Positions 1 through 32,000 of a stretch of DNA of 32,000 bases are shown here, piece after piece. The notes below the pieces were generated by a model. That model was not told the DNA's origin, did no database searches, and saw only the letters and a list, made by a program, of their open reading frames with translations. Made by a program: the position numbers and the translations under genes. Numbering within the stretch: position 1 is the stretch's first letter; the number at the start of each line of letters is the position of its first letter. This stretch comes from Promethearchaeota archaeon (GTDB lineage Archaea > Asgardarchaeota > Hermodarchaeia > Hermodarchaeales > Hermodarchaeaceae): NCBI GenBank assembly GCA_048938295.1, contig JBHLMI010000016.1:24625-56624 (forward strand), read 5' to 3'.

Positions 1-837
1 ATAACCAGCGAATTTGAGAGGGAGTTCATCGATTTCGAGGACTTCGTTCATATACTGGGCGGCAATCGGATGTTCAGAGGTGGCAATAAGATAGAGGTCC
101 TGATCTTCGAGCTTGTACAGTGAGTCCTCAAAGGCACTGATATCTGTGACGCCGCTGTATGCTGCTTGGTTGAGTAAATGTGGGGGGATGAGTGGAGTAA
201 ATCCCCGTTTTGTAATGTTATCTAGGGCATAGAGTGCCAATCCAAGATCGAGCCAGACGATATCATCAATAAGATAGTAGAACCGGGATCCGGCGACCTT
301 GGCTGCACGAGTCGTATCGATTAAACCGATCTCCTCTGAGATAACATAGTGGCTTTTCGGCAGGTCTTCAACGACTTCGTATTCGGGTTCCAAGCCCTGG
401 GCAGCTGCGATGAATTGGTCTACATGATTGGTCCAAATCCGTGGTTTACCAATGTACTTCACAGGTTTCGCTTCTGTCTCATCCATGCCATCAGGAACAG
501 AATCATGTACAATGTTGGCAATGCCCCAGAGTTTGTCCATCCGCTGCTTCTCAAGATCAGTAAGTTGTCTCTCTCCTGCCTCGACTTTCTTTGAGAGCTG
601 TTTAGATTTTTTGATAAGGGCTTCTCGTTTGGTCTTATCTTTAGTTTTTCCAATTTCTTTGGCCACTTCATTTCGCTGGCGTTGGAACTCCGCAAGGTCC
701 GATCGTGTTTTTCTCCACGTTTCATCTAGTTTGATAGCTTCATCAACGATGGCAGGATCGAGTCCTCGACGTCGTTGAGACCTTCGAAGTATTTCAGGGT
801 CTTCACGCACAGCTGTAAGTATAGACCACGTACTCAA
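1..837 (-). CDS. serS: Seryl-tRNA synthetase (bacterial/eukaryote-type), 3' end runs off the window
   Basis: Not in the ORF track. Manual translation from TTG at 837 (GAGGAG upstream) is open to position 1: MSTWSILTAVREDPEILRRSQRRRG, coiled-coil arm, NIVHDSVP, AAKVAGSRFYYL, LYLIATSEHP. Confidence 0.95.
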   Translation of the reverse strand, partial: MSTWSILTAVREDPEILRRSQRRRGLDPAIVDEAIKLDETWRKTRSDLAEFQRQRNEVAKEIGKTKDKTKREALIKKSKQLSKKVEAGERQLTDLEKQRMDKLWGIANIVHDSVPDGMDETEAKPVKYIGKPRIWTNHVDQFIAAAQGLEPEYEVVEDLPKSHYVISEEIGLIDTTRAAKVAGSRFYYLIDDIVWLDLGLALYALDNITKRGFTPLIPPHLLNQAAYSGVTDISAFEDSLYKLEDQDLYLIATSEHPIAAQYMNEVLEIDELPLKFAGY

Positions 838-870
838 TTTCTTCTCCTCGGGGAGCACTCACTATTTTGC

Positions 871-886
871 GATTAAAAAACCTTCC
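871..886 (-). promoter_or_regulatory. Putative BRE/TATA promoter of serS
   Basis: Minus strand reads GGAAGGTTTTTTAATC about 35-50 nt upstream of the TTG start. Confidence 0.5.
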
Positions 887-934
887 CTCCGCTCTCAACC
901 CATTTGTTGTTTTCCTTTTGGAGTCGCTTGGGTT

Positions 935-2122
935 CTAGAATACTTCAGCTCGACGAGCGATAATGATGCACAATACGATTACTACGACTACTACGACTAC
1001 AGCGACAATCCACCATGGAAAGACAAAAAGGTCGGGTCCCACTGGCAGGAGAAGTTGGTCAAGTTGGTCGAGTAGGGCTAGAGTGGAAACTGCGAAATTT
1101 GTTTGGGTGGCAGTTCCATTTGTTCCGCTAATATCGTTGAAGCCACCGTCAAGAGTCTGTTTGCTAAGTATCCATGCTGTGATATCCTCTGTAACTAGCT
1201 GACTGTCTGCGCTGAGGATTTGTAGACTAGCTACCGCATAAAAGGTTGCTAGAAGGGTAGCAACAGGGTTGTCTGGCGTATAACTGAAGCCCCCTTGGTA
1301 TTGAGGATAATTCATATCATCGCGATAATGGGGAAGAATGTAATCAATCGCTGCTTGTTCATCGATTATTGATAGGGCTCCGAGTATTTGGAGACTACGC
1401 AGGGCCATGTAAGTTGTTTGCAAGTCTGCTACTGTAGAGTTCCGTCCGTTAGCAAATCCTCCATAGCTGGGCGAAAGCGGATCTGATAGAAGCTGGCTGG
1501 AATTCAGCCAGTCAATTGCTAAGGAGGTATTCATTTGCGAAATCGCATTGTACACGTCAAGAATTTGAATCGCAGAATAGGTGGCCGACACCGTAGCAGA
1601 GATATTAGCCCAATCCATGAACCCGCCAACCGTGTCAGGATACAAAGTGGCGTTAGTGTGTTGTAGGTTGATAGTGAAATCTATGAGAATAGTGAAATCA
1701 ATATTATCTGTATGATTAAGGAGATCGAGCGTCTGGGCTCCAAAGGCACTTGCCGAGAGCGTTGCATTCGGGTAGCCATAATACGGTGGGAATCCCCCAT
1801 AGCTTGGATCTGAAGACATTTCATCGACTTGAAGTTCGGTAACCCATTCTGTCATGTTCTCAATTAAGACCCGATCCGGAGTAAGGAGGTCCGCCGCGAT
1901 CCAGGCATCAAGGGTATCAAAGACGTTAGCGATGGCAAAGGTATTAGATATTGTGGGAAGTGGTTCGCCTGGTCGCAAAACTGCACCACCAGAGCCGTCT
2001 AAACAAGTCACGGAGAAGGCAATGATAACATCCTGTCGAGAGGGCGCGGCTAAGGCAGTCAGAGGGCTAGCCAATACAAGGAGAATGAGCCCAAGAATCA
2101 AGGTGTTAGTGAACCTACGCAA
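935..2122 (-). CDS. Secreted, C-terminally anchored prenyltransferase/squalene-oxidase-repeat protein
   Basis: Signal peptide (RRFTNTLILGLILLVLASPLTALA), four GGF repeats (SYGGF twice, YQGGF, WILSKQTLDGGF), C-terminal TM (WWIVAVVVVVVVIVLCIII-ARR). TTG at 2122 follows GGAGGA; the ORF track starts at 2143. Confidence 0.75.
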   Translation of the reverse strand: MRRFTNTLILGLILLVLASPLTALAAPSRQDVIIAFSVTCLDGSGGAVLRPGEPLPTISNTFAIANVFDTLDAWIAADLLTPDRVLIENMTEWVTELQVDEMSSDPSYGGFPPYYGYPNATLSASAFGAQTLDLLNHTDNIDFTILIDFTINLQHTNATLYPDTVGGFMDWANISATVSATYSAIQILDVYNAISQMNTSLAIDWLNSSQLLSDPLSPSYGGFANGRNSTVADLQTTYMALRSLQILGALSIIDEQAAIDYILPHYRDDMNYPQYQGGFSYTPDNPVATLLATFYAVASLQILSADSQLVTEDITAWILSKQTLDGGFNDISGTNGTATQTNFAVSTLALLDQLDQLLLPVGPDLFVFPWWIVAVVVVVVVIVLCIIIARRAEVF

Positions 2123-2196
2123 GCAATGGTCCTCCAAATTCACGTGTACCGACGTTCACGGCAAAATATACCTTAAAACCTTGTGGTCAGCGACAA

Positions 2197-3120
2197 TTAT
2201 TGAATAGGTCTGACCATAAGCCAATGGGTAACAGCTTTTACTGCATCACCACAAGCTCTTACAATCTGTCGGGGTTCACCAGTTATATCCCCTACGGCAT
2301 AGACACCTTTAATGTTCGTTTGCTGATTTGCATCCACTATGATATTTCCTTTATCGTCAAGATTTACTCCTACTGATTCACAAAATGAGCTGTTAGGAGT
2401 GCAACCGACGGCAATAAACACACCATCAGCTTCCAGGGTCCATTCCTTGTCGGTTTTCTTGTTACGTAATTTCACCCCTGTGACCCCTTCCTCCCCTAAA
2501 ACTTCTAGCAGAATGGTGTCCCAAAGGATTTCAACATTAGACATCGCTTTCAGTCGATCTGCATAGGTTTTTTCTGCTCGGAGTTGATCCCGGCGATGCA
2601 CTATATACACTTTTTCAACGATATTAGCTAGAAAGAGGGCATCCATTGCAGCGGTATTTCCTCCACCCACAACAACCACGCATTTTCCACGATAGAGGGG
2701 GCCATCACAGGTGGCACAATAACTGATCCCACGTCCGTGATATTCAGTTTCGCCCGGTACACCTAGTTCCATATCACAAGCTCCCATCGCCAATACCACA
2801 GCCGGAGCGTGGAATTCTTCCCCATCTGCAGTGACCACCACTTTTGTTGGTTTCGAAAATCGGAATTCCTGTGCTGCAGTCATCTCCCGGATTTCTACTC
2901 CCGCGTTTTCCGCTTGGGTTTTCATTTTCGTGGCCAAAGCGCCTCCACTGATCTTCTCAAAGCCCGGGTAGTTTTCGATTTCCCAGGCATTCATCATTCG
3001 GCCACCACAAATCCCCGTTTCCAAAATTATTGCATTCAAGCCCATTCGTGCGGCGTATAAGCCTGCAGTCATACCGGCAGGTCCACAGCCAACGATTATG
3101 AGGTCACGCTTCTCTGCCAT
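2197..3120 (-). CDS. trxB: Thioredoxin reductase
   Basis: GCGPAG FAD motif, CATCDG redox centre, GGGNTA and HRRD NADPH-binding motifs, AVGD. Confidence 0.95.
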   Translation of the reverse strand: MAEKRDLIIVGCGPAGMTAGLYAARMGLNAIILETGICGGRMMNAWEIENYPGFEKISGGALATKMKTQAENAGVEIREMTAAQEFRFSKPTKVVVTADGEEFHAPAVVLAMGACDMELGVPGETEYHGRGISYCATCDGPLYRGKCVVVVGGGNTAAMDALFLANIVEKVYIVHRRDQLRAEKTYADRLKAMSNVEILWDTILLEVLGEEGVTGVKLRNKKTDKEWTLEADGVFIAVGCTPNSSFCESVGVNLDDKGNIIVDANQQTNIKGVYAVGDITGEPRQIVRACGDAVKAVTHWLMVRPIQ

Positions 3121-3212
3121 TACTTAACTCGCCTCATTTCCGCCTTCACAGTGTGTCCGCTATATGTAGATTTTGGCTTTGTACATCATGCTCTCCAAAA
3201 CATGAAGAGCAG

Positions 3213-3830
3213 TTACAGTTCTTGGGCCTTCCCTTGAGCAACTTCTTCAAGTTTTTCGACTGCTTCCTTATAACCGCCAGCATAGATGATGTCGCCAGGA
3301 AGAAGTTTGAATCGTCCATGTGGATCATAGGTCCACTGGTCTTTGCGCTTCACGACGAAGATCCGTGTGCCATGGTCCTCCAATCGGAGCTGTCCTAGGG
3401 TTTTGTTGGCAAGGATGGATTTGGCATCAACAATCTGACGGCTGACCCTTTCATCAGCGTCTTTCAATGCCAGGCGCATGAGAGGATGGACATCGACGCC
3501 ACGAAGCACAATTTCCGCCATTTGTGCGGCAGCATCTACGAGGTTTTCAGCTGCAACGCCAAGCCTGATGAGGCCCAGTCGGCGTTTCTCTTCTCCCTCT
3601 TCGAGCTCCATGCGTAAAACTTCAAGTTCAAATTCAGTATGAAAGCCATCGAAGGTTTCTTCTAATTCAAAGATGTCTTCGGCTATGTCTTTATTATTAG
3701 TTAGCAACGCAGTATAAGCTAGGCTTATGAGAAGCTCAGAGGTATCCTTCAATTGGATAAGCATTGTGAGAATACGTTCCCCTGGCGTCTGTTCTCCAGT
3801 AGGGGTTTTAAGCAATCTTTTCAAGCTCAC
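3213..3830 (-). CDS. PhoU + TrkA-C (RCK_C) domain protein, paralog B
   Basis: LKDTSELLISLAYTALL PhoU-like helices plus C-terminal LANKTLGQLRL...IFVVKR...LLPGDIIYAGG; overlaps the upstream paralog. Confidence 0.8.
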   Translation of the reverse strand: MSLKRLLKTPTGEQTPGERILTMLIQLKDTSELLISLAYTALLTNNKDIAEDIFELEETFDGFHTEFELEVLRMELEEGEEKRRLGLIRLGVAAENLVDAAAQMAEIVLRGVDVHPLMRLALKDADERVSRQIVDAKSILANKTLGQLRLEDHGTRIFVVKRKDQWTYDPHGRFKLLPGDIIYAGGYKEAVEKLEEVAQGKAQEL

Positions 3831-4416
3831 CAGAGGCTAACTCCTGCAGTTTCTTTATACTATCAGCTGAACCCCGAGCGATGACTCGATCGCCTTTTTG
3901 CAATTCAAAAGTTTCAGATGGGTCGATTGTCCATTTTCTCTTTCGTTGAATTGCAATGATATCAGCGCCAATTTCTTCTTCGAGATTGATATCAGCTAGA
4001 GTCTTCTCTACCAGCATTGATTTTTTCAGAATGGTTGCCCGTCCAACAATTTCGTCAGCTTGACTCATCGCGAGCCATAATATTCCCGGTATGCCAATAT
4101 CATGCAGGACGAGTCCAGCGATGTCTGCAGCGGCGTCACTGATTTTGTTTGCAGATGAAGCTGTTTTCATGATACTGACGATTTGTTCGGCGTCTTTTTT
4201 GTCACGAACGGCCAGCGATGCGTTCATGAGTAATAGGTAGCCAAGGTAATCGACACGTTCTTCCATATCCATGACTTCTTCAGCTAAATCGCGGTCATTG
4301 AACATGACCGCTGAGTAAGCCAGGTCAATCATTAACTCACTGAGGTCTTTCATTTCTACTAGTAATTCACGGACTGGGATGGGTTGATACTCGACTTCGT
4401 GAAGTTCCTCTTGCAT
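3808..4416 (-). CDS. PhoU + TrkA-C (RCK_C) domain protein, paralog A
   Basis: EMKDLSELMIDLAYSAV, ISDAAADIA, KTLADINL...DIIAIQR...LQKGDRVIARG. Confidence 0.85.
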   Translation of the reverse strand: MQEELHEVEYQPIPVRELLVEMKDLSELMIDLAYSAVMFNDRDLAEEVMDMEERVDYLGYLLLMNASLAVRDKKDAEQIVSIMKTASSANKISDAAADIAGLVLHDIGIPGILWLAMSQADEIVGRATILKKSMLVEKTLADINLEEEIGADIIAIQRKRKWTIDPSETFELQKGDRVIARGSADSIKKLQELASGELEKIA

Positions 4417-4564
4417 AACGGTGTCACGAGCTCCCAGAAAAAATGGAGATCCAATATTCCAATACCTTATCTGCAGAAAACACGCTTTTCAGTCTTTCGA
4501 GTTATCCAATGATGCGAAGAAACTTAATAGGCACACCTCCACAGGAATGTAATCAAACTAGAGT

Positions 4565-5236
4565 GTGGTTACGATGGTCGTCGGACGCATCAAAGAACAA
4601 TTCAAGCGTGCTTTTTCACCAGTTGCACGTATCATTGCAAAGTCACGCGTCCCCCCCAATGCACTCACTCTCTTAGGACCAGTTATTGCTAGCTTTGCCG
4701 CTTGGATGTATATTCAACAGCAACTGGCACTGGCACTTCTACTTCTATTGCTTTCAGGTTTTGTGGATGCCCTTGATGGTGCCGTGGCTCGGGAGATGGG
4801 GAAGACATCAGCATTTGGCGGAGTGCTAGACAGCATCTGCGATCGTTATAGCGATGCCATTGTCCTCTTTGGGATAATTCTTGGTGGCTGGGTCTCCACT
4901 CTTTGGGGTATCGTTGCTATTGTTGGGAGCCTGCTGGTCAGCTATGTTCGGGCACGCGCAGAAGCCGCAAGGGTTACCCAACTGGGTATAGGAATTGCAG
5001 AACGTCCTGAACGCTTAATCATTCTAATGGTTGTAACCCTCTTACAGTATCTTACCGTAATTGGTGTCCTCTTTGCCCCACCGATTTTCTTCGGTCTCGA
5101 GAACTGGATAGCTTATGGTGTTGTGCTTGTAGCCATCCTTGCCCATGTCACAGTGATTCAACGCGCAATTTCTGCCTACCGTGTACTTTCTAGGATGGAG
5201 TCAGAGTCCGAGCAAGCAAATCAAGAAAAAGCCTAG
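4565..5236 (+). CDS. CDP-alcohol phosphatidyltransferase (archaetidylinositol-phosphate-synthase-like)
   Basis: Family motif DALDGAVAR...GGVLDSICDRYSD, SYVRARAE, ERPERL, several TM helices. The start may be the ATG at 4574. Confidence 0.9.
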   Translation: MVTMVVGRIKEQFKRAFSPVARIIAKSRVPPNALTLLGPVIASFAAWMYIQQQLALALLLLLLSGFVDALDGAVAREMGKTSAFGGVLDSICDRYSDAIVLFGIILGGWVSTLWGIVAIVGSLLVSYVRARAEAARVTQLGIGIAERPERLIILMVVTLLQYLTVIGVLFAPPIFFGLENWIAYGVVLVAILAHVTVIQRAISAYRVLSRMESESEQANQEKA

Positions 5237-5579
5237 CCTGATTGAGGGTTTTTCGGCCCAGGTCGGTAATCCGATAATATTTCCGAGGTGGTCGGCGTCC
5301 TTCTTTTCTTTCCTCACTGAGCTCCACTAATCCATCACGTTGGAGTTTATGTAAGAGCACATACGCTGTAACTGAAGCCATTTTCACTCCAAACCGTTCT
5401 TTGACAATTCCTTGCACCTCATATCCGAAGTAATCCCTCTCTTCCAACAGGGTCAAGACATACAGCCAGAGATTGTCTTTAGTCGTCCGAGAAACTAACC
5501 GTCGCATAGCTTTCGTTTGATGGTTTGAATACTTGTCCAGAGCCTGAACAAACTCGGAATTATCGGTCATGACGTCCAC
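5190..5579 (-). CDS. PadR-family transcriptional regulator
   Basis: LWLYVLTLL...GYEV...YVLLHKLQRDGLV...RKYYRITDLG winged helix. Overlaps the convergent phosphatidyltransferase by 47 nt. Confidence 0.85.
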   Translation of the reverse strand: MDVMTDNSEFVQALDKYSNHQTKAMRRLVSRTTKDNLWLYVLTLLEERDYFGYEVQGIVKERFGVKMASVTAYVLLHKLQRDGLVELSEERKEGRRPPRKYYRITDLGRKTLNQARLFLDLLARTLTPS

Positions 5580-5592
5580 GTCTTTAGTCTCA

Positions 5593-6204
5593 TTATGTTC
5601 CTTCTCGTCGAAGCAGATCGAGTAGAAATAAACTAATCACCTGGCTTCCCAAAAGGCTTCTCGTTCCAATGCTAACTTCTTGGACTACCTTCGCTCTGAC
5701 CTCTTTTTCATGAGCTGGGGAAAGCCCCTGGTCATCGCCTAAAATCACTACGATTGGCTCATTCAACCTCAACTTTACTTGCTCTAGCGGCTGACCGGTT
5801 TCCACTAAATACAGAACCTGTTTTTTATCTTGGATAACATCCTCAAGGGTTTGCCCAAAGTCTTGGGGTGTGATTGTAAATTGGGGCCAATTCGGATCCT
5901 GTGAAACAGATTGGGATCGATATCGATAAAGCAAGCCTTTCAAAATGAGCGCGCATTCAAGTTCACTCTCAGGGAAATCTTCCGGGTTTACATTCGTGAC
6001 TTGGAGTCGAAGTGGTGGGTTTGGAGGGCCTCCAAAAATAGCATCAAGTTGAATGGCAGATGAGAACGTCGGAACTGTCCGATACGCAGATACGAGAATC
6101 CGGCAGATAACATCCAGTCGCCCACTTGTTCCTGGTACATCCCGTATCAGAAACTCGTCTGAGGTGCGTACCCGCAAAGCGTCTACAATGATGTACAGGT
6201 CCAA
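5593..6204 (-). CDS. trmY: tRNA (pseudouridine54-N1)-methyltransferase TrmY-like SPOUT enzyme
   Basis: DVPGTSGRLDVICR N-terminal motif and SPOUT knot ILGDDQGL...VSIG...LLGSQVI. Confidence 0.75.
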   Translation of the reverse strand: MDLYIIVDALRVRTSDEFLIRDVPGTSGRLDVICRILVSAYRTVPTFSSAIQLDAIFGGPPNPPLRLQVTNVNPEDFPESELECALILKGLLYRYRSQSVSQDPNWPQFTITPQDFGQTLEDVIQDKKQVLYLVETGQPLEQVKLRLNEPIVVILGDDQGLSPAHEKEVRAKVVQEVSIGTRSLLGSQVISLFLLDLLRREGT

Positions 6205-6261
6205 AATCTGCCACTCCAGCGACTAGCCCTCTGCTGTAAGGAGAACCTGCTTTATTGCCGG

Positions 6262-6537
6262 TTACTTTCCTTTTCGATCTTTGCGACTCCGGATGGTTAC
6301 AACTCCACTATGCACGGCGCAACTGATACAATACCACTTGGTGGTCTGTCGCGCAGGAATGAAGGTGCCTGCACGCCGTAGTTCTCGCGCCATCTGTGGG
6401 TCGACAAAAGAAGTACGTGAGGTTCGTTTTTTTGCTTTATCTCGAGGGACTATTTTTCCACACTTAGTACACTGAACTGTGGCTCCACGGCCTGTCGCAC
6501 CTTTGCTGCGACCGCCACTTTTCCGTTTAGATGGCAA
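6262..6537 (-). CDS. rps26e: 30S ribosomal protein S26e
   Basis: PSKRKSGGRSKG, VQCTKCGKIVPRDKAKK, YCISCAVHSGVVTIRS. Likely TTG start at 6537 (91 aa); the ORF track starts at 6597. Confidence 0.95.
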   Translation of the reverse strand: MPSKRKSGGRSKGATGRGATVQCTKCGKIVPRDKAKKRTSRTSFVDPQMARELRRAGTFIPARQTTKWYCISCAVHSGVVTIRSRKDRKGK

Positions 6538-6562
6538 TATGCGATCATCTCGAAGATTCACA

Positions 6563-6604
6563 GCGGGTGTTGTCAGCCTTCCTGTAAGCTGAGTCAACGA
6601 CCGC
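6563..6604 (-). promoter_or_regulatory. Structured 5' leader hairpin upstream of rps26e
   Basis: Minus strand GCGG-TC-GTTG-AC-TCAGCTT-ACAGGA-AGGCTGA-CAAC-AC-CCGC gives 4+4+7 bp nested stems. Confidence 0.4.
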
Positions 6605-6655
6605 TTGAGTGGAGCATGTATCCTTGATTGAAAAACTTTGTGCTCTCACACGCAT

Positions 6656-7078
6656 CTAATCAATAGTTCTACCAGACTCCGAAAGCGGATGCCCATAACA
6701 TTCAAGTTTGAAGGCTTTGTACCAGCCGAATGGGCTTTGATGCACCACGAAACCTTGTTCTTGTAAGGTCTTTAGCAGGGCTTGCAATAGCTTAACAGCG
6801 AACTTAGGTTTGGCAAGTTTTCGGGGAAAGATATGAGCGTGTGGATACAAGATAATCCTCTTCACCTTGACTCGTTGAGCCACTAACTGAATTTCTTCTG
6901 TTGCTTTTCGCACAATTTCGGATAATTGTTCTTCGTCGGTGGCTTCCACAGCGCAAAAGACAATTAAGCAGTTTTCGAATTCTTGCCATACATCCTCCTC
7001 CGCTTCATCACGAACACTGATCTTTACCGGTTCAGTTGGTTTGTAGGCTAGATTTCCGTGAAAAATTAACAAACGCAA
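6656..7078 (-). CDS. Stand-alone archaeal threonyl-tRNA synthetase editing domain (DTD-like fold)
   Basis: MRLLIFH, IVFCAVEATD, ILYPHAHI, SPFGWYKAFKLECYGHPLSESGRTI; 140 aa with no catalytic or anticodon-binding domain. Confidence 0.9.
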   Translation of the reverse strand: MRLLIFHGNLAYKPTEPVKISVRDEAEEDVWQEFENCLIVFCAVEATDEEQLSEIVRKATEEIQLVAQRVKVKRIILYPHAHIFPRKLAKPKFAVKLLQALLKTLQEQGFVVHQSPFGWYKAFKLECYGHPLSESGRTID

Positions 7079-7095
7079 CGCATTTCACCATACTC

Positions 7096-8475
7096 TTACT
7101 TTACTTTCAGATCTTCGAGAGCATCAGATACGATTTGGAGTCCTTGGTTGACTAATGTCTTTACTCGGGTTTCAGTTTTTGCTTCTGCAAAGACACGAAA
7201 GATAGGTTCTGTTCCAGAGGGGCGGAGAAGAACCCAACCATCGGTGTATCGAAATTTGATTCCATCGATGGTGCTGCACTCCGCTTCTGAGGGGGCATAT
7301 CCTTTGATGAGCTCAAGGAGGTCCTCTTTCTCCTGATGACTGCAGTGAACGCTCTCTTTAACTTGATGATAAGTGGGAAATTGGCGATCTAGCTCTTCCA
7401 GAGATTTGTCTTCTAGCTCCATTAGTTCGAGAATCTTTAGTGCGGTAAGCATCCCCTCTCGGGCCCAAGACCAGCCGCGATAAATAACTCCCCCATTTTC
7501 TTCACCCCCAATCACCGCATTTTTTGCTTTCATTGCCTGGACTATAAATGGTTCACCGACCCGCGTTTCGACTATCTCTGCATCAACGAGGCGAGCAACT
7601 TCGTGGATGATATCGCTGGTCGCAACTTGTGTTACGATACGCTTTGGCTTCTCCTGTAGGTCTCGAAGCGAATGATATGCTGCTAGTGCGAAGACGCGAT
7701 CACCCATAAGGTATCGACCTTGATCTGTGATGAAGATGATTCGGTCGGCATCACCATCCCAGGCAATCCCCACATCGAGTTCATTCTTTTTAACGGTCTG
7801 AATTAATTCTTGGAGATTCGCTTCTTTTGGCTCTGGTAGCCGGTTAGAAAAAAGACCATCAGGCTCGCAGTAAAGAAGCTTGGTCCGCACCTCTATCGCA
7901 TTCAACAGGGCAGGAACAACCATCGCCGCTGCGCCTCCACCACAATCAGCAGCAACATGGAACTGCCGTTTAATCAGACGTTGTCCATCAACCTGCTCGA
8001 GCAAGGCTTCGATATACTGCAACCTGAAATCCTCAGAGGGGACGAGACGGCCGCAAGCCTGCCATTCACGTAAGGATCTGTCTTCAGCAAAATAGTAGTC
8101 TTCAACTGCATGTCCCATTTCTACCGTAAAGGATGCGCCATCTGGGCCCCATAATTTAATGCCATTGTATTCTGGTGGGTTATGACTTGCTGTAATCATT
8201 ACCCCCCCATCCAATTTGAGTCGTGGAATGGCATAAGCTAACAGTGGTGTGGGAACCAGACCAAGAATATGAACATTACAACCTCCCCCCATCAAGCCAG
8301 CACTAAAAGCAAATCCAAGCATTTCACTGGATTGTCGCGAATCCCAACCTAGACCGATGGTCTTCTGTCCTTCAAGATAATCTGCTAGTGCATGGCCCAC
8401 ATCATGTGCAACTGTTGCCGTGAGTTCTTTATTGACGATGCCACGGAATCCTTGGGTCCCAAACAATCGGGTCAA
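7096..8475 (-). CDS. Alpha-D-phosphohexomutase #1 (archaeal PGM/PMM-like)
   Basis: LFGTQGFRG, ITASHNPPEYNGIK, DGDADR, GGEENGG, RPSGTEP. Confidence 0.92.
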   Translation of the reverse strand: MTRLFGTQGFRGIVNKELTATVAHDVGHALADYLEGQKTIGLGWDSRQSSEMLGFAFSAGLMGGGCNVHILGLVPTPLLAYAIPRLKLDGGVMITASHNPPEYNGIKLWGPDGASFTVEMGHAVEDYYFAEDRSLREWQACGRLVPSEDFRLQYIEALLEQVDGQRLIKRQFHVAADCGGGAAAMVVPALLNAIEVRTKLLYCEPDGLFSNRLPEPKEANLQELIQTVKKNELDVGIAWDGDADRIIFITDQGRYLMGDRVFALAAYHSLRDLQEKPKRIVTQVATSDIIHEVARLVDAEIVETRVGEPFIVQAMKAKNAVIGGEENGGVIYRGWSWAREGMLTALKILELMELEDKSLEELDRQFPTYHQVKESVHCSHQEKEDLLELIKGYAPSEAECSTIDGIKFRYTDGWVLLRPSGTEPIFRVFAEAKTETRVKTLVNQGLQIVSDALEDLKVK

Positions 8476-8553
8476 CGGAGTCTCCTCTTGTAATCATCAA
8501 CCCTACCTGCAAAGGTATTAATCTGTGGGCTAGCTCAGTTCCGCTATATCCAA

Positions 8554-9264
8554 CTAAAACATATTCGGGGAAATGTTTTGGCGGGATACAAGTGATCGCG
8601 TCTCTTCAATGTGAGTTCCGATTTCTTTGCGGATCACTTCGATACGATCCGCCTCAAGATAAGGCTCCATGGTCCATAGGAGCAATCCAGTATAGAGTTC
8701 CTTTGGATCTATGAGTTCCTCAATATTCCGGATTGTTTTCAATCGAAACAGGTACTCGTCCTCGTACATGCAGACTATTTCACAAAGCTTCCGGCTAAGG
8801 GCATCGACGTTTTCAACCAATTGATGAATCCGTGGTTCATTGCTTCCCTCAGAGCTGAGCAGATTGCCTCCACGGCGTTGCAACTCAGAGACCCGTTTTT
8901 CCATTAACCGCATTTTTCTGATCGAGCTTTCAAAATCAGATGCTAGGGCTAACAACTTGGGGAGCACCTTATCGAGGAGTCCCATGTTTTTGGTGATAGC
9001 TCGATCGATGATACCCTCAAAAGAAGTGAGTTTTCCAAGATCCTCGATATTACGAAGGTAATTGATTTTGGATAATGAGCCAAGGATGACTCGAATGGGT
9101 CGAAGTGAACTGCGGTGTGCTGATTCCCACCGATTCATGGCGTCGTCCAGACCTCCCGTGACTTCCCGCATTGAGCGCCCGAACTCACGGATGACCGCAG
9201 CAAGATGGTCTTCATCCATTGATTGAGAATTCCCTAAGGAATCTGCAGACTTAACGACCCGCAT
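8554..9264 (-). CDS. All-helical protein, candidate CINP/C1orf109(AIRIM)-like
   Basis: Long clean ORF; ATG at 9264 follows AAGGTGG (the ORF track starts at 9273). Motifs MNRWESAHR, LTSFEGIIDRAITKNM, MYEDEYLFRLK, DPKEL, LLLWTMEPYLE resemble eukaryotic CINP/C1orf109 as I recall them. Confidence 0.6.
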   Translation of the reverse strand: MRVVKSADSLGNSQSMDEDHLAAVIREFGRSMREVTGGLDDAMNRWESAHRSSLRPIRVILGSLSKINYLRNIEDLGKLTSFEGIIDRAITKNMGLLDKVLPKLLALASDFESSIRKMRLMEKRVSELQRRGGNLLSSEGSNEPRIHQLVENVDALSRKLCEIVCMYEDEYLFRLKTIRNIEELIDPKELYTGLLLWTMEPYLEADRIEVIRKEIGTHIEETRSLVSRQNISPNMF

Positions 9265-9328
9265 CCTAACCACCTTAGAGTAGTCGGCGAATTTAACTTC
9301 TTTGCTTTGTGCATTGTAGAAAAAACCA

Positions 9329-9358
9329 CGCTATAAAAAGGGCTTTTTAAGCATAGCG
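9329..9358. promoter_or_regulatory. Overlapping back-to-back (bidirectional) BRE/TATA promoter
   Basis: TAAAAAG-GG-CTTTTTA inverted repeat (9334-9349) flanked by CGCTA/TAGCG; gives TTTTTAAG on + and TTTTTATAG on -, between divergent genes. Confidence 0.55.
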
Positions 9359-9396
9359 ATATGATGTAAGACGCAGCTCTTGAATGAGGTTTCGAC

Positions 9397-10776
9397 ATGA
9401 CATGGACGCCCTGCTTCGGCACTAGCGGTATTCGTGGCTCTGTCCCCGATGAACTCAATCCTAGGGTTGCTTGGCAAATTGGCTATAGCGTTGCCACGGT
9501 TTTCAACCGGGCACCTCTGTTGGTCTGCCATGATAACCGTACAAGCAGCCCATTGCTGACAAATGCCATCGTTAGTGGATTAATGGCAGGAGGATCTGAC
9601 GCTCTTTATGGAGGTGAAGTCATCACACCAGCTGTGAGCCTGTATCTCCGCTACTGTGATTTGGCGGGGGCAATACTAATCACCGGGAGTCATATTCCCG
9701 CTCATATGTCTGGGATTGAAGTACTCAGCCATGATGGCGCGCCAGTCGCACATGATGTTGAATTGCAGATCGAAGCGCTCAATGTGTCGAAAGCCACACC
9801 TGTGAATTGGCGAAACCATGGACGGCTTCGACAAGTAACCGATGTAGGCTCCTTTTGGATTAAAAAGGTCGTAGCACAAGTGGATGCAGATCTCATTGCC
9901 AGACGAAAATTTCGCGTTGTTGTCGATGCTGCAAATGGAACAGCCATCCCCTGGCTGCTAGATGCCATCAAACAACTGGGTTGTACTGTCATTGGGCTTA
10001 ACACCGAACGGGATCCCATGTTTCCCGGTCGGTCCCCGAATTTACGGGTTAACTTATTGGAACAAGCGGTTCAGTTGGTGAAACAACATAAGGCGGATTT
10101 GGGTGTCGCCGTTGATGGTGATGCTGACCGTGCATTTTTCGTCGACGATAAAGGACGGGCAATCATGGGGGATGTTTCTGGCACACTACTGGCTCAAATC
10201 GAATTGACCCGTGAAGGGGGAGGCACCATCGTCACACCCATCAATTCTAGTAACCTCGTTGAAGATGTCGTTGGACAATTCAAAGCTCGCATCGTATATA
10301 GCCGCATAGGACCACCAGCGATAGTGGCGGCCATCAAGAAGTATAACGCACTATTTGCTTTTGAGGAATCTGGTAAAATCATCTACCCCCACCTCAACTA
10401 CCTTTCAGATAGTGGTCTTGGCACTGCCTATCTGTTGGAGCATTTAGCAAAAACCGAAAAGCCACTAAGTGAGATTATTGATACATTCCCCAAGTATACC
10501 CAATTGAAACGCGCAATTGATTGCCCGAATGGTCTCAAAGAAGCTGTTAGCTTGCATGCACTTGAAATGGTGAGAAAAGATTATCCCAATGTGCAAGTCA
10601 ATACCGTAGATGGAGTCAAAGTCATTTTCGATGATGGCTGGTTGCTGCTTCGTCCCTCCGGTACAGAACCAGTCTTTCGCTGCTTTGCAGAATCCCGTCA
10701 GGAAAAACGAGCTCAGGAACTCCTTGCACTCGGGCTCGATTGGATTGGAGATGTACTCAAATCTGCTGCTTCATAA
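9397..10776 (+). CDS. Alpha-D-phosphohexomutase #2 (divergent specificity)
   Basis: FGTSGIRG, variant ITGSHIPAHMSGIE, DGDADR, AFEESGK, RPSGTEP; GAGGT SD. Confidence 0.9.
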   Translation: MTWTPCFGTSGIRGSVPDELNPRVAWQIGYSVATVFNRAPLLVCHDNRTSSPLLTNAIVSGLMAGGSDALYGGEVITPAVSLYLRYCDLAGAILITGSHIPAHMSGIEVLSHDGAPVAHDVELQIEALNVSKATPVNWRNHGRLRQVTDVGSFWIKKVVAQVDADLIARRKFRVVVDAANGTAIPWLLDAIKQLGCTVIGLNTERDPMFPGRSPNLRVNLLEQAVQLVKQHKADLGVAVDGDADRAFFVDDKGRAIMGDVSGTLLAQIELTREGGGTIVTPINSSNLVEDVVGQFKARIVYSRIGPPAIVAAIKKYNALFAFEESGKIIYPHLNYLSDSGLGTAYLLEHLAKTEKPLSEIIDTFPKYTQLKRAIDCPNGLKEAVSLHALEMVRKDYPNVQVNTVDGVKVIFDDGWLLLRPSGTEPVFRCFAESRQEKRAQELLALGLDWIGDVLKSAAS

Positions 10777-10803
10777 TATAGCGACATTAAATGGAGAAAT
10801 ATC

Positions 10804-12207
10804 ATGTCTTCAACACAATCCTTGTTTGGAAGCTCAGGTATCCGGGGAAAAGTCAATGAGTTCATCACCGGTCCATTGGCTATCCAAATTGGTCTAGCTA
10901 CCGCAGACTATCTACGAGCTTTAGAGAAGCATCCACAGATTATGGTGGGGCATGATCATCGGACTACTGGTCCGATGCTGACTTCGGCGTTAATGGCAGG
11001 CCTTCTTGAGGGGGGAGTTACAGTTACAAAAACCGAGATGGCACCCACACCCTCCATTGCCTATGCGGCGGGAAAAAAGGGCATGCACGCATCGATAATT
11101 GTGACCGCGAGTCACAACCCTCCCGAATACAATGGTTTCAAATTTCACAATCCCGATGGGGCTGGCTTCTCAGCGACCCAACAGGATGAACTCGAAAAGC
11201 GGATTACGAAAGTTGAACCCGTAGATTGGACGCATTTCACTGATTTTACTTCGGTTGAAGTCATCCCACATCACCTCGATGCTATAGTGAATGCCTGCGA
11301 TGTGAATAGGTCATACAATGTTGTTATAGACGGCGCACTCGGCGTCGGAAGCCTGGTCACCCCCCCAGCACTTCAACAACTACACGCAAGCGTCAAACCC
11401 CTTAATGCTCCCCCCGATGGGCAGGAATATGCACACCATTGCCACCCATCAAAGATACAAAGTGCCGCAGCAGCGGAATGGCAGCATTTTGTACATCTTG
11501 ATAATCTCAGCGAAATCGTCACCTCAACTAAAGCACACGTCGGAATCGCCCATGATGGCGATGCAGACCGCGTTTTAGCAGTCGATGATAAAGGACGAGT
11601 TCTAGCAGGGGATATCCTCTTGGCATTAGTGGCAGACTACTACCTCGCTACCCGGGGAGGTAAGGTCATTGCCACTACCGTGTCAAGCTCGAGCATCGTC
11701 GATCATGTTGCAAAGCATCATGGTGCACGGGTTGAGCGGTCCCGTGTTGGTGATGTGTTTGTTTCCAATCTAGTCAAAGAACATCAAGCCGTGATGGGTG
11801 CCGAACCCTCTGGGCCTTTCATCTTCCCAGAGGTACATTATTGTCCTGATGGACCACTTGCTGCATGTAAGATACTTGAACTCCTCGAATGGGCAAACCG
11901 GTCCCTAAGTCAGCTCGTCGATGATCTACCATCAACCCATTTACTCAGAGCATCTGTAACTTGTCCCAACGAGAAAAAAGACACTGTGATGAAAGCAATC
12001 AAATCAGTATTCGAAGAACGGATGGACATCGAAGACGTGAACCAAATTGATGGTATTCGTGCCAGTTTCCATGACTCCAGCTGGGTGCTCATCAGACCAT
12101 CCGGTACAGAACCCGTCATCCGTGTCACAGTTGAAGCATTTTCAGCACAAAGGGCAAAGGACCTTCTCAAAGCTGCCCAACAGACGCTAAAACGGCAAAT
12201 CAGGTAA
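10804..12207 (+). CDS. glmM: Alpha-D-phosphohexomutase #3, probable phosphoglucosamine mutase
   Basis: FGSSGIRG, VTASHNPPEYNGFK, DGDADR, GAEPSG (close to the archaeal GlmM GEPSG loop), RPSGTEP; adjacent to glmU. Specificity is inferred. Confidence 0.75.
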   Translation: MSSTQSLFGSSGIRGKVNEFITGPLAIQIGLATADYLRALEKHPQIMVGHDHRTTGPMLTSALMAGLLEGGVTVTKTEMAPTPSIAYAAGKKGMHASIIVTASHNPPEYNGFKFHNPDGAGFSATQQDELEKRITKVEPVDWTHFTDFTSVEVIPHHLDAIVNACDVNRSYNVVIDGALGVGSLVTPPALQQLHASVKPLNAPPDGQEYAHHCHPSKIQSAAAAEWQHFVHLDNLSEIVTSTKAHVGIAHDGDADRVLAVDDKGRVLAGDILLALVADYYLATRGGKVIATTVSSSSIVDHVAKHHGARVERSRVGDVFVSNLVKEHQAVMGAEPSGPFIFPEVHYCPDGPLAACKILELLEWANRSLSQLVDDLPSTHLLRASVTCPNEKKDTVMKAIKSVFEERMDIEDVNQIDGIRASFHDSSWVLIRPSGTEPVIRVTVEAFSAQRAKDLLKAAQQTLKRQIR

Positions 12208-12212
12208 GGAGT

Positions 12213-13478
12213 CTAGTGTCGATCTTCTATTGTCGTTTGCTTGAGCTTAACATGCACATTGTCAGGTACATCCTTTTGGACAACAATCGAGGGATCAATC
12301 CATGAGTTATACCCAATAGTTCGACCTGGTAACACAACTGCTCCACAGCCGATTTTCGAAGCGTCCCCGATGACAGCGCCAAATTTGTCTGTATGTGTAG
12401 ACACTAATTGCCCTCCTAGCATTACCTGAACCTCTGAACCATCAAATCGGTAGTTAGCCAACACGACACTCGCCCCGATCTCTACATCAAAACCAAGGAT
12501 ACTATCACCAACAAAGGCGAGATGACCAATTCTACTTCCAGGTAACATCACGGTATTACGAACTTCACAGGAAAAGCCGGCTCGTGCTCCTTGATCGATC
12601 ACAACGTGATCACGAATTAAGCAATTGTTGCCCACAATGGCATTGGGACCGATATAAACGGGTCCCACTAAGGCTGCCCCAGGAAACACTCGGGCGTGCG
12701 ACCCTATCCACACATCTCCACTGAGATGTGCAGAATCACTAACTGTTGCGGTTGGATGAATGGAATCGCCTTTCTGTTGACGTAATCGGTCGAAGAGGAT
12801 GGGAGACGCCTCGAGGATATTCCAACTGCGTCCAACGTCAACCCAGGAATCCTTTGAATGGCTCCCGTGGACAGTATGCCCTTCGTCGATGAGTTTCTGA
12901 ATCCCCCCTTCCAAATCCTGAGTCTTTCGAAGCATGTCAAAGATTGCATTGGTGAAAACGTAGACTCCTGCTACGGCAAGATTACTTGGCTCCGTTCCCT
13001 TCTTTGGTTTCTCAACAATAGTTGTGATCTCAGTCCCTTCCAAAGCCACAACCCCAAACTGCCAAGGGTTCGGCACCTCAAACAATGATAAAGCCATATC
13101 GCTAGATTTGGCAGCTTCTACTGTCGCCTTGAAGCGTCTCGTTGTAGTGATGATGTCACAATCAGTCATTAGGAAACGGTCCTCGTCCGCTAGGCGATCT
13201 TCGGCGGCTAGGACTGCGTCGTATTCTCCTTTCGGTTCAGTCTGCTTTGAGTAGCTGATAGTAACTCCGAAGTCTTCCCCTTCACCAAAATACGCTTCAA
13301 TTTGCTCACAGAAGTGACCTACAACTAGCACAATGTCTTTCATACCCGCTTCGCGGACTGTATCAATCACATGGTGCAGCATCGGTTTGCCAAGAAGCGG
13401 TATCATGGCCTTTGGTCGATGCTGAGTCAAAGGATGTAATCTTGTGCCATACCCAGCCGCGAGAATTAGTGCCTTCAA
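12213..13478 (-). CDS. glmU: Bifunctional sugar-1-phosphate nucleotidylyltransferase/acetyltransferase (archaeal GlmU-type)
   Basis: KALILAAGYGTRLHPLTQHRPK, EKP, WVDVGR, C-terminal hexapeptide repeats. TTG at 13478 lies 2 nt after the cysS stop. Confidence 0.88.
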   Translation of the reverse strand: MKALILAAGYGTRLHPLTQHRPKAMIPLLGKPMLHHVIDTVREAGMKDIVLVVGHFCEQIEAYFGEGEDFGVTISYSKQTEPKGEYDAVLAAEDRLADEDRFLMTDCDIITTTRRFKATVEAAKSSDMALSLFEVPNPWQFGVVALEGTEITTIVEKPKKGTEPSNLAVAGVYVFTNAIFDMLRKTQDLEGGIQKLIDEGHTVHGSHSKDSWVDVGRSWNILEASPILFDRLRQQKGDSIHPTATVSDSAHLSGDVWIGSHARVFPGAALVGPVYIGPNAIVGNNCLIRDHVVIDQGARAGFSCEVRNTVMLPGSRIGHLAFVGDSILGFDVEIGASVVLANYRFDGSEVQVMLGGQLVSTHTDKFGAVIGDASKIGCGAVVLPGRTIGYNSWIDPSIVVQKDVPDNVHVKLKQTTIEDRH

Positions 13479-13480
13479 TC

Positions 13481-14935
13481 TTATTCCCACTTCCATACGG
13501 TTCCGGTCTTTTCGTCTTCTAAGATAATACCCAAGTCCTTGAGTTGATTACGGACCTGGTCCGCTGTTTTGAAATCTTTTTGTTTGCGAGCTTGATCCCG
13601 AATTTGAATTAGCAGCCTCACTAATCCGTCAACCATTCGGTCATCGTCTGCACTTGACCGCATCCGTTCACGGTATAGCCCTAACACCTCACCAACAGCA
13701 TCAAGACTTGTGAAGATTTTTTCTAACGTCCCTGCAGTCACCGATTGATTCCCTGCTACCATACTATTCATTGTAGTCAGGAATTTATTCAGGCTAGCGA
13801 GGGTTTCAGGGGTATTGAAATCATCATCCATAGCTGAATCAAATTCATGCTCGAAAGTGGATAGCGCGTCCCACAGCTTGGTATCTGCCTCCGATGGCTT
13901 CCTCGGATTCTTTGTTTCCTCCATCCGGGCTTCGCGAAGCCGGTGCTGAAGAAGATCGATTGAGTTGTGAATTCGTGCCAACCGAGCCTTTGCTTCCTCA
14001 AGCTGAGCATCACTGAAATCAACTGGGCTTCGATAATGTGATGAAATGAGGAATAAGCGAACGATCTCTGGATCATATTTCGCCGTAATTTCTTGGATGG
14101 TGAAAAAGTTCCCCAACGATTTGGACATCTTCTCGCGATTCACCGTTAAGAAACCATTATGCATCCAATACCGAACGAAGGGTTGACCCGCTAAGGCCTC
14201 AGATTGAGCAATCTCATTTTCATGATGGGGGAATACCAAATCAAGGCCACCCCCATGAATATCAATGGGGTAGCCTAGATACTTAGTCGACATGACCGAA
14301 CATTCAATATGCCAGCCTGGGCGACCTTTTCCCCACGGAGAGTCCCAACTCGGTTCACCTGGCTTCATAGCTTTCCATAACGCAAAGTCCTCTGGATGCT
14401 CTTTCTCTTCGATCACTCCGGCATCCTGATCTTCCTGCTCAAATGGCGTCTCCTCCCCCTTGTCCCGACGTGATAGGCGACCGTATTGTTTGAACTTTGA
14501 TACCCGGAAATACACGCTACCATTTGCCTCGTAGGCAACCCCTTTCGCGATTAATTTGTTGATGTGTTCAATCATCTCTTGGATGTGCTCGGTAGCCTTC
14601 GGATAAGCGGTGGCACGTTTCACAAACAGCTTATCAAAATCCTCAAAATACTCGTGGATATACTTCGCTGCTAACTTGGCCGTGGTCGTGTTCTGCTCTT
14701 GTGCACGATTTATCATCTTATCATCGATATCCGTGAAGTTTTGGATAAAGCGCATATCATAGCCCTTATACTCCAGATAACGTCGAATTACATCAAAGGC
14801 CACAATTGATCGCGCATGGCCCAAATGTGCTGAATCATACACCGTGGGTCCACAGACATACATGCGAATCTCGCCCTCATGTAGAGGTTTGAAGGGCTCT
14901 TTCTTCCGTGAGAGCGTATTGTATACCTGTAACAT
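13481..14935 (-). CDS. cysS: Cysteinyl-tRNA synthetase
   Basis: YVCGPTVYD, HLGH, GRPGWHIECS, DIHGGGLDLVFPHHENE, KMSKS. ATG at 14935. Confidence 0.98.
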   Translation of the reverse strand: MLQVYNTLSRKKEPFKPLHEGEIRMYVCGPTVYDSAHLGHARSIVAFDVIRRYLEYKGYDMRFIQNFTDIDDKMINRAQEQNTTTAKLAAKYIHEYFEDFDKLFVKRATAYPKATEHIQEMIEHINKLIAKGVAYEANGSVYFRVSKFKQYGRLSRRDKGEETPFEQEDQDAGVIEEKEHPEDFALWKAMKPGEPSWDSPWGKGRPGWHIECSVMSTKYLGYPIDIHGGGLDLVFPHHENEIAQSEALAGQPFVRYWMHNGFLTVNREKMSKSLGNFFTIQEITAKYDPEIVRLFLISSHYRSPVDFSDAQLEEAKARLARIHNSIDLLQHRLREARMEETKNPRKPSEADTKLWDALSTFEHEFDSAMDDDFNTPETLASLNKFLTTMNSMVAGNQSVTAGTLEKIFTSLDAVGEVLGLYRERMRSSADDDRMVDGLVRLLIQIRDQARKQKDFKTADQVRNQLKDLGIILEDEKTGTVWKWE

Positions 14936-14982
14936 AGCGTCTCCCATCTGAATCAGCAGTGCACCCGGTATAAAATACTTTA

Positions 14983-15930
14983 TTACGATCTCCGTTTCTG
15001 CGCCTTTGCAGCCGCTAGAACGGTTTGTGCTAGCTTCTTTTTACGGGCTATAGATGTCATGAGTGTCTGTTCAATTACGACTCTCATTCCTAACTCCTCG
15101 ATACGGGATGCAAGATGTCGATCCTCTTTGTCGATCACCATAACATCGAGGAACTCCTGATAGATTTGTGCCACTCCCACAGCTGACACTTCAATACCCT
15201 TACCTTCCATAAATTTGTCTGCCGGACCTTTCACTGGTTTCCCCCCAATAATCGGTGAAACGGCAATCTTGATAGCATCAGTGTTTTTGACTCCTTCTTT
15301 GATACCAGGTACAGCTAAAATAGGTCCGATACTGACAATGGGATTACTGGGACATATGATGATAATCTCTGCATGTTCTATCGCTTCTAGAACATCTGGA
15401 CTTGGTGCAGCACTATCGATGCCATCAAAAAGAACATCCTCAACAGTATCTTGGGCCTTTCGCTTCACAAGATACTCTTCGAAATGGACTAATCCGATAT
15501 CGGTGACAACACGTGTTGGCACCCACTGCTCTGTCATGGGGATAATACGACAACGGACTCCCAGCAATTCGCTAATTACCTTTGTGGCTTTCGAAAGTGA
15601 CCAACCCTGTTGCAGCATTGCGGTTCGTGCAAGGTGGGTGCCCAGGTCTCGGTCGCCTAGCGAAAACCAGGTATCAAATCCCAACTTCTGAAGCGCCTGT
15701 AAGGCATGAAATGTATCTCCTTCTATCCCCCAGCCTTTCTCCGGATCCACAATCCCAGCAAGGGTGTATGTGACGATATCCACATCAGGAGAAATGTACA
15801 AACCCATGAAATTTGCCATATCATCTCCGGTGTTAACGATAATCGTAAGTTCATCAGATGGCAGCACCCTGACAAGTCCTTCTAAAAACCGTGCTGCACC
15901 CACGCCGCCAGCTAACGCTACCACTGACAT
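14983..15930 (-). CDS. cofD: 2-phospho-L-lactate (or PEP) transferase for F420 biosynthesis
   Basis: LAGGVGAARF, VNTGDD, SPDVDIVTY, WFSLGDRD, PSNPIVSIGPI, VSPIIGGKPVKGPA. ATG at 15930. Confidence 0.95.
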   Translation of the reverse strand: MSVVALAGGVGAARFLEGLVRVLPSDELTIIVNTGDDMANFMGLYISPDVDIVTYTLAGIVDPEKGWGIEGDTFHALQALQKLGFDTWFSLGDRDLGTHLARTAMLQQGWSLSKATKVISELLGVRCRIIPMTEQWVPTRVVTDIGLVHFEEYLVKRKAQDTVEDVLFDGIDSAAPSPDVLEAIEHAEIIIICPSNPIVSIGPILAVPGIKEGVKNTDAIKIAVSPIIGGKPVKGPADKFMEGKGIEVSAVGVAQIYQEFLDVMVIDKEDRHLASRIEELGMRVVIEQTLMTSIARKKKLAQTVLAAAKAQKRRS

Positions 15931-15934
15931 AGAC

Positions 15935-16555
15935 TCAGCATCCCTCTCCTTTGATGAATCTAACAAGTTTCTCAAGAGGTTGCCTTGGAGGTGGATCCGG
16001 CATATCATCAGCATATCCCAAAGTAACAAGAGCCTGTGGAATGACGGTCTCTGGTAATCTTAGAATCTGTTGCACAGTATCTGGACAAAACAAGGGGGCA
16101 CAAAACCAACATCCTGCTAAACCCTCTGCATGCGCTGTAAGAAGCAGTGTTTGGATCGCGGCTGCTACACTTTGAACAGCCATTGTGTATTCAGCACGTT
16201 GACGTTTATCATCCGGATATACATCCATTGGTTCCATCGTAAGACACGCGAGGATGAGAACCGGAGCGCTTGTAAACCGTGTGATAGAAGTGGCTACCAA
16301 TTCGTCTATCTTCATCGGTTCCTCTCCATCTGCTGTCAAATCCTGTCGCAACACATTCCCCATCGCATTTGCAAGTCTCGCCTTTTCCTTCATAGACTGC
16401 AACACGAAGAACCGCCAAGGCTGGGCGTTATGCGCCGAAGGCGCCCATAAGGTTGCCTCAAGGACGCGGTTAAGCTGAGCCAATGCAACGGGCTTTTCCT
16501 TCAATTCACGAATACTCCGTCGGCTCGTAATTAACTCATAAAACTGCCGCATCAA
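15935..16555 (-). CDS. FMN nitroreductase resembling the FbiB C-terminal/FbiE dehydro-F420 reductase domain
   Basis: RRSIR, APSAHNAQPWRF, RQDLTADG, VYPDDKRQRAEYTMAVQSVAAAIQTLLL, GCWFCAPLF; 4 nt upstream of cofD, same strand. Confidence 0.8.
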   Translation of the reverse strand: MMRQFYELITSRRSIRELKEKPVALAQLNRVLEATLWAPSAHNAQPWRFFVLQSMKEKARLANAMGNVLRQDLTADGEEPMKIDELVATSITRFTSAPVLILACLTMEPMDVYPDDKRQRAEYTMAVQSVAAAIQTLLLTAHAEGLAGCWFCAPLFCPDTVQQILRLPETVIPQALVTLGYADDMPDPPPRQPLEKLVRFIKGEGC

Positions 16556-16704
16556 AATTCACTCCACCGTACTAGAATAGATACACTTTGCCTTTCAATC
16601 CCTTATAGGCTATGCTCAGTCGCCTTGTTAACTCCTTAATCAGTTTATTATCATCCGCAATCTAGACAAATACTTAAGAACGCGTGTTTCGCGGCACTAG
16701 GTGG

Positions 16705-16750
16705 ACTTTGAAGAGAAGGCTAGCCTCTTCAGAGTGTGTGCATTGCACTC
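16705..16750 (+). promoter_or_regulatory. Candidate structured 5' leader with two overlapping hairpins
   Basis: ACTTTGAAGAG/CTCTTCAGAGT (11 bp, one G-U) and GAGTGT/GCACTC share 16732-16735; TACTTAAG TATA-like element near 16671. Confidence 0.3.
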
Positions 16751-16790
16751 ATGCGGCTACAAAGGCAACTCCAATCTTAAGGTGGATATC

Positions 16791-19700
16791 ATGCGGCGAA
16801 AACAGATCTTCTTATTGGTAGTAATGTCAATCCTGCTCTTTCCCCTCGTTCCTCTTGTTCCCTCTAACAAGGCAATATCACCTCACACCAGCACTTCGGA
16901 TGTGGAAACCGGAACCTCTCCGGATTCATTATTCAACAATCCCCTTGACACTTCATTGACTACACCTGAGTTTACTTTGCCAACCGGTATCTCTATTCCG
17001 GACAATCCTGTAGAAACCCCTGATATCCCAATCAGCCAATCTGGGGCTGGTTCAACTCGTCTTACACAATTAACATGGAATATATCACGGTCATTCAACA
17101 ATCGAAATGATGTTTCAGATTACACAGTCCATATCACTAAGGGCATGCTATATCATGATGAAAGCTACTTCACCCGCATCGGGGATATCCACTCAAATAA
17201 AGACTACATACTGGTTGAAGACCATGATCCCTTAGCCGGTTGGCGCTATTACTGGCCAATGGAAGAAAAGGCCTGGCCTGGTGAAGTCGTGTTTATGGCC
17301 TTTAATATTAGCGGGCTCTCCCCAATTGAGCTAACTGAATTTGTAATCTACCTCTATTCACCAAGTACTCCACCCAATCCTGTCTCTGGGGGTTGGTATA
17401 ATTATACTGTGTATGCTGCAGCCCCCAGTGGAACCTCGGGCTTGGGAACTATGCCAAATTTGGCTCAACGTATGGGACCTTGGATGCAGGAACTTGTTCC
17501 AGATATCCCAAGAGGGGATGAACTTTGGGTTCCGCTCCCCACTACCCCTATTATTTTGGATAGCGGAATGACTTATGCGAACACCTTCTACTTTGCCCTC
17601 ACAATGATGCCTGGTGCTGCTGCAAATTGGGCATTGATGGAGGATGTCGGAATTCCCCCCGATGGAGATGGTGATGATGAAGGTGATGCATGGTATTCCT
17701 ATCCTTGGCCAAGCCTTACTTTCTTCTCGGGTCCTTCGCATGATTTCTTCCTCGGACTTGCATTCACACGGTTCTTCTATCCCAGTGAGATAGGCATGGC
17801 TGTGAATGCTACTCCTGTGATGGACCAGTTTCCAACTCCTGGAATTGGTTTATGGGATGGTGGCTGGCATTCACCAGCCATCAATATGACGAATGCTGAC
17901 CGATATTATGACGTGTCATACAGCATGCCAGGTTTAACCTATGATGTAGATTGGCTTGGCTGGTTTTATGAACTAGTATATGCTGATTCGCACTGGACCG
18001 CGTACGTTTTCCAAGATTGGGTTGATTGGAACGTAAGCTTCTATGCTGAGTTTCCTGTTCTAGCGCTTGATCAGAGAATATTAGTTTCGATTGGGTCAGA
18101 TTGGACAGTGCTTTCTGTCCAATGCAATGGATTGAACCACTTGGACTGGTCATATCAATATTCTCCCACCACCGGATACTGGCTTGTCATTGATAACGCC
18201 CGAAGTGGACAATGGACCATCCTTTGCGATTCACCAGATTATATGGTAGATTCGGAAGTTCGGGATATGTCAAATCAGGTGATTACACAAGCCACAGGCG
18301 ACGATGACGTAACAGCCATAGGGTACGTTGAGGATCAATCCGGTCAAAACGCCACCAACGGATATGGCTATCTACTCGTTTACGATCCACGAGATGCCTT
18401 CAATACTTTTAATTTCAGTGCCCTTCCGATGCCTCCAGGTGGAATGGTCGAAATCAATTGGTCAATTTGGCTAACCTCCACATGGGCAGGCGTGTACACG
18501 CTCCATATCCTCTGGACAAATGGCAGTGAGGCAGGCCTGAATCTCCAAACTCTCGAAGTCTACATGCAAACTAATCTAAAAATCACCTATGAATTCCCTC
18601 CAGCTGGCGATCCCGTGATTCGCGGTGACGTGGTCCATATTGAAGTCTATTTTGACAACCAATGGGGATTCCCAATCTACGATGCTACAGTCACAATCAT
18701 TAATGACAGCAGTGGATTAGAATGGGGGCTTGGCCCAGGCGACACCAAAATTGATTATGAGTATATCAACTGGGAAGAACAAGGCTTTCCCGGATACTAC
18801 ACAGCACTCCTCTTTACTGAAAATGCCTCTCTTGGAGTTTTACACAATATCACAATGCAGCTCTCCTCGCCCTATAATCAGGATCAGAGTGTGACAAAAC
18901 AATTCGAGGTAAAGAGCCGGGCAACTCATATCGTGTTCTTCTGGGAAGGGCAACCACTTCCAGGATTGAATAATATCTCGGATATTTGGTTTACTGATCC
19001 TCACCCCTACATCAACGATACATCTTTACAGTTCACTATTCGTTATACCGATGATTTTGGTCTACCCATTACTGGAGCTCAAATTACCCCGTATCTCGTT
19101 CACGAGACGCAGGGGGTCTACAAACGGCTTGATTGGGTTGACCTATATCTTATTGACTCAACTAAACCAGGCTTCTATAATATCACCATCGATACCAATC
19201 CAATAGCTGGCAGAGCCTTTCACGAAGGTGATCCAGCCTATATTGTCATTTATGCAAGTAAGTTTGGCTACGAATCAACCTGGTCAGACACAATCGATGT
19301 CTTACCCCAACCTCGACCTTCCCGCATCGATGTGCCACTCGAATTTCAAGAAATCACATTATACCACGATTGGACTTATCCCACAAGTGGGCATCCTAAC
19401 ATTCTCCGTGTTATTCTCCGTGATGCCATAAACAGTGAAGACCTGAGTCATGGAACAGTAAAAGCTAGTGTAGGTGGGTTACCAAACATCACCCTCATTT
19501 TAGCAACTCCCGGACTTGGGCTTTATGAAATTGAAAATATCACAACAGCAGGATTACTACCTGGGGTCTATAACATCACACTCTATGCTGAAGCACGAGA
19601 TTTCGTTGAAACAGTAACCTATGTCCAACTGACAATCCTTCCCAAACAGACAATCGGGTATACCATCGATTCGAACTTCGAAGAATTACAAATGCCTAAT

Positions 19701-20870
19701 TATGGTTTGGAGTGGTGGATCTCTCTTCAGCTTTATCTTGAAAATCCTCCTGGTTTCAAGAACTCGGATTCAATTTTTGGAGTTAGTCGCCAACCAGGAG
19801 TAAGCTTCATACCTAGTGGTGTTAAGGTCATTTTAACCATTACCGCACAGAGTGGAAATTATGCCCCGATAGAGGGAACTGTTGGCGAAGATGGAATGGT
19901 GCATTTTTCAGGGGACCTTATCCATGAAGGGGAACATAATTTCTACATAAGCCTAGAAGGTGCAGAGAATTATGCCACCATCACGAATATGGAGATCCAG
20001 CCCAGTAGCCAACCCGTTAGCGTTATGTCAATGACTTCTCTTATTACTCAAAATCTCCCAACAATTCTTATGCTGGTCGCCCTTATCACCATAATTCCAT
20101 TGGGTTCATTTCTAGCCTACCGGCGCTATTATCTCCTACCCAAACGCCAAGAAAAATTAGAGAAATACCAAACCATTGCAGATACTTTCAGTGACGTAGC
20201 GAATCTTAATCGACTCCTCGTACTCCACAAAGAAAGCGGCATTTGCGTCTTTGATCCCTTCGCTGAAGAAAGCCAAGACGCAACGTTAGTAGCAGGATTT
20301 CTCCAAGCAATTTCCACCTTTGGACATGACCTAGGAGACAGTCAAGGGCTTGCAAATGGTTCAGATGAGGCACGTACCCTCCGCGAACTCCAATACGAAG
20401 GCTTTCGAATCCTCATCAACGATGCCCAGTTCATTCGTGTTGCTTTAGTTCTGAGTGGAACACCCAGTGAACAACTCCGAGGTCGACTCGAAACCTTCTC
20501 AGACGTCTTTGAGAAACGATATCAAGCTGACTTTGAGCAATGGGAGGGCCGCGTAGATCAGTTCAATGGCGCCTCAGACCTCGTTGAAGATGTCTTTCTA
20601 ATCTCACTACGCCACCCCCATAGTGTGACGCCAAGTAAACCTCGCGGAATCCAACTAACCTCAGTGGAATCCGATATTTACAGCCTTTCCAAAGAACTGA
20701 CCAAAGACCGAGAATACATCTTCCTTGGACAAATCCTAAGCACCTATCTCGCTGCAGCGAAAACCGATAAACTGGAAGCTTTAATGGGCATCTATCAGCT
20801 CCGAATGAAAGGTATATTCCAACCACTGCATATCATCCCCGCCCCAACAACTACTGCGTCAGCTGGCTAG
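16791..20870 (+). CDS. Giant type I membrane protein: beta-rich ectodomain, single TM, cytoplasmic longin-like and wHTH-like domains
   Basis: ATG at 16791 follows GGTGGA; signal peptide MRRKQIFLLVVMSILLFPLV; many N-x-S/T sequons; TM LPTILMLVALITIIPLGSFLAY-RR; tail LLVLHKESGICVF...LVAGFLQAISTFG...ELQYEGFRILI...LRGRLETFSDVFEKRY. Confidence 0.8.
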   Translation: MRRKQIFLLVVMSILLFPLVPLVPSNKAISPHTSTSDVETGTSPDSLFNNPLDTSLTTPEFTLPTGISIPDNPVETPDIPISQSGAGSTRLTQLTWNISRSFNNRNDVSDYTVHITKGMLYHDESYFTRIGDIHSNKDYILVEDHDPLAGWRYYWPMEEKAWPGEVVFMAFNISGLSPIELTEFVIYLYSPSTPPNPVSGGWYNYTVYAAAPSGTSGLGTMPNLAQRMGPWMQELVPDIPRGDELWVPLPTTPIILDSGMTYANTFYFALTMMPGAAANWALMEDVGIPPDGDGDDEGDAWYSYPWPSLTFFSGPSHDFFLGLAFTRFFYPSEIGMAVNATPVMDQFPTPGIGLWDGGWHSPAINMTNADRYYDVSYSMPGLTYDVDWLGWFYELVYADSHWTAYVFQDWVDWNVSFYAEFPVLALDQRILVSIGSDWTVLSVQCNGLNHLDWSYQYSPTTGYWLVIDNARSGQWTILCDSPDYMVDSEVRDMSNQVITQATGDDDVTAIGYVEDQSGQNATNGYGYLLVYDPRDAFNTFNFSALPMPPGGMVEINWSIWLTSTWAGVYTLHILWTNGSEAGLNLQTLEVYMQTNLKITYEFPPAGDPVIRGDVVHIEVYFDNQWGFPIYDATVTIINDSSGLEWGLGPGDTKIDYEYINWEEQGFPGYYTALLFTENASLGVLHNITMQLSSPYNQDQSVTKQFEVKSRATHIVFFWEGQPLPGLNNISDIWFTDPHPYINDTSLQFTIRYTDDFGLPITGAQITPYLVHETQGVYKRLDWVDLYLIDSTKPGFYNITIDTNPIAGRAFHEGDPAYIVIYASKFGYESTWSDTIDVLPQPRPSRIDVPLEFQEITLYHDWTYPTSGHPNILRVILRDAINSEDLSHGTVKASVGGLPNITLILATPGLGLYEIENITTAGLLPGVYNITLYAEARDFVETVTYVQLTILPKQTIGYTIDSNFEELQMPNYGLEWWISLQLYLENPPGFKNSDSIFGVSRQPGVSFIPSGVKVILTITAQSGNYAPIEGTVGEDGMVHFSGDLIHEGEHNFYISLEGAENYATITNMEIQPSSQPVSVMSMTSLITQNLPTILMLVALITIIPLGSFLAYRRYYLLPKRQEKLEKYQTIADTFSDVANLNRLLVLHKESGICVFDPFAEESQDATLVAGFLQAISTFGHDLGDSQGLANGSDEARTLRELQYEGFRILINDAQFIRVALVLSGTPSEQLRGRLETFSDVFEKRYQADFEQWEGRVDQFNGASDLVEDVFLISLRHPHSVTPSKPRGIQLTSVESDIYSLSKELTKDREYIFLGQILSTYLAAAKTDKLEALMGIYQLRMKGIFQPLHIIPAPTTTASAG

Positions 20871-20946
20871 ACTCGCTACACCGCTAATTACTCTTTCCAG
20901 TCTTAATAGTACTGAATATGCCTAAAACCAACGCTTACAAATATAA

Positions 20947-21021
20947 TGGAGCCGAGGATGGGATTTGAACCCATATAGAACAGCTCTGCAGGCTGTCGCG
21001 TGGCCACTCCGCCACCTCGGC
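20947..21021 (-). tRNA. tRNA-Cys (GCA), intronless, CCA encoded
   Basis: GCCGAGG/CCTCGGC acceptor stem, ACAGC-CT GCA GA-GCTGT anticodon arm, ATGGG-TTCAAAT-CCCAT T arm, U73 discriminator then CCA. Confidence 0.97.
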
Positions 21022-21131
21022 AGAAAAAAACAGCCACCCCCTCATTACCTTACCGCTTTTTTGCTCTTTCGGTAATGGGATTAGCTTTTTATTGCTGCAC
21101 GAGAGACCAGAATCCAGGGGCAGAACTAACA

Positions 21132-22400
21132 ATGACAGGCAACTCCTCGGAAAAAGCGATACTAGTTATTAGCGACGGGCTTGGTGACCGACCAATCCCT
21201 GCTCTAAAAGGGAAAACCCCCTTAGAAGCTGCTAAGAAACCCACACTCGATAAGCTTGCGGCAAAAGGCATCACGGGTCTTGTGCATGTCCTCTCACCAG
21301 GAATTCCCCCTGGAAGCGATACAGGCCACCTTTCCCTCTTCGGGTATGATGCCCGAGACTGCTATACGGGACGAGGCCCCTTCGAAGCCTTGGGTGCCAG
21401 CCTCGATCTCGGACCAACTGATGTTGCCTTCCGAGGGAATTTTGCCACAGTCCGCCAACTGAAAGATGAAACATACGATGTTTTAGATCGGCGAGCAGGC
21501 CGCAACGTAGCTGAAGGTGCAGAACTTGTCAAACTCATCGATGGGCTGAAAGTACCTGGTTATCCCACGATTGAAGTCACTGTAAGGCATACAGTTGAAC
21601 ATCGTTGCGTGGTTGTGATTCGAGGCGACGGACTATCTTCGAAAATTTCCGACACTGATCCCCATGGACATGGCGATTCTGTGCTTGCATCGATGCCGTT
21701 AGATGACACATCAGAAGCTGAGCTTACATCTAAAATTGTGAATGCAACTACTCGCGAATTTCACCGTATCTTAGCCGATAGTCCCATCAATGCTCAACGA
21801 AAGAAGGCTGGGCTACCAGAAGCGAATATCGTAATTCTACGTGGCGCAGGTGTACTCCCTGAGATTCCATTCCTCAAAGATATCTATGGGATTTCTACCG
21901 CCTGCGTGGCGGGTGGAGCTCTCTACAAAGGTGTTGCCCAGAGTGTAGGTATGGACGTGCTCTCTGTACCCGGTGACACAGCAAGCTATGACACAGATGT
22001 TGAGGCTAAAGCCCGAGCAACAGCTGATGCGTTGAAAAACCATGACTATGTGTTTCTCCACTTCAAACCTACCGATAGTGCAGCCCATGATTTGGATCCT
22101 AGAAAAAAGATGGCGATGATCGAGAAATTTGATCAGATGGTAGCAACCCTCACCCAACTTATCGACATGGACCACACTCACATCGCCATAACCGGTGATC
22201 ACACAACGGCCAGCACTACTGGCCAACACACAGGAGATCCAGTTCCCCTCCTGCTTGTGGGTCCAACGGTTCGCAATGATGATGTAAAGGAGTTCAGTGA
22301 AAGGGCATGTGCTACTGGGGGGCTAGGCTCTATTCTTGGGATGGCTGTCATGCCCCTGCTAATGAGCGCGATAGACCGAACACCCATGTTTGGTGCCTAA
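21132..22400 (+). CDS. apgM: 2,3-bisphosphoglycerate-independent phosphoglycerate mutase (archaeal)
   Basis: ISDGLGDRP, KTPLEAA, PGSDTGHLSLFGYD, YTGRGPFEALG, AFRGNF, ITGDHTT, HTGDPVP. ATG at 21132, since the longer ORF overlaps the tRNA. Confidence 0.95.
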   Translation: MTGNSSEKAILVISDGLGDRPIPALKGKTPLEAAKKPTLDKLAAKGITGLVHVLSPGIPPGSDTGHLSLFGYDARDCYTGRGPFEALGASLDLGPTDVAFRGNFATVRQLKDETYDVLDRRAGRNVAEGAELVKLIDGLKVPGYPTIEVTVRHTVEHRCVVVIRGDGLSSKISDTDPHGHGDSVLASMPLDDTSEAELTSKIVNATTREFHRILADSPINAQRKKAGLPEANIVILRGAGVLPEIPFLKDIYGISTACVAGGALYKGVAQSVGMDVLSVPGDTASYDTDVEAKARATADALKNHDYVFLHFKPTDSAAHDLDPRKKMAMIEKFDQMVATLTQLIDMDHTHIAITGDHTTASTTGQHTGDPVPLLLVGPTVRNDDVKEFSERACATGGLGSILGMAVMPLLMSAIDRTPMFGA

Positions 22401-22432
22401 GCGTCTGCGTTTTTAAATAGCACAAGCCTTTA

Positions 22433-22786
22433 ATGGAAGCTTTAATGCATGAGGGTCTGGTGACAACCTTGGCAAAAGATTCTGGTCTTGTGCTCGCAGG
22501 TACTGTCCTTTGCTTTATCGCATCAATTATTGCAGTCATCCTCGGTGTACTGGATTTAGTTGCTTTTGACCTCATCAGCGGTGTTATCTACCTCGGTCTC
22601 GGTCTAGTGTGTGTCATTTTCACCTTTCGTATCTATAAGCGGTACTTCCAAACCTATGCAATTCTGCTTCTGGTGTTTTCGATTATTTTCCTCGTCGCAG
22701 CATACCTTGTTCTTGGAACTTGGGGATATCTCGTCGGCATTCTCATGCTCATTGGAGTAATTCTACTCCTTGTTGCGAAAGCTTAA
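22433..22786 (+). CDS. Small membrane protein with about four TM helices, unknown function
   Basis: Four hydrophobic segments; follows apgM on the same strand. Start codon uncertain. Confidence 0.7.
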   Translation: MEALMHEGLVTTLAKDSGLVLAGTVLCFIASIIAVILGVLDLVAFDLISGVIYLGLGLVCVIFTFRIYKRYFQTYAILLLVFSIIFLVAAYLVLGTWGYLVGILMLIGVILLLVAKA

Positions 22787-22796
22787 TCAAGCGCGT

Positions 22797-23570
22797 TTAT
22801 TCAGCGACATCGGACAAGGCTATAATGGCCTTGGTTAGGGCTCGGATGATGGCTGAATGGGCGCTTGCCCTTCTTTCTTTTTCTTGCTCTGTCAAGTCAT
22901 CAAGGATGCTTTTTCCCTCGAGAGGTAAATCCGAAATAACATGCGCTGCGACCGCATTAATTCCCACAACGCTCGCAACCGTATACAAGGCACTGGTCTC
23001 CATTTCAATCCCCATAAACGCCTTTTCTGATAATGCAGTCAAAAACGGGATAGTCTCCGCTGCTAGCGAATCAGTCGTGAACACGTCCCCAACGAACAAC
23101 TGGTATCCCTCTTCGTCAGCCACGACCTGAAGAAACGGTTGCACGTGTTTAGCTAACTCAGAACACACACAAGCCCGATCAAAAAGTGACGCAAAATATC
23201 CGGATGCCCCATCTCCGCGCTCACAATCCATGGCTAAAACAAAATCACCAATCTCCATTCCTTGTGCGAGCCCACCAATAGCGCCAGTGTATAGGATGTT
23301 TTTCACTCCGGCAAATTGCAGAAAGTACACACAATCGGCCATGCCAGGTGCATACCTGACATTATCCAATATTGTGATGAACTGGTTCTCTTCTAAGAAC
23401 CCAGACACACCAGTAAACCATTTACCAATTGGCACAGGCTGCTGAAGCTGGTCTTCAAGTTCAATCACCTTGTTCTTGGTGGGAGTAATCAAGACAGTAG
23501 GGGCGATTTGATCGGGGTGTACACCAAAGACGCGGTGGATTATTCGTTCTGGGTCATATTCTGCAAACAT
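22797..23570 (-). CDS. Nucleoside phosphorylase family protein (PNP/UDP fold)
   Basis: ILYTGAIGGL...IGDFVL, RGDGAS, GDVFTTD, GIEMETSALY, HVISD. Confidence 0.85.
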   Translation of the reverse strand: MFAEYDPERIIHRVFGVHPDQIAPTVLITPTKNKVIELEDQLQQPVPIGKWFTGVSGFLEENQFITILDNVRYAPGMADCVYFLQFAGVKNILYTGAIGGLAQGMEIGDFVLAMDCERGDGASGYFASLFDRACVCSELAKHVQPFLQVVADEEGYQLFVGDVFTTDSLAAETIPFLTALSEKAFMGIEMETSALYTVASVVGINAVAAHVISDLPLEGKSILDDLTEQEKERRASAHSAIIRALTKAIIALSDVAE

Positions 23571-23796
23571 CTATTTTCTCTTCCATATAGTTCGATGTGC
23601 TTCAGCACCTGGCATAGCACTCGATGCGGATAGCTGGCAGCTGGTCTCGCTTAAAAAGCGTTCCTCTATCCAAATACAGAAAGTATTGTCAGCATAGATT
23701 TGGCATAAGAAATATTGACGGTGAGCAAGATATATAGACGATACAAATTAGATGGCTACTTACACGGTCTTAGAACAAGCCCCGAAGGGTTGAGCT

Positions 23797-24930
23797 ATGG
23801 AGAAACGGAAGATTATGCGGCTAGGCAAATCCTCGCTAGTCGTTTCCATTCCCAAAAGCTGGACAGAAGAATTCAAACTCAACTCTGGCGATCATCTCAT
23901 TCTAATTCCACAACGCGACCGTTCTTTAGCCCTTTATCCAGTCAAAGAGTTCTCTGATACACCCTCCGAACAAGAAATTATCACCGATCCAACGGATGAA
24001 CCTGGTATTCTTGAACGACGCCTTATCGCCGCTTATCTAAACAATTTTGGTATTATCCACCTCCGGTCAAAGGGTGTTTTCACACCAGAACAGCAATCAC
24101 TTGTACGGCAACGAGTGCGCATGTTAACGGGCTTACAAATCATAGATGCTAGCACCAACGAAATTGTCATCCAGTCTCTGATGAGGCTCAACCAACTCGA
24201 TTTACCTAAAAGCATGCGCCTAGCTCATCGCATCACCTCCACCATGCTCGTGGATGCCCTTTCAGCGCTTCAAATCCGAGACGCTGAACTTGCTCAAACA
24301 GTCATCGGTCTTGACGAAGACGTCAACCAATTCTACTTTTTAGTATTCAAACAACTCCGAGCAGCTCTGCTGGACCCTCGATTCATGAATGAGCTCAACA
24401 TCGATTCGATGGACTGCCTCACCTACCTAATGTTCATCCAACGCATTGAGAATGTGGCTGACCATGCAAAGGGGATTGCTCAATCAGTCATCTCGCTTGG
24501 AAAAGAGGAATGCCCGAAAGATCTCCTTAACCTAGCCTTAAAGACAGGTAACCACGTTCACCGAGTATATTCCATGGCTGCGGAATCGATGTTGATGGGT
24601 GATGACAAAGCTGCGAATCACGTCATCAATGAAATCGTTCATTTCGTTCCCATGCGACAACAAGCCGAGGAACTTATGGAACAGCATCTAGTAAAGCTCT
24701 GTGAACAAATGCTGCCCAAACTCACTCCCGACAGCTGCGCCCTTTTTGGCCCCCACCAAAAGGCTATGTTCTGCTTAGAAAACATCTTCGATTCCTTTGG
24801 AAAAATCCTTGAACATTCCAGCGCCATAGCCGAAATTGCCATCGATAAGGCCCTTGAAACGAATCGCCGATGGCCCGTAACAGAAACTCTCAAACCGAAA
24901 AAGAAGAAGACCACCAAAACAAAAGTCTAG
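23797..24930 (+). CDS. AbrB/SpoVT-PhoU phosphate-uptake-regulator-like protein
   Basis: N-terminal RKIMRLGKSSLVVSIPKSW AbrB domain and tandem PhoU repeats (DEDVNQFY, ERIxDH-like QRIENVADH); polybasic C-terminal tail. Confidence 0.88.
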   Translation: MEKRKIMRLGKSSLVVSIPKSWTEEFKLNSGDHLILIPQRDRSLALYPVKEFSDTPSEQEIITDPTDEPGILERRLIAAYLNNFGIIHLRSKGVFTPEQQSLVRQRVRMLTGLQIIDASTNEIVIQSLMRLNQLDLPKSMRLAHRITSTMLVDALSALQIRDAELAQTVIGLDEDVNQFYFLVFKQLRAALLDPRFMNELNIDSMDCLTYLMFIQRIENVADHAKGIAQSVISLGKEECPKDLLNLALKTGNHVHRVYSMAAESMLMGDDKAANHVINEIVHFVPMRQQAEELMEQHLVKLCEQMLPKLTPDSCALFGPHQKAMFCLENIFDSFGKILEHSSAIAEIAIDKALETNRRWPVTETLKPKKKKTTKTKV

Positions 24931-24999
24931 CCCAGTGTGGAAAAGCCCTTTAGGCTCCAACCCTAAGTTTTTGCATGCTATACGCCCTAGTAAAGATTA

Positions 25000-26163
25000 A
25001 TGGTAATTAGGCTTGGTGCAACCGTGGTGGAACCCATTTCCCCTGATGTTATCCGTACAACCGATGTCGGAAGTTATCCACTCGTCGCCATTGATATGAC
25101 CCGTTATTCATGGGGTGCTGCAGATCTAGAGGGCAGTCATCACACAGAAGTAGCTAAGGACTTCATCCGACAGCACAATGATGCCTTTACACGCAAGATG
25201 AGAGCACTAGGGTCATCGATCAGTGCACCTTGCTATGTGCAAGGCACCTTCGAAAGGGATATGATCAGTCAATTCCTTGACCCTATTGTCCGGCATGGCC
25301 GTGGTCTCCAAAAACAGGCAAACAGGTATCTCTGGGACGGAACTCTCATCCAGTTGCCATCAGAAAAGGCTCAAGTAGCTGAACTTCTAGCCCTTAAACA
25401 CGGGGCAAAAACCATCTGCCAAGAATTCGAGATTGATTCTATCCAATACCGGGCCTGCATCACTGGACCCTTTGAATTAGCCAGTCGCCTCTGGCGAGAC
25501 ATGGGCGTTGGTCCCCGCTACGATGAATCCCTCATCGAATCCTTCGCAGCCATCGTCCGCGCCTTCATGAAGAACGCCCAAATCGAAACCAAATACCTCA
25601 AGCCCCTCATCATTACACTGGATGAACCTTCAATCGGTGTCGCTGGGGTCGGTGATCTATTCATGGATACTGATACGGATGATCGGCTCAATCACCTCAT
25701 CGACAACTGGAATACAATACTCTCAACTATTCCTTCTTGTTATTACCGTGGTATACATCTCCATTCTTCTCCTTACCACCAACTCGCTAGCGCGAATTGG
25801 AATCTGCTTGAAGCCCACCAGAGCGTCATTGTTTCAAAATCTTGGCTTGTGGAGCACAACAAATACATTCGAGCCGCGGTCATGCGAACCGACGGACCGA
25901 CTTTTTCCTCAGGCGTTAATCTACGAAAGGCTTGGGACGAAATCCTGTCAGGGAACATTCTGCCTTACCTCCAGCCACAAGAAGAAATGTGGCATTATCT
26001 TGAAGCTGCTGTCACCCGCTATGGCAGTGACCAAGTCCCTTTTGCTGGTCCCGAATGTGGACTTGGTCCCTGGAACTGGCGATACGGTGAGGAAATGGTC
26101 CTCGCTAGCCTTGAGAATCTCCAACAGGTTGTTACAAGTTTCAACCAGTCACACAAACTCTAA
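25000..26163 (+). CDS. Core (C-terminal-barrel-only) MetE-like methyltransferase with a variant Zn site
   Basis: TTDVGSYP, ITGPFELA, LDEPSIG, IHLHS in place of HxC, LLEAH, GPECGL. Confidence 0.7.
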   Translation: MVIRLGATVVEPISPDVIRTTDVGSYPLVAIDMTRYSWGAADLEGSHHTEVAKDFIRQHNDAFTRKMRALGSSISAPCYVQGTFERDMISQFLDPIVRHGRGLQKQANRYLWDGTLIQLPSEKAQVAELLALKHGAKTICQEFEIDSIQYRACITGPFELASRLWRDMGVGPRYDESLIESFAAIVRAFMKNAQIETKYLKPLIITLDEPSIGVAGVGDLFMDTDTDDRLNHLIDNWNTILSTIPSCYYRGIHLHSSPYHQLASANWNLLEAHQSVIVSKSWLVEHNKYIRAAVMRTDGPTFSSGVNLRKAWDEILSGNILPYLQPQEEMWHYLEAAVTRYGSDQVPFAGPECGLGPWNWRYGEEMVLASLENLQQVVTSFNQSHKL

Positions 26164-26212
26164 TAGGCTTCTCGAACTCCACTCTAGACTGCTAAATAAC
26201 TGCTGACGAGTT

Positions 26213-27142
26213 CTAACGACCTGAGGCTTCAATAATACGGGGGATGAGCTCTTCCCACTTCACCGCCATGATATGACAACCCACCGCGTGCGTCGTCTTC
26301 CTCAACTCACGGAGAAACTCACCATAATACTCCACGTTATACTCGGCAATCTTCTCCTTCCGGATCACCTTATCCTCAATGTCCTGAAGCTCTTTGAGCC
26401 GCGTCAACATCGGCTCCGGAATCTTCACACCGGGAACGAATTTTTCCATCCAATCAGCGATTTTAAATGATTTTAGAGGAAAGATGCCGACAAGGGTGGG
26501 GACTTTGACGTGTTTGATGGCTTTCATGAAGGCTTTGGCTTGTTCGATTTCGAAGACGACTTGGGTTTGAGCGAATTCTGCTCCGACGGTTTCTTTGCGT
26601 TCGAGTTTCAGTATCTCGGGCTCGAGGGGGATGGCGCCGGGGTTGATGGCGACGCCAACGTGGAATTTTGGGGGGTTGTGGATTTCGTGTCCGTTGAGGT
26701 CAACGCCCTCATCGGTGATTTTGCGGATCAAGGCGGTGAGGCTGGCGGAATCGAGGTCGAAGACAGGCTTCGCTTCGGGTTGATCACCTAGGCTAGGATG
26801 GTCGCCAGTTAATGCCAAGATGTTAACAATGCCCAGAGCACCGGCGGCAAGCAGGTCCGCGAACATAGCGAGTCGGTTCCGGTCACGGCAGGTCATTTGG
26901 CAGACGGCTTCCAGTCCGGCTTTTTCTTGAATCATATACGAGGGACCTAATGAGTTCATGTAAGCGAAACTCTGGGGGATATCAGTCACGTTGGCGGCGA
27001 CAACATGGCCTACGAGTTTCTTGGCGCCTTCAATGACTTCGTCCATGTCGCCGATTTTTTCGGGTTCAAGTTCACCGGTGTATACGAACTTGCCCGCATT
27101 GATTTCTTCCATGAGTTTGCTGTATGCTTCACGTTTTGCCAT
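26213..27142 (-). CDS. metF: Methylenetetrahydrofolate reductase, MetF (MetVF type)
   Basis: ANVTD, QMTCRDRNR, NILALTGDHP, KPVFDLDS, GAEFAQTQ, GCHIMA. Confidence 0.93.
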   Translation of the reverse strand: MAKREAYSKLMEEINAGKFVYTGELEPEKIGDMDEVIEGAKKLVGHVVAANVTDIPQSFAYMNSLGPSYMIQEKAGLEAVCQMTCRDRNRLAMFADLLAAGALGIVNILALTGDHPSLGDQPEAKPVFDLDSASLTALIRKITDEGVDLNGHEIHNPPKFHVGVAINPGAIPLEPEILKLERKETVGAEFAQTQVVFEIEQAKAFMKAIKHVKVPTLVGIFPLKSFKIADWMEKFVPGVKIPEPMLTRLKELQDIEDKVIRKEKIAEYNVEYYGEFLRELRKTTHAVGCHIMAVKWEELIPRIIEASGR

Positions 27143-27158
27143 AGTGTTTCACCGTCTC

Positions 27159-27815
27159 TTAGATTTCCAGTTTCCGGGGCGATTGGGCGACCCGCCAGTC
27201 ACGGGGTTCACGGTACTTCTTATACAAATCTAGTCGTCCCAGTTTCTTCAGCCGTTCATAGATGAGATACCATGCGCAATCATTCTTGTAGTCCCCGACT
27301 TCACATTTCCCTTCCAACATTCCACCACATGGGCCATTGACTAGCGCTTTGGGGCAGCGGGTCATGGGGCAAATCCCCCCGGTTTCATTGAGTAGACAGT
27401 CTCCGCAGCCTCTACAATATTCGAAGAAGTGTCCAAGTTCTCGGTCCTTTCCTCCCATGCCGAATGTGTCAACAGCAGTAAACACTTTCATATCGGGGAA
27501 TACGTCAATAAGGGTTTGAGGGCCAACGCCACACGCAAGGGAAATCATGGCATCAATCCCTTCTAATTGTGGTCGTAGGGTCGTCGCGACGAGTTGCCGA
27601 TCACATTGTCGCAGCACAATGGTGTGACGCACTTCACCCGGTTCATTGTTCAGCTGACGATGCATCTCAATAAGCTTTGCCAGCATTTCTGTCTGCTTTT
27701 CGCCACCAACCATGTAAATTCCTGAGCATCCATCACATCCAACAATAAGTAGGTTCTCAATACCCTCGACAGTCTTCAGTATTTTTTCGACTGGCATTTG
27801 TTTCGGAATAATCAT
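27159..27815 (-). CDS. metV: MetV, Fe-S/Zn small subunit of methylene-THF reductase
   Basis: GCDGC, RQCD, ACGVG, CRGCGDCLLNETGGICPMTRCPKALVNGPCGG, DCAW; directly upstream of metF. Confidence 0.92.
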   Translation of the reverse strand: MIIPKQMPVEKILKTVEGIENLLIVGCDGCSGIYMVGGEKQTEMLAKLIEMHRQLNNEPGEVRHTIVLRQCDRQLVATTLRPQLEGIDAMISLACGVGPQTLIDVFPDMKVFTAVDTFGMGGKDRELGHFFEYCRGCGDCLLNETGGICPMTRCPKALVNGPCGGMLEGKCEVGDYKNDCAWYLIYERLKKLGRLDLYKKYREPRDWRVAQSPRKLEI

Positions 27816-27862
27816 TGGTAGTCACCGTAATCAAGCAATCTGGCAACGGTATAGCTTTGACG

Positions 27863-27880
27863 TATATACAATTTTTTCTC
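27863..27880 (-). promoter_or_regulatory. Putative BRE/TATA promoter of metVF
   Basis: Minus strand GAGAAAAAATTGTATATA about 50 nt upstream of the metV ATG, with a GGTGA SD. Confidence 0.5.
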
Positions 27881-28022
27881 CTTCAAGAATGAGATTGAAA
27901 CATCCAAACGTCTTGGTTTTGTTTGCGGTTGTAAGTAGATGGTTTGATGGGTTTTAACGGGTTTTTGTTGAGAACCATTATGCATATAAACAAACCAAAA
28001 CCCGCACCCAGGCACCCACACC

Positions 28023-28289
28023 ATGAGGGGTTCTATGCATTCCGAAGTCCACGAATATGATGAAGAAAATGAAAGTAAGGAAACAGAAGGCCTCGAACAC
28101 CGTATTCCAACTCTCGACGAACTAGACAAATCGGAGATTTCAATGGATTTTCCGAGAAGAGCAGACGAAATTCCATCCTTGAAAAAAACATCGGTTCAGT
28201 TTTGGCAACCTTGTGTTGGGAATAAATCAAGTAGTGACATCCTCTCTTTCAGAAAATGTACGAGGCAAAAATGCTTACTGGTTGTCTAA
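28023..28289 (+). CDS. Possible small acidic protein (88 aa), unknown function
   Basis: ATG start with CATATAAA about 35 nt upstream; occupies an otherwise empty intergenic gap; no recognisable domain. Confidence 0.3.
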   Translation: MRGSMHSEVHEYDEENESKETEGLEHRIPTLDELDKSEISMDFPRRADEIPSLKKTSVQFWQPCVGNKSSSDILSFRKCTRQKCLLVV

Positions 28290-28640
28290 GACTTGGGTAA
28301 TTGTTCGGAGGAGTTGGGCAAACCGTACGGGCTTTATCAGGAACGAGACCGCTCCTGCTTCTAGCGCCTGTTTTCGGGCGGTTTCGTCAGCGCTTAAAAA
28401 GATGATTTTGCTCGCGGGATCAATGATCCGAATTTCTTTAGTGGCAGTTACGCCGTCCTTGATGGGCATACGGTAGTCCATCAATAGTACGTCTGGTCGA
28501 GGGTTGAGGGCTCCAAATAGTTTCACGGCTTCGTCGCCATCGAAGGCGCTGCCGACCACATTGAATCCTTTCATCGAGAAGAAAGACCGATACACCCGAT
28601 GGAGGTTCTCATCGTCATCAACGATAAAAATGGAAATTAT
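28275..28640 (-). CDS. Stand-alone CheY-like response regulator (probable ATA start)
   Basis: ISIFIVDDDENL, DVLLMDYRMPIKDG, IIFLSA, FLIKPV. The ORF-track start (28595) omits the acidic pocket. Confidence 0.85.
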   Translation of the reverse strand: MISIFIVDDDENLHRVYRSFFSMKGFNVVGSAFDGDEAVKLFGALNPRPDVLLMDYRMPIKDGVTATKEIRIIDPASKIIFLSADETARKQALEAGAVSFLIKPVRFAQLLRTITQVLDNQ

Positions 28641-30115
28641 TCTTGTTCCCCCCTTGGTAAGAGCACAACAAAGTTTGCTCCTTGTGTGTGGTCACCAGTA
28701 ACCCGATCTTCGACCCAAATCTCACCGCCATAACGTTGGAGGATCCGCTGAACCAGTGTTAATCCTATTCCCGACCCACGTACTCCTTCTGGTCCGTTGG
28801 GGTACCGGTTGAAAATCCGTTTCTTCTCCGAATCGGGTACACCTGGCCCTTGGTCCTGCACTTCGACTTTCACAAAGTTATTCGTACTTTTTTCACTGGC
28901 TTGCACTTCGATTTTGACCATTGGATTGCGATCCATCTTCGCAGCATTATGAAGGATGTTGAAGAATAACTCCGTGAGGAATCCATCGCTGTAGACCCAA
29001 TAGGTTTGGTCCTGTATGTTTGTAGACAAGAATATCTGTTTATTCGGAAATGCCCTTTCGACGGCACGGACTGCAGCATGAAATGGAGGCGAAAGATCGC
29101 GTGTCGATAATCGGCGGGGTTCAGTTTCCAAGGATTGGAAACGTTTAACATTTGTTATCAATTCGGCGCTACGTTCCACTTGATTGAGTGAAGCCTCTAG
29201 TCCTTCACGAAGATGTTTTGGAAGCTGTTCATCGCTTTCGATGAGCTCCAAGGTCATCATGATACCTTGGTTAATGTTGTTCAAGTCATGGGCCATTAGG
29301 TCGACGAGGAATTCAGACCGTTGGTGGGCTGTTGACAGTTTGATCTCAGCTTCCTTTCGTTTAGTGATGTCTTCCAGGCTTCCCTCATAGCAGTAGATTT
29401 CTCCATTGGTATTCCGGATCGCTCGGGTGTTTAGTTCAATCCATATGATCTCCCCATCTCGACGTTGAAACTGAACTTCGAAACCTCGGACAACTTCCGC
29501 CTTTTTAATATGTGCTTCAAATTGTTTCCGCACTTCTGCATTGACATAGAATTCGGAGGCTTTGTGTTTCAGTAGCTCTTCTTTTGACTCAAAGCCAAGC
29601 ATTTCGACTAAGGCTGGATTGATATCGTGAATTTGTCCTTCTGGAGTTGTCCTGTACAGCCCCACAGGGACACTATCAAAGAGACTGCGATACTTTGCCT
29701 CTGATTCTTCTAAAGCGTGCTGTGTCTCTTTCCAATCAGTGATATCGATTCCAATTCCAAAAATTTCAGCGACTTCTCCTGCCTCATCCGTGATGAAGGT
29801 GTTATTCCATCGCACGAGGCGCTGTTCGCCTGATTTGGTTATCCAATGAACTTCTGGCGAATATGCTGGCGTTTTTCCTTGCACTAGATCCTGGAATCGA
29901 ACCATCAGCTTTGATCGTTCATCCTCAGGAATGAATAACTCAACAATATTTTTCCCAAGCACTTCCTCTGAAGAGTAACCTGTAACCTCCTCGCAACGCC
30001 TGTTAAAGAGCGTTATACGACCCTGCGTATCCACTCCCACCACCAAAGCACCAGTCGCATCAACAAGACGACTAAACCTGTCTTGTTTCTTCTGAATCTC
30101 CTTCATTGGCGACAT
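28637..30115 (-). CDS. Cytoplasmic PAS-PAS sensor histidine kinase
   Basis: Two PAS/PAC domains, H-box AHDLNN, N-box NILHNAAK, G1 DQGPGV, G2 GSGIGL; no TM segment; AGGAGG SD. Confidence 0.95.
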   Translation of the reverse strand: MSPMKEIQKKQDRFSRLVDATGALVVGVDTQGRITLFNRRCEEVTGYSSEEVLGKNIVELFIPEDERSKLMVRFQDLVQGKTPAYSPEVHWITKSGEQRLVRWNNTFITDEAGEVAEIFGIGIDITDWKETQHALEESEAKYRSLFDSVPVGLYRTTPEGQIHDINPALVEMLGFESKEELLKHKASEFYVNAEVRKQFEAHIKKAEVVRGFEVQFQRRDGEIIWIELNTRAIRNTNGEIYCYEGSLEDITKRKEAEIKLSTAHQRSEFLVDLMAHDLNNINQGIMMTLELIESDEQLPKHLREGLEASLNQVERSAELITNVKRFQSLETEPRRLSTRDLSPPFHAAVRAVERAFPNKQIFLSTNIQDQTYWVYSDGFLTELFFNILHNAAKMDRNPMVKIEVQASEKSTNNFVKVEVQDQGPGVPDSEKKRIFNRYPNGPEGVRGSGIGLTLVQRILQRYGGEIWVEDRVTGDHTQGANFVVLLPRGEQE

Positions 30116-30220
30116 GGACGATTCCTCCTGTCAAGAGGGAGCAGGTGAGCTGCGTATCCCAGGAAAAAGTACTCGTTCCTGTTTGGCTTCAAACCCCGCA
30201 ATCAATCCAGCTCAATGAAC

Positions 30221-30236
30221 GGTATAAAACCTTTTC
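30221..30236 (-). promoter_or_regulatory. Putative BRE/TATA promoter of the kinase-regulator pair
   Basis: Minus strand GAAAAGGTTTTATACC, a near-consensus archaeal promoter, about 105 nt upstream of the ATG. Confidence 0.6.
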
Positions 30237-30282
30237 ATCCATTCTTCCAACAACCGACTTCGTTGTAGATTTTACAACCGCA

Positions 30283-31089
30283 TCAAACTTGGTCTTCTAT
30301 CAGTGATCGGATTAGATGGTCAACTCCGAAGCGTCCCTCCGTATTTGGCAGATACCAGGGTTCAGGAAACCCAAGCAACTCTTTAATCTCGAGCACAGAC
30401 TTCCCCTCTGCAGCGAAATCCTTCACCTGATCACTTAAGGTGGTAAGAAATTGAATCCGCGTTTCAATATGGTCCCAGGGTTCTAAAATAGAACCACGAT
30501 GACCATCAAACAACACTGCAACATCCCGATCTCGGATCTCTTTCATCCGCTGAATCATTTTGGGAATATTTTCTTCCGACATCGACATCTGTTTTCGCGA
30601 TGGAAGTGGCACCGCATCTGCTGAGAAAAACCATTTCCGTTCAGGCTCCCAGAATCCTATCATCTCTTCACAATGCCCCGATAAATCCACAACCTCAAAG
30701 GATAAGTCACCCACCGTGACATAATCCTCAATGAAAGGCTTTCCCTCAGAGACTGGTTCCGGAAGCCCCCACACGAATTGAAAAAATTCTGGCAACGAAT
30801 AGGGTTCACGCAACGATTCTAGCGTAACAGGCCCCGCAAGCACTTCTGCCTTTGGAAGGAACGCCGCACACCCGCCATAATGATCTTCATGGTTATGGGT
30901 CACATAAACCCGCCTTACCGGATGTTCTTGAGCATAGGTCCGTAATTCCTCGACTGCGTTCCAACATCCTGAGTCAAAAATCACGTCTTCAATCTGGTAG
31001 GCGTACACCCACATTATAGCCTGCCCACCCAACGGAGACGCAGTCTTAACACAAGTAACCTCGTCACCGAATCGCTCTAGTTCAATCAT
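30283..31089 (-). CDS. Metallo-beta-lactamase-fold hydrolase
   Basis: IFDSG, THNHEDH (HxHxDH), SGH, SADA, FDGH. Confidence 0.9.
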   Translation of the reverse strand: MIELERFGDEVTCVKTASPLGGQAIMWVYAYQIEDVIFDSGCWNAVEELRTYAQEHPVRRVYVTHNHEDHYGGCAAFLPKAEVLAGPVTLESLREPYSLPEFFQFVWGLPEPVSEGKPFIEDYVTVGDLSFEVVDLSGHCEEMIGFWEPERKWFFSADAVPLPSRKQMSMSEENIPKMIQRMKEIRDRDVAVLFDGHRGSILEPWDHIETRIQFLTTLSDQVKDFAAEGKSVLEIKELLGFPEPWYLPNTEGRFGVDHLIRSLIEDQV

Positions 31090-31198
31090 ATATCCACCAC
31101 AACCTGAAAGGCGCCTGAAGAAACTATCGTATGAGTGATGAATATATATGTGGCTTCAACAACCGCTATCCTACCTTTCCTAGGACAGGTGCCACACG

Positions 31199-32000
31199 AT
31201 GAAAATCGGCGTTCTCCTCTGCAACTGCGGCGACACCATCAACAGCACCCTCGACTACGAAGCCCTCACCACCTTCACCGAAACCCTCCCTCAAGTCAAA
31301 CATGTCGAAACACGCAGCGACTGGTGTCAACACGAACCCCTCCAAGCCCTCACACAAACTATCTCCAAAAAGAAACTAGATCGGCTTGTTATTGCAGCCT
31401 GCAGTCCCCACCTATTTGGCCCTCGCTTCTTCCAAGCCGCTGAAGACGCAGGTATGAGCCGTGGTCAAATCACATTCGCTAATATTCGCGAACACTGCGC
31501 CTGGGTTCACCAAAACGACCCCAAAGGAGCCACAGCTAAAGCCAAACGTCTTATCCGGGCAGCCATATTTCGAAGCGGTGCTCAAAGTCCAATCGTTACC
31601 AAAACCTTTCCCGTCACCCAAGAAGTCTTAGTTCTTGGTGCTGGCATCGCAGGCATCCAGGCCGCTCTTGACCTAGCTGATCGCGGCATCAAAGTCCACC
31701 TCGTTGACAAAGAACCTACCATTGGCGGACACATGGCTGTCCTTAACAAAACATATCCAACTTTAGACTGTTCGATCTGTATTTTAGGTCCCAAGATGGC
31801 GGAGGCGGCAACACATCCGAATATTGAGTTGTATCCGTATACGGATTTAGTGGCTGCTGAACATACTGGTAAGGATTGGTTGCTGACGCTGAACAAGAAA
31901 GCGACCTATGTGGATTGGGATAGGTGCACAGGATGCATGCAGTGTATCGAGAAATGTCCGACCAAAGTTGACGATGATTGGTCGTGGGGGATAGCGAAGC
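31199..32000 (+). CDS. hdrA: Heterodisulfide reductase subunit A family protein, 3' end runs off the window
   Basis: Not in the ORF track. ATG at 31199 is open to the window end: MKIGVLLCNCG, IAACSP, NIREHCAWVH, VLGAGIAG, KTYPTLDCSICILGPKM, CTGCMQCIEKCP. Confidence 0.95.
   Translation, partial: MKIGVLLCNCGDTINSTLDYEALTTFTETLPQVKHVETRSDWCQHEPLQALTQTISKKKLDRLVIAACSPHLFGPRFFQAAEDAGMSRGQITFANIREHCAWVHQNDPKGATAKAKRLIRAAIFRSGAQSPIVTKTFPVTQEVLVLGAGIAGIQAALDLADRGIKVHLVDKEPTIGGHMAVLNKTYPTLDCSICILGPKMAEAATHPNIELYPYTDLVAAEHTGKDWLLTLNKKATYVDWDRCTGCMQCIEKCPTKVDDDWSWGIAK

Follow-up and report, generated by a model that had tools for sequence, protein, structure and literature searches.

What does a very large surface protein of an Asgard archaeon do with a longin domain on the inner side of its membrane? 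In eukaryotes, the longin fold docks and switches small GTPases, and Asgard genomes carry dozens of genes for small GTPases and roadblock/longin proteins. In the window, i.e. the whole 32,000-nucleotide stretch of DNA analysed here, one long gene appears to join such a domain to an ectodomain of about 1060 residues, and the initial annotation read it as a single-pass receptor or adhesin that couples an extracellular cue or cell contact to small-GTPase signalling or membrane remodelling. The reading tentatively preferred here, with a probability of about 0.45, is that of a surface glycoprotein with a membrane-tethered longin/winged-helix platform that may dock small GTPases.

Gene and topology

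The features of the locus are as follows.

16791-20870, + strand: whole gene, encoding a predicted 1359-residue type I single-pass surface glycoprotein (P0002; open reading frame and translation)
16791-16874, + strand: signal peptide, residues 1-28 (MRRK n-region, hydrophobic segment 4-26)
16971-18236, + strand: ectodomain head, residues about 61-482, with the acidic DGDGDDEGD loop (paralog homology)
17661-17687, + strand: acidic loop DGDGDDEGD, residues 291-299 (DxDxD pattern)
18348-20030, + strand: membrane-proximal stalk, residues about 520-1080, with both YNIT sequons (ESM-feature matches, internal repeat)
20055-20120, + strand: transmembrane helix, residues 1089-1110 (hydropathy peak 2.38)
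20121-20204, + strand: conserved basic juxtamembrane helix, residues 1111-1138 (AlphaFold2, family charge, consensus)
20205-20612, + strand: cytoplasmic longin domain, residues 1139-1274 (AlphaFold2 and structural matches)
20613-20846, + strand: cytoplasmic winged-helix domain, residues 1275-1352 (AlphaFold2 on the isolated domain)

The open reading frame holds up as a real gene. Its ATG at 16791 starts a signal peptide of the classic type (MRRK, then a hydrophobic run), at which the N-termini of orthologs align, and full-length orthologs with 39-83% identity are found in Asgard MAGs. Only two hydrophobic segments occur in the protein, residues 4-26 and 1089-1110, the second of which maps exactly to 20055-20120, where the initial annotation had placed a single transmembrane helix. 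N-x-S/T sequons are concentrated in the ectodomain (19 of 20, against 8.3 ± 2.6 expected there from shuffles), leaving one in the tail, while the ectodomain is low in lysine and arginine (3.6%) and the residues directly after the transmembrane helix are basic (YRRYYLLPKRQEK). This sequon distribution, the K/R-poor ectodomain and the basic stretch after the membrane all point to N-out/C-in orientation. Judged from the sequence, a type I topology is supported, with a signal peptide, one transmembrane helix and the tail inside the cell rather than outside. The many ectodomain sequons and the roughly 250 cytoplasmic residues reported initially likewise agree with the 19 sequons and the 250-residue tail found here.

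The ectodomain and a possible role in the cell coat

Between signal peptide and membrane, the ectodomain is divided into a head and a stalk. The head shares homology with the ectodomain of paralog C9 (31% identity, E 2.6e-42) and, weakly, with that of paralog C46; searches of Pfam and the PDB gave no sequence match for it, and its one fold lead is a single weak lectin-like match (score 0.80). The acidic loop picked out in the initial annotation is present in the head, is kept in the ortholog consensus as PDGDGxDEGDAY and could bind Ca2+. The stalk gives ESM-feature matches of 0.90-0.92 to archaeal Big_3_5, Big_1, MG2/MG4 and CarboxypepD_reg proteins, contains an internal repeat (615-715 vs 715-845; hhalign probability 85%, E 6e-6) and probably consists of several Ig-like beta-sandwich domains. 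These matches and the repeat indirectly favour the beta-rich ectodomain described in the initial annotation. The YNIT motifs described as repeated do exist, but in two copies only, at residues 796 and 927.

Such an ectodomain also suits a different explanation, in which the protein is a structural or adhesive component of an unordered Asgard glycoprotein coat. Its tail would then anchor or sort without signalling, for example by linking the protein with cytoskeletal, ESCRT or coat-like machinery, or by steering it to protrusions or vesicles. The heavy sequon load and the probable Ig-like stalk of the ectodomain, both adhesin-like, speak for this explanation, and so does its fit with cultured Lokiarchaea, which have no S-layer but a single membrane that bears complex surface proteins (PMC9834061). 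It is nevertheless considered rather unlikely, owing to features of the tail and its relatives described below.

The cytoplasmic longin domain

The tail was modelled with AlphaFold2, and its fold was compared with solved structures using VIA-align and Foldseek. Three parts make up the model (pLDDT 88.6, pTM 0.79): the juxtamembrane helix, the longin and, last, the winged helix. The transmembrane segment opens a single uninterrupted helix, which the juxtamembrane helix continues straight into the longin domain (helix 5-54, pLDDT 90-95). The net charge of the juxtamembrane helix has a family median of +4, and its consensus A..F.D..N is kept over 49 divergent members.

The next elements follow the longin order b1-b2-a1-b3-b4-b5-a2-a3, in which helices enclose an antiparallel sheet of five strands (E55-62, E68-70, H80-98, E113-118, E121-127, E131-137, H143-165 and H172-190 in the model). 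In whole-domain superpositions on solved longins, 119-133 residues align over model positions 49-192. The top VIA-align match is 8yqg (Z 11.8-12.6, rmsd 2.9-3.6 Å over 130-133 residues), followed by Fuzzy (Z 11.3-11.8), VAMP7 (11.2-11.3), Sec22b (11.2), CCZ1/MON1 (10.5-10.9) and then TRAPP, and 198 chains match the domain at Z≥8. Foldseek assigns a probability of about 1.0 to Fuzzy, MON1/CCZ1, LAMTOR, zeta-COP and AP2 sigma. Nearly all of the solved structures nearest to the tail are thus longin/roadblock GTPase regulators, adaptors or SNARE longins (Z 10-12.6). Sequence searches found none of this: no Pfam family, longin and roadblock families included, matched the whole protein or the tail at E≤0.1, NCBIfam had no match to the module, and the tail profile A2 matched no PDB sequence at E≤10. 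The cytoplasmic longin fold proposed in the initial annotation is therefore confirmed by the model and both structural comparisons, and the tail motifs quoted there are all present, in the region where conservation within the protein is highest.

Roadblock structures align as well (Z 9.5-10.9), over model residues 50-166 only. Roadblock/LC7 domains are ordered a1-b1-b2-a2-b3-b4-b5, with a helix at the N-terminus and no more than one at the C-terminus. C-terminally, the tail carries two helices, like a longin domain; N-terminally, it has the juxtamembrane helix. The Lokiarchaeota Roadblock-Longin protein 8yqg, a dimeric longin domain, comes from the same phylum and shares the five-stranded sheet with flanking helices. 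However, Asgard roadblock proteins (8yqg; 9jue, 7f8m, 7yh1) are soluble and lack a transmembrane helix, ectodomain or winged helix, and profile A2 detected no sequence similarity between the tail and these Asgard roadblock/longin structures in the PDB. Transmembrane longin proteins go unmentioned in the work of Tran et al. 2024 on Asgard roadblock proteins, where the word 'transmembrane' appears 0 times (PMC10933270).

Comparison with known longin systems

Several eukaryotic regulators, namely Fuzzy-Inturned (CPLANE), Mon1-Ccz1, HPS1-HPS4 (BLOC-3) and TRAPP Bet5/Trs23, resemble the tail through their first longin (Z 10-11.8, 15-17% identity), and one paralog of the protein has a weak Pfam Fuz_longin_1 match (E 0.0098). 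These regulators are cytosolic, form tri-longin heterodimers or multisubunit complexes and are recruited to membranes peripherally, whereas the protein described here has one longin, with a covalently fused transmembrane helix in front of it and a winged helix behind. Membership of the tri-longin RabGEFs was rejected, since the tail holds one longin and an 80-residue winged helix, not three longins. Ragulator (LAMTOR1-5)/Rag and MglB/MglA share the roadblock/longin superfamily fold (Z 9.5-10.4) and, in concept, the use of a membrane-held platform to dock a small GTPase. Their anchors differ, being lipidated LAMTOR1 in Ragulator and a basic patch in MglB rather than a glycoprotein that spans the membrane once and carries a large ectodomain, and the tail's alignment runs through the two C-terminal helices that are typical of longins, not roadblocks.

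The longin SNAREs VAMP7, Sec22b and Ykt6 are themselves membrane-tethered longins (Z 10.3-11.3). They are tail-anchored, with an N-terminal longin, a SNARE motif, a C-terminal transmembrane helix and no ectodomain, in contrast to the order of ectodomain, transmembrane helix, longin and winged helix, with no SNARE motif, seen here. Likeness of fold is not likeness of function: longin domains also serve SNAREs, coat adaptors and the SRP receptor, and in SNAREs and AP sigma/mu subunits their role is of the anchoring or sorting type. That these SNAREs and the sigma/mu adaptors match the scores of the GTPase regulators (Z 10-11.3) favours a coat protein, but the missing SNARE motif and the lack of coat or ESCRT genes nearby count against one.

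A further explanation makes the tail an enzyme rather than a passive dock. It would have catalytic GEF or GAP activity once it had formed a homo- or heterodimer, either with another tail or with a soluble longin and winged-helix paralog, on the model of the Mon1-Ccz1, TRAPP, NPRL2-NPRL3 and MglB dimers. The first longins of Fuzzy, Mon1 and CCZ1 and the TRAPP longins are indeed among the nearest folds, at the scores given above, the top match 8yqg is a dimeric longin, and the soluble paralogs in the genome could pair with the tail. However, there is one longin domain instead of three, and the Pfam and PDB searches found no sequence kinship to Mon1-Ccz1, TRAPP, NPRL2-NPRL3 or MglB. The b1-b2 hairpin also argues against catalysis. 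Its consensus is LVLHKxSGxC, in which the basic position can be K, R, H, E or S and the glycine is not followed by a proline, and no arginine is conserved in it across the family alignment; the sole arginine kept at ≥80% is R1216, in b5. A GAP finger of the folliculin/NPRL2 type is therefore unlikely, and catalysis as a whole appears improbable. In GAP longins of the folliculin/SMCR8/NPRL2 type, which share the longin fold and have look-alikes in Asgard archaea, the b1-b2 region is marked by an arginine finger and a GP motif (PMC12290439); as neither is conserved in this family, membership of that group was rejected. NPRL2-like longin families have been described in Asgard genomes by Liu et al., who report that NPRL2 and NPRL3 consist of a longin domain and then a small C-terminal domain (10.1101/2020.10.19.343400).

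The winged-helix domain

Modelled in isolation with AlphaFold2 (pLDDT 91.8; E9-12, H24-36, H45-55, H60-72, E76-78), the C-terminal domain is predicted to be a winged helix (H1-b-H2-H3-b), a common arrangement for which the Z values are moderate. The initial annotation's suggestion of a wHTH-like end to the tail is upheld by this model and by superposition on winged-helix structures. The best VIA-align match is the RiPP recognition element (RRE) of TbtB (Z 8.3 over 87 residues), then MecI (7.0), with Zur/Fur, ORC/Cdc6, MCM, RPA32 and cullin WH domains at Z 5.5-6.6, so that the modelled domain is closest to RiPP recognition elements. A soluble paralog (L014:6640-7332) matches Pfam HTH_47 with E 1.5e-5.

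This fold raises the idea of a membrane-tethered transcription regulator, in which the domain would bind DNA at the membrane, as in ToxR and CadC, or after proteolytic release, with the longin as sensor or dimerisation element. The matches to MecI, Fur/Zur/PerR and SarX (Z 5.5-7), a family median pI of about 9.1 for the winged-helix region and the weak HTH_47 matches of soluble longin and winged-helix paralogs are consistent with this idea. Nevertheless, the top match is a peptide-binding element, many of the others bind proteins (cullin WHB, RPA32, ORC, MCM), the helical core of this protein's winged helix has a net charge of 0, and winged helix and longin are predicted from the tail's pTM to pack as one rigid unit. 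At least four such receptors per genome, with near-universal tails, would also be unusual for one-component regulators. Regulation of transcription is thus a quite improbable role.

Conservation and distribution of the module

Identity to orthologs is 0.82 in the longin and 0.77 in the winged helix, compared with 0.44-0.50 in the ectodomain, which implies a conserved intracellular interaction. Such constraint goes far beyond the needs of the passive anchor that a coat protein would have. The combination of transmembrane helix, longin and winged helix recurs in 931 protein clusters (E≤1e-3), in proteins of 250-3000 residues with varied ectodomains, and is present in 137 of 151 sampled Asgard genomes and 71 of the 72 high-quality ones. 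Four copies with different ectodomains are found in the genome studied here, along with the soluble longin and winged-helix paralogs. This module is real and unannotated, without a name in Pfam or NCBIfam, and no paper describing such a surface-protein architecture was found in the literature. It is an evolutionarily mobile unit, placed behind many ectodomains in nearly all Asgard genomes.

Possible links to small GTPases

The gene's 56.6-kb contig contains no Ras-family gene, and the sole roadblock match there lies about 20 kb away. Three orthologous loci (39-52% identity) share the same conserved housekeeping block and have no GTPase or roadblock gene, so a conserved neighbouring small-GTPase gene, as in MglB-MglA, conservon CvnA-D or Roadblock-Rab pairs, is absent at this locus; DUF742 (CvnC) did not match the modules either. 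A syntenic core gene without signalling neighbours is a further point for the coat explanation. An adjacency test set beforehand over 10 genomes showed a weak excess: a small GTPase lay near 7 of 30 module loci, where 3.9 were expected (P about 0.10). Chance proximity is common because small GTPases are abundant, the genome studied here having 33 Ras-family matches in 2.5 Mb, and 14 roadblock matches.

Some related modules show closer associations. For example, module genes of a Loki-like family (1570-1870 residues) are divergently paired with a gene for a 367-399-residue Roadblock and Rab-like GTPase protein at 5 of 8 loci, in 4 genera. Another module gene, in L021, is followed 51 bp downstream by a 193-residue Ras-like gene, and the C50 paralog in the same genome as our gene has a divergent 178-residue Rab-like gene 0.8 kb away. 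Profile A2 also matches longins fused to Ras-family GTPase domains in single open reading frames of 291-372 residues, in at least 4 genomes. These fusions and pairings of related longins with GTPases speak against a coat protein and indirectly suggest that this protein may couple an outside cue to small GTPases.

A proposed membrane-tethered platform and its implications

In the preferred reading, a lineage-specific extracellular head would stand on a stalk of probable Ig-like domains, joined by the transmembrane and rigid juxtamembrane helices to the cytoplasmic longin and winged-helix module. This unit would form a docking or regulatory platform directly beneath the membrane, recruiting a cytoplasmic partner where the ectodomain is engaged and so passing the state of the ectodomain inward. 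The best candidate partners would be Ras-superfamily small GTPases, Rab-like or Rag-like, possibly docked by pairing with the partners' own roadblock or longin domains. A bolder version is more doubtful: that these are phylum-wide Asgard transmembrane receptors, in which a bound ligand or contact between cells would act from the variable ectodomain through the rigid helix on a longin/winged-helix unit that directly recruits or switches Rab- or Rag-like GTPases at the plasma membrane, as a prokaryotic precursor to the receptor-to-GTPase signalling and cargo-coupled trafficking of eukaryotes.

A longin fixed beneath the membrane behind many ectodomains provides a concrete, testable wiring point in almost every sampled Asgard genome. 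The tail of about 250 residues is soluble, highly conserved and confidently predicted, and the list of partners is finite. Should it bind no GTPase, the family would still single out, among the surface glycoproteins observed on cultured Lokiarchaea, a major class that lacks annotation. If the receptor-to-GTPase reading is true, it would account for the arrival at the membrane of Asgard GTPases without lipid anchors, and if GTPases do bind to the tail, such switches would have come under outside-in control before eukaryotes arose.

A longin domain in a receptor-like surface protein

The gene examined here encodes a real feature: a longin domain set in a membrane-tethered, receptor-like protein and followed by a winged helix.

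16791-20870, plus strand: one uninterrupted 1359-codon open reading frame (ORF), the target

The target is read as a type I receptor or adhesin, at a probability of roughly 0.45. Rigidly joined and close under the membrane, its longin/winged-helix unit would dock a cytoplasmic partner, with small GTPases as the best candidates, possibly via their roadblock or longin domains. The analysis establishes the architecture, the topology, the folds, the constraint on the tail and the distribution; we infer that the tail binds such a partner, what kind of partner this is, and that a signal would be transmitted.

The ORF opens with an ATG at 16791, which encodes MRRK and then a hydrophobic run, and the N-termini of orthologs align at the same point. 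An in-frame upstream GTG at 16701 was rejected as the start, as it adds 30 residues without signal-peptide features and the orthologs align from the ATG. Hydropathy reveals only two hydrophobic segments, residues 4-26 (the signal peptide) and 1089-1110; the latter map exactly to 20055-20120, where the initial annotation had placed a single transmembrane (TM) helix. Of 20 sequons (N-x-S/T), 19 fall in the ectodomain, where shuffled composition predicts 8.3 +/- 2.6. That part is acidic (K+R only 3.6%), and the segment after the TM helix is basic (median net charge of this helix +4 across 49 family members). Together, these features place the 1060-aa N-terminal part outside the cell and the 250-aa tail inside, as had been proposed. 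The gene is present in sediment-metagenome DNA runs only, and no RNA run is listed for it.

Fold of the cytoplasmic tail

Sequence searches place the protein in no named family. Neither the whole protein nor the tail matches Pfam or NCBIfam, the profile A2 (built from 49 divergent homologs) retrieves nothing from PDB sequences even at E<=10, and every homolog is named 'hypothetical protein' in databases. An AlphaFold2 model of residues 1085-1359 was built using A2 (pLDDT 88.6, pTM 0.79). In this model, the TM helix extends without a break through a juxtamembrane helix (model residues 5-54), which leads straight into a b-b-a-b-b-b-a-a unit.

Foldseek matched the model in the PDB to Fuzzy, MON1/CCZ1, LAMTOR/MP1, zeta-COP, AP2 sigma, dynein LC7 and Asgard Roadblock3 (E ~1e-3, probability ~1.0). 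An independent all-against-all structural search was headed by 8yqg, the longin domain of a Lokiarchaeota Roadblock-Longin protein (Z 11.8, 2.9 A over 130 residues), bearing out the longin fold first suggested from sequence patterns. Fuzzy (Z 11.3) and the VAMP7 longin (Z 11.2) came next, with Sec22, CCZ1/MON1, TRAPP longins, AP sigma/mu, SRX, MglB and LAMTORs below them. Among Foldseek's top 1000 chains, 198 reached Z>=8, essentially all longin or roadblock; none of these 1000 solved chains spans longin and winged helix together. Longin alignments cover both C-terminal helices, to model residue ~189, and roadblock alignments end near residue 162. Because the longin alignments reach further, the domain is assigned as a longin with an extra N-terminal helix. 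SNARE and adaptor longins, which recur among these matches, serve as anchors or in sorting, and a comparable role without signalling is a rather unlikely alternative for the target.

The last 87 residues, modelled alone (pLDDT 91.8), resemble winged-helix domains, in line with the wHTH-like end that had been proposed. The best match is the TbtB RiPP recognition element (RRE; Z 8.3 over 87 residues), followed by MecI (Z 7.0) and, at Z ~6, by Zur/Fur/PerR, ORC/Cdc6, MCM, RPA32, cullin WHB and SAMD1 WH domains. With moderate Z values and a common arrangement, the winged-helix label taken from this model is secure at fold level only. Such a domain could let the target act as a membrane-tethered transcription factor. 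However, it resembles the peptide-binding RRE, and its core in the target has a net charge of 0, which together make this reading quite improbable.

A further alternative is that dimerisation produces a catalytic GEF or GAP. Homodimer prediction with two copies of the tail (A2 residues 27-270) reached 0.22 and 0.19, where the mark is 0.42; this counts neither for nor against a dimer. Folliculin/SMCR8/NPRL2 GAP longins are defined by an arginine finger and a GP motif (PMC12290439), both of which are absent from the b1-b2 hairpin of the tail, HKxSG with a variable basic position in A2. Mon1/Fuzzy/HPS1 GEFs have three longin domains, whereas the target tail has one. Overall, a catalytic role appears unlikely. 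The conservon CvnA-D offers a parallel. It stays an architectural analogy only, since DUF742 has no match in the target or its paralogs.

Ectodomain

Language-model features match residues 520-1080 to Ig-like repeat proteins of archaea (Big_3_5, Big_1, MG2/MG4 and CarboxypepD_reg families; scores 0.90-0.92), and residues 615-715 and 715-845 form an internal repeat (hhalign probability 85%). On these grounds, the region is likely a stalk of beta-sandwich domains. Two copies of YNIT occur at residues 796 and 927, and the acidic DGDGDDEGD spans residues 291-299. Neither Pfam nor a profile of the ortholog alignment A1 searched against the PDB assigned the ectodomain to a family; a Pfam scan of the 28 orthologs gave only weak ectodomain matches, each in a single member. 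A homology search with residues 95-530 returned nothing but ortholog fragments, and a lectin-like lead for the head, scoring only 0.80, was given no weight.

Conservation and genomic neighbourhood

Full-length orthologs (39-83% identity) are found in MAGs labelled Thor-, Hermod-, Hod- and Promethearchaeota. Across the 28 sequences of A1, the tail is the most conserved portion of the protein.

Identity to the target across A1 (28 sequences), by region
Ectodomain: 0.44-0.50
Juxtamembrane helix: 0.65
Longin region: 0.82
Winged-helix region: 0.77

At three loci with orthologs (39-52% identity to the target), its housekeeping neighbourhood is retained, with nitroreductase, cofD and cysS upstream and apgM, a 110-aa ORF and a PNP-family gene downstream. 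This conservation indicates that the gene has been inherited vertically as part of the core of its lineage, rather than being a mobile adhesin. Several other features of the neighbourhood were recorded:

7096-13496: three phosphoglucomutase/phosphomannomutase paralogs grouped with a GlmU-like nucleotidyltransferase/hexapeptide gene
8554-9273, minus strand: 239-aa protein with a weak C1orf109/CA109-like Pfam match (E 8e-4), its position kept in orthologous loci
13481-14947: cysS
20947-21021, minus strand: tRNA-Cys (GCA), 77 nt past the target stop codon, on the opposite strand; ~6 kb upstream is cysS
22433-22786, plus strand: 117-aa ORF directly after apgM, without a Pfam match

The sugar-gene cluster is syntenic in distant orthologous loci and may be a source of nucleotide sugars for the glycosylation of surface proteins like the target. 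The 117-aa ORF is probably a real conserved small gene, as a 110-115-aa ORF occupies the same post-apgM position in the three orthologous loci L040, L041 and L042.

Distribution of the module

An exhaustive HMMER search with the TM helix and tail yielded 931 representative clusters at E<=1e-3 (529 at E<=1e-10), with the 255-aa module match at or near the C-terminus of 250-3000-aa proteins. At E<=1e-10, the module occurs in 137 of 151 sampled genomes of the same phylum (71 of the 72 high-quality genomes), in 1 to 16 copies per genome. A structure search of the ESM Atlas likewise returned Promethearchaeota clusters (TM 0.76-0.79 over ~240 residues) and a 360-aa longin+HTH_47 cluster. Weaker resemblances (TM 0.44-0.47) extend to Thermoplasmatota and bacteria; those to the longin part comprise a bacterial OmpA-family cluster (6862 members), Chloroflexota SH3_3 and Thermoplasmatota DUF11/CARDB, suggesting that membrane-associated longin or roadblock-like tails may occur beyond Asgard archaea.

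The source genome has four full modules and several soluble relatives.

Longin/winged-helix proteins of the source genome, by contig
C6: 1359 aa, the target
C50: 921 aa, full module
C9: 740 aa, full module
C46: at least 1399 aa, full module, cut by the contig end
C4 (L017:6977-7639, minus strand): soluble longin+wHTH paralog
C51 (L018:6581-7231, plus strand): soluble longin+wHTH paralog
C38 (L014:6640-7332, minus strand): soluble longin+wHTH paralog

The four tails are 26-40% identical. Over residues 61-482, the target head shares homology with the C9 ectodomain (31% identity, E 2.6e-42) and, weakly, with that of C46; the C50 ectodomain is unrelated to it. The soluble paralogs (216-230 aa) carry the longin motif from their first residues and the wHTH at their end, one matches Pfam HTH_47 (E 1.5e-5), and they might pair with the receptor tails as heterodimers. 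A split version of the module, with a surface giant adjoining a soluble longin/winged-helix gene, was rejected for this genome, as none of the three adjoins a surface protein.

A proposed link to small GTPases

The source genome has 33 Ras-family and 14 roadblock matches. No Ras-family match lies on the target's 56.6-kb contig or in the three orthologous loci. Adjacency was defined before counting as a Ras-family match <=6 kb from an A2 match in an ORF of >=600 aa. Across 10 genomes it is weak, at 7 of 30 loci against 3.9 expected (Poisson P ~0.10), in agreement with the remark that GTPase genes of MK-D1 do not, as a rule, share operons with roadblock or longin genes (PMC10933270).

Individual families show closer pairings. 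For example, 1570-1870-aa receptor genes of a Loki-like family are divergent from a 367-399-aa gene across a 0.6-1.1 kb gap in 5 of 8 loci from 4 genera; by Pfam, the partner is Roadblock plus Ras/Rab-like at L020 (partner at 7687-8793, receptor at 9917-14617) and Ras/Rab-like only at L024. At L021, a 1318-aa receptor gene is followed 51 bp downstream by a 193-aa Ras-like gene, with which it is probably co-transcribed, and the C50 paralog lies 0.8 kb from a divergent 178-aa Rab-like gene (L011:10083-10616). Another 36 nt past this Rab-like gene is the gene of a 305-aa protein carrying a TackOD1 output domain (E 6e-23), and the pair (L011:10083-11569) may form a small GTPase-output operon adjoining a longin-tailed receptor.

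A2 also picks up longin domains encoded in a single ORF together with a Ras-family domain (291-372 aa) in the Asgard genomes G038, G146, G001 and G006. Such fusions are evidence that this longin branch works with GTPases. Separately, a 20 kb region (G038:C1:3322375-3342712) holds three large or medium A2 longin-match proteins (1072, 331 and 966 aa), a 177-aa Ras-like gene and, in tandem, three genes for Rag-like GTPase fusions (316-340 aa), and may be a longin/GTPase island. In summary, the structural interpretation of the initial annotation is supported, and the coupling to small GTPases that it proposed is plausible but unproven.

Relation to known Asgard proteins

Asgard longin and roadblock proteins as such are well known: 130 roadblock-superfamily asCOGs, NPRL2-like longins included, have been described (Liu et al., 10.1101/2020.10.19.343400), roadblock structures have been solved (PMC10933270), and GAP-type longins have been linked to Asgard (PMC12290439). 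No description of a single-pass surface protein with a cytoplasmic longin was found in the full-text literature searched, which covers few subscription-journal papers; PMC10933270 and PMC12290439 each contain the word 'transmembrane' 0 times. Cultured Lokiarchaea lack an S-layer and bear complex surface proteins on their single membrane (PMC9834061), and proteins like the target are plausible candidates for this surface coat.
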